Origin: Cirrosporium novae-zelandiae
Taxonomy: Eukaryota
Assembly: GCA_026023565.1 (NCBI GenBank)
Contig: JAPETS010000008.1
Location: forward strand, 372,001-436,000
Length of the DNA: 64,000 bases
Direction of reading: 5' to 3'
In this document: piece by piece, positions 1 through 64,000 of the stretch
Layout of the letters: the number at the start of each line of letters is the position of its first letter
Numbering within the stretch: position 1 is the first letter of the stretch
The notes under the pieces: generated by a model
What the model was told of the DNA's origin: nothing
Database searches by the model: none
Seen by the model: the letters and a program-made list of their open reading frames with translations, nothing else
Program-made: the position numbers and the translations under genes

Positions 1-192
1 TTCGACTTCCCTCCATCATGGGTCCCCGTCCTAGGACCACAAAACGACTGTATTCCTGGAAAAGAAGCGGACAGTATGAGTGTCTGGTACTCAGAACCAT
101 CCCAACTACAACAGGTCGATGAAGAACAGCTAAACTACCCTTACTCCGGTGACGCGCCACAATATTATTCTAGTGCATCCCAATATCCTTGA
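1..192 (+). CDS. 3' end of an unidentified protein-coding gene (partial, enters from the left)
   Basis: Frame 1 is open from base 1 to TGA 190-192 (FDFPPSWVPVLGPQNDCIPGKEADSMSVWYSEPSQLQQVDEEQLNYPYSGDAPQYYSSASQYP*), followed by U-rich 3'UTR-like sequence. Family not recognised. Confidence 0.55.
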   Translation, partial: FDFPPSWVPVLGPQNDCIPGKEADSMSVWYSEPSQLQQVDEEQLNYPYSGDAPQYYSSASQYP

Positions 193-2387
193 CTACGCGC
201 TTTTGGTTTATTTTGATGTCACGGGTGTATGATAAGGAGGTTTATTGATGACGAAGATATTGTTGGTTTCAGATACCTAGTGACTAAGTGGCACGAATAT
301 GGAATGTTTTGTTGTCCACTCACGCAGTCCAGTCGAAGTTTGGATGTGTTATAGGTGACAGAAGCTTCTATAGCAACTGTAATGACTAATGGGAGCAAAA
401 AAAAGGGGATGGTATTGGAAAATAGGTGGAGTCCTGGCTTCGTATTTTTTGATAGTCGTGAAGGAAACCACGACAGTGTATCTGCCTAGGGGGCTACGAA
501 ACACATGAGTTCACGCGATCATAATCGTTCGTCAATTCACCAAACTGCATCTAGAGGGAGTATGGCTCTCCAACCCTCTCTCCGCTGTATATACTCCGCT
601 ACAAATACCCAAACCAGCTACCTCATTTCGATGTGTTCCGGTCTTTCGATTCAGGAAGCTGCGCCTAGCGTCTACCAAAGATCTACACTAATGATTAACC
701 AGGTCACTTACACCAAGTCCTGCAGGTTGGGTTCCATTAATGCCTATGTAAAAGAATCCACAGAGTGTCATTAAACATAGGTTCTTCTAGTGATTTTATT
801 GGCTTCTCGATTTCGATTAAACATATCCAACCATGCACTATTCATAGGACTGACAAGATATCCTAGAAAGGTTGCACACGGTGGCACTTAAAATGCGCCC
901 ATTGTGGGGGCAAGCCTCAGAAACTCATCGATGAAGCTTATGATTCTCCATGTCAGGAATGCCATGTCTATACATATATATTTGTGAATGGCTAGACGTG
1001 AACCTGTGATTATCTGTGGATATTAGCGTTTGATGGCGTCTCCCTTCTGATCCTATTATGTGTCATGTGAAGATGCTCAATGCGAAACTATGTCTCCTAA
1101 TTTTAATCCTCATGGATTGGCTTCTGAGACATAGGAAATACCTCATGCAGAGGAGTTGAAACATTTCACCTTTCACAAAGCAGCCACAAGAAAAAGCACA
1201 CATCATTGACCTTATGATTTCTTCACTAATCATTGAAGCCACATCCAAAGGCAAGCTAGGATTGGCAATTACTGAATTGTAGGGAAAATTATACCAAGGT
1301 GTTTGTGATCACAATCACTAATGACATTCTAAATGTCCTAGACTTTTGTTGGGAGTCCTCTTAAGAATTATCTGATAACTGGCTGTGTCCTGACGAACCT
1401 GCATTGTTCTTCCACTAAAGTATGGGTGAAACTGGTATTGGTATTGTTGTGTCTGTGTAACAAGTTCCATCGGTTGAGTTAGCAACAAGTTCAGATTAGA
1501 AAGACCTGAAACAAAATATGGATTTAAACCAAATCATTTTCCGGTGGAAATGGACTGTCGCATTTGAGATTTCGGGGAGGCCCCCAGGTAAAATTGGTGA
1601 CTAGTCAATGTGCCTTCATTTTTATAATACACTTTTAACCTCCTCACAAAGCAACGTCAAAGCCTTACCTATCTTACTCTCTTCATTCAAACTCAGGTTG
1701 TGGTTCCCTTATTACTAATGTAACAACATCAGCAGAACAACATCGAGAAATACCCAAGGAACCCAAATACCGCTATTCCCAACATGAATATGCATGAAGG
1801 AGCGCAGAATGGAGGCTCACGTGCAAAGAGCAATGCCGCCCCCGCGAGGCGGAGCAGTGTTGCCAACGAAGAAATAAACGTTGGTAAATTTCCCACATTG
1901 ACTGGGATAGGAGTCTTAGGTCAGTTAGCCCAGCATAAATCAGATCTCTTGGAACGTGACCTTCGCCCAGCAACTTAGGTCTACACGAAGCAAGGGATAT
2001 CTACCGAACTTTTGTAACAATATTCAGTAGCGATCAAGCAACTCCTAGTCCTTAGTGATGACAAGAAAACCGTACAGGTTGAAAGGATGAAAAGCAGTGG
2101 CAAGACATCCAGGCGCAATACTATCCTTTTTCCTTGTTGTTTTGAGTAAGTCTTTGGTATGTTAAGTGTAGAGATATAGAAACAAGAGCATATGCTTTAG
2201 CAGGATGAGGTCTATGGAACCATTTCAACTAGTCCTGAAGCTCATGTTTAACAGCCTGGCACGTCTCCGAGTCCGAACGAGCGAATAGGGCTGGGGTTTG
2301 CGTTAATAATAGACATATCTGTGTTAAATTTCAGGTTTACACATACTGGGTCTCGGAAAGGCATATCTGTATCTGCGTAGATCTTTG

Positions 2388-3089
2388 TTATCTCCCTACA
2401 CTCTGAAGCTAAGGCAATTAATCCGAGGTTAAGAAGAAAATAGTGATGATAACAGTTGATAAATTATGCTCCTTTTGAACGCAAACTTTGACTGTACAAA
2501 GCTGGAAAGAGATAACGATAACAATAATAGGGTTTTATTCGTAGCACATGCGAATCCACGTCGAATGCCTAGGTACTTTGTCTTATCATTGAACGAAAGT
2601 ATGTTGATATTGTGTCATAATCGACATTTGAGAGAGAAAAAGGCACAATAGATTAACCAATTATCTAATGTGTGCAGGTTGAGACATTTCCGAGGTTTCT
2701 TAGGGTAGACAATGCCATGTCCATGTCATCATAGCATGGTCCTTGTAATCGAGATATTAAATAAAGTGACGTGTATAATTATAAATGAGAAAATCCCGTT
2801 TCCTCTTTCAATAATAGACGAATGATTATTGTTATTAAGGGCATGAGAGGGAGAAAGGGAGAATCAAAACTTGGATAAAGGCTGGTTGGCGGAAATCTAG
2901 CCTTTGCCTCCTACCCCACGATTGACCCCGATAGGCAATGCACACCCCAGGACCGACCTTTTCATTGTTTGCTGCGGTATCTCGGCAACGCCCAGGACAA
3001 TTATGTTTATCTCCAATGTTATCAAAGCCAACTGGCAAGTTACCAATGATACTTACCCACGTCTATTTATTTGATTTTTCTTCTTATCT
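2388..3089. promoter_or_regulatory. Cluster of HGATAR (GATA-factor) sites
   Basis: 11 HGATAR/YTATCD hexamers counted by eye at about 2388, 2447, 2457, 2510, 2516, 2583, 2661, 2929, 3007, 3019 and 3084; TATATA near 3104. Confidence 0.4.
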
Positions 3090-6000
3090 TTCTGGCTGAT
3101 TTCTATATAGTACCTGTGATATCCCACTTTCTGTGTGCTTTTATTTTCTTCCTGGTTTGTTCTAGTTCGTACTGAGCACCCTTTACAGGGACACTTTGAA
3201 AACCCAAAATATTACCTCACACTCGATATTAGATCCTCTTTACTCCTTTGTTTTTTGAGCCCTGCAGTGTCAACAATGGCCTTTGATCCTGCCGCCCTGA
3301 TTCCTAGCGACAGTCACACCGCCATCGTGAAACATATATGTCTTGTTCGAGGACCTCCCGGGTATACTTTCGTTCCAAGCTCAATACGCACAGCAACAAT
3401 TATTATGTCGGACACAATTTCAATGGATATTTCCAGGTCATGGAGAATGGACACCAGTTTACACACATTTATAGGTGCTTAGTCCATGAAGGGCAACTTG
3501 TCAAAATTTGCATGTGCGTTGGTGGTTTTGGACAATGCTGGGTGATGGATACACTCCTCGAAGCTGACGTAGCACCGGTCACACACTATGAAGGATGATG
3601 GATTGTCGGTAATCTGCCGTCTTGCCTTGGAAGCTCATGCATACCCAAACCTAGCGGTGCTTAACGGTCACAAGACCTATGACAAGACCAAAGAATACAC
3701 TCTTAGTACAGCAGGCTTCAGCATCGAACAGCAAAAGAGTTAATTAATGAATCGACAGATCAAAAGAATTGCATTGTTTTTTTTAACCCCAAGGATTCTA
3801 GGCATGGATCAACTTATTCAGGTGAACGTAGGAGGACATCAGATGAGGGATACAACAAAATAAACACTAGGGGCCGATCAAGTCCGTCTATTGCGATACG
3901 AGCATCAATGGGTGCCACAACAATTTGCTTGCTTTTTTTGCTGGTCAGTATATTGCAGACAAGTGGCGCAGTATGACAACGAAAAGGCTGTTGGAGAGCT
4001 GAATATTGTAGGGAACAGGACATGAACGTGGATGTGTTTTTTTCTTTTTTTTTCTTTTTTTTTCGATGGATGGATGATGTTAAGGTGGGATTCGATGATT
4101 ATTGAACGAGTCATTTTGTTCCGAATTGCGAGACCCCAGACTGTTTCTGGAAGTTTAACCGGCCAACCCACCGAGGAACGTGGGGTTTCATCCCGCTTAC
4201 TGTCATTTGTTCATTTATTTTGGTGGTAGGAAGCATGCGACCTCAAAATCCTCAAACTCGGAAAACCCTCGATTCGATTCGACTCGACCCCTCGATCTTA
4301 TGAATTAACACAAAGAAACAGAAAGAGAAGTTAGAAGAAAAGAGGGACAGAAAGAAACAACCAACCAACCAACCAATCAACCAACCAACATCAATCGTTC
4401 CCATCCTCCCATCCTACATCGGGACACCCCCCCCCAATCCCCCACTCCAGCCTCTGTTTGATTTAATACCAGACCCATTTTAAACAACCTCAATTACCAT
4501 GCCAAGATGTTGCTTTAATTAATTCAGCTGGGTCCACCGCAATTGATTTGCATACCTTTCCCAACTTTCTACTTTGATCATGGGTGCTGATTTGAAACCT
4601 GTTGATCCGGAGCACATTTTGCTCTGAAAGTTGGGCATAGTAAAAAGAGTGCCCACAATTACACCGAGTATAAGCCGCAAATTATCAACCTTTTCATTTG
4701 CTCCTCTACAGTCCCCACAACCTTGGCCCGTCCTTGATCTGGTTATTCGACATTTCCCTTAATAGACACAATCTATAGGATAAGACTACTTGAGAAATCA
4801 AGCACACGACATCACGACCCTGTTTTTTCCCCACGCTATCTAACTCTACCTTAACTGGTATAAAAATGCTTGTCTCGGAGACCCTGATACAGTGATACTT
4901 TCCTTCCAATACTCAATACGGAGCTTCTTCCTCCATAGGTCAATCGATCGAACCCCTTTACAAGCGAAGAGGATAAACACGGTCGACGACAAACAAAGCA
5001 ACCCTACTATGGGGCTCTTCAAGGACGAGTGGGTTTGGTAACACCGAAAAGGTAGCCCGATATCAGGAACAGATGCATGAGAACCTCCTACACAACCCTT
5101 ACACAATATACGGCACAAGGCTTTTACGAAGATGGCCTTGTTTTGCATGACAATGCAATAAGATGGCCATCCCCTAGGCTGACACAAGTTGGGTCTCCCA
5201 AGAATCCCCCTTCCTAGATCCCCCCCGTCACGCGTCATGTTCAGGTAGTCCGAATCTCTGGTGTTACGGGCATAACCTGGTCTTCGCTCAGATCAAGGTT
5301 ATCCCATCATCGTGTCAATTTCATAGTTTTGTTTTTACTTCATCTAATGTCCACCGGTTGCCCGACCGGCGGCGAGTTTGGTGTATTTTGTGGTCAACCT
5401 TTCCACAAAAGTGGCAGTATGTCAACTTTAAGTTCGAGCGCTGTTGATGTTCAAGGAAGCCAGGCCCTGGCAGTCGAGCCATGTGCGGTGAGAATAGACT
5501 TGCTTAATAGTTTTTTTTCTATTTATTCATTGCCAAAAAAAAGAAAAACTTAAGTATCATAAAACTGCCTTTGAAGTGGAAATTGGTGATTTTTTCCAAA
5601 GAAACAAAAATTATAAAGTTATCGCGGGTATCAAACCTCTTTCCTTTCTTCTTGTTCTTGCTATGTATGTGTGAGTGGGATTATCATACGCAAAGAATCT
5701 GTGCTACAACACTAATATCTCCCAAGGATACTGAAATGTACGGAAGTACTTCCGAGAGACTTGACTCCCAGCATTTGGGACTTTGCAGTAACTTGCAATT
5801 CTATAGTACCAGCAGTTGCGATTTGCGGATGCATATTAGGTATGGGAGATTTCCAATTCGCAGCATGTGATTGTAACATGAAGGTTTTGGTAGGTAGTAA
5901 AGTAGTCGTTAATACACGGATGGGGTGCAAGAGAAAGATCGAGACTTTCTTTTCTGGAGGCTCCACCACTGCCTGAGAAGTCAAAAAGAACTATTGTATG

Positions 6001-9000
6001 GTCGAGAGAACCCTTATCCGCCGCAACCCGTGGGAAGTTGGGTGGGGGAGCCCGGAACAATGTTTGCGACGCCCTCGGAAGAAGTAGGGATTCATTTTTA
6101 ACGAAACTTAATCTTATTTGACAACCTTTTTTGTTCTGTTTTTTACGTTAACCATGTATGTTACGGTATACACATGGTACAATCATGATACCATGTTCGT
6201 TCTAGTATTGTATTGCCTTTGGTATAACATTTTATGCTTTTTGTAATTAGCTGTGAAGGGTTATTTGGAAAAGTACCATCCGCCTCCCCAGACTCGATGG
6301 AGCGAGCTTCCAAAAAGGTCGAAACAGATCTTTCCCAGGTTGAGAATGACAAGCGTATGTATGTATGTGGATGACGGAAGTTTTTTTATATGAAGCAACT
6401 TTTTAGTTACATAGATGTAGATCTTCCCAGCGGGTGCTATGATTTAAACTAGGGGTTTTTCTGTTTTGGCTGCTAAAGTACTGTATTCGGTGCCAGAGGC
6501 GTCATTCATTTGACGTCAGCAAGCAATCAAAAGGGATAGCTTTGCTCCTCCGTTCTAAGCTGTAAATCCTCTAGGCGAGTACCCTCGGGTTGGGAAAGGG
6601 ACGCGAGTACATTGGCCCATTTTGTTTTTAATATTTTCAAATTTATGGTACCCATGCTGGTTGTCTGGTGTGTTGTATTTGGTCGTATATACCACTCGCT
6701 TCCATACGAGAAAAGCAACAAAATAGTGGCAAAAGAAAAAAAACTACTCTAAGGGGATAAATGTCTTTTTTTCTTTTTATTTTTTGAGTGCCGCAAGCCA
6801 CATTTCATGGTTCCCGTTGTCAGAAACCGGCGCCCGACCTTATGATGAGATGGATGTAACAGATGGCAGGTGGCAATTGAAAGAAAATATCATTTTACCC
6901 AAGGGAGGGCGTCGAGGTTATTCAAAAACCACAGTAGTCAAGGTACTGGAAAAAGGAATGGTAGGTTGTTAAGCAGGGTAGGGTCCTGCCCTCGGAGGTT
7001 TTGCTGCTGTCGGACTGGTCTCGAGACCCCCATGGACTATAAGTGGAGTAGAGTGACTTTGAGGGGGGATCAAAGGGGGTTTAAATTATATGGAACTAAA
7101 TGTGTCAGGCAGGGGCCATGTTAATACCAATACACCTGGTCTGTTCGGTACCGCTAGTTCCACTCATAAGCGCGGGGTGTGGGTGTGTCTTAGCTTGCAG
7201 GTCGACCTGGAGAGACAAAGTAGCTACATCTGAAGAACTGTTTTCTTGCTGAGTTGTATCAAGAACATGTGGGTTTATTCTCTTACTGGTCAATTTTTTA
7301 TTCTTCTGATCCGATGCTACAACCGATTTGATCGGGTTGAAAACAATTTTGAGACATGTTGCGCCATGAATGGAAGTGAAAGAAGAACGGCTGAAAAGAA
7401 GGTATTTTCCAGACTTTTTACTTTACAGTGGACGTTTTTGTTGTCAATTGAGCTTGATTGATTGGAGCATGTCTTTTTTTTTTTAACCCAAAAAAAAAGA
7501 AAAGAAAAAAAAAATATTATCAGCAACGCGGCAACGATAGTTTGCCAGCGCTAATAATGTAATGGAATTTGGGTTGAGAAGGCCAGTAAGATTGTTGTTG
7601 GATGGGATTTGATCAAAGGAACAGGTAGAGTAGACTGTAGACTGCAGACTGGGGACAAGGTTGATAGTCTAAGAATACTCTAATATCCGGGGACCTATTA
7701 GAGAAGGTGAGAAGCCTTAGGCTGAACATGGGCGCAGCGTGGCCAGACAGGGAATATGTATTAAACCAGAGCGAATCGGCACCAAGTGGATACAAGCTGG
7801 CGAGTCTGCCATCATTTGGTGGGAACCAGCTCCACTGCCAATGGACACCATCGACTTTTTCGACAACTTCAACGGCAAAATCATCATCCAAAGGGGGGGT
7901 GGGGGGGGTACCTTGACACAATAATCCAGTTGCTTCATATTTGATTTAAATCCACAAAAAAAAAAGGAAAGAAAAAAAAAGAGTCTACTGGTTTTATTAT
8001 ACTTACTAGGTCCCTCTAGTTTGTGACTTTTCTATTTCATCGGATTCCATCCGAACCATCAAAATAACCCAAGGTATTGGATCTACTTTGAACGATTTAC
8101 GGAACACGTCCTCCTCCTAGCAACAATCGTCCGAATTACCGCGGTGGATTCAATACGAGATCCAATGTTGGTCAAAAGGTACGTAGGCCAACTCTAAAGT
8201 GTTAGGAATTAGGGATTAACGTAGTGAATGAGCGCCTGCAATTCAAAAAGAGTTTCCCTTCAACGATCAATCTAAGGAAAACAACCACGAGCTTAAGCGG
8301 AGCATTTACCATGGTCGACTGACAGACAGCTTTGCTTTGATCATATTGCACCCAATGCACCGTCCAGTCAATCTGCCTATGCCGCATGTCCAAGTGCCGT
8401 ATTCGTAGCATTATGAAGCCAAGTTCTATTACGCCGTCCCCCGTTTAGAATGTGGAGATGGGGGTCATTGTAAATCAATTGTAAATCACTTATAAAACGG
8501 AGGAGTATTTCATTTAGGATAAAACATACGGTACAGAGGCCTATATTGAGGTACTTTTGCGCAATAGCAATGACGGTCCATTGCTCGTAGAGCTCTGCAT
8601 GCTTTGGAGGGTCAAAAGGGTCGAGAGTATAGTCAAGAGCATGCAGCATTGATGGACGATGGGTAGATTGTATGTAGGCTGTATGTAGAAGCGGAGATGA
8701 TGCTGGATTCTGGATGGAGAGCAACTGGGGGGGGTCGACCCCCACTATACAACCGGCAAGCCGCAGGGGGAGTTTACGGCATCCTCGAGGTAAACCCCGT
8801 CAGTGCCCGTCCTCGCAGACAAAGACAGCGCCGGCGGGGATCACTTGGTGGTCATTGATCCATTCATTCATCGACCACTCATAATCCATTGAAATAACTT
8901 GAAAGAACAAAAGACAAGAGGAGGGACTTTAGGGAGTGGGAATTACGGGGTATTACGGACATATGACGGATATTACCAAAGATTACCGAAGATTACGAAT

Positions 9001-10652
9001 ACCAGATAATATTTTACCTTCAAGTAGATTTCGTGCATCCTTCACTTCTTCGGGGTATCCCCCTTTGGTATTTTAGTTTTTTTCCCACTCCCTTTTTCCC
9101 TTTTTGGTGTTTTTTTTCATGTGCTTCATACCACACAGTAGGATAGATGAAATCATGAAATCAATTTAGATTTTTCCTTTGAAGCGTTGCCACCGTTTCT
9201 AACTTTTGATTTGACTTGGGGATCTTGAATTCTTGAATATTATTTCCTGCCTCACTTTTTAACCTATTAATTCTGTCTTTCTCCTGTCCTTTTTCCTAAC
9301 TTGCCTTCTAGTCTTGGTCATCTTGCATGTGCCAAAACACCCAAGTCCTTGCAAGTTTATTGCTAGAGGCATTCGAACGTCTTTAGCACCGTCCCTCGTG
9401 GCCGCTGAATCGGCTCCTAAAGATTCTAAAGTAAAACTCTCAAGACAGCTTCAAACTTTCCTAACTTGGGCGTCCAATAGCGGGATAGCGAGACTTGAAA
9501 GTTCTTCTGTGAATTCTCCCGTTGTAACCAAACCCCCCGTATCTTTCTTCAGCAGCAACAAGCAACAACAGCGGCAGCAGCAGAGCAACCACCACCACCA
9601 CCACCATTACCCACCCACCCACACACCTACCCACCAAACACCAACACCGATTCCCGACTTTATGGTAGATTGTGGTACCACTATATGCATACCATGTTGT
9701 ATTTTACGTTTTTGGAAATAAATGGAGAGAAAGTATACATATCTGTCTGTATGTATTTGTGTCGTCATGTATTGTGTATCGTGGGCTACCATGGGTATTG
9801 CCCGTATTGCCGTATGATACTATGATACCCGGTAGATTGTAAATTTCAAGAATTTCAGGAATTTCCCAGCGTGACCTTGTGTGGTTACTGATTTGGGCAC
9901 TGGGGATTACTAGTTTATTATGGCTAGTGAATTAGTTTCTTTCAGACTTTCAGACTTTCCAGACTTTCCAGACCCGTGAAATTCTTGGTCCGTAACTTTA
10001 CCAAGAATGTACCTGTAGCCGTGGACGAAAAAGAGGCGATTGTGAAGCATTGAACCCATCTGAACTCTTTGAAGCGAGCCAGAGTGACTTTGCTCACTCC
10101 GAGTACCCTGCGCATCAGTGCCATCAAGTGCCATCAAGTGTCCTTTCTAGTCTACTACTGGCAATAGGCAAATAGGCAATAGGCATAGTTAATAGCCCAT
10201 TACTGCAGACAAGGTTGTCTCTGCCCTCTCTCAGGCCTCTTCGCCATCTACCTCTCCATCCCAGGTCTTTATTCACTACTATTTCATTATTTTTGCCATT
10301 TCGCTATTTCGCTATTTCGCTACTGGCTCCGTCCCACGGCATTTCCCCATACAGTACCACCACCAACGCCAACCATCATCCTCTACGCTCTACCCTCGAC
10401 CTTCAAACTTCCTCTGTGTCTATGCTTTTCTCTGCCCGCTTCTCTCCTTCAACCTCTCAATTTTACTTAACCTCCATCACCACTTTCTAGAATTGCTTAT
10501 TGTGATCCCGTTCGGGCATGAGGATATTGATAAAAAGCCAATTGCACTCTCGGGCAGGATCCATAGTCTGACGTACTTCCCGATCGCATGTCTTGCGCCG
10601 AAACTGCTAAACTCGACACTGCCGCCGCTCCTGCTCACACTTCACATTGTCA

Positions 10653-13563
10653 ATGTCTGGAGCGCAAGATGGAGAGTGTGGGGGACTTGCCACTATGAGC
10701 GCCTCACCTCTTTCCAACAATTTCGACAATTCTACCTCGGGATCTCTTTCCAATGCGCTCGATTCCTCGTCCTCCCCCTCGCCACAAACATCTCGATTTT
10801 TTCCTTCCTCTTTCGAATCATCCTCTCCTACTTCTCCTCCGAAATCAAGACAAAGCAATAAGAACCTAGACCCGGCCGTCTACAAGTCCAAGCTGGATCT
10901 TTCGGCCAAAGACAGTGTCACCCGCCGAGACTTATTACGGTACTCGGTTTTTCCCTCTTTACACGATGATGCCTCGAGTACCGGCTTCAACAGCCCAGAT
11001 GAAATGCAGAAGAAGGACCCGCTTGGTACACAAATATGGAAGCTCTATTCTAAAGCAAAAACCCAATTGCCAAACCAGGAACGCATGGAGAACTTAACAT
11101 GGCGAATGATGGCTATGGGCTTGAGACGGTCACAACAGCAGCAGCAACATCAACAGCAGGACCTGACCCGGTTCGTCTTTAAAACTCCTTCATGTCGAAG
11201 AAGTTATAATGGGATATTCTGACTCGTATAATAGAAATGTATCCCAGCAACAGAAACCGACGCCTGGACCGAGTGGCATTGCTCAGCTGCGACAGTCAGT
11301 CGACCAAGCTTCTAAACAGCAGACCGTACAGGGAGAACCAATGAACCTTGACGATTTGATCTTTCCTACTTCTATGGGTTCACCAACTGGCATATCCCCT
11401 TCACCTGCCCACGAAGAACCGGTAACTTCAGCAGCTTCTGGGGCTACCATTGCCATACCAATTCAAACGAAGAAGGATTCCAAGGCTCATCTGCAAACTA
11501 ACTTGCCCATCGTTTCCGCTCCTCAGCCACCTGGATTACGCCCACGAAATCATGAGTTTGATTATGTGCAGCGGCATGTCCGGAAAACGAGTATAGATGA
11601 TCGAAGGGTAAGTTTTATTTAGCTGTAAACCAACATCCTCATAATTGTCTTACTGACCCCCCAGAAGCCTCTAAAACGACCCGCAGACTTCTCGCCGCAA
11701 GTAGCCCCCAGCGGTACTCCAGTAAACCAAGATCCAGACTTCGATACAAGTATGGGAGATTATAGCCTAGAACAATCAGAGCAACACCACCAATTTCACC
11801 AACCTGCCAACTCGCATCCTCAGATTCCTTTTAATATCGATACATTTAACATCAATGAAGATCCAATTCTGTCCTCAGCCGGTCCTTTCCAGCAAAACTT
11901 TAGCTTTTCTCCTGCTAGTTCTCCGTTAGTCAATAACGGCCCGTTTTCAAACCTATATAACAATGCATCAATGGGTTCTTCCTTAACAACTGCTGCGGAT
12001 TATTACTCTCCTCCTGCTTCGGGATATCCTTCCACTGCGTCCACCCCACAACCTGTGCAGGATGGCGACCGAATATATTTTGACCACCACTCGATGGGCC
12101 AGCAGCGTCAAATGCAACAACATTTTACATCTAATAGACCTTCGAATCTTTCAAATTCCATGCAGCCCCACCAATACATATTTAGTCCAAATGGGGAGCA
12201 AATGTTCAACCCTGTCAGCAGTTCTGGTCCTAACTCTGGCTTTCATTCACCTTCATTTTCGATGCAACATGTCGACCCAGCACAGGTGCTCAGTCCAGAA
12301 TATCCCCCGGGCCGGTCTCCAGGCATGCACATGAACCGTAATGATAACGTATTCGGTTTTAGCGGGGATTCAGATGATAATGAGAATGAAGAAGGAGATA
12401 CATTCGCAGACAGAACAATGATGCAGTCAGAATTTGGATCATTGGATGATCCAAATCTCGACATTCCTGGAGGATTCCAGTGGGATACACAATTGTCAGG
12501 ATCGTTCAATCCGATGGGACATAGCTTCCCAAGAACGTCCCAGAAGAAGCAGGTGACGATTGGTGGTGCAGAAATGGTTCATCACCCTCAAGATTGGAGT
12601 CAGGGAGGCTCTCTTGGCCGTGGTCATGGCTCTGCGGCATCAGTGAGCGATATTCGAAATCGTGAAACCGATCCGAGAAGACAGAAAATACCTCGCACAG
12701 CCTCTACACCTAATGCGGCCCAACTAGCTCAACAAGCTATGGCTCGAGGTGCTCAGTCTTCTCCGAATTCCCCACCTGGATCAGGCTTCAATAGTGTTGC
12801 CCCTTCTCGTCCAGGAAGTCCCAGTGGTACGAAGGGTGGTGATCAAAATGGTGTCCCTACCACGTGCACGAATTGTTTCACCCAAACAACACCACTTTGG
12901 AGGCGCAACCCTGAAGGTCACCCATTGTGCAATGCATGTGGTCTCTTCCTAAAACTTCACGGCGTTGTTCGACCCCTTTCTCTCAAAACTGATGTCATTA
13001 AGAAACGAAATAGAGGTAGTGGCAACAGCATACCAGTCGGTGGCACTTCGACAAGGTCATCGAAAAAGGCTTCTCGCAAAAATTCCGTTGCGCAAACTCC
13101 AGCTACTACCCCTCCATCTGCAAAGGCTAATAGCGTTAATAACTCCGAATCACCACCCTCGTTCCAAGGCTCTGCCAATGGAGGTTCAACTGCTGGAAGC
13201 ACTCCAACCAGTTATGGTGGCGCATCTGGTAGTACGAGTACAAAAAGCGGCGTGGTCCCGATTGCAGCTGCCCCACCAAAGCCAACTCCTCCTACAATGG
13301 TTATTGCAAATTCTAGAAGCGTGCAAGTTGCCCCAAAACGCCAGCGACGCGGTTCAAAAATCATAAATGTTCCAAGCCAAGAGACTGACATGGGCGATGC
13401 TGAGGATACGAGCGGAAAGGCGCCCATGACTCGAGCCAAGACGAGCGCAGCTCCAACCTCCGTACAAGGCAATTCGTCTTTGCCAGGTGCCGGAGTTATG
13501 GGCATGCCGTCTGGGGCGGGTCAAGGAACACAAGAATGGGAGTGGTTGACCATGAGTCTTTGA
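10653..13563 (+). CDS. areA: Nitrogen regulatory GATA zinc-finger transcription factor AreA/NIT-2 (3 exons)
   Basis: N-terminal [34 protein letters not shown] motif, [13 protein letters not shown] finger [34 protein letters not shown]-terminal EWEWLTMSL. Introns 11171-11234 and 11608-11664 (or 11667) join the three ORF-track pieces in frame. The start could be ATG 10653 or 10695. Confidence 0.97.
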
Positions 13564-15155
13564 TATCGAAATTGCTCCAAATACATAGAAACGACAGAAG
13601 GATGATTGCGACGAATCTCATAGAGGGTTAGGGCTACTGGATACCTCGATATCCCTCATTTCTCCTTTGATGTCTACTTTGCTCTTCTAGGATACCCACC
13701 AAACCGAGGTCTGGAATTTTGCTATTTGCCTAGTCTGCGCCGGACGAATTGCCGAGACAACATTCAATATTCTTTCGGGGTTCACGGAACTGCAACAATC
13801 CGTTATTCTTTACTTTTTCCGAAATTGATACCACTCTCGACTCTTTCCTCTCGATTTAGCATGACAGAACGATAAGATGAACACATTTTTTCTTTTTCGA
13901 GTTGGCTGTTTTTTATCGGCGGAATGTTATTCTCAGCCTTATTTGCTTGCAAGTTTGCTCAATATGATACAATCGCGTCTGCAGGCCAAAGTTTTACCCT
14001 TTCTCTCCTGCCCTTTACTCCGTTCGGAATCACCTATTGCTCTAGACAGACAGCACATGTGTGTTTCGGAATCCGATTCAAGATACCCCTCTCTCCCTCT
14101 CACTTACTATAACATTGGCGGTTTAAACTCTTTAGATTTTTCGTTTTCGGAGGATAGGGGTCAGGAAGCAAAAAGGAGCGAACAAAGCCTGCAGAAGTGC
14201 GCACTCAATGGTTTTTTCTGGTTTTGGGGGGATGGTTGGCTGGTTTGGATTTTTTTGGAGACATCATCTTTAATGGTTGATTTATTGGATGGATGGAAAG
14301 GGGGGGTGGATATTTAATTTGACTTTTAGGCAGGGGAGCAAAACGAGATGTGGGAGGTAAACTCAGCGCTGGTGTTTGTTGCGAGCGGCTTTTTAACTCT
14401 AACACTCTCGGTTTTGCTTGAAATGACCAATATATGGTTGACGGATGGATGGATGGATTTTTTTTTGATGAAGATGAAGATGTAGATATTTTTTCTTTTT
14501 CTGCCCCTGCGTGATAATCGCTTTTTTTTGGTTTTTTTAGTGTTTGGTCATTTTATTGAGCAATGGAAAGTTGAGGTATAGTAAGGTCTTGGTTGATTCC
14601 TTGCTTTTGCCTTGCCTTGCTATACATGCTGCATATTATATTGTTAACGAGCCAGCCAACCTTGAGAATTTATCATTTAAATTTCAACATATTTTGCCAT
14701 CTAATAAGTTGCCTTTTTAGGAGGGGGGGATAATGGTAGTTTTTAAGTTTATAGGGTGTGTATGTGTATTGCCCATGGATCTATCGACCGTAATCTGATT
14801 TATTTTATTTATTCATGGTTTTTTTTGTATCATTGGTCCTTTCCCTATGGACTTCTCGATTTTGTTCTTTTTTGTCCTTTATTTTTCTTTCCTTTTCTCT
14901 GCCGTTAGGATTAGAGTTAGGGATAGAGCTGGAAGTCGGGAGCTGGATTGTCGAACTAGAACCTTCTCTCTTTCTCACTTACTTACTCCATCCCTTATCA
15001 CCAACCCAAATTGTTCCTTCCCAAATCAAATATCTCTTTCATCGGCCACAAAGTGTCAGACTCACACATGCAAATCCGGATATCCTTTGTTCTTTTTTGT
15101 GGAGGGGATGGAGGTTCCTTCTCCACTTCCTCGCTCGCTCAGCTGTTCAGCTGGC

Positions 15156-15178
15156 TAGGTAGGTAGGTAGGTAGGTAG
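15156..15178. repeat. (TAGG)n microsatellite
   Basis: taggtaggtaggtaggtaggtag read directly. Confidence 0.9.
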
Positions 15179-15415
15179 ATAATCGACCGACCATATATAT
15201 CCTTGAAACAAAATCCGAGATTCGGGGCCATGCATGCATGTATACACATATGTATGCAATTAAGATATGATGATCGCCTTCCCCCAGTCTTCCATCTGGG
15301 CTCTTTCATCACAGCCACATCTGCAGCCCCATCCCCACCTGTTAAAAAATAAGCCCGAGGTTATTTTGTTTTTCTTATGGCTGCTTGTTCAAGAGCAATA
15401 GCAACAACTAACTAG

Positions 15416-15885
15416 TTATTTCTAGCGGCAGTGGTAGAGTTGGCGGAATCGGTCTTCTCGACCGCTTCTTCACCGAGGACTTTACTCGCGGCTACGAATC
15501 TAAATCGGCGTGGACGACGATGGTCATTAAGTTAGCAATTGTAATAGTAATAGTAATTGAACCGTTTTAGTCCACTATCCCAATCTCTTCCCCTGGAAAA
15601 AAAAAAAAAAACTTACAACCCCCCCACATAACCACCCATCTGTCTCATATTCTCAGCCTGCACAGCGGTCATACGAATCAGATTTTCTAGATCTCCAAAC
15701 TGGGCATTTAGCTGCGCTAGTTGGGCGTGAAGGTGTGAGTACTGCCGGGCGCGGTTGGCGGATTCGGTGGTTGTGGTTGTGGAAATTGAGGAGGAGATGT
15801 GATGATGGTGGGTTGGGTTGACGCTTGATATGGATGCGGTTGTAATTGCTGATGCTGTTGGTGGGGGGTTGAGGGGGGGTGCCAT
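15416..15885 (-). CDS. HSK3: DASH/Dam1 kinetochore complex subunit Hsk3-like (2 exons)
   Basis: RARQYSHLHAQLAQLNAQFGDLENLIRMTAVQAENMRQMGGYVGGL. Intron 15500-15616 (GTAAGT..TTTAG) continues it in frame into FVAASKVLGEEAVEK...K*. Confidence 0.72.
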
Positions 15886-16941
15886 TGCTTAAGATTTGAG
15901 TTGATGTTGATGATAATAATGGGGAGGATGGTTCTTGGAGGATGGTATGCCCTGGTCTCTACTTTCGAAAGTAGTTATTGGCGAGTACGATACAACAACT
16001 ATGGGTTGGATGAGGTCAGTACAAAGTAAATACGGAAGAGTCAATGTTTGGAGCCGATAGCGGATAAGGTCCGTGCAGCAGCGGTTACTGAATATTAAGC
16101 GTTCTGCTTGTTACACAGAAAAGCGAATATAAGCGCCAAGCGCCACATGACATATACTAACCCTGCAGAACAATAACAAACATTACAGTTGGAAATTCTA
16201 GATAATCCGGACGTGTCAGCTTTGATTTCATCCGCTACTCTACCGACTTTTTATACAGTTCTCCTTCATCCATACCATCCGCTCAGGTGTCGCAATGTCA
16301 TTTTGCTTATGACGCACATAATGTTATTATCATATGATCAAGCCAACTAACAAGATTAGAGACCAAAGCCGAATTATTCCCAGTTCTCTATTTCCGACGG
16401 TGAGCTATCAAGCTATCTTTCTAACAACCCACCGACAATGCAGATTACACGACCTCGTAAGCAATCCTCTTCAACGTCCAGAAAAGAGCAACTGTAAATG
16501 TACGCAAAGAGGTCCAAAGCCTCAAAGACGCTGAGACAGAGGGGAAGCAAGGATTAATAGACGTCCCAAGAATAGGTAAATGTGTATGTACGGAAAAGGG
16601 GGAATGTCAGTGTAAAAACCCCTCTATGCAACCCAGAAACTCCAAAAACCGACAGATGTTTATGTTCATAATGTTGCCGCGCGACCGCTCATTAGAGGTG
16701 AAGCTCGATGGTTAAAAAAAATAGACTCGTTTTCTCAGGGATATTCTAGAATAGTGATACTGAAGATGAAAATCGAATAATTTGAATCATAGTTGGTGTC
16801 CGTAATACTGACTTGCAAAGGCACCGAAAGATAACAAAGCCTGAAACGTGCGATGAAAGATGCGAATCGTCTCGTTATTTCCCAGGGGTCCGTCGAAATA
16901 GCCCAACTTTTGATGTATTATATGGGCTATACATGTGTCAT

Positions 16942-19635
16942 TTATCTGACAGCCATTACAGGACGAGACGGAAGACTGCTTTGACTGCTGTGGGCCGAAT
17001 TTTCCGAGTCGATATTGGCGCTGGCTCCGCTATCACCACTCCCCGCGCTAGCACTCGCACTACCGGTCAGACTCCGCACATTTGGGCTCTTTTTCGGCGG
17101 ATAAAGATTGCTCACCCCAGCGTGCTGTTCAACTTGTTGTGGTGCCACCGCATTCCCCCTACCAGGTGGATGTCTCGGTACTGGTTGCCGCATCATTCCG
17201 GGAGGCGAAGGTCGACCATTCGGAGGTCCGGGTGGGCCAGGAGGGTAGCCGTCATTCGGTGGTGAAGGGCGTCCGCCCGGCCTTCCCTGACCTGGAGGAA
17301 GTGGTTGGCCGGGGGAATGACTTGTCCGTCGACCCGAAGGAATTGGATACGCACCGTTCATACCTGACATCCCAGCGCCTTGAAGTTCATGTAATCGAGC
17401 TGTAGTTAGAGACTGTGTTCTTGACTGGTCATGGAGTTTTTTCCGGTCAACAGCACCATAGCGATTATCAGAATAGGCTGTTAGTGGATTTTCCAACAAG
17501 TCTTGATGAAGATCGGGTATGCTGGCTATCATACGGGCACTTGCACGATTTCGGTTCATGCTAGGACGGAAGCCACCAAAAGCAGATCCTGGACGACTGT
17601 TACCACCACCTGGACCACCCGGACCACCAACACCCATCAACTCAGGGTTTTTGCGGATATCTCGGGCATTTGGCATAAGCTTGCGAGCTCGGCGAGAGGT
17701 GACACTCATCATATCAAAATTATCGGGATCAATTTGTGGAGGAGGAGGCCCGCGTGATTCGACAAAGAAGTCATCGTCATCGTCATCGTCATCAAAGCCC
17801 CCATGATGAGAAGCTGGAGGTGGCGGGCGCCTTATCATTGGGGGGGGTCCGCGTCTCATGTTGCCCATGGGACCCATAGGACCCATTGGACCCATGCTGT
17901 TCATGTTCAGCTCTTGTTCTCGAAGTTGGAGTTCCTTTTGTCTTAAGGCAAGCTCCCGTTCCCTTAATGCCATATCTGAAGATGAGCCCCCTCCATTGCT
18001 CGTATCAGCATAACTGCCATTAGGAGTAAATCCCCCTTCCGGCAAATCATCATAGAGCACAAGATGACTAAACTCTTCTAAATCGTTGTCTTCTGCTGGA
18101 GGCCGTTCAGTAGGCTGGCCTGGAGGGGGTCCTCGAGGAGGATAACCGTTAGCGGTTCTTGGCGGATAACCGTTCATAGGAGGACCCCGTCTCATGGGAG
18201 GAGGCATGCCCATTGCTGAAGGAGCCCTACCACTACGCATACCATTTACCGGCCCGCTAGTGGACGGCCGCATTGGGGGAGGAGCAGCGGAGAGCCGATT
18301 TTGAGGCGGTGGAGGAGCTGCTACTGGAGAAGCTGCCTGTGGTGTTGGTGCCGGTCGTGTTTGGTTGACGATGTTGCAATGACGCAGGAGAGCGTATAAC
18401 GTTTCGATTCGTGGAACATAGACTCCGGCTTCTTTCGCAAGTTTGATGGGAGAACCAAGGTAGGTCTCCACCTCCATAGGTCTTTTTGCTGCATAATCTT
18501 GGTACATTATACTTTGTGATTCACTTGGGGCCGTCATTGTATCTATTGTTTTCTGCTTGAAGCCATCGGGGAAGTTGCAACCTTGGCTTTTACCGACTTG
18601 TAACATCTCCTCGATAACATCTGATACTAACTCACGAACACCGGGCTTCTCCAGTAAATCCGAGTGTGAAGGGGTTTCGAAAAGCACACTAGCAGGATAG
18701 AAAGCGATAGGACTAATACCGTCAGAATCAATCCGGAAGATGGACAAAGCTACACTCACCCTATCATTCTCTCCAATTGTTGTTGTCTAATATTTTCCGA
18801 AACCTTGCAGTCAACTTGGCCCGTACATAGTGTCATAGCGAGTGCATCAGCCATATCGTTCTGTATCGATACGGGAATGGAGCTCTGCCGGTTTGCAGGC
18901 CCAACCCAAATATCCGTTGAGCTTAGGTGTTCGAATTCACTTCCTCCGAGCTGTGTTATTTCTGCTCCTGATACTAGTGAAAGGACAACATTTGTTGGGA
19001 ACCTTTCTTCAAGGTGTGCCTCAACTCCCAGTGTATTAGTGGTATTAACGAGAATGCATGTATGTTCTGGTGTGACGACGGATTGGATGACGGCGGCTAA
19101 ATCATAGACATCGGGAAGGGCCTTAACGCAAAGTAAAACGTAATCGAATGGTCCCTCTTTCGGATGTGCATCTTCAGGTGATCGAATTACTAAATCGTAT
19201 TGTGAGTATGTTATCAAAAAATTCTGGAGGTCAAAGGGTCATACCATGACGTGGTTTAAAGCGCTCGTTGCCAAAAAGCTTAGATCTATAAAATGGGATT
19301 AGTTTCATAGGATTGAAGTTTATTTCTGGGTTGCTTACTTGAATGATATTCCATATTGTGCCACGGCATCGTAGCCTGATTTCCAGACCAGTGTTACATC
19401 GCAAGCATTCGTAGCTTGAAGGCGCCAGGAAAGAAAGGCAGAGACAGCATTACCGCCCACTATGCAGTATTTGTTATTAAGCTTGAACACCATTCTCGTT
19501 CAATTCAAGGCATGTGAAGGGGTGGAGTCAATCCACGATGCAAGCTAGGTAGCTTGGAGGGACAGGAAGCAAAAGGACTCAATGCAAGTGGAACTAACCT
19601 GAAATTATTCGTAATCGTGGAGGAGCAGGTGCCAT
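16942..19635 (-). CDS. Ketopantoate-reductase-like (ApbA/PanE) domain protein with long Pro/Gly-rich tail, PAM1/SVL3 family (multi-exon)
   Basis: Spliced N-terminus MAPAPPRLRIISVGGNAVSAFLSWRLQATNACDVTLVWKSG; FDYVLLCVKALPDVYDLA; SIMYQDYAAKRPMEVETYLGSPI; low-complexity C-terminus. Confidence 0.85.
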
Positions 19636-21783
19636 TATGGTCGAGTTGATAGGTTGTGTAGAAAGAGCTCAATGGCTCTAGGAAAGTACAGTACGGGGGG
19701 GAGAAAGAGAGGTGGAAGTCGCGGATAGCCTGAATGTTGGCCCGCGTTCCAATCTGGATTCAGCCCCTGCTCAGATTTCACACCGCACGATTATTTAACT
19801 TCTGTCTACCGAATCAACAGATAGCCTTGAATCAACCCCCCAGTATATGTATATTAACGAGTGTTGTTTTGGGTGGGAGATCTCGCACAGCAATAAACGT
19901 AACGAGCGGACGTAGGATTGGCAAAGTTGCGTTTATGGAAGCATCCGTTTAAATGTTTTTCAACCGTCGCAGAGAGCCCTAATATGAATTTAGAAGTTGC
20001 GGGTAGCACGAGCCCAGCATCTGCACGAAAAATTATTGACCCAAATCGTGGGAAGGAACGAACGACTGCGATATAACTCGCTGACGGGTGGTTGGAAGAG
20101 GTGGTGAGGTGGTGTGGTGATAGTAGTTAGGTGGTGAGAGAGGACGTTCAAGTTGGGAAACAGAAAAAAGCAACAACATAAAGTTCTCAGGGCCGATAGA
20201 TGTTAGAAAGCTCAGAGAGTTCGGATGGATGTTTTGGAGGCTGGCGGTGGAAGAGTGCGGCAACTTCCCTGGGCTTGAGCTTGGCTCTCACAGGCGAGAT
20301 AGGCTGACAGAGGAACCTAGACAGGATAGATTTTCCAACTAACAAGCGCGGGAGATAGGCAATAAGGCCTTTGGAAAGGAAAAGAAAATGTGGTAGGGGA
20401 GGGAGGAGGGGAGTTTGTAGGGAACAGGTAATAGTTTCCAAATACCCTCCGAGATATGTTGGAACTAACTAGACTTTATTGTAGACTGGACTATCTAAGT
20501 ACAAAGTAGGCTTGAATCTACTTGAGTAAGTTACTTTGCTCTATTTTTGCTCTATTTTTTTCTTCTTTACTCTTTACTCTTAGGTCCTAGGGGGGGGGAG
20601 GGGGGCTGTCAGGTAAAAATGGACAAAAAAGTCAACGATAGCAATGATAATTTAGTTAGCGGTAAGTATGGGCTGGTATGGGATATCTTGGGGGGCCTGA
20701 CAAGGGATGGGATGGGTAAAGGGAGCCGGTGCATGTTTCCGCGCGTCCTTTGGATAGATTTGTTTTCATGATGTTGGTAACACTCATGCACATCCACTAG
20801 CCTGTCTCGGCGCATGTGAAGGGGGGGATCCAAACTGTCACGGACCGCGGTCCACCTTATCTGAGCTGTCGTCGGGAGTCGTTGGGAGCTGCTGGAACGG
20901 AAATTGCATCTTTCTCCTCCATGAATTATATTTAATGTATTTAATGTATAGTTAACTCTGAATTTATCCCCTATCCTTTATGTAGAACGGACTAAGTAAT
21001 CCATCAGCCTTCAGCCTTTAGCCTTCGACCTTCAATCTTGAATTCTTTTTATTTTTTGGTATTTCCAGATCTATAACTAACTTAGTTACAATACTGTAAC
21101 TGTTTGCATAACTAACTGTCTACCTGTTTATATTTCTATCCAGATGCTTCCGAGATATTGCATGAAAATGTATAATATATCCCTAACCTATACCTACTCT
21201 TACTATATACGTATACATACTTTGTTTAATTCTCAAACAAGGAAAGTTATGTTCTTATATGTAACAAGTGCCTTCTGATTCATCATTCTTGACGACATCT
21301 GAGATGATTGACTGGGAAGTCATATAAACATCATTCTAGCGCCACTTACTCTTTGCCGTCGCGCCGGGTCATGATTACCAGTTTCTTAATTCCTTAGACT
21401 TGTCAAGTCTTGGTAATTAAACACCAACTTCAAACTTCCTCCAAGTATTACTTGCACACGCTATATATCATCATCGTCATTGTTATTAGCCCTCATTTTC
21501 TTCATTGTTTCCACTCCAACTTCTTCATTCGTAATTAACTCGTTAGATATGTACGAGACCGTTGCATGCCCTAAGCATCTCAAGTAAACTACGGAGAAGA
21601 TAGCGAGGTGGGAATAATCAAATGCTAATAATAATACTGGTCCATCAACAAATACGTGTCTGTCTGTCAAAAAGGGGCGCTCTCCACTGCTGGGGCTATT
21701 TAGGGGAGGGGGTGCTTATATCGCTTGTTTATCCTTAGTGGAACTACTAATTTAAAGGATTTGCAAATTGATAGCTTTCCTTG

Positions 21784-23830
21784 CTATGTCATGTTTCCTT
21801 TCTTTCGATGGCATTGTTCATCATAGTGGTCAATTCGCAAGCCTACCATGCGGTCTACTGGATCTACATTTGGGCCGCCGACGCCTCTCGCCGAGTCACC
21901 GAGAACCTGATCTATAGATGAAGGAGTAGTAGGCGTTGTGGTACTTGGTAGAAGAATTTTAGAGGCAATTAGAAATCTTCGTTTCCTTGTCGTGCTTGTC
22001 AAGCTTCTTAAACCAGTAATTAGGATTCAACAATAGCTTACCAAGAAAAGGTTATTCAAGGAGATACAAGGTCTTATTCGTTGAGAGGAAGTCCTAAGGT
22101 TTGACAACAGTCGGCGAAAAACACCCCTGTAGTTGTTTCATCTGCAACCTGTGTATCTCTTCAAATTTGGTCATCAATAGATGAGGCCTTAAACCTGTCC
22201 TCCTCTCCTTCCGATCAGAACATATTTCAGTTCTTCAATATTTGACATGGGAAGCATGTCCTAAGGCATCCACTAATTTCTAAACTTTGCATCTTGAACA
22301 TGCTCGACATCGTTGGTGCGCCTTGCAGGGGAAGTCAAAGGAAATTCATTTTGAAACAATGAGCAACGCTCCAGGATTTCAGGAATCATCCGCATATCCC
22401 GTACAACTTACAAACGAAAAAAAAAAAGACACCCTTTGTAACTCTGCCTCGCAAATCTGCGGCACTACCGGTGCAGAATATACTAATCACGGTTGGCCAA
22501 GAGTTTACTTGGATGCTTAATGCCAGGTAGATGCTCGCTTGTAGGTGCCAATCTCCATGCCTGCCAAACCATGAGACGATTGATAACAAAACCCCTCGGG
22601 CATTCCGCGTATTTGTGTTCATGTTGATAAGTGGACAAGAACTGAGAAAGTGCATTATCGTATAGACTATGCACATCTGATTTGTTGATGCATCAATCAT
22701 TACTGGAACTATGTCCGCCTCTGCTAAATTATCTATCTGATAATTGACCGGACCCAGCAGAAGACCTTACTGAACTCAAGGCAGACCTCTTTGAGATATT
22801 CATCGTTGATCATGGTCATCTGTCAATCATTATCTAAATACAGAGGAGAGCTCAGTGGGCAAGGACTGATGATCGCCGCCTGGTAGCCGAGTTCCCCCTA
22901 AAAATAGCAGAGGATCTGAGGGATGGATTGCACTGCGCACTCTGCAAGCAGCTTTCCACATTCCCATTGCTTGACAAGTCCCAACAGTTTAATCGTAAAA
23001 CGTGATGGTAGGAACTTCTCAACAAGGATCAATTTTTTGGTCCTTGGCGGCCATTAGAGGTGGCAAACACTCAAAGAGAGAAGGGGAAAAAATGAATATT
23101 AATGGTTGCTACCACTTACTTCTACAAGGGCCAGCGTCACAATCATCAGCACTTTGTTGGCTTCCCAGTGGCAACTATCTAGCTTTGATCGGAATTCACT
23201 AGCTCCAGCTAAGGCGAATAAGGAATGACAGAACCCGTCAGTAGTTACAAATTCAATTGTCCAAGCGTCTTCCCATTCCACTCTTCCTAGTGCAAACTTG
23301 CTTGTAGATAGCAAATGGCCTAGTCTCCTATGAAAGTCCTAGCCTTCAACAAAAACTTGATTCCTTTAAGGCCAAAATACTCATATCCTTCAAAGATATC
23401 GGCCCCGAATTGCTCCACATCCGTAATCAAGAAGTGAACATGTGCCGTTCGTAGTTTGCGATCAACATACCCAAATGAGGCCGCACGGAGGCCTGTTAAG
23501 GCCAGGGATCTTCCATCCTTGTTTACTTTGTATGGATAAAAACTATCGGGGCCGAGAGTGGATAATCCTACGGTTCTTGTTCCTGCCCAATTGACCTTCT
23601 AAATTATGGGTCGAATATCTACATATGTCTCATTCTGCTGCCCTCCCCTGCGGGAAACAATTCCAGGTAATAAATTGATATGATAGTAAGCCTCTACCTT
23701 ACCATAACCTCCAAAGATTTTAATGTCTAATGTCGATAGTGAATTATTAGGGTTAGCACCCACCCATGCATTTAAATATTGGCTACGCAGGGTTTGAGAT
23801 CCCAACTGCCAGCGCAGGAACCAAATTGCG
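21784..23830 (-). pseudogene. Possible heavily degraded coding relic, family unrecognised
   Basis: The minus strand reads as long protein-like runs broken by isolated stops and frame changes (e.g. ...ETYVDIRPII*KVNWAGTRTVGLSTLGPDSFYPYKVNKDGRSLALTGLRAASFGYVDRKLRTAHVHFLITDVEQFGADIFEGYEYFGLKG...). Confidence 0.3.
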
Positions 23831-24131
23831 CTATTGCTGTAGATCTTGATTTATTTTCCCTCGCCGTGTTCCGTAAGTAATAAGATATTGGCGCATTATC
23901 AATCACGGCAAGATTTTGGGATAGCTAAATCCAAACCATTGAGATTTCATTGCCTGGTTTGTGATCGCTCGAAACAATCTAGAATACAGAGCCATTTTCT
24001 TTTTACCATAACAAGCCGACCGAATGAATTACTTGATAGACCGAAAGAGAAACCCCATCGTCTGCACCCCAGTGAAATCTGGGCCATAGTAAAGGACAAC
24101 CTTGAGAAAACGGAAAGTATCAATGACCAAA

Positions 24132-26100
24132 TTAGTTAGCCATGTAGGTACTAGAGTCAACACCTCCCTCTGGAAACTCACTAAAGCCGTAGTTAGTAAC
24201 AGCCAAAGATACTGATAGCTGAGGTATAACTTACGGCAAAGCCACTTCGAAGCGCTTTTCGATCGACTTGAGTACTTCCTGATCGCCCTCGCTGCTCACG
24301 AAGGAGATACTCAATCCCTTCGTACCAAATCGTCCAGCACGACCAACACGATGGAGATATGAGTCAGCGTCTTGTGGGAGATCGTAGTTGATTGCGAGGT
24401 TAATACGCTCGATATCTATTCCACGGCCGAAAACATCGGTAGCGACACAAATACGCTTGTTGAATTCTTTGAATTCCTTGTAGCGTTTGATACTGCCATA
24501 TATTAGGATTCTAGTTTGGACCAAGTGCTCTTCAGACATTCGCTTACCGTTCCTCTTGACTGACGCCCGAATGTACAGCAATACTAGGGAAGTTGCACTC
24601 CCTTAGGAGCTTGTCCAATTCAGTAGCACGAAGAGTACTCTTTACGAAGATGATGACCTGGTTGAACTCCAAGGTGTCGAGCAATTCATTGAGCTTCCTG
24701 TTCTTTTCACTCTCGCTGAGCTTGACATAGTACTGTTGAAGACCGTGCAAGGTAAGCTTTGTCTCATCATCAACATAGATCTCCAATGGGCTCCTCATGA
24801 ACTTCTTGCATATGGGTCGGATGTCCTGTGATAGGGTGGCACTGAACATCATAACCTGTTTGGCCGAAGGTGTGGCACGGAAAATCTCCTGGACGTCACG
24901 CCGCATATCTAATCCACGTTTAGTGAATTGTATTAAATAATCAAGCAAAATACTACCTACCAATTTGGTCGAGCATCTTATCACACTCATCAAGTACAAA
25001 CATCTTGATGTTGTTTAGGCGAAGTTTCTTCTCCCGCACCAGAGCATTCAATCGCCCAGGAGTCCCAACAATGATATGGGGATGCGTTTCCTTGCTTGAA
25101 AGGATCTCAATATCCTTCTGCATTGGAGTACCGCCATAGAAAACACCAGTCTTGATATCTGGCATATATTTGCTAAATCGAGCGTACTCATTCTTGATTT
25201 GATATGCCAGCTCACGAGTATGGCACATCACAAGGACAGAGCACTCTCCTGGTACAGGTTCAATCTGCTGTAGGGTTGCTAATACGAAGACTGCGGTTTT
25301 ACCGAGACCAGATTTGGCTTGGCAGAGGACGTCGGTACCGAGGATTGCCTGAGGAATACAAACTTGCTGGACTATTATATGAAGCGACGACGTTAGATTT
25401 GTTTTCGTTCCAAGAGAGTAATGCCATGCAAAATCGATCGTAACGTCCGTCCATCTCGCACACTGTGAATCCAAATAGTTCAAAATCCGAAAGGAATAGA
25501 GCAGAAATCCAAGACAACACCATGCAAAGAGGCAAGCAACACACTCCATATACGCGTTGGACAATAGAGAAACATTTGTGGGCGGCCCGAGAGTCTCTCA
25601 TTAGCATTTTCAATCCCCAGATCCTTCCACAAATCAAGAATTGCGTTGTCGCTGCATGCTTGAATACGCTATTGCGTTAATATCAACCATGCTTATGACA
25701 ATACTTCCTGCAGCCGTAATAACAGAAAGTTCGCTCTTGGAGAGATTCCCTCAGGCCGCCCACAGGGCATCGATTTTCAAGTGGCGATAAAGATGCGAAG
25801 ATGGACGGACGTTGTAGGATTGAGTAACTGGAGGGAGTTTGGGAGAAATCATGACTAACCCTCCGATGGATGTTCGAAACCGCAATCCGTTATAGCTCGG
25901 AGAAGCTCTGGCTTCAGCAAGAAATCGCGAAAACCCGTCGAATGAATGCCGACATAACTACCCTTCTTGTCGGCGCCAGCTCCAGCTACCGTGAGGTCAC
26001 CCTTTTTAACAGCACCATTTGCGGCTGCTGCGGTTATTGTAGTCTCTGTAGTCTGGAGTTCCTCATCCGAGTAATCGATCAAATCTTCTTCGTGAGACAT
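24132..26100 (-). CDS. SUB2: DECD-box RNA helicase Sub2/UAP56 (5 exons)
   Basis: [60 protein letters not shown]. Introns 25372-25859, 24909-24960, 24493-24547 and 24181-24234 are all GT-AG and frame-consistent. Confidence 0.98.
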
Positions 26101-26562
26101 GGTTTTTGAACTGTTAAGTTGTTTGTTCAACAAGGCAGTATGAGGCAAGGTCTTGCTGCTGCTGATGATCACTTAAGTGGAAAAGCAAAACGAAAGTCAC
26201 AAAGATATAGAGGCAAGAAGAAGATATTGAGAATCGAATGGGGAAGAAAGGTCGAGGGATGGGTGATGATCTGTTTGATCTCTTTGTTGATGAATGTGTG
26301 GTTGAAGAGGTAAGGGAAGAAAGGGAAGGAGGAGGAGCGCGAAAGTCTTTGCGGCGTGTCTAGTCTGCATTTGGAATAGTGCGGTATTGAATTCAGGTGT
26401 CGGAATTACGCCTGTTCGCTTTTGCCGAAACCATCAACTTTCAAATTTAACCAAAAATATATCTATAGCTACTAATTACCTAATTACACTTGATTTATGT
26501 TGGCCATGTATTGTTTTAAGCAGTATACATTTGCTAATCTTGAGTTTTCCTTATGATTCAAC

Positions 26563-27171
26563 ATGGCCAAAAGCAAGAATAAAAAAACTACTCCTAGTGC
26601 ACCTCAGAAGCACCTATATTCCCGAATATCCTATCTTTACCAGACAGCAATTTTGCTCAATTCCGTTCAAACAGGAAGAAATCGGTTGGAGAGTGAAACA
26701 AACAAAGAATCTCAGTATCAATCCTCAAAGTCTACAGATACTATTCGAAACAATGAGTCTGGTGGCCTAGGTAATGCGCCAAACTTGCATGAAGAAAATA
26801 GAGAAGAATCATTGCAGAACCCAATAACCCAACGGTCAACCCGTCGATTACTTTCTCAAGCTCGTGCAATCTCTATGAAGTCTCAAATACGTCTTTCACC
26901 AAATATCAAGCGAACAATTTGCAAACGATGCGACGCCCTTTTGATACCAGGGCAATCGAGTGCAGAGTATATTGAAAACATCAGTCGTGATAGGAAGAAA
27001 CCATGGGCGGATATTCTCGTTATACAATGTCAACTGTGTGGGACTTCAAAACGTTTCCCAGTAGGGGCTTCGAAGCAGACAAGACGGACGGACCGTACTT
27101 CGGGAACAGCAATGACAACAACAGAGTCGCAATTGGCTACGAGAGGAAATAAGATGGAAGTAGAGATCTGA
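26563..27171 (+). CDS. RPR2: RNase P subunit Rpr2/Rpp21
   Basis: HLYSRISYLYQ; KSQIRLSPNIKRTICKRC...IQCQLCG two CxxC zinc ribbon; divergent from SUB2. Confidence 0.88.
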   Translation: MAKSKNKKTTPSAPQKHLYSRISYLYQTAILLNSVQTGRNRLESETNKESQYQSSKSTDTIRNNESGGLGNAPNLHEENREESLQNPITQRSTRRLLSQARAISMKSQIRLSPNIKRTICKRCDALLIPGQSSAEYIENISRDRKKPWADILVIQCQLCGTSKRFPVGASKQTRRTDRTSGTAMTTTESQLATRGNKMEVEI

Positions 27172-27621
27172 TAAGGTCTCGTCGTTTTCAGCTATGGTAG
27201 ACTGGCCCTAGAGGGATCAGGACCTCGGTGCTAACGGCTCACTTACAAATACATATCAGCGACGACTCAGCGACTCAGAACAGATAGAATGCAGTTTTAC
27301 AAAGAAAAAGATAGTGTAATAATTTATTTTAGAACCGACCATCAGATTACCTCATATGTAGACCAAGATTAATGCTTTCTAAGGTTTAAAGCGGACTCTT
27401 ATCACCGTCGCTGCTTTCGATAAGAGATATCGGACTAGAATCCGATAATGAACCTTGAGTCTCTAACATATTCTGTGTTACCTCTTAAAGGTGGATGGTG
27501 AAGCTTGCTTTTACAATACTTCAAAAGGTGCAAATTCTCCTAACAAATAGATATGTTAATTTTTCTTTACTGTGCTACCATATTGGTAGACTCGTCGTGA
27601 TTAAATACCTTGTACGAAGCC

Positions 27622-29076
27622 ATGGCCTTAATTACCTTACTAGAGCCAGTGAAATATCACCCAGCCATTACCGTCCTTCTTTCCGGACTTATCCTTCTCA
27701 TATTTCGATCGATATATCGTATCTTCTTCCATCCCCTCTCTAAAGTTCCCGGGCCTCTCCTAGCAAAATGCACATCCCTTTGGCTTAATTACCATTCCTA
27801 TGTCGGTGATGAATGCACTATCATCCATGCACTCCATCAAATCTATGGCCCAATCCTACGAGTCGGCCCCAAAGATGTGGATATTGCAGATGGGGAAGCT
27901 CTAGCTCCAATATATGCCGACAAGGGAGGCTTCTTGAAATCAGAATGCTATTCCAACTTTGATATCGACGGACACGCCTCCATTTTCTCCACTGTGCCAC
28001 CACTACACAGAGCCCCCCGGGCGAAGGCAGTGGTCCCTCTATTTTCTACGACCTCGCTACGCAATGGCAACGATGCGATTGAGGGCTGCGTTGATAGAAT
28101 GGTTTCACGGATGCAGAAGGAATCAGTATCGGGCAAGCCTGTGAACATTCTCAACTTGACACGATCATTAGCCACAGATGCGGTATCATCATATCTTCTT
28201 GGAAATAGCTATGGGGGTATCCAGGAAAACTCGCAGCTCTCCGCGTCACCCTTCGTGGACTCATTTGTTGCCGTTGGACGATTCTTCTACCTCCCGAACC
28301 AGGTATTTATGTTCTTGGAATGGCTGCTTGCTACCATCATGCCAGATCCTCATGTGGACAAGTCAATGGCAAAGGTCGATGGTTTTATCGCTAAAGTAGT
28401 AGAAAGCTCCACCAAGGGGAGCGAGAACTTCCCCGGTCGACTATTAGATCAAGGAATCTCGAAACACGAAACTATGGCTCAGTGTAAGGACTTGATGTTT
28501 GCTGGGACTGACTCGACAGGCATGAATCTCGCAACGATTTGCTGGAATCTAGCCTTGCATACCGACAAGTACAACATTCTCTGTCGTGAAGTGTTCGAAC
28601 ATAAGAACCATCAGACCGATCCTCAATCTCTCCCATACCTCCGTGGAGTTGTCAGAGAAGGCCTTCGCCTTTCCATGGCCAATCCTACACGTCTTCCCCG
28701 TGTTGTTCCCCCCTCTGGCTGGACTTTCAAAGGATACCACTTCCCACCCGGCACCAATGTTGGCGTTGCTGCCTATGAGCTCCACTTATCTCCAAAAGTA
28801 TTCCCATCCCCAAATTCGTTTCTCCCCGAACGCTGGTTAGACCCTACACCGGAAATGCAAAGAGACTGGATGCCATTTGGAGCGGGAACAAGGCAATGCA
28901 TTGCAAGGAATCTAGCAATGGTGGAACTGTATCTTGCCACCGCTAAGATAGCGGAAAGGGATGTCATGAAAGGCGCAAGCGTGGTTGAGGGGAAAGTGGA
29001 GATCATGGAGTGGTTCAACTCGAAGGTTAGAGGGGAGAAGATTGAACTGATATGGCCAGCCGGCGAGACAGCATAA
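27622..29076 (+). CDS. Cytochrome P450 monooxygenase (intronless)
   Basis: N-terminal TM anchor + HPLSKVPGP, I-helix AGTDST, EGLR (ExxR), PERW, heme loop PFGAGTRQCIA. Confidence 0.95.
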   Translation: MALITLLEPVKYHPAITVLLSGLILLIFRSIYRIFFHPLSKVPGPLLAKCTSLWLNYHSYVGDECTIIHALHQIYGPILRVGPKDVDIADGEALAPIYADKGGFLKSECYSNFDIDGHASIFSTVPPLHRAPRAKAVVPLFSTTSLRNGNDAIEGCVDRMVSRMQKESVSGKPVNILNLTRSLATDAVSSYLLGNSYGGIQENSQLSASPFVDSFVAVGRFFYLPNQVFMFLEWLLATIMPDPHVDKSMAKVDGFIAKVVESSTKGSENFPGRLLDQGISKHETMAQCKDLMFAGTDSTGMNLATICWNLALHTDKYNILCREVFEHKNHQTDPQSLPYLRGVVREGLRLSMANPTRLPRVVPPSGWTFKGYHFPPGTNVGVAAYELHLSPKVFPSPNSFLPERWLDPTPEMQRDWMPFGAGTRQCIARNLAMVELYLATAKIAERDVMKGASVVEGKVEIMEWFNSKVRGEKIELIWPAGETA

Positions 29077-29715
29077 AGATCCCGAAGCGGACGAAAACAA
29101 TGAAAAATCTCATAGATATTTCATATCGAAGTAATTGGGAAGCTAGGAGGGAGCCTATAAAAGACAGCACGGAAATGAGGTCAATGGCATAAAAAAGGAG
29201 GAAACATGTCTTTCTAATGCGACAGTCAGAATAATCTGATTTCAATTTACATCTATTCATTTAATTCAGTAGCATAACAATAGCCTCGATGATTCCGCAA
29301 CTTACTACCCATCTACATCATAGTTTTTCTCTACTATCAACAAGTTTTATAGCAATGTAGCTTCAATGTATTTTTTCCCCTTTCTTCTAAATTTCTGGTC
29401 CACTTCTCGAACACATCTGAGCTCTAACTCCCTCATATACATCCTCTAGTCCGCCGAGTTACACAAGCAACAAATATCGAAAACATCCCAGCCAATCAAC
29501 CACTCATCTTCAGTTAAGCTTACTAATTTACCACCAACCCAAAAATTTTTCTCCAGTATGCACTTACTCACCCACGCCACCGTCCCATTCAAACTCCGTT
29601 TCACCCGCTCCACCCACCCCACCTAAACCAAAACCAAACCCACAAATGCCAATCCCGATCCACAAAATAGACCACTTATCTCCTCGATTATATCAACAAC
29701 AACCAATAAACACAC

Positions 29716-29840
29716 GGTGGGATGGCCGAGTTGGTTATGGCGCCAGGTTAAGGTCCAACCTTGACAGCTCTTTCAGATGTTAACAAATGAAACATTTCCT
29801 GGTTCCGAAAGGAGCGTGGGTTCGAGTCCCACTCCCATCA
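29716..29840 (+). tRNA. tRNA-Leu(AAG) with a 43-nt intron (29754-29796)
   Basis: Acceptor GGTGGGA/TCCCATC+A; A-box TGGCCGAGTTGG; anticodon stem CCAGG/CCTGG with TT-AAG-G loop; long variable arm TTCCGAAAGGAG; T arm GTGGGTTCGAGTCCCAC. Confidence 0.95.
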
Positions 29841-29846
29841 TTTTTT
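29841..29846 (+). terminator. Pol III oligo-T terminator
   Basis: T6 run immediately after the tRNA discriminator base. Confidence 0.8.
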
Positions 29847-30810
29847 CGGTTGCTTGGTGTGTATTTTGTGTATTTTGTGTGTAGGCTTTGTTTGTTGGTT
29901 TTTTTTTTCAATTGAGTGGGTGGGTGATTGGGAAAGAAAGGATTGTTGAAGGGGGTAGGTAGATTGTGCCACCAATTATGATAACTAAAAATTGAATGTA
30001 TATAACTGACTTACTTATCCTGATGATAATTTCCGTTGAAGAAAAAAAGCCTAACAACCAAAACGAGAATGAGTAAATGATTAAACTTCCCAGCAGCCTG
30101 GACTGGGCCCTACCCCCCTTTCATCTCCAAGTTGATCAGATAGGTAGGTGTTTACCAAGTTCATCGGTACTAAGATTTTCAAGTCTCAATTTATACTTTT
30201 TGCTTTCGCTTTTTTGCTAGATTAAGCATTAAGTTAAGCATATTCTGTCCTAGAAAGAAAAAAAATAGTATTTCCTTCTAGGGTTGGGAGTTCTGGGGAA
30301 TATCTTACTAGTGGTAGATAGATAATAGGGTTGGATGTGGGACTTTACTGTTTCAAAGGAAAGATGGGAGGTCCCGCTGATTCCATTGACATGCATGCTT
30401 GTATGCAAGATTGGGTTTTTGGTGCTTGGTTACGGTAGGGTAGAGTAGTGGATAAATTATAACTAGTATAGAGTTTTTCTAGAGGCTATGCCGTTGTTCT
30501 GCGTCTGATTCTAGATTGAATGTGGCTTTTGCAGTTGGTATATGGAGAAAGAATCCGTGTAGGTAAACCGATGGCTAATTTACAAATCGCAGAGCTGAAA
30601 GGCATCGATAAGGGGTTGATACTGGAGAGGTCTTTCTACATAGCTAGCCCCCTGGTGGCGATCACGTATCTTTCTTGTATTGGACATTAATTGGTATCTA
30701 GGATGATGTTTTATTGGATATCTTACTACAAATTATGAAAACCGAGCAACGTTTTTGACTTTAAATGCTCAAACGTCACTGACATTGAATAATTTGTGAA
30801 TAGTTGGGGC

Positions 30811-33800
30811 TTAGGCATCCGAGCGCTCTCGATGACTTCGAGGTCTTTTAAAGCAGGCACTATTAAATGATAGTTATTAGCAAGGTTTGTCAGTAAGTTT
30901 CTGAGGAAAACATACAATTCGCTTCGAGTTTTCTCTCTGAGGCTCTTTAGGGTTGCCTTCATCTCCGGCAATTGGTTTTGAAGTCTTGCTCGGGCGTCAT
31001 TGGTCGTACGTCGATCCAATTCCAGATAGATCTTACTCTGACACTCGCTTGCTTTGTCGGTTGTATATTGAGTTAATGTCTGAGCTATAAATTCCACGTC
31101 TAAGGTTGCCTGCATTAATGCTGGCAATGTGTATTGAGGTCTCTGCTTGAAGACGTCCAAGAGGGTCGAGGAAACCTGTTCAAGAAGATAGGACAGTATT
31201 TCGGTTGTTAGAGAGGGTGCGGTTGTGGAAACCTCGGTGTGTATAAGGACTAGATGGAGAAGTAGTTGGTAAACATAAGGGGTCACCTTAGCGGGCCTAT
31301 TGGTGGTAGGCACGAACGAATCCGCCAAGATTCCGGATTTAATGATAGATGAGAAGCGGTCAATTGATGGATGAGTGTACATCTGGAATAGACGTGAATC
31401 TATCTGTCCAAGGGCGTCACGAATGGTATTCGATTCTTCCGACATTCTCACAGAAAAATCAGTTTCAAATAGGGTGATTAATTGTGGTACAAAATCCCCC
31501 CTAAGGGCCTTGAGATTACTCAAGGTTAGTAGCATGCGAACGCTCTAGGGACCCAAATTAGTATCTGCTATGGAATATCATAGGAATGACATACTCGGTT
31601 GCTAATATCCAACGTGTCAGCATAAGTTGGCTCGGTTGATTCTTGTGCCTCAAAGTCAATACTCCACGCATCCTCTGCAGTACCAACGTTTGATTCTGCA
31701 TTTTCAACCATTCCAGCCAGTGCTTTGTATAAGCTAGTTACAAATTGGGACTGCACCAGTTTCAAGAGCTTGCTCTGTGGGGCCGGTATAATATTCTCTG
31801 TCCCCGACTTCGTGACCGCTTCAGAAATATACAGAATCTTTTGCATTCCAGCTAAGAGACCACTCTCAAATGCCACAAAATGTAGGGGCATCTTTGTCAA
31901 ATCGGGGTTGTCATTTGAACGAATCCAGTCCTCAAGGAACCTGCAGCTCTCCGCATCCCGACCCCAGGCGACACAAACTGCACGTATACATCTCTCGCGC
32001 GCTCCTGAAACAAGTGTCTTGAGCTTTTCGAAGGAGCTCGCACTAGCTAGTACAGGAGCGAGACTAGCCAATTCTCCAGCTGCGGTGCCCAGTAAAATGA
32101 GTAGTTTGCTTAGATATCTTACTCCGCTGACAGAGTTTGAATTTGGTGGCCAAAAGGCAAATTCCTCCCAAGCTTCGCCTTTCCTTGGTGATGGGGGAGG
32201 TAGATCATCAAATTTGAACCGTGGATCTGAAGGAGTGAGGGCCGCAGACCTGGGTGTATTTGGCGTAGTAGGTGGTAGAGGTGAAAAGAGACTTGAAATA
32301 TCTTCGATGGGCGGCTCAGAGAACAAAGCAAATACATTTTCTCTTAAAAGCTCGACGAGTTCCAATATGCCATTCTTAAGATCTCTCACTCCATCACTTG
32401 GCAGCCTATGGTGTTTGCGACTTCGCCCATCAATTCCAGTCGGGAGGGTTTTTTGCTTTTGTCCATCAATGAACGCCTGGGCCGTTTCCCAGAATTCTAT
32501 CACCTCACCCAATATGCCTCCTCGCATCGACAATAGCCGGCTGAGCAAAGTATGCAAGTGTTCCCAAAACTCTAGAACTGGTTGAGAGTCAATGGCTTCG
32601 TTTGATGCAGGAACACCTCTCTGGTCACAACAACGCAAATGGGCCGCAATTTCTTGTGGCGTAGGCTGTTCACTATTCGCTAAATGTCTCCTGAGGATCT
32701 CAATTTCAACTCGTGTTCGCTCAGAAGTGGTATTTATTTTTGTTTTAAGGTGGTCAAGTCGGCTAAGAAGCCAGACCGTGATCGGGTTCTCTTCGACGCC
32801 AAGTTCTAGAAGTAAACCTATAAGTTCCATATACTCCTCTGATTGGTTAGTGTTTCCGGCTTGAGAGCTGGGAGGAGTTCCTGTCAATTTCCGCCAGACA
32901 TCTTGTTTCAACGTCTCAACCTGTTTTTCGACGTCGAGCCACATGCGACCTGTCACAATGATATGATGAAGCTGAGTATCTGTCAAAACCACGCCATTAT
33001 CAACTGATTTATTAGCAATATTCCTAGCCTCGTCTGCATATTTTCTTGCTCGAGCATATTCTTCGACAAGCTGTTCGTAGTTCTTTTGTTTGATGCATCT
33101 TGACAATGTACCTCCAACTTCGTAGATTCCACGGTATGTTTCGATAGAATGGAGAATTTGATTTAACGCCTTTTCTCGCTCCTTTCCGCCCAACGCCGGC
33201 CCCCAAATTTCCTCTGCTTTGACGGATACTTCTACCAATGGAGCTTTGATACCTTGCACACCATACTCGCTCTCTTTGACAAGCGCATTTTTCTTTGTAT
33301 TAGGTCCTGGAGGTTTAGCGATGGGCGCACTGCCACTAATGCTTCTAAAATGCATGCTGTTCCTACTGGTATGGCGGGAGTGTGCTTGAACTTGTGCCTC
33401 TACTTCAGAGCCTCGGTTGCGCATTTCTGTGTAGACATTGTCGATTGTAGCTTTAGCACGTACGAAACGCTCAAAATTGGACTCCACAAGTATCTTTAAG
33501 GACGCCGATTTCTGGTCAATGGATCGGGAAAGGAAATCTAGGCCTTGTAATAAAACTTGTGTCGAATCATTGGAATGGACTTGAGATAAGAATAGGGCGG
33601 GCGAAAAAGAAGTAGAAGATGTAAGGAATCGGTTTCCTTCGCAGACATTATATTAGTAGGAGCTCATTATAGGAAGACAATTTGGCTGGCATACGAAGGC
33701 GAATATTATCTTCTACAGGTACCCCTTTTGTTCTTAGAGCTCGTACAACAGTATCAGAGCCTCCTAAAGGATCTGGTTCGTCCACCTGCACAAGATTCTC

Positions 33801-34016
33801 TCTTCCATCACCTGTTCTCTCGGTGCCAGGAACTATACTTCTTCTCCCACCACCAGCTTGTTCAAGAGCCGAATATCGTGATTTCCTCTTGGAACTTGGT
33901 TTAGAGGGGACATCCTCTTCAGATTCGTCACTTTGATCTTTTTCTATAGGCCATTCGGTAGGGTATGGTGTGGTTAAATTGTAATGATTTAGTATTTCTC
34001 CTGCGAGATCCGTCAT
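30811..34016 (-). CDS. SEC5: Exocyst complex component Sec5 (4 exons)
   Basis: FSPALFLSQVH...LKILVESNFERFVRAKATIDNVY, EYGVQGIKAPL, LMQATLDVEFIAQTL. The last intron (30860-30915) gives the C-terminus EFACFKRPRSHRERSDA*. Confidence 0.93.
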
Positions 34017-34375
34017 GTTGGCAGGTAGTCCATAGAAGGGACAAAAAATGTAAGGTAGACAATTGATATGTATACACAGATACTTTGTACAGTACACTCA
34101 CACAATCTCGATCTCGGTCGGCTTTCCGTACAAGGATTGGTACAGTACAAGGGTCCGAAGTGTCTGCTGAAGCTTGGCCGTGACGTGCCATTAAGGCTCA
34201 AGCCATTAATGCCTCAGGCCGAAGTAACGTTGCGTGAATTTGTGTATGTTTTACCGCGGTTGACGTTTTTATTTTCAGCCTTCCGCAATCGCCGACATTC
34301 AATCCAAACCTCTCCACTCAATCTTTCATTAATTGATCCAACGCTGCTTCGCCTGAAGTAGCATATCCTCTCATA

Positions 34376-35802
34376 ATGATTGCGCAACGGGCCTTCTACT
34401 CGCCTGCTCGGCAATGCCTGTGGAAAGCTACTGCCTCTCAAGCATGGGCAGCACGCAGACAGGTCATTAACCTCTACCCTTCTTTAATTATTCTCCAGCT
34501 AACCCTCTTTACATTTTAGACTCAATTTCGATGTTATGCTACACCTACCCAGGAAAAGGTTGCGAAATTCAAGGGGAAGAAAGGACCAGATGTGTGAAGT
34601 CGAATTTTTTTCGGTTCATGAGGTTATATCTAATCTCTATTTAGGGAAAATATACTGTGACCCTCATTGAAGGCGATGGCATCGGTCCGGAAATCAGTCA
34701 GTCTGTTAAAGATATTTATTTGGCTGCAAATGTAAACATGCACTGAAGAGTCTAATTACTCAATGCTAATAGCTTCGCTAGGTTCCTATAAAATGGGAGT
34801 CTGTCGACGTTACACCTCAGTTAAAGGATGGGAAGACGGTTATACCAGATGATGCCATTCAAAGTGTACACCGGAATTACGTGGCACTGAAAGGTCCCCT
34901 TGCTGTATGCAAAACTACGGGAAACCATAATATATTGTACTAATACTCCCGGTAGACTCCTGTTGGCAAGGGCCATGTTTCTCTTAACCTCACACTACGA
35001 AGAACTTTCAACCTTTTTGCCAATGTTCGTCCCTGCAGATCTGTTGCTGGATACAAAACACCTTATGAGAATGTTGACCTACATCTTATCCGAGAGAACA
35101 CTGAAGGAGAATACTCTGGCATTGAGCATGTTGTAGTTGATGGCGTTGTGCAGAGTATCAAACTTATTACCAGGGCGGCATCCGAAAGAGTTTTGCGTTT
35201 CGCTTTCCAGTATGCCCAAGACATTGGGAAAACAAAAGTACGAGCTGTTCACAAAGCCACCATCATGAAGATGTCTGATGGTCTTTTCCTGGGGATAGCT
35301 CGTGAAATTGCCAAAGAGTTCCCTAATATCGAGTTTGATGCAGAGCTCCTGGACAATGCTTGCTTGAAAATTGTTACGGATCCCGTACCTTACAACGACA
35401 AGGTGCTCGTTATGCCAAATCTGTACGGAGATATTCTATCAGATATGTGTGCTGGGCTTATTGGCGGTTTGGGCCTCACTCCATCGGGGAACATTGGTGA
35501 CGAGTGCTCTATTTTTGAGGCCGTACACGGTTCTGCTCCAGACATTGCCGGTAAAGCGCTTGCTAACCCAACCGCGCTGCTGTTGAGCAGCATCATGATG
35601 CTGCGACACATGGGCCTAAATGAAGATGCACTGAGAATCGAAAAGGCCATCTTTAGCACCCTGGCGGAAGGAAAGGTGAGAATATCACTCGTCCTAGTTT
35701 ATGGGATAAATGGTGCTGACACATCTCTAGGCCCTGACAGGTGATTTGGGAGGCAAGGCGAAAACACACGAATATGCGAACGCTATCATTAAGCATCTGT
35801 AA
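34376..35802 (+). CDS. IDH2: Mitochondrial NAD-dependent isocitrate dehydrogenase subunit 2 (multi-exon)
   Basis: Arg-rich presequence; [77 protein letters not shown]. Confidence 0.95.
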
Positions 35803-36479
35803 ATTATTAACGCAATCATAGATAGACGTGGATATGTGCACATAGGTCTGGTGTTCTTGCTGCGCTGCACTCGACTGTATAACAGGATACCAATACCAAT
35901 TCTTTCATGATATGATGTTGATGTCAAAGGCCAATGTATCAAATGATACTTTTCTTAAATAGGCCATATTTAGCAATGCACCAATTGCGCATTTCACTTG
36001 CTAGTTTGCTAGATCTGCAGTTAGGATCTCAGTTATTCAAATCTCCAGCGTCCTGCCTTTGTTGTAGAACTAGGATTAATTCGCACGACTACTGATTTTT
36101 GGAAGAAATAGGATTTTTGATAAGTCGCAAAGCGGAGTTTCCAGTTCCTATAATAAGACATCTGGAAAACCCCAAAGTGACTGAGATATACAAACTCAAG
36201 TTGTAAGATAATACAAGAAAGCATTAATTAATGCGTTTCCAGCTCCCATCACTCCTTCCTTTCCTTCTAGTTTCTGCCCCCAAATACAAATCCTTTGCAG
36301 GTACGTGAGAACTCATAGACTAGACACAGAAACGCCGTCGCTTCTAACGTTTTTTTATTTCGAGGGAAACGAGATATCTCTAGACGGGAAAGAGGAAAAA
36401 AAGTTTTCATATTTTTTCCATCCTTCCTAGATTTGATGAATTGTGGAGGGGCAAATGGAATTGCGGTGGAATCCTGCGT

Positions 36480-38314
<1,835 letters not shown>

Positions 38315-38513
38315 GGTGGGTAGGTGGGGTTTAAATGAGAATGGGGACCATCCCAGTGAATGGAGAGGTTGTTGAAACAAGAGAAGGTTTCAAGGAGAAA
38401 TATTGAGAAGAGGCTTGTAGGTCAACTGGAGGAGAGACGGAGAAAAGAAGAGAGAGGAAGAAGAAGCATAGCGATTATTGTATAACGTTTCTCCGGCTGA
38501 GAGAAGCTGGCCG

Positions 38514-38525
38514 CGGATAATTGGA
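38514..38525 (-). promoter_or_regulatory. CSRE-like (Cat8/FacB-type) element upstream of ACH1
   Basis: TCCAATTATCCG on the minus strand, one mismatch from the yeast CSRE YCCRTTNRNCCG, about 200 bp upstream of an acetate-metabolism gene. Function is inferred. Confidence 0.3.
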
Positions 38526-38997
38526 GTTGCGGTAGTCATTTGACCGAACAACCTGGTAGACTAACTAACTATTGTGGTAAGGGTTTACGGTGGGGATAAT
38601 TGTTTACCGTCACTGTAGTGCAGAGTCGATATACCAAGGTTTATCAAGGTTCGAGAGGTGAGGCTTAAAAATATTTGCGTTTTAGCACCAATATTCACGA
38701 TAGTTTCCGCATCAAAACGCCATGGAATACGATAAGTATGATCGATGGCCCGAGGTTTGATGGAACGGATGGGTTTATGGTATAATGACCAGTTATCTCG
38801 AGGACGAGTGGTTTCCATATTCCCGGGGGGCCTCGGATAGGACTGACACTCTTCATACCTCTTCACACCTCATTAAAGTAGAGTCTGGGGTTCCCACACG
38901 TTGAGATTGGCTTTCTCACCCGAGGCCATTTTCGGCTAGGTTACCAACGGCCGGCCGAGCGGAGCACCCCGAACCCAACCAGAATGAATTAATTAAT

Positions 38998-39042
38998 TAA
39001 TGCCTCAGGAATACTATAAAGTATCACCACCCACTCTCGTTA
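38998..39042 (+). repeat. 45-bp direct repeat, copy 1 (copy 2 at 43716-43760)
   Basis: taatgcctcaggaatactataaagtatcaccacccactctcgtta vs taatgccttaggaatactataaggtatcaccgcctactatcatta: 6 mismatches, 5 of them transitions. Confidence 0.85.
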
Positions 39043-39237
39043 GCAAGACAGTGTCTCTCACATAAGACTTTGACTGATTGATCGTAAAAGGAAGATTTGA
39101 ATTCTACCTTACGATATATTCTTTATTTAACTCCCTACTAAGCCTTTGATCTCTTAAATTTCGTTTGTTCTTTCTTTTGCTATTTATCTTATTCCGAATA
39201 GGCGACATGTGGACAATAAAATGAATAATAATCTTGG

Positions 39238-39353
39238 TACTTTTGACAGGTAGAAATGAAAGCGACCAGACCCAAAGATAGAACTAGAATAGTGGCCTTA
39301 AGAAAGCCTTCAAACAAAATCAATTTTCAATAACAATTCAATTGAAGGCCTCC
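39238..39353 (+). mobile_element. MITE-like element, left part: full 76-bp TIR + 28-bp spacer + 12 bp of the opposite TIR
   Basis: 39238-39313 is the reverse complement of 43642-43717 (68/76 identical). Termini TACTTT...AAAGTA, possibly including a TA target duplication. Confidence 0.75.
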
Positions 39354-39450
39354 CCAAAGCCCAAAAGATAAATTAATTATAAATATACAAAAACTCCTTA
39401 AACTCCTAATTCCATTCCCCCCATTTCGTATTATCATGAAATCTCGGATA

Positions 39451-41360
39451 TCAACAATCACCCCCAAAAAGCACGGTCATAGTAATCAGAACCTCGTCCC
39501 ACAAATCTTTGCAAGAATTCTCATGAACCCTACCGGCCCATAAAAACTTCATCAGTGATGATTTAGCATCCTTCCAGTTATAAATCTGCAATTCCATGAC
39601 AATCTTCACAAGTCGAGCTACAAACCACGCTCGGTCTTTAGTACCGGCGACAGCAGCGCCACCTAGAAACATTATCCATAGGAATAGTACTCTAGTCTGT
39701 GCTGTATTCATGTCAGCCATATCAAGACAAGACTTTAGCTTCTGGATCGTCACTCCATCCGTCAATGCACTAGCAGGGAATTTCCCAACCTGGAGGCAAA
39801 GAGAGAAGTGGTAGACAGTTTCGAGATAAACTAGGGCTCCGATACAGCAAACCTCTTGAAGAGCAGCGTTTTGAGAACTTTTATAGCCAGCAGACTGAAA
39901 CAAGAGCAAATGATATTGGATGGATATAACAATTCGATCAACTGTTAGGAGATCCATTGTCGCATTATTTAGGGCCGAGGTCAGATATTGTAGCTCACTT
40001 ATTATACCAATAAGGCCACCATCAAAGGCGAACAATTCTATAATGTTTCTCATACCATCACAGAGAGCTGAAATAGGCTGTTTGAGTAATAAAGGGGGTA
40101 AGGACAGACTAGGTATCTCGATAGCAGTAAATCGAGGCTTCGAAAGTGTGGCAATGCAACCGGTAATGTCCGCTCTAGGTCTACGTCAACACGTATTGGC
40201 TACAGGGTCCTTATAGAATAAGTTTTGTTACCTCCAAATCTTGCTTTTGAGGTTCTCATTTAACGCTGCGAAACCTCTGATTTGTACCATCTTGTGAAGC
40301 CCATCCATATGAAGGCTCCAGTTCGCAAAATTTCCTAATATGCTCTATTAATTATTTCGACTTGTAAGCTAGCATCTCAAGTCAATACGAACAGAAGTAC
40401 TTGCCTCAAATTCTGCTAGATGCGCAACAGCAACGATGGTACTGTCGGATAACTCAGATCCTGGATCTCGCAATCTCGTACTGAGTAAATGAACAACCTC
40501 CTTCATGTGCTTGACTTTTTCCAGAGATTCTCTTCTTCCCATGAGAAGGTCCATGTAAAGTGCTGAGCCGCAAAGAATTGCGTGGAATAAGGCTGCATCT
40601 GTCATCGCCAGAGGAAACCATCCCTGTGCAGCAAGATCTTGCCTACAGCCTAGCTCTGATGGTTTCGCCAAATTGGAGGTTAGTGAGAGGTCTATAGTGA
40701 ACAATATGAGTAAGTGCATAATGCTTTGCGGGTTCTGCAATAACATATAGTCGAGGAGGGGAAGTTAGTTAGCGACGCTTACATTGGTGGATAAGTGTAT
40801 GCATATACGGTTCCATGTTGACTGGGAATGTTGTAAAAGGATCTAATAATACAGATGGTTGCCGAGGTACAGATGTGGGCTGTGAAGCTGACTCCTCCGA
40901 ACTGAACTGGAGTGTTTTCTTGCATAAGGTGACGTTGTGAATGGAGGTCGATCCCACATCAGAAGGCTTGCTGACGGAACTTTCGTGCTCCCGTTTTTGT
41001 TGTGGAAGGTCTTGAATCACGTGAGTTTGAAAGGATTTTTTCCTTTTTCTATCATATACCACTGGACGGGATATGTTGACAAATTTTAGTGGCTGTGTAT
41101 TGGCCTTCGCTTTTTTGGGCTGGATAAGGACAGTGTCTGTATTGTATATCAGGCTTCACTGCCACGATAAGGATGTAGAATCTTGTACCACCTTTTTCAG
41201 GTTCATGTGTATGTAATCCTATGACAGGCTCTTGCCACGAGATTTCATCAGGTGTTTTGTCCTCACGATGTTTGCTGTCAAAGATAACGACTAGAGGATA
41301 ACCGTTAGAATGGTGAAAATAACCATTCTGATCTCTTATTATCTCAAGCGAGCTATCCAT
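39451..41360 (-). CDS. Fungal-specific transcription-factor-domain protein lacking a Zn2Cys6 cluster (5 exons)
   Basis: Spliced protein contains LKFVNISRP...RKKSFQTHV, LDPFTTFP, WFPLAMTDAALFHAIL, HMDGLHKMVQIRG, WRADITGCIATLSKPRF and LFLWIMFLGG. The frame is intact if intron 40345-40404 uses a GC donor. Confidence 0.8.
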
Positions 41361-41640
41361 GATGCTGTTTGCAAGCTAATGGAGCAGGCGTAGAAAATCC
41401 TTAAATTGAGTAGAGCCTTCTTGATAATTCGGGAATGGAAAATTCCCGTCACAGTTTCCTCATATCCACGCGCAGAAGCATATCAATAGTGGGCCTTTCG
41501 AAGAACCATTCTCATAATGCATAAATCATATGCAGGGCGATGCAGTTGAAGATTTGTGACGATGAGATTGACAATGATAGCTCGAGATGACCTTTCGTAT
41601 CTCTGGCGATATAACGATAGAGATGGCCAGATTTGGCTAA

Positions 41641-41833
41641 ATTTGGCTAGCGCGAATGCTGTAAACGGCATTTCTGTTAGTGATGGTGGCTCACGCTAGC
41701 CCTGATAGGCTAGCTTGTTATTTATTCTGGGACGAGATGTGGCTCACTGGATTTGGTTAGTGTGGGTGCTGTAAATGGCTATTCTGATGGTGACGGGAAT
41801 TCACACTGGCCCTAATTGACTAGCTTGTTATTT
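41641..41833. repeat. Diverged tandem duplication (period 110 bp) in the TF/SDR divergent promoter
   Basis: 41641-41723 aligns ungapped with 41751-41833; the 67-nt core has 52/67 identities and ends in the shared ctagcttgttattt. Confidence 0.8.
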
Positions 41834-42124
41834 CCTATATTATGTTGCTAGCTCGGAGATGCTTGGCAGACACCTTCAGTAGAGAAGGTATCCAAAGCGG
41901 GATACGCATAAAAGGGTCAAACACATCACTATGTTTCTGGAGAGGATTCTCCTTCAAGAGTCAGTCACAGTTGTTGTAGTTATTCCAGTCAATTTCATAT
42001 ACTGTCCAGTGCCTACTATTCGCTACAGTAACACCTACCTCTCACTAAAGCTCCCTTTGGGAAACTCCTATATCCACGGATGTTATAGTTGAGTTCTTCA
42101 AGTCCAAATCATTCACAGAGCGCA

Positions 42125-43255
42125 ATGTTGTCCCTCTCGCTCTCAATCATTTTGACGCAATTGTACCCCCCAAAGTCCGATTTCACTGACAAAGTCCTGC
42201 CGAGTCTTCATGGGAAAGTGAGTCTTCCCAGGTTCCCATGTAAAGACTGCCACACTCGGGATTGATGACCAATTGACCTTCTTTGCAGGTCCACATCGTG
42301 ACCGGCTCAAATACCGGAGTCGGCAAAGAACTGGCTCGGATTCTCTATTCCAAGCATGCAAAGGTCTATGTCGCTGCGCGCTCCGAGGACAAGGCAAACA
42401 AGGCAATCGAGGCAATCAAGAAGACCACGCCCGAGTCCGCAGGAGAATTGATATTTTTATATCTAGACCTCATCGACTTGACCACCATCAAGGCATCAGC
42501 CGAAAACCTTCTCTCTAAGGAGAACAAGCTGCATGTCCTCTTCAATAATGCCGGTGTCATGGGACCACCTCAGGGATCCAAGACTGCTCAGGGCTATGAA
42601 CTTCAGCTTGGCGTAAACAACATAGGGACCTTCATGTTCACAAAGCTGCTGACTCCAATCCTCGTATCAACAGCTAAGGTAGAGCCGCCAAATACGGTTC
42701 GTGTCATATGGCTTTCCTCGTCTGCGACAGAATTCTTTAGCCCTAAATCGGCTAGCGTTCCACTAGACAATTTGGATTATCACAACGATAAGTCGGCTAC
42801 TTATAAGTATGCCATTAGCAAAGCTGGTAATTATCTACATGCCGTCGAGTTTTCAAAGCGATATAAGACCAACGGTGTCATTAGCATCTCGTTGAACCCG
42901 GGAAATCTTCGCTCGGAGCTTACACGGCATCAAGGGGCCTTGTTGAAGATGTTGCTAAAATATCTTTTTCAGTATCCACCTATCTTTGGCGCATATACTG
43001 AATTGTTTGCTGGCCTGTCACCGAAAGTCACGATTGAAAAGTCTGGAGATTGGGGTAAGTGTTCTATCACGACGGGATCAATGTCGATGAGACAGTAGAC
43101 TAACTCTTCCTGAATCTTTAGTTGTTCCTTGGGGCAGATTCATGGCGATTCGGAAAGACTTGGTCGATGCAACAAAGATAGAAGAAGAAGGCGGTACTGG
43201 AGTTGGACTAAAGTTCTGGGAGTGGACCGAAGAGCAGATTAAACCGTACGCTTGA
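42125..43255 (+). CDS. Short-chain dehydrogenase/reductase, retinol-dehydrogenase-like (3 exons)
   Basis: TGSNTGVG (TGxxxGxG), LFNNAGV, YAISK (YxxxK), LNPG; C-terminal exon VPWGRF...FWEWTEEQIKPYA*. Confidence 0.93.
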
Positions 43256-43581
43256 GTTTCCTAGAATGGACCTAGCACTTTCTTTATGTTTGAAATCTGC
43301 CTATTTTCTTAAAGAGACTTTCTATAAAGTTAATTCCCGAAAATCAAGGGGGGAGAATATCGCCGTATTAAGAGTTTCGTAAACTAGCGAGCATAGAATG
43401 CAGGCTACGTGTGAGAAGAGAGCTGGTATATGCAAGCAAAAGTGTGATATATTGAATAGATTGCTGCTGAAGAATTCTTCTTGCGAGAATTCACAAATAT
43501 AGAAGTGCATGCGTAGCGCGTTCTCGCGAGTCGGAATAGCTATCTTCCGTGGTCTGAGGTTATTTTTCATGCATAAAATTG

Positions 43582-43717
43582 TAGAATAATGACCTTAGGG
43601 AGGAGGCCTTCAAACAAAATCAATTTTCAATAACAATTCAGTTGAAGGCCTCCTTAAGGTCATTATTATAGTTCTATCTTTGGGTCTGGTTGCTTTCATT
43701 TCTACCCGTCGAAAGTA
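43582..43717 (+). mobile_element. MITE-like element, right part: partial left TIR + spacer + full 76-bp right TIR
   Basis: Forms a local hairpin (ataatgacctta..aggaggccttcaa / ttgaaggcctccttaaggtcattat) around the same spacer acaaaatcaattttcaataacaattca seen at 39314. Confidence 0.75.
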
Positions 43718-43945
43718 ATGCCTTAGGAATACTATAAGGTATCACCGCCTACTATCATTAATTATATTTCGCCACCGCCACCGTCGCACAGCCCATATTC
43801 CTTTAAGTCGACTTAGCAAAGTCTCAACTCTCAAGCTGATGTATAGTTCAGAGATAAGGATTCATCCTTCTCAGCGAGTAGTGGACAAGATCTCAATTCT
43901 TCGATGCCGTTCCTGGCCGGCTCAAAATTTGCCCGTTTAGAACGT

Positions 43946-43976
43946 TGGTCGCTTTCATTTCTACCTGTCGAAAGTA
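43946..43976 (+). mobile_element. Third copy of the TIR outer tip (31 bp)
   Basis: tggtcgctttcatttctacctgtcgaaagta, 30/31 identical to the reverse complement of 39238-39268. Confidence 0.7.
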
Positions 43977-44240
43977 TACGAAACCGTCTTATTATGGAAC
44001 TTGAGAGCGGAGCAAACAAGAAGCACCTTAAGTCTCACCGTGGAAGAACAAATGGTCCTTCAGTTTTCGGTCATAGTGCTAAGTCGATCACATCCTAGGT
44101 TTACCCAACCTGTCTTTTCTTTATTCATTTTGACCCGAACAAGAGACAAATGCTGCGAGTTGAAGAACCTAAGATAAATACTAGGTTACATACATGCTAC
44201 TTAGCATGAAATTTATGACTGAGTATTCGTTATTGAGGGT

Positions 44241-46288
44241 TTAGGTCTCCATTGAGTCTATGTCTTTCACCAACTGACGAGCGGCAACGATGGCGAAACA
44301 GGCTGCTGTGAGAGTGGGATTGCAAGCGTTCTGAGTCGGAATGACACCGCAACCTCCCAGTACCAAGTCCTTCTGTCCCCAGACCTTGCTTGTGCGATCC
44401 ACAACACTATCATCTTTCGATTTACCGGCTCTATACGTACCGCAGATATGCAGTGTAGAGCCTGGGACGAGATACTTTGGCTCTGCACCCGGAAGAAAAC
44501 CGCCAAGATTCCTTGCCACTTGAACCATGCTGTTTAAACGAATTTATGTTAGCCTACTAGCCTCTCGTATGGAGTAATGGATTACCCGGAATTCACTCAG
44601 TGATCATGCGTTGACAAAGCGTAGAGTCCTCTTCGTTCAGCCTGAAGTGGAAGGTTGGCTGGAGGCAGATAGTGTTAGGGTAAACCCATATGGAATCTGA
44701 AGATGGAAGTGCTGTTTGCTCACCTGTGGCATTCCAAATTCGTCCTTCACCTTAGTTGAGAACTCAACAAAGTTGTCCCAGACTGGCTTAACATAAGTGA
44801 ACCAACGGAAGTCAACCACAAGTCGCTAGTCGATTGTGGGCGGGACCTCGCCGTAGCCAAAGGCATCTCGGTGGATTTGCGTGTGCCATGGATGAGATTC
44901 GGAAAGAGGGAAGTAACACTGCGGATCCGGGTCATTGAATGGGAAGGGAAGTGGGTCATTGGGAGCCTTCTCCTTGTGCTCTTTAACCTTCTTTATCCAG
45001 CCGAGGTTATAAGGGTCGTTTTTAATATTGTCGACCAAGCTCCGCTTAAGAACTACCTGGCAGAATGCCATTGTCTGCTCAGTCATGTAGTGTCCCTGTT
45101 TTAGACTTGAGTGTCAGTGATCAGGGTGCGGGACTTATCCGGCAGATCTTGGGACTTACAAGGGCCGGCAAGGTTTGGGCTGTGAATCCCGAGTTGAAAA
45201 GGACACCGGGAGTAAGGATAGCACCAGTGCAGACTACATACTTCTTGGCCATAATGTAGTATTTCTCGTCTTTTAGAAGATCTTTCACAAGCGCCCAAGC
45301 GATTTGTCCAGTTTCATCGTCAAGCTGGAGCTTGATGCACTGATTATTGGGCCGGATCTCAAACAAGCCACCGGAATAGCTAGGCTCCCAGAGGTCTCCA
45401 AGAATGGTAGCTGTGCAAGTCCATTCAACATAGTCCTTATTCCTCTCGCTTCTCTTGCAAGCAAGAGGCATGCTGATGATTTTGCGGCCGGTGTCCTTGT
45501 AGGCGTCTTGCAGAACATGCTTCACCAATTGCTGTCGAATGGAGTCGTCGAACGAGGTACTGTTCGTGCGGAACAGTTCCTCGACCTTTGAATAGAGTTC
45601 CTTCCATTCTTGATTAGTGAAGAGGTTTGATCTTTCGAGCTCGTGCTGTCTCGGTGTGCAACATGTCCAGTGAGACCCCATCCCACCAACAACACGGGAC
45701 GCAGAAGCAGATGGGATATTGTCCCAGGGACTTTGTTCTGGGTTTTGGCCGTTTTGCAGACATAGGAGCTCGGATGGCCTCATATTCTATCAGTTGAAAA
45801 TATGAACTTAGTAGGTGGGTCCACTCACGTCGGATCCCATGAAGACGGCTCAAGATATCCGTAGGTAGTGTTGGTGGGAACTGATAGGGGATGTAATTCT
45901 CCCTAGAAAACATTAATATTCTATAGCTTTCCAACAGTTATTAAAGTTGAGCCTACCTTGACAGTGCTACCAGGATTATGGTCAGTATTCTCATTTCAAA
46001 AGTATCGTCGGAAAGTACTTACTTGGTGAAAAGACTGATGTCTTTCTGGGCTGAAACGCTGTTCTTCTTATGACCCCCGACTCTCCGGATGGCCCTATAT
46101 GAACTAATTTAGCACGGTCTTTTCATAGATGTGGACAGAACTGACTGTTCTCCAACGTCAACCATCAAGACTTATTTGCCAGCGTCTACGAGCGTACGCG
46201 CAAATGTGGCACCAATAGGACCCGGGCCGACGATGAGGATGTCAACCTGCTCGACGCGGGCTCCCTTCTTGAGGGTTGAGATGTCCAT
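44241..46288 (-). pseudogene. Pyranose 2-oxidase (GMC oxidoreductase, AA3_4) with two in-frame stop codons
   Basis: DILIVGPGPIGATFAR, GGHKKN, RVVGGMGSHWTCCTPR, PWHTQIHRDAF, STLHICGT, ACNPTLT. Premature TAA at 46172-46174 (GK*VLMVD) and TAG at 44826-44828 (PTID*RLVVDFRWF), both inside conserved exons. Confidence 0.85.
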
Positions 46289-47222
46289 GTTTACTAAATT
46301 TGTCGGTAGGTACTAAGAAATTATTTGTCAAATGCTTGTTTTGTTGAACGAAGTTCTAAGAGATCAGTCCTCCCCGAAGAGGGACTTCCGACTTAAATGC
46401 TCAACGACTTGGCAAGTTTTGAGCCATTTGGGCAATCTTAAGATTCCAACTTCTTTGTCTTTTTGGTATCATTATGTCATTTCACTCCTCAAATCACAAA
46501 CCATTAAAAATGGCGTTCATAAGGATGGCTGACGTGTGATAGACAATCCTCTCTGAAATCTCCATACATGACAGAGCTGACAGATTACCAGTGCGATTTT
46601 GGATACGTGGTTGGCTCGATCGCAATTGATGTCGAGCTTTCATGACCCCACTCTGATTCTGATGCTACTTGACCGCTATAGGTTTATCTCGAACTAGAAA
46701 TTCACCATGTAAAATCTTCCATGGCACCTATTTCACATCGGCAATCTGCAGACTCTGAGACGATGAGTTGAATCTAAATCACCCTGAATTAATAGATGTC
46801 CCCAAACTACCCCAGAGTGCTAGTTTGGACGAGATCATTTTCTTCAAATATCCTATCTGTAGGCGACAGACTCCCAGCCACCTCATTGAGTAGCTCTTTC
46901 TAACACTTATTTTTCCCTATTTCCTCATTATTCTTCTAGGTTTCTTTACGGCAGATAGCGGGGGACAAAGCTCTAGGTGTGCTTCATTGCTGGCTGAAGG
47001 GCCCACACCCGAGACTTGGCGCAGCGTATCTCATGCTGGGCGGCGGAAAACAGCCTCAAGCGTCAATATATACACGTAGGTTAAGACAGTCTCTGACTGG
47101 CCCCCGCGATGCGTTACAACATAACCAATACCGATTTGGGATTGCCCCGCCGATTCCCAGAATATGAATGGCTTGGGCGCGGGGTTACGCAAGGCTAGAG
47201 GATCACGAATAGAATGCAGTCA

Positions 47223-47293
47223 TAGCAGAGGATTGTTTCGATCCTATCTCTCAAGGCCAGGGGTTTACTGTAACCCCTTGTGCTGCTCTTCCA
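47223..47293 (-). pseudogene. Degenerate initiator tRNA-Met-like fragment
   Basis: Minus strand TGGAAGAGC...GATAGGATCGAAACAATCCTCTGCTA: eukaryotic iMet-type T-loop ATCGAAA and acceptor 3' strand CTCTGCT-A. No 5' acceptor strand and no CAT anticodon. Confidence 0.45.
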
Positions 47294-49379
47294 TGATTTT
47301 TCCAACCGATAAAACCATATTGCAATAATTATATAACTTTCAAGAGTAAATAATATGGGTTTTTATATTATATAATGTTCACCCAATAATAAGCATATAT
47401 GTATATATATTGCATGTAACAGCTTGGCGTCTTGTATCTGTCCCACTTGGCACGTCTTCGAGCTTACTCGAGTACCCATCTACCCCTCTCAGCCTTGTCA
47501 GTCGGTTGATATGCATGCAGTCTTCCAGATCTGCGACGCGGGCTCACATTACATTACATGCATGGTGAGCACGAGCCGGGGGAAATACTAGAGTAATTAC
47601 CTGGAATTGACGTCCCTACTCTTTCTCTATCCATCTGACCACTGTGCTAGCTGGCTAGCGAATTCTCTCTCTTCTTACCCTCCACTTCACTCTTATATTA
47701 AAGGGATAAGTAGATAGATTCGATGATTTAGTAATGACATTGTTGTTCATTTAATCTACGTGTATGTGTGTGCGGTGAATATAAAGTAACCGAGTGCACA
47801 AGTTAGATATAAATGCGTAGTCACCTGATAAGTTAGGCCCTTAAGGGGGGGGGACATTGCAGCAGTAGATTCGTGACAGCCTAACGGACTAGGTAGACTA
47901 TCTAGACTAACTAATACCAACCACCCCGACCTAGTACTTATGGCATCCGACAAGGATGTCCGCACCCTAGTCGCCTAAAGCACACAACCAAGCATCTATT
48001 CATAATAAATAATATTTAAAACCGTTGAAGACGTCTACGTCAATTGCTTTGCGAGCCTCACGGCAAAATATTCGCCTAGAGCTTCTGCAAACGCCCGTTA
48101 GTGGGTTAGGATTAACTGATTTACTGACCCCTCAGCACGAGATTGGTGAGAGGCTCCAAGGTAAAAAAAAAACCAATGGATATAATTTTGGGAAAGATAT
48201 TACACTGACTGGAGAAATAATTATAATGCCGGAGGTTACTCAATTACAAGGTCTCAGCCTCTAGAGGGTGAGAATTGATATATCATATATGGTCTTGAGT
48301 AACCATGGTTAGTGATTATGCTCTTTGGCTGATGTTGTTCGTACAGCAAAAACGGAGGTGACCATTGGGATGAGCACGCATGACCTTTCCTAAGAAGTGC
48401 CAATGCGTTGCTATTCACAGTTCAACAGCAAGTGCTAATCAACTGAACCTACAGCCTGTCGTCACATCTATCAATCTTTCCAGAATGTCTGGGTTAATTA
48501 CTTGCAAGACGAAAATACTCTGTAGAGGGGGTGGCGAGGTGCCCCGGTCAAAATGCAGCGATCGCCCGGGGGTCAGTTCGTAAGCCTATTCATTGGGCAA
48601 ATATAAATGTAGGCGTTGCTAAACTGATGCATTTACCCCGAGGAGACATATCACGCACACATGTCATTGTCGAAGCAAACGCATCTGAATGCATGGATTT
48701 TGGCTGCCTCGGAGGAATAGTGTTAATGGAAGGTGTCATGTCTCATAGGCATTTTCGTTGGTCCCACTCTCATTAAAATATATTTTATGTAGGCATTTTT
48801 TAATATTTCGATGGTCCGCGGATGTTCATCAATAGAACATGTGTGATTTATACACGAATATCATGTAAAATCAATGTATACAGAAAACACCGTATTTGAT
48901 GCCTATTATTAATGCGGAACACGTCTTAGCTGCAGTTCATTCTTCAATTGGACGTGGTGTGGTATCTATTTGTGGTGTTTTGCTAACTTTTTATCATATA
49001 TGTACTATATAAAGCAGTCGGTTTTTAGCGTTAGAGTTAGTACTTTTCGCTGAAGGGAATGTGGAAGAAAGAAAGAGCGCTTCAGAATCAATTCTTAGTC
49101 TCTAAGATGATTAATCACTATGAATAGTAGCCCATCTTACCGCGCTCATTAGACTCGAGCTCTAATTAGAGAGAAGCTTGCTCTCGAGTTGAATAAATTG
49201 GGAATTTGAAATTTTCTAAAGTCATTCCTGTGGTAAAGATATGAAAGAATATATTTTAGGCTACGAGCGCTTATCTCGAATGTGGATCCCAAAACAAGCT
49301 AGACTCACATTCTTTTTCTTTTTCTTTTTCTTATTATTTTTATTTTTGATAAATTTTCGACATCTCTGAATAATCCTGA

Positions 49380-52327
49380 TCATGAATAATATCCCGTCAT
49401 CTCAAATCTAAGCATCAGCTGTCCAATGCTGTTGCCCCCCTCTTCTACCCAATCAGTACTTCCAAATCCATCATCAAGATCACCCGTTCGCCTACCTCCA
49501 TACCCTCTTCTTTCACTTAGGCCGCGACAAACACTAACAAAGATTACACTCCGTTTGTGGAATCGACGATATATCTGCCCAATTTCTTCTTCATCACTAG
49601 CACCTTGCTGCTCCACTTGGCCCGAAGCTCTCTTTCGTACAAAACGAGCGAATGTTAGCACAATCGTGAATATATCTTCAAGAAGTTTCATGACTTGCTC
49701 CTGGCGTTTCCGTAGTAATAGCGCAAACATTATCCGGTCGAGGACTCGCTCATGGTATTGCTGGAGTTTATGCACACTTTCCAGGTTAGAGAGTGTGTTA
49801 CCTTTCGTGCTGACACGCTTCTCCATTTGATCAAGTTTACTTTCAAACAGGGCCCAGGTTTGGCCTACTCCTGTCTCTAGGAAATAATTTCCCACAGTAG
49901 TCACAAAATGATGAGCTTCGATCCGGAACTTCTCGGCAACATGAGGCTCCATGCCTCGCCAATAGGAGGTACGATCCATCGAATCACGAAACAGTTGAGT
50001 TGTTACGGCGAACATACGCATAATGCGTAATAACAACTTAAATAGACAATCGTATTTAACCATACAGCTAGGCGTCATGATACTCTCCAGAGCTACCGGA
50101 GGCTTGTATTGAAGGCGAAGGAAATCAAGAGCTTCGATCGCATCAGGATTCATACATTTCTTCATCTCTTCTTCGGACATGTCTCGGATAGCGAAGCTGA
50201 GGCCACCAGGAAGTTCATCACCTCTTGCGAGATATCCGCCTTTGTGACCTAAAATTGCGGGTGAGGTAATGTAGCTGTCTGAGAGGACGCCCATTAATGC
50301 AAGTCTTAGTTCAGAACTTGCGGGGGGCCAGTTGTTGCGACTTCCAAGATTCAGGCCCACAGCTCCGACTGATCGCACAACTCCCCGTTTCCGCTCTGCG
50401 CTTTCAACTTCGGGATCAAAAAGCGCATGAGACAAGCGAGAAACGAAACTACCGTCACCGAATAGTTGAAATTGCCGCTGCATGCTAAGGTGATCTCTCA
50501 AATGATGTTCCGTGAAAAGGAGACGAAGAATTGAGAGGTTGGTTAAGCGTGCCTGCACTGACAATAACGGATGAAGAGAGAGTGACGATGTAAGAGATAA
50601 AGTCGGCGAAAAAGTCGAATACTCAATGCTATCATCATCCTTGGCTTCTAGTAAACCACTCACAACAAGCTCAAAAAGTCGATCATGTGCATAGGTCGAA
50701 GGAATTGGTAAGTTGGATAGTTGTACAGCAGTATCAAACGATGCTTGCACATCGCCACTGTTACTTTCTGAGCCAGTCCTATCGTCTACCGATAATTCAC
50801 GGCGATACTTAACTGGGCTCTGAAGACCTTGAAGCTTTTCGGAGTATCTATCAACTGCGAGTCGCAAGTTCTTTTCGTAGATATTGGCACGTGTTTGTAT
50901 TGAATTTAATCGCTCCCAGGAGAACTCCCAAACCAAAGCAGGTACCTCTCCCATGACAACAGGAGCGGATACAAGAGGATGATGTGGATGATGGAGTTTT
51001 AAAAATCGCAGCCCTTTATCTATATCTAAAATCATTTGCACATCTTCGTCAGAGATGAATTTTGGGAATTCCGCATTATCAAGTTCGTAGTATTCGTTTC
51101 TAGGATGTCCGTTAGACTATGATATCATATCATGATAGAGAAGGCTATATTCAGATATAAAAACGACGCGTGGGATATAATAGGGATGAGATTAATGTTG
51201 TAAACATTCATAGAATTAAACCAAGTTTAAGGGACATGCTAGACAAAGTTAAATAGATCATAGTATAATATGGTTAGTTGATACGACTAGCTTTTGGATT
51301 GCAAAAGAAATATCCCAAAAGAACCAAGTACGTACTTTTGAATGCACTTCCAAGACTCATTGACCTTCAATCCAATCCGAGTAGCAACGTAACTCAACCA
51401 TTGTTCAGTGACACGACCTAATATTTCAAAAAAGATATCACGTATCCATGCCTCTCTTTGTTCCATTTGTTGCACCTTTTGGTAAAGCACAGATAAGAGA
51501 GCATGATCGGGTCCTGTTATAGAACAAAGGTCTAACAAGTCGGCTAGACTAGTAATGAATTCTCTCGGACGTTCTAACGTCAAGTTTTTTTGGAGATTTG
51601 TAGTAGACCACCTATCTTTACTAAGAACTATCTCTAAGGATGTCCTAGCAGTTTTTATGGCTGTTTGGAGTGCAAGAACAATCGGACTAGAAGAAGGTAT
51701 CTCGGAATTGAATCTACATGAAAGGTCTGAAGCGTTGCAATTCACGTGGCTGGATCGATATAAGTCTGCAGGCTCTATTGCTAGAGGTCGACTAGCATCC
51801 AGACGCCCCCTGTCACCAATGTAGGCAAACCCAGGCTGCTGAAAATTTGGATTCTCGATGCCCTCCCAGCTTTTGTACCCAAACAATGGGTTGTGATTTT
51901 CATCATCGCTATCATCATGTAATTTCCATAGATCCTCTAGATTATCAAGATTATACCGACCCTCAGGCTCAATTTCTTCCACGCTAGGGGATTTCGAAGT
52001 CGAACCGTTCACTGAATTAGCTGATGCATCCAGGTCTATCAAGTGAACAAAGGGATGGCCATTCTCAAGTGACTGGCCCTCTAATACCTCGGGCTCATCA
52101 TTCAATTTCCCCTCGTAGTTCAAAAAGGTTCCAGCGGCCCAATTATGTTCCAAGTCATCGACTTTGTTTTTTAGATTGTCTAGATCAAGCTCGACCAGCT
52201 TCTCAAATGGGTATTCATGTGCAAATGTGGTCTCTTTATCAAACTGGGGACCACGGTCTAGAGCAGGCAAGGAAAAGTCGGGTATCTGGAAAGGGTCACG
52301 CTCCAAATATGTTTCTTCGACATTCAT
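49380..52327 (-). CDS. Gamma-tubulin complex component, Spc97/Spc98 family, GCP6-like (2 exons)
   Basis: FQLFGDGSFVSRLSHALFD, NWPPASSELRLALMGVL, LPGGLSFAIRD, ALDFLRLQYKPP, YHERVLDRIMFALLL. Intron 51100-51335 joins the two ORFs in frame. Confidence 0.85.
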
Positions 52328-52933
52328 GGCGATTTGTACAGGTTGATATACCGTCTCAACCGGCCGCAGTAAAATCACAGGTAGAGTGTTTGCGTTGTAT
52401 GTATGTAAAGTGATATTAGAGAGGCCTCTAGCGTCTTATCTATCAAAACATATCTCGGTTCTCGGTTATTACTGGTAGCTGACATCCTAAGGTAGGTGTT
52501 GTGGGAATTTGTTTCGTATTAATTTCGTCGATTGATTGAACCTCAAAACCTAGAAGCATAATTGTTGCCTTGGTGTTGGGTGATAGCAAATGATTTTCGC
52601 GAACCCACGTTGGAAGCCTTGGAAGCCGTGCAAGCAAAGTGGCACAGTATTCACGTATTCTATTTTAAGGTTCCATTTAACTTAGTAAGCCGGCCCTGAA
52701 AGAGGCGTTAGTCTTAGCGACGGAACATGAAGCAGCAACACTCACCACTCGCAACTTACGAGGATATCATCTCTCCCTCAAACACATAATCTAACTTTCA
52801 GCTCACCACCTTTTCTCGAACCATCAACTTCATCACTTAACCCATCTCCTGCGATCAGAATTTTGCGATAAATTGCTCCTATCTCTTGACCATCGACCTC
52901 GTGTATTTCCAAACCTCCTGAAAGCCTTTCATC

Positions 52934-53719
52934 ATGGCCGACCGTGAGCCGCCCTACGATCCTTACATTCCTTCAGGCAACAACGGAGGAGCGAGTGCAG
53001 GACAAAATGGAGGAAACGCAAGAACTGCAGCTTTACAAGCCGTAAGTCTACATCTATACCTTGTTTGGAATTATTATCAAGACGGTCTCGACCGGATTAC
53101 CTATTTACCCATACTTTCAAATACCACTTGTCTTTGATCAAAGGAGGTCTAAAAGGAGCACCCTTTGAGCAGAGCACATCAAATATGGCCAAATGGATAT
53201 ATCAAAAAGACAGTCTATCACATTGATTCTGCATGCTGCTGGCCAATATGTCTTAAGATATCCTCTGCAGTCCCCTTTATAGTTACCTAAATTGCTTTTG
53301 CTTTGCTTTCGCGAAAACTCTACTGGCCTATTCCGCGCGAATCCTCGTGTATTGATTCGTCTTGGTACTATTTGTGAAATTGGCTAACATTTCTCTTTAT
53401 AGCAAATTGATGATACCGTTGGAGTCATGCGAGAGAACATTAACAAGGTCTCTCAACGTGGTGAACGTTTGGATTCACTTCAGGATAAGACGGACAATCT
53501 TGCTGTCTCGGCTCAAGGGTTTCGACGTGGAGCAAATAGAGTTCGGAAGCAGATGTGGTGGAAGGATATGAAAATGCGAATGTGGTTGATTATCGGCATT
53601 ATTGTCCTTCTCATTGTCATCATTGTTCCATCAGGTCAGTGTCTTACCTATCAATGGCCCATTTCTCAATATCTTTAAAACGCTAACTATACTTTATAGT
53701 GGTGGCCTCTAAGCACTGA
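52934..53719 (+). CDS. SNC1: Synaptobrevin/VAMP v-SNARE (3 exons)
   Basis: PYDPYIP...[62 protein letters not shown] + TM segment; intron 1 is 53042-53402. Confidence 0.96.
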
Positions 53720-54872
53720 GCCTGTTATAAATGCTGCACTGGGACAATGCCTCTCGCATATACAATCTCTTCCAGACAGGATGGCATGATCGTTGGAAGC
53801 AAGGCGATTCTGTGCGCAATGGTGTATTATCTCTCTTCGGCGCTAGGTCTTCGGAAGTGTGATTTGGCTGTGTTGACACAGCATTGGGACGTTACAGCTT
53901 TGTTAGATTTATGAATTCGGTCAGATATGGTGTCGCAAGGATGGAACCAGCTAATTTTGACCCAAAGCAATGTTCCTTCGGTGCATGAATTGAGCGAATG
54001 ACGCAGTGGGGAAACGTTATCAATTTTCTGTTTATACTCATAATACAGCCCTGGGTTTTCATGACGGATCTACAGTTTTTGAGCATATCCCCCGACTAGT
54101 CAGGCGGGTGGACCTTTCTTACGGACCTCTCATTGAATAGGCGCTTAATGTGGATGCAAATCTTATGCTAATCTGAGTAATTATTACGATTCTTGTCTTT
54201 TTGGGAGTTACTACATTCTATCGACAATGGTAGCTACAAATGCTAATAGGGCTAAACTCAAGAAGGGATGATCCTAGTAATCATGTACGTAATGGGTGTT
54301 TGAAGCGACAGAATAGTGAAAGTAGTGGTTTACAATGATATCTTCATGATGTCTCTCAAACTTGTGTACAATGCAGTCTTTGAATTGCTGTATAGGTGGT
54401 TTGATATAATTCTATATCTGCAAGTGTCTCTACAAAGATGCCATACAGAAATACTATTCTTGATAAAAAAAAAAGATACATCCGTCATTTTGACTGACTG
54501 ACTGCTTGCCACCATCGAAAAGCTTTGCGCCGAGCCCGGACCGAGTTGGCTTGTGGTGACTGGTCGGCGGGGTAGCAACCTGCAATTCCTAAGTTTTTTT
54601 TCTCTGGTCCTTGAACACTTTTCCTTCACCATTTTCATTTAAGAACGCTGCTCTCTGTCTGTTGTTCTAGGACTTCTCTACTCATCAATTCCACTCTGTG
54701 ATGACTTGAAGAACGTCATCGGCATTTCGATTCCTCTTAAAACCCGGTCTGGTGTTTTGTCGCATAGCACATGGTCTGTCAGGACCGTCGTGCATCCAAG
54801 GCGAAATTACCGGTTACTTGAGGCCCAATTGATGTGAATCTCTCTCCAGAGATCCATCTAGATTTTCTCTAG

Positions 54873-57664
<2,792 letters not shown>

Positions 57665-58094
57665 ATAAAAGTTGGAAGGTAGTTTCGCGAGGCGTTTGTA
57701 TTCGGGGTTTACATGTAAATATTTCGTTGTGCACATACCCCGAATTTCCTCGTCCTTTTGTTTCAATAAAGGATATGTTCCTAGTCAAAAGTTACACTCG
57801 TTTATGTTGGATATGCTAGATAATTGATGTGGCAAAACAAGAAATTTTAAGATATTGGTCGAAAAATTATCCCTTAGTTCTCCTTCTAGCAAGCCCTATT
57901 CCCCCTCTCTACCAACCTCTGAATCAACCGTGTCGCGTCAATGAGAGCCATCAGTATCTTAATAATTCACAAATTTAACTTCTTTCCTTCGTCCGCTATT
58001 TGATAATCCTTTATTCATCCACCTCCACACCTGATCTATATAATACCTAAAACATTACCTGCATCATTATCATCGTGATCACGAATAGTTCATC

Positions 58095-60752
58095 ATGTTC
58101 TACAGTCATGAAGGTAAGATTAACCTGTATCCGCACAAGAAATAGAATGAGGTGAGCTGTTTACTGATCGCGAATAGTCCTTACTTCTCGGAAATATGGC
58201 GTAGCCACAATTTGGTAAAAAGGCTTTCACTTATGACAGTGTAATCGTCTTACTGACAAATAAGCAGGCTTGTCGCAACCCTCGGATCCAAATCCTCGCT
58301 GAGAAAGGTCAACCGTAAAGACATTATCAACGTAGATGTCCCAAAGGCGTGCGAAACGATCATCACTCCGAAAGCTCCAATGGCACTGCGGCTCCAAAGC
58401 AACCTTCTGTATGTTCACCATAATCATCTCATCTTCTCTGTGGTGCTAATATATTATCTTGAACATTAGCTTCGGTGTCTCTCGTGTGTATTCTCAGCAA
58501 TGCGGTTATGTGCTGGCAGATGCGCAGGCCGCGCAAAACAACATGAGGGCTTTGTTGAAGGTTATCAAGAACACCGGACTTGACCCAGAGGCTGGAAAAG
58601 CGAGGTATACGAGGCGAACATGGAAAGGAATATCGGTACTTGCTGACTTTTCTATGCAGACCTGATCAGCTTGTCCTTCCAGATGATCCTACAATCCTAG
58701 CTGATATGCTAGTAGGACTTGATATCGACCTAGATGCCCTAGGCATGATCACGTCGCCCCAACCTCGTCAATTACAAGATTTCTCGACCCCGCAACTAGG
58801 GTCGACTCAATCGAGTCAAATGGCTACTGGAGGTTCTAACGTGGGACTTATTGTACCTAGTTCAGAAAGCGGCCCTGCAGATGCTGGAGGATTTGAGCTA
58901 CCCATTTTCGAAGCAAGCTCCGCGCACCAGGAGACAGTTGTTCCAGATGCAATATTTTCTGGAAACGAGGATATACTGCACGATCCTGGCTTCGAATTTG
59001 GCATTGACGGTGAATTTCTGGAGCATACTGTGCAAGGTGTGCCAGGGACCATAGTGTCTGATATTCCAGGTCCAAGTGATATCCTAAACAATTCGGCAGT
59101 GAGACAAGAACGTGAGGAAGGTATCCAGGACATTCTACACGATGTAAACTGCCCTTCTAAAACATGTGAGCTATATGCTAATTGAGAAAGTAAAGATTGG
59201 CGAGCCCATGCAGTTTGATGAACCACCAAATTTGGGGGACAATTTTGATCTTGCCCCTGAAGCCGACCATTTCTTTCTCCAGACAAACAACCAGACACGC
59301 GATATCCTCGACAAGTCATCCAATCTAAAAGAGGCGGAGACATCTGAAACTGCCAAAGCCCCAGCAAAAAAACACAGGGCTCGGAAAGTCATGGGTGCAG
59401 ATACACAAACTGAACTCAGCAATGCCGACCTTGTACGATGGAATAACGAATATCTAGGAAATATGGCCAAAGCTACAGATCACCAGCAGCAAAACAAGGT
59501 GCACAGACAAGCAAACAAGAATGCCGAGTTCTGGGTTTTGGGCATTGGTATCAATGGAATTGGCTACGGCCTAGGTGCGGATTCCCATAGAACCGCATTA
59601 GATATGTATATCGGGGAAAACTTGTTGCAGGCTCTTACAGATCACAAGCGAACAAATATGAAAAGAAAAGGGAGTCTAATAGAGGAAAGTAATGACTCAA
59701 CAAGACGCGTCAGACCAAGAGAAGATGATACAGCTCAAACGGGACGAAAAGAAAAAATGCTTTCAGAGGGAAATGACTTCTTGCCTCTCATTGAAGATAA
59801 TGTGAGTTAGACCATTTTCACTACGGATACCCCCTTGGCAAAACAATTGAGACCATGATGAATCATATTTTGGCATAAAATATGTCGTTGTTTCGGGCAT
59901 GCCTTCTGGCGCCTCTTGATTGACCAAAGTGATCTCTATTTGAAATATTTGGAAGGTCTCCAAACAAAATCAATACAAAGGCTCATGGTCTCAAGCGTGC
60001 TTTCTCCTGGGTTGTATGCAAAACCAACGAGAGATGCTAACTTCAAACAGAGTATGGAAATTGGACGAGATGCTCCCCAAGCCCTCGAAGATAGATCCTC
60101 TCAAATGCCTTGGAACCCTACTGCTTCCATTCATGGGTCCCGAGCAAATTCCTCCGCCCGCAGCCATCCTTTTATAGGTAGTATTGGGGGATTTCCCAGC
60201 AGTTCCGGTGGTGCCAGTATTATTGAAGGGGGGCTTCTGGGCTATTTCAAAAGACGATCAAGTCGCCATCCAAGTGCTAGTCCTTTACTTGGCCGCGGGA
60301 GAGCAAGCGAGCTCAAGGGACTAAGCGCTCTAGAGTTACCAGGATATGACGAGGAAGGGTTCCTTGAAGGAATTGAAATGCCAGAGGACCTACAAGCCCA
60401 AACCGACTTCGAGCTTTATGGTCCCGCGGCGAATGTTGACACGCAGACAGCAGCTGATTCACAATGGATGCGAGAAACCCTTGACAGGGAAAGTGTCAAT
60501 TTTCTCGAGTTTGTGCAGACAGCAGTTGAGAAGAAAATTGCGGAACGTGATGGCACAGATCAAACAAACCTAGACGTTCAAAGAGAGACGGTGACATTCG
60601 AAGAACTCCTTTCACCTTCTCAAAACTCGAGTGTCGTCGCTACTCAGGCTTTTCATCATGTTCTCTCGTTGGCAACGAAGAACCGACTGAGTGTTAAGCA
60701 GGATGATGTTCATTATGGGGATATCTTCTTAGGTCTGGTATCCATGCCTTAA
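58095..60752 (+). CDS. REC8: Meiotic cohesin kleisin Rec8 (multi-exon)
   Basis: Spliced N-terminus MFYSHEVLTSRKYGVATIWLVATLG...VDVPKACETIITPKAPMALRLQSNLL; C-terminal VATQAFHHVLSLATKNRLSVKQ; last intron 59802-60050. Confidence 0.9.
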
Positions 60753-62855
60753 AATGATACAAGGATGGAGTGAGAAGATCAACAGGAAGTTGATGACGTT
60801 TACTCAAAATTGTCCTGCAACCACGCGAGGGATAAGCTGCAGGCGTCCGAGAGAGACGAATTTCCTTCCTGAATTTGATAGGAGTTTGCATTCGGGTTGT
60901 TTTTCGGAGCTCGGGGTGGAGTGAACTATGAGCTTTTTTGCAGGTGTTTCGATATTTTCCCTTTAAGTTATGCCGCTATCTCTTTACCTTGACGGGTTTG
61001 CTCAATATCTTGCTTGTTAATTTTTACTCCTTTTGGCGTTCTAAAATGATATGGCGACGCATCTACGCTGATCACAACGATGATCTTGATAATAATTCTA
61101 AAATAGCTTCATACCCTAGGTGGATGGATGGATTTCGTTAGATAAATGAAATGGTTGATTTAAGTGGATGATAGTGGTTTCGAATATGGATAGTTGTGGT
61201 CCGTGAATGGCTTCACCGACGGAGCCTGGTGATGTTTCCTTTATAGTTGATAGATAGTTGATAGGGCGAATAGACCAGGGATTTAAGGTGGACCAAAAGC
61301 TTGAGTGAAAAGAGCAACGTTGCTTACGAACGAAATAGATATCGAATTTTGGTCGATAGTCTATGGACGTTGGGGGATGGGGGGGTTTAAGGGGGATCGA
61401 AATTAAGTCTGTTTTAGTATCAATATCTAAAATATCTTATTTAATGATCCAACTTTACTCTAACCAAGTCATCCTAATTGATGGGCACACAGCAAGTAAT
61501 AATTAACAGGTGATTAGGAAAGCCTTAGAAGTTGGATGTGTACTTTCTTGGAAGATGAGGAAGACGTAGAAAAAGAGAGAAAGAAGGCCGAGTTTATGCG
61601 GTTGGCGGCTGGCTGCCGCCGAAAGTCAGATTGAAACATGATCAGATTATGGCCCAATGTGATTAAGTTATGGGATTTTTGACAGCTTTCTTCTTGGATT
61701 GACCTTGTAAGACGTAGTCTCTGACTTCTACTTCTTCTACATAACATTTGAGAGTTTGAAGGGTTTGAAAGAGTGAATTCGTAGGAAAAGTTTGAAACAA
61801 AGTGTAAGAGACCGGTTAAGCCCTAGAGCCCCACCATGGCCATGCCAGTCCGAGGGTCTTGCACCAACTACACCAAGGTGGAACAACCTCCGCACCTTGA
61901 ACGCGGCTTGAATACTTTCAATGCCTGGCACTGGAATCGTCTGGGCCCTGACGATTCCATCTCCGAAGTTTTAAAACATCTGCAAGAAAAATAATAGTCA
62001 ACATTATGCAGGTACAAACACACGTTTTTCGTCTGATGTTTATGAACGCGCGTCCTTGGCTGGGGTTTCCCTCCAAACTACGCTTTCTGATATCCTTTAG
62101 GCCATGCTTAGACCTTAACAGACACCTTGTATTGAACTCCAATTATCCAATACTATCCACATCTCTCCACCTTTGCACAGTTCCCCAATAGTCAGATAAC
62201 TTCTGTTTCAATGTTTGGTCTTGATGGGTCTTCTAGACTTCTTGGCCGAGTCCGCCTATGGTCCAAAGAGCTTCCCGCCGCTCGTCCCACCTCAGGGCAC
62301 TCGCTGATGGTCATGGCGGTTGGGTGTCAAACCATCATCTTATCCTCTTCTTTTTCATGTCAGGCTAACCTTTTCCCCTGACTTCTAACAGGTTGACAAA
62401 CCCGCCTTGGCTGACGATCACCATGCATTGGTCCTTCTCCATCATCACCCAGAAGGGAATGGTTAATCGACCTCCCAGGATCTTCGAGCCACAAAACACA
62501 CTACGGTTTTTGTTCATCTATCTGAGATGTCTGAGTTATGTTTCTGTTTCCTCTTTGAGCTTTGGTAGTCCGTCGTAGAACTGCTTACGCCCAGTGTCAT
62601 AGTTCGAACCATGGAAACATGGTTTCCCCTATCCTTTTTGTATATAAGTTTCGCTCTTCTCTTCTTTTGCTCAGTGTCTCCTCTCCATTCAAGTCATTGT
62701 CTCCAAGTGCTGTGCATTTCCAACCGTCTTTTTTTTCTCACAACTATCTGTGCTAGTCGCAGTTTTCCACCTTCTTTCAACAAACTAGTCTATCTCTTGC
62801 AACAGTCTTTTTTCAAGACTCAATCCTCAATCATCAAACATTCACTACAATCAAA

Positions 62856-64000
62856 ATGTACTTCAACAACGCCGTCGTTCTCTCCACTGCCGTTCTCGGC
62901 CTTCTGTCTGGAACAGATGCCTCTGTCCTCAAATGGCCCCGTAACTTCAAGGGTGGAGTTGAAAGGGCTGCCGACTTCGGTGGCCCAACCGGCTCTGCTG
63001 GTGGTGAAGGAGGTTTCGCAGGAGCAACTGGCGGCATGCCCTCTATGCCCTCTGGAACCGGTGCTGGTTTCGACTCTAACGGATTCAACATGGCCACCGG
63101 CTCTGGTAGCTCCTTCCCCACTGGAGGTTTCGCTAGTGGTGGTTCTTTCGCTACTGGAGGTTTCCCTGCTGGTGGTTCTTTCCCCACTGGCTCCGGCGGT
63201 CTCTCTATGCCTTCTGGCACTGGTGCTCCACAAATGGGCGGTCAACGACGACGTGCCCTCGAATTCGGCAAGAGGTTCTCTATGCCAAGCGGTAGCGCTA
63301 CTCAAGGCGGTGCGATGGCAACTGGCGGATTCAGCTCTGGGTCCGAGTCCGGCTCCTTTGGAGGGTTCTCTGAAGGCAGTGCTCAAGCAACTGGTAGCTC
63401 CGGCTCCAGCTATGGTTCCGGTTCCTTTGGAAGTTTCTCCGAGGGCAGCGCTCAAGCAACCGGTAGCTCCAACTCAGGCTCTTTCTCTATGCCCTCTGGC
63501 GTCAGCAACAATGTTCAAGAGTCCGGAAGTGCTCAAGCTAGCGGCAGTTTCCAGAGTGGTGCTCAGGCTAGCGGCCAAGGTAGTGCCATGGCCACCGGTA
63601 CCAGCAGCTCTGGATATGGATCGAGCAGCTCTTCTCAGGGTGGCATGAGCGGATCCCAGGGTTCAGCTCAAGCCTCTGGCACCAGCGGTGGAATGAGCTC
63701 ATCTGCCTCTGGATCTGCCCAAGCTTCCGGCGTTTCTGGTAGCATGAGCGGAGAATCTTCTCAAGCCAGTGGCAGCTCCATGCCCATGCAATCTGGAACT
63801 TCGTCATCTGGATCTTTCGGGTCCTCTACCGAATCCTCAGGCGCTTCTGAATCTGGATCATATGGATCCTCTACTGGATCCTCAACAGGTGCTTCTGAAT
63901 CTGGATCTTTCGGATCCTCTACCTCATCCTCTACAGGTGCTTCTGAGTCTGGATCTTACGGATCTTCTACCTCATCCTCCACAGGTGCTTCTGAGTCTGG
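62856..64000 (+). CDS. Secreted Ser/Gly/Thr-rich repetitive protein (partial, runs off the window; absent from the ORF track)
   Basis: ATG in tcaaaATG context after TATATAA at 62641; signal peptide MYFNNAVVLSTAVLGLLSGTDA; frame open to base 64000; internal RRRALEFGKR dibasic site. Confidence 0.88.
   Translation, partial: MYFNNAVVLSTAVLGLLSGTDASVLKWPRNFKGGVERAADFGGPTGSAGGEGGFAGATGGMPSMPSGTGAGFDSNGFNMATGSGSSFPTGGFASGGSFATGGFPAGGSFPTGSGGLSMPSGTGAPQMGGQRRRALEFGKRFSMPSGSATQGGAMATGGFSSGSESGSFGGFSEGSAQATGSSGSSYGSGSFGSFSEGSAQATGSSNSGSFSMPSGVSNNVQESGSAQASGSFQSGAQASGQGSAMATGTSSSGYGSSSSSQGGMSGSQGSAQASGTSGGMSSSASGSAQASGVSGSMSGESSQASGSSMPMQSGTSSSGSFGSSTESSGASESGSYGSSTGSSTGASESGSFGSSTSSSTGASESGSYGSSTSSSTGASES
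63807..64000 (+). repeat. Coding tandem repeat, 45-48 bp unit (SGS[F/Y]GSSTxSSTGASE)
   Basis: Four units read directly: SGSFGSSTESSGASE, SGSYGSSTGSSTGASE, SGSFGSSTSSSTGASE, SGSYGSSTSSSTGASE. A fifth begins at the window edge. Confidence 0.9.

Follow-up and report, generated by a model that had tools for sequence, protein, structure and literature searches.

Organization of the SUB2 locus

The window analysed here, a stretch of 64,000 nucleotides from Cirrosporium novae-zelandiae, carries on its minus strand a gene for Sub2/UAP56, a helicase of mRNA export and splicing. The best matches of its exon 2 are yeast Sub2 (PDB code 5sup, E = 2e-63) and DDX39B (E = 7e-59), whereas other DEAD-box proteins score E values of about 1e-22. 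The gene model, read from the sequence and its reading frames, places exon 1 at positions 26100-25860, followed on the same strand by intron 1 (25859-25372, 488 nt), intron 2 (24960-24909, 52 nt), intron 3 (24547-24493, 55 nt) and intron 4 (24234-24181, 54 nt). The disproportionate length of the first intron had already been noticed in a first-pass annotation of this DNA, and these values bear it out. Intron 1, all of which makes up the structured element described below, runs from GUUAGU to UAG and splits the codon after GFEHPSE. Its branch-point motif, CUAAC, is read from the sequence at 25396-25392 (minus strand), 21 nt 5' of the 3' splice site. The immediate stop that had been predicted upon intron retention is indeed present: translation would continue as GGU UAG, with the stop as second codon, and the unspliced SUB2 RNA of the window thus contains a premature stop.

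Secondary structure of intron 1

The two long helices proposed in the first-pass annotation, P1 and P2, both lie in SUB2 intron 1 at the positions assigned to them. On the minus strand, the 5' arm of P1 (25794..25813) reads AACGUCCGUCCAUCU, followed by a bulged U and CGCA, and the 3' arm (25442..25460) reads UGCG followed by AGAUGGACGGACGUU, ending about 51 nt upstream of the branch A. The arms of its uninterrupted part (25442-25456 and 25799-25813) are 15 nt long and 100% complementary, as had been claimed, and in the minimum-energy fold P1 extends past the 1-nt bulge to 22 pairs in all. P2 is formed, again on the minus strand, by a 5' arm at 25740..25764 (UGUGGGCGGCC..., then GGGAAUCUCUC) and a 3' arm at 25577..25599 (GAGAGACUCUC, then GGGCCGCCCACA). 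At the DNA level, 23-nt arms of P2 (25577-25599 and 25742-25764) are 83% complementary; in the minimum-energy fold of the RNA, they form 17 + 6 pairs, G-U pairs included. The same fold contains a hairpin absent from the earlier annotation, H1 (25703..25730, minus strand), with the arms ACUUUCUGU / GCAGGAAGU and a loop that includes UUACGGC, which is a variant containing an additional U. It also contains an irregular hairpin, P3 (25646..25701, minus strand). Each stem-arm sequence occurs across the 64-kb window at its two expected sites only. The fold energy of intron 1 is -152.3 kcal/mol, compared with -128.05 ± 6.08 kcal/mol for shuffled sequences (z = -3.99), and none of 100 shuffles folded as well.

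Conservation of intron 1 across distant lineages

For comparison, we used 80 related loci from metagenomes, 69 of which include both flanking exons. At the same SUB2 codon, each of these 69 loci carries a GT..AG intron whose length falls in the range of 423-706 nt. The conservation set, window included, comprises 49 distinct introns from 31 lineages. These are very distant relatives: identity to the window at four-fold-degenerate sites ranges from 0.21 to 0.51; compared with one another, the lineages show a median of 0.33, which is near saturation. A blastn comparison of intron 1 found little that could be aligned except both ends of the intron and the arms of P1, the interior being mostly unalignable. 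On contigs of other organisms, the SUB2 exons were covered and intron 1 was not at an identity of at least 80%, a result that shows divergence only. RNAalifold returned 0 pairs for the whole alignment, because its 1127 columns are too gappy; duplex folding in long windows produced sloppy pairings and was left out of the results.

P1 stands out against this background. Its core, GUCCGUCCAUCU/AGAUGGACGGAC, is found in 27 of the 31 lineages, and over the 49 introns 87.5% of P1 cells are paired, with changes on both sides in 9 of 14 pairs. The compensatory variants include GUCCUUCC/GGAAGGAC, AUCC/GGAU, GCCCGUCC/GGACGGGC and AUUCCGC/GCGGAAU. The helix is worth about -30 kcal/mol over 14-27 pairs; its local duplex energy is -20 kcal/mol or lower in 46 of 49 introns, with a z-score of -3 or lower in 43 of 49. 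An exact P1 10-mer occurs in 57 of the 80 loci, and in the approximately 400 kb searched it lies solely within intron 1. The 12-bp core is nearly invariant, which means that its sequence is kept and not its pairing alone; pairing by itself fails to account for this near-invariance. In most lineages, the 5' arm contains the motif GUCCGU. Outward extensions of P1 that appear in some folds ("P0", for example CCAA/UUGG) were no better than shuffles, with z-scores mostly between -1.5 and +1.5.

The second conserved component is a hairpin with a 7-nt loop, NNNCGRC, and covarying stems. It occurs in 32 of the 49 introns, which represent 20 of the 31 lineages; in the remaining 11 lineages the motif was not found. 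The motif comprises 23 distinct sequences, all with the same fold. A covariance model of the hairpin built from 12 sequences produced 17 matches in 465 kb, every one of them within SUB2 intron 1 and two of them in loci absent from model building. A model built from clade B alone scored the window's clade weakly and not significantly (8.7-16.3 bits, E = 0.05-6.5). No conserved partner of the hairpin loop was found, as complements of at least 6 nt are scattered and occur in a minority of introns.

Within the window's clade (19 introns, 16 distinct rows), the structure consists of P2, H1 and a small third hairpin. It is 89.6% paired, versus 34-49% when the partners are slid, and both partners have changed in 11 of its 35 pairs, a number that none of 500 shuffles attained. 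The P2 helices are 85.8-93.8% paired in this clade, where P2 is conserved and covaries; no alignment of P2 was achieved beyond it. G-U cells exceed A-C cells in P1 (41:24), in P2 plus hairpin (55:15) and in the clade B hairpin (19:0). Together with the compensatory changes, this excess indicates that pairing takes place on the transcribed strand.

The idea of the first-pass annotation that SUB2 intron 1 holds a structured element is therefore supported, by conservation and covariation in very distant relatives, more strongly than its author could have known. Other details of that annotation look specific to the window. P3 has its helices in the window's minimum-energy fold, but over the 49 introns the paired share of its cells is only 34-57%. 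The 9-nt pairing that crosses P1 (25430-25438 with 25769-25777), taken at first for a pseudoknot or an alternative fold, exists in the window but is not conserved. The GCUAAU..AG motif, which had been likened to a branch point, is not conserved among relatives.

The 5' splice site and the spacing of P1

The 5' splice site of intron 1 (25854..25859, minus strand) is GUUAGU, with a pyrimidine at position +3, and every one of the 49 distinct introns has the non-consensus form GUYAGU. When intron 2 of these loci was examined for comparison, 1 of 49 had a +3 pyrimidine. Such a pyrimidine weakens a 5' splice site, and the unusual GUCAGU of RPL30 in yeast resembles the site seen here. Direct pairing between the 5' splice site and the branch point (GUYAG/CURAC) was considered and rejected, as it shows no covariation and 21 of 49 introns have a non-pairing C/A.

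Distances were measured in 44 introns, in which CURAY or UUAAC lies 17-25 nt upstream of the 3' splice site. The median distance is 52 nt (sd 10.8) between the 5' splice site and P1 and likewise 52 nt (sd 8.2) between P1 and the branch A, while the insert enclosed by P1 varies from 197 to 546 nt (sd 74). The part of the path that lies outside P1 amounts to a median of 104 nt (range 88-209). P1 is thus a long-range helix that links the region downstream of the 5' splice site to the region upstream of the branch point, and it cuts the effective distance between the two sites to the range of short introns. With P1 at a fixed distance of about 52 nt on both sides, the path that the folded intron presents to the spliceosome shrinks from about 450 nt to about 100 nt.

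This geometry is reminiscent of the splice-site-bridging, or "zipper", helices that reportedly occur in long introns of S. cerevisiae such as that of RPS17B/RP51B; there, too, a helix runs from the segment after the 5' splice site to the one before the branch point and shortens the effective distance. To our knowledge, the yeast helices lack sequence conservation over long distances, whereas the SUB2 core of 12 bp is nearly invariant across saturated lineages and encloses a conserved hairpin. One could ask whether P1 is simply a constitutive device of this type that brings the 5' splice site and the branch point of an over-long intron together, with no regulation and with the insert as tolerated baggage. 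The tight, symmetric spacing around an insert of variable length is what such a device would show, P1 is the most widespread element, and the intron interior is mostly unalignable; moreover, a purely constitutive splicing aid would leave P1 and its spacing just as conserved as they are here. A neutral insert, however, should have been lost somewhere in 31 near-saturated lineages, and yet an intron of at least 423 nt is kept in 69 of 69 loci. A mere zipper is also at odds with the hairpin inside the insert, whose loop is conserved and whose stems covary, with the non-consensus 5' splice site that all 49 introns maintain, and with the retention of the P1 core in sequence, beyond its pairing. We consider this explanation unlikely.

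Search for hosted RNAs and mobile elements

P1 closes a discrete multi-helix domain in which a hairpin loop is conserved, and H/ACA snoRNAs inside introns are known in Pezizomycotina (PMC8216456). The intron might then house a stable non-coding RNA, a lineage-specific snoRNA-like or other RNP RNA with P1 as its terminal or processing stem, and SUB2 would be its host only. Against this stands the result of the Rfam searches. For the window region, where a known snoRNA had been named as a possible identity of the sequence, a search with snoRNAs included and E values up to 10 gave two chance-level matches only, and no family matched 11 other loci at E values up to 0.1. No conserved C/D or H/ACA boxes were seen in two alignments of the introns, an ACA after P2 being present in the window only. 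In addition, the conserved bases are mainly helical, and no single-stranded, guide-like stretch is shared between clades. A hosted RNA is thus distinctly improbable.

A foldback or MITE relic, or an element acting at the DNA level through paired transcription-factor sites, would have no role as RNA. P1 does form a perfect 15-bp inverted repeat with arms 342 nt apart, and some lineages contain simple repeats of a GUCC unit. A multicopy element, the other identity raised beforehand, is nonetheless contradicted by the probable source assembly, where 35.7 million letters were read and a single contig matches intron 1 at an identity of at least 80%, and by the confinement of the P1 10-mer to intron 1 in the 80 loci. 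No target-site duplication can be read beside the P1 arms in the window, and the compensatory changes and G-U excess indicate pairing on the transcribed strand; we regard this origin as very improbable. A ligand-sensing, riboswitch-like intron governing splicing is scarcely credible: the multi-helix conserved fold lies within an intron and TPP riboswitches of fungi work via splicing (bioRxiv 10.64898/2026.01.23.701338), but no Rfam riboswitch matched, conserved unpaired junction bases are few, the interior differs among clades, and no metabolite is obviously linked to Sub2.

Relation to known autoregulated transcripts

Precedents for autoregulation include Chtop and DBP2, and the control of YRA1 operates, as far as we know, without a phylogenetically conserved long-range helix. 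Three features of autoregulatory introns recur in SUB2: its own pre-mRNA carries a conserved cis element, a sub-optimal splice signal, GUYAGU, is maintained in 49 of 49 introns, and in the window the unspliced RNA includes a premature stop. In yeast, YRA1, RPL30, RPS14B and RPS9 are autoregulated (PMC11585973). Yra1 is a TREX partner of Sub2, and the YRA1 intron mediates autoregulation (PMC11585973; PMC2864733). As these sources portray it, YRA1 is similar in belonging to the same mRNA-export complex and in combining an atypically long intron and sub-optimal signals with an early stop in the unspliced RNA; it differs in that its control rests on how large the intron is, on the great length of exon 1 and on modular elements in the intron to which Yra1, Mex67 and Edc3 bind. 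The intron sequences of YRA1 and SUB2 are unrelated, and feedback at SUB2 is a proposal. RPL30 is comparable in that a structure in its own transcript blocks a step of spliceosome assembly, but according to the same account (PMC11585973) it is a small kink-turn over exon 1 and the 5' splice site that is bound by a ribosomal protein, and not a domain of about 350 nt closed by a long-range helix as in SUB2.

Another likeness is found in plants, where the "DEAD" element in the pre-mRNA of DRH1/RH46 is reported to respond to the activity of that same helicase and to shift splicing to non-coding forms (bioRxiv 10.64898/2026.01.23.701338). It, too, is a conserved RNA structure in a DEAD-box helicase gene, and its mechanism is the one that the first-pass annotation had proposed for SUB2. 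The helicase described there, however, is of the DDX5/Dbp2-like subfamily and from another kingdom, not a Sub2/UAP56, and the structure governs an alternative splice site, whereas at SUB2 none is evident, although most lineages have GUCCGU in the P1 5' arm.

The SUB2 element itself had been thought to be undescribed, and our literature search found no published description of it. The main texts of two published genome-wide screens for structured RNAs in fungi contain no SUB2 element, and a full-text search with both 12-mers, as DNA and as RNA, returned as fungal matches an unrelated primer and a mycovirus contig.

A model for structure-dependent splicing of SUB2

Sub2/UAP56 is essential in yeast and harmful both in excess and in shortage, and intron structures that outlast saturating divergence are rare. 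We favour, with moderate confidence, the view that SUB2 intron 1 is a conserved, folded cis-acting RNA whose own removal would depend on its structure and which would thereby provide a post-transcriptional control point on Sub2 dosage. As the structure is kept in many very distant fungi, it probably sets the amount of this dosage-sensitive protein.

P1 clamps the base of the insert of 197-546 nt with its conserved hairpin, joined in the window's clade by the GC-rich P2. According to this model, when P1 has formed, intron 1 could be spliced as though it were a short fungal intron. If P1 is hindered during transcription, or if a protein occupies the insert, the weak 5' splice site would be used poorly; intron 1 would then be retained, the ribosome would meet the stop in the second codon of the intron, and degradation of the transcript would follow. 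The likeliest input is Sub2/TREX itself, in that loading of Sub2 on the nascent 5' arm or on the insert may create a negative feedback. By analogy with the systems above, such feedback of Sub2 on its own intron 1 is plausible. P1, at about -30 kcal/mol, is more stable than the duplexes that DEAD-box proteins are known to unwind, so that any sensing would have to precede P1 formation.

More tentatively, and with doubt outweighing confidence, the intron might be an undescribed sensor RNA common to many filamentous ascomycetes, in which co-transcriptional folding of P1 and the hairpin domain would read Sub2/TREX activity and set Sub2 dosage through structure-gated splicing. This RNA would rank as the first of its kind for UAP56/Sub2 and as an independently evolved fungal counterpart of the plant DRH1 "DEAD" element, with the P1 core, which is invariant, and the NNNCGRC loop as candidate docking sites for a factor. 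The SUB2 intron would then offer a second, independent case alongside the plant helicase-sensing element. The architecture of the element, which combines a helix, a hairpin and an odd splice site, is testable and makes the question of how the cell gauges its mRNA-packaging helicase accessible to experiment.

SUB2 and its long first intron

The SUB2/UAP56 gene, which encodes Sub2/UAP56, lies at 24130-26100 on the minus strand. The translation of its exon 2 (136 aa) returned yeast Sub2 structures (E = 2e-63) and human DDX39B (E = 7e-59), with other DEAD-box proteins at about 1e-22, and Pfam assigned a DEAD domain to SUB2. Exon 1 (26100-25860, minus strand), read from the sequence and its frames, is followed by intron 1 (25859-25372, minus strand; GUUAGU...CUAAC...UAG). 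The first-pass annotation was correct in the coordinates of this intron and in the contrast between its 488 nt and introns 2, 3 and 4 on the same strand (52, 55 and 54 nt, respectively); the immediate stop that it predicted on intron retention is borne out by the reading frame, GGU UAG. Immediately 5' of the start codon, positions 26200-26400 are C/T-rich on the SUB2 coding strand (plus-strand GC skew up to 0.62), which is probably the pyrimidine-rich core promoter or 5' UTR that filamentous fungi typically have. Divergent to SUB2, and some 450 nt away from its start codon, lies an open frame (26560-27171, plus strand) with the Rpr2/Rpp21 subunit domain of RNase P (PF04032, E = 2.5e-23).

Metagenome contigs were scanned with the SUB2 exon-2 peptide, and the best 80 of 354 relatives were kept, 69 of which also had exon 1 within the contig. 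In all 69 loci with both exons, a GT..AG intron of 423-706 nt is found at the same codon as in the window; 48 of these introns are distinct, giving 49 with that of the window. At four-fold-degenerate exon-2 sites, the window and any other locus share an identity of 0.21-0.51, and single-linkage clustering at 0.70 identity at such sites yields 31 lineages with a median between-lineage identity of 0.33; by this measure, the lineages compared are not close relatives. When the window intron was compared with the others by blastn, little aligned except the intron ends and the arms of the long-range helix P1. In two other public runs (X2 and X3), from the same study as the assembly that contains the full stretch, contigs of other organisms match the SUB2 exons at 80% identity or more and stop exactly at 25373 and 25851, which indicates the same intron site with diverged sequence.

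Helices of intron 1

The minimum-energy fold of the window intron has an energy of -152.3 kcal/mol, compared to -128.05 +/- 6.08 kcal/mol for shuffled sequences (z = -3.99), and none of 100 shuffles folded as well. P1 (25794-25813 with 25442-25460) was recovered by an inverted-repeat search as 15 nt of 100% complementarity with arms 342 nt apart, and reaches 22 pairs in the fold. The second helix described by the first-pass annotation, P2 (25740-25764 with 25577-25599), is 23 nt long and 83% complementary as DNA, and forms 17 + 6 pairs with G-U in the RNA fold. Within the 64-kb window, no arm sequence was found beyond its two expected sites. Other proposed features proved more local. P3 (25646-25701) is present in the fold but only 34-57% of its cells are paired across the 49 introns; the 9-nt pairing crossing P1 exists in the window but is confined to it in alignments of all 49 introns (A1, MAFFT) and of the window's clade (A5), and the GCUAAU..AG motif, read earlier as branch-point-like, is likewise restricted to the window in both.

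The first-pass annotation had tied its proposal to conservation and covariation in relatives, and both are found for P1. Most introns share its core, GUCCGUCCAUCU / AGAUGGACGGAC, which is present in 27 of the 31 lineages (at most 2 mismatches per 10-mer), and in A1 87.5% of cells at the 14 core pairs are paired, with changes on both sides at nine of the 14. Compensatory variants include GUCCUUCC/GGAAGGAC (L043), AUCC..AUCC/GGAU..GGAU (L024, L025), GCCCGUCC/GGACGGGC (L074) and AUUCCGC/GCGGAAU (the L058 group), and the outer end alternates between AACG/CGUU and AGCG/CGCU. In 46 of 49 introns the arm-versus-arm duplex has an energy of at most -20 kcal/mol (z <= -3 in 43). Among the exceptions, L044 is misaligned in A1, yet has GUCUGUCCGUCC / GGACGGACAGAC; L048, L052, L072 and L073 show a different arm pair in A1, UCCGUCUCCGUG / CACGGAGACGGA, and no P1-like helix was seen in L068. 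The exact P1 10-mer occurs in 57 of the best 80 loci, in one or two copies each, all inside intron 1 and none in the flanks of the 80 loci. Several repeats of the P1 unit GUCC/GGAC are present in L011 (e.g. GGACGGACUGACGGACGAACGGAC), L030 and L045, so the helix could form in shifted registers. Outward extensions of P1 were rejected, being no better than shuffles.

The whole window structure, imposed on A1, pairs 57.4% of cells, compared to 36-41.5% with partners slid by 1-3 columns. Within the window's clade (A5; 19 introns, 16 distinct rows), we scored jointly P2a (GGGCGGCC/GGCCGCCC), P2b (GGAAGUCUC/GAGACUUCC), a hairpin and a small third hairpin. This structure pairs 89.6% of cells versus 34-49% with slid partners and changes on both sides at 11 of 35 pairs, a count reached by none of 500 shuffles; RNAalifold recovered the same helices. 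Outside this clade, single-sequence folds place other long stems around the hairpin, which are unalignable and were left out of the counts. G-U cells pair on the transcribed strand only, and their ratio to A-C cells, counted over sequences rather than independent events, is 41:24 for P1, 55:15 for P2 and the hairpin together, and 19:0 for the hairpin of another clade.

The hairpin, H1, is a 9-bp structure at 25730-25703 in the minimum-energy fold and was missing from the first-pass annotation. In A1 it comprises a 5-bp inner stem capped by a 7-nt loop, NNNCGRC (most often UUUCGAC), and stacked on an outer stem of 4-6 bp. The inner stem covaries (CUGUA/UGCAG, CUACA/UGUGG, UUGCA/UGUAA, UUACA/UGUAA), as does the outer (GCUAU/GUAGC, GCUCC/GGAGC, GUGUA/UACAC, CUUGC/GCAAG, CUCG/CGAG, ACUCA/UGAGU). 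Of the 49 introns 32 contain it, representing 20 of the 31 lineages; its 32 copies comprise 23 distinct sequences, every one of which folds alone to the same hairpin. The window copy has the loop UUACGGC, as in L035, with one extra U, hence the 10-nt loop drawn by RNAfold. Twelve sequences of one clade were used to build a covariance model, which gave 17 matches (E up to 1) over 465 kb (window plus 80 loci), all in SUB2 intron 1, two of them in partial loci outside the model-building set; the model scores weakly in the window's clade (8.7-16.3 bits), and the window hairpin is therefore not independently detected. Weaker matches (8-11 bits, E 1-9) recur in many loci at one conserved SUB2 coding position about 150 nt past the end of exon 2 (e.g. 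L001:3552-3586), and were regarded as fortuitous similarity within a conserved exon. No conserved partner of the loop was found across introns. In L030/L031 a stretch just 5' of the branch point (intron positions 437-443) matches the complement of the intron's own loop at 7/7 nt, and L013/L021/L022 show a similar complementarity (position 432), with nothing comparable in most lineages; this is probably chance.

Spacing and splice signals

In the 44 introns that allowed automatic placement of the P1 core and the branch motif, the distance from the 5' splice site to the core start has a median of 52 nt (range 45-118, sd 10.8) and that from the core end to the branch A also 52 nt (42-91, sd 8.2), with L044 an outlier in both; the insert enclosed by P1 measures 197-546 nt (sd 74). 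The intron 1 donor is GUCAGU in 29 and GUUAGU in 20 introns, together all 49, while at intron 2 of the same loci a +3 pyrimidine occurs in one of 49, with free variation elsewhere. The conserved start extends beyond this hexamer, to GUYAGUCAU in most lineages, and the X2 and X3 contigs also match to 25851 before diverging. A GUCAGU donor is also present in yeast RPL30, a classic autoregulated intron. Pairing between the 5' splice site and the branch point was rejected, the two showing no covariation.

Discussion

The data show that the intron 1 element is a multi-helix RNA, single-copy and strand-specific, which has been retained in this one intron of a single gene through lineages with saturated neutral sites. 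Its spacing to the splice signals and the non-consensus donor are fixed along with the structure. The multicopy element or known RNA that the first-pass annotation had weighed finds no counterpart: the public assembly containing the full stretch (35.7 million letters, three matching records) shows no second intron copy at 80% identity or more, a single contig covering the intron; Rfam gave no credible family in 24000-26500, where the two matches returned under permissive thresholds were at chance level (E of 4.3 and 4.4, well short of gathering scores; one within exon 2, the other on the opposite strand), and nothing at E up to 0.1 over eleven related loci (56 kb).

We found no description of the element in the literature covered, which for SUB2 or UAP56 introns and autoregulation in fungi leaves out most subscription journals. 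Two fungal structured-RNA screens have no SUB2, UAP56 or helicase entry in the main text (PMC5640933) or in the main text and part of a table of 17 structures (PMC8216456); either supplement could list weaker candidates. P1 12-mers in literature full text gave fungal occurrences unrelated to the element.

The best reading is that the element is a cis-acting structure gating intron 1 splicing. P1 would turn a path of ~450 nt into one of ~100 nt. The main rival, a purely constitutive zipper helix, leaves the retained insert, the hairpin and the donor unexplained. Under gating, insert and weak donor together could make the splicing outcome tunable. Precedent suggests Sub2/TREX as the input, and Chtop is reportedly among the autoregulated cases. 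Others, as given in PMC11585973, are Yra1, L30, S14 and S9, and in plants, according to bioRxiv 10.64898/2026.01.23.701338, the DRH1 'DEAD' element, a structure conserved within a helicase gene, shifts splicing to non-coding forms when it opens. Since P1 is very stable, any sensing would have to take place while the RNA is being transcribed, before synthesis of the 3' arm some 350 nt after the 5' arm.
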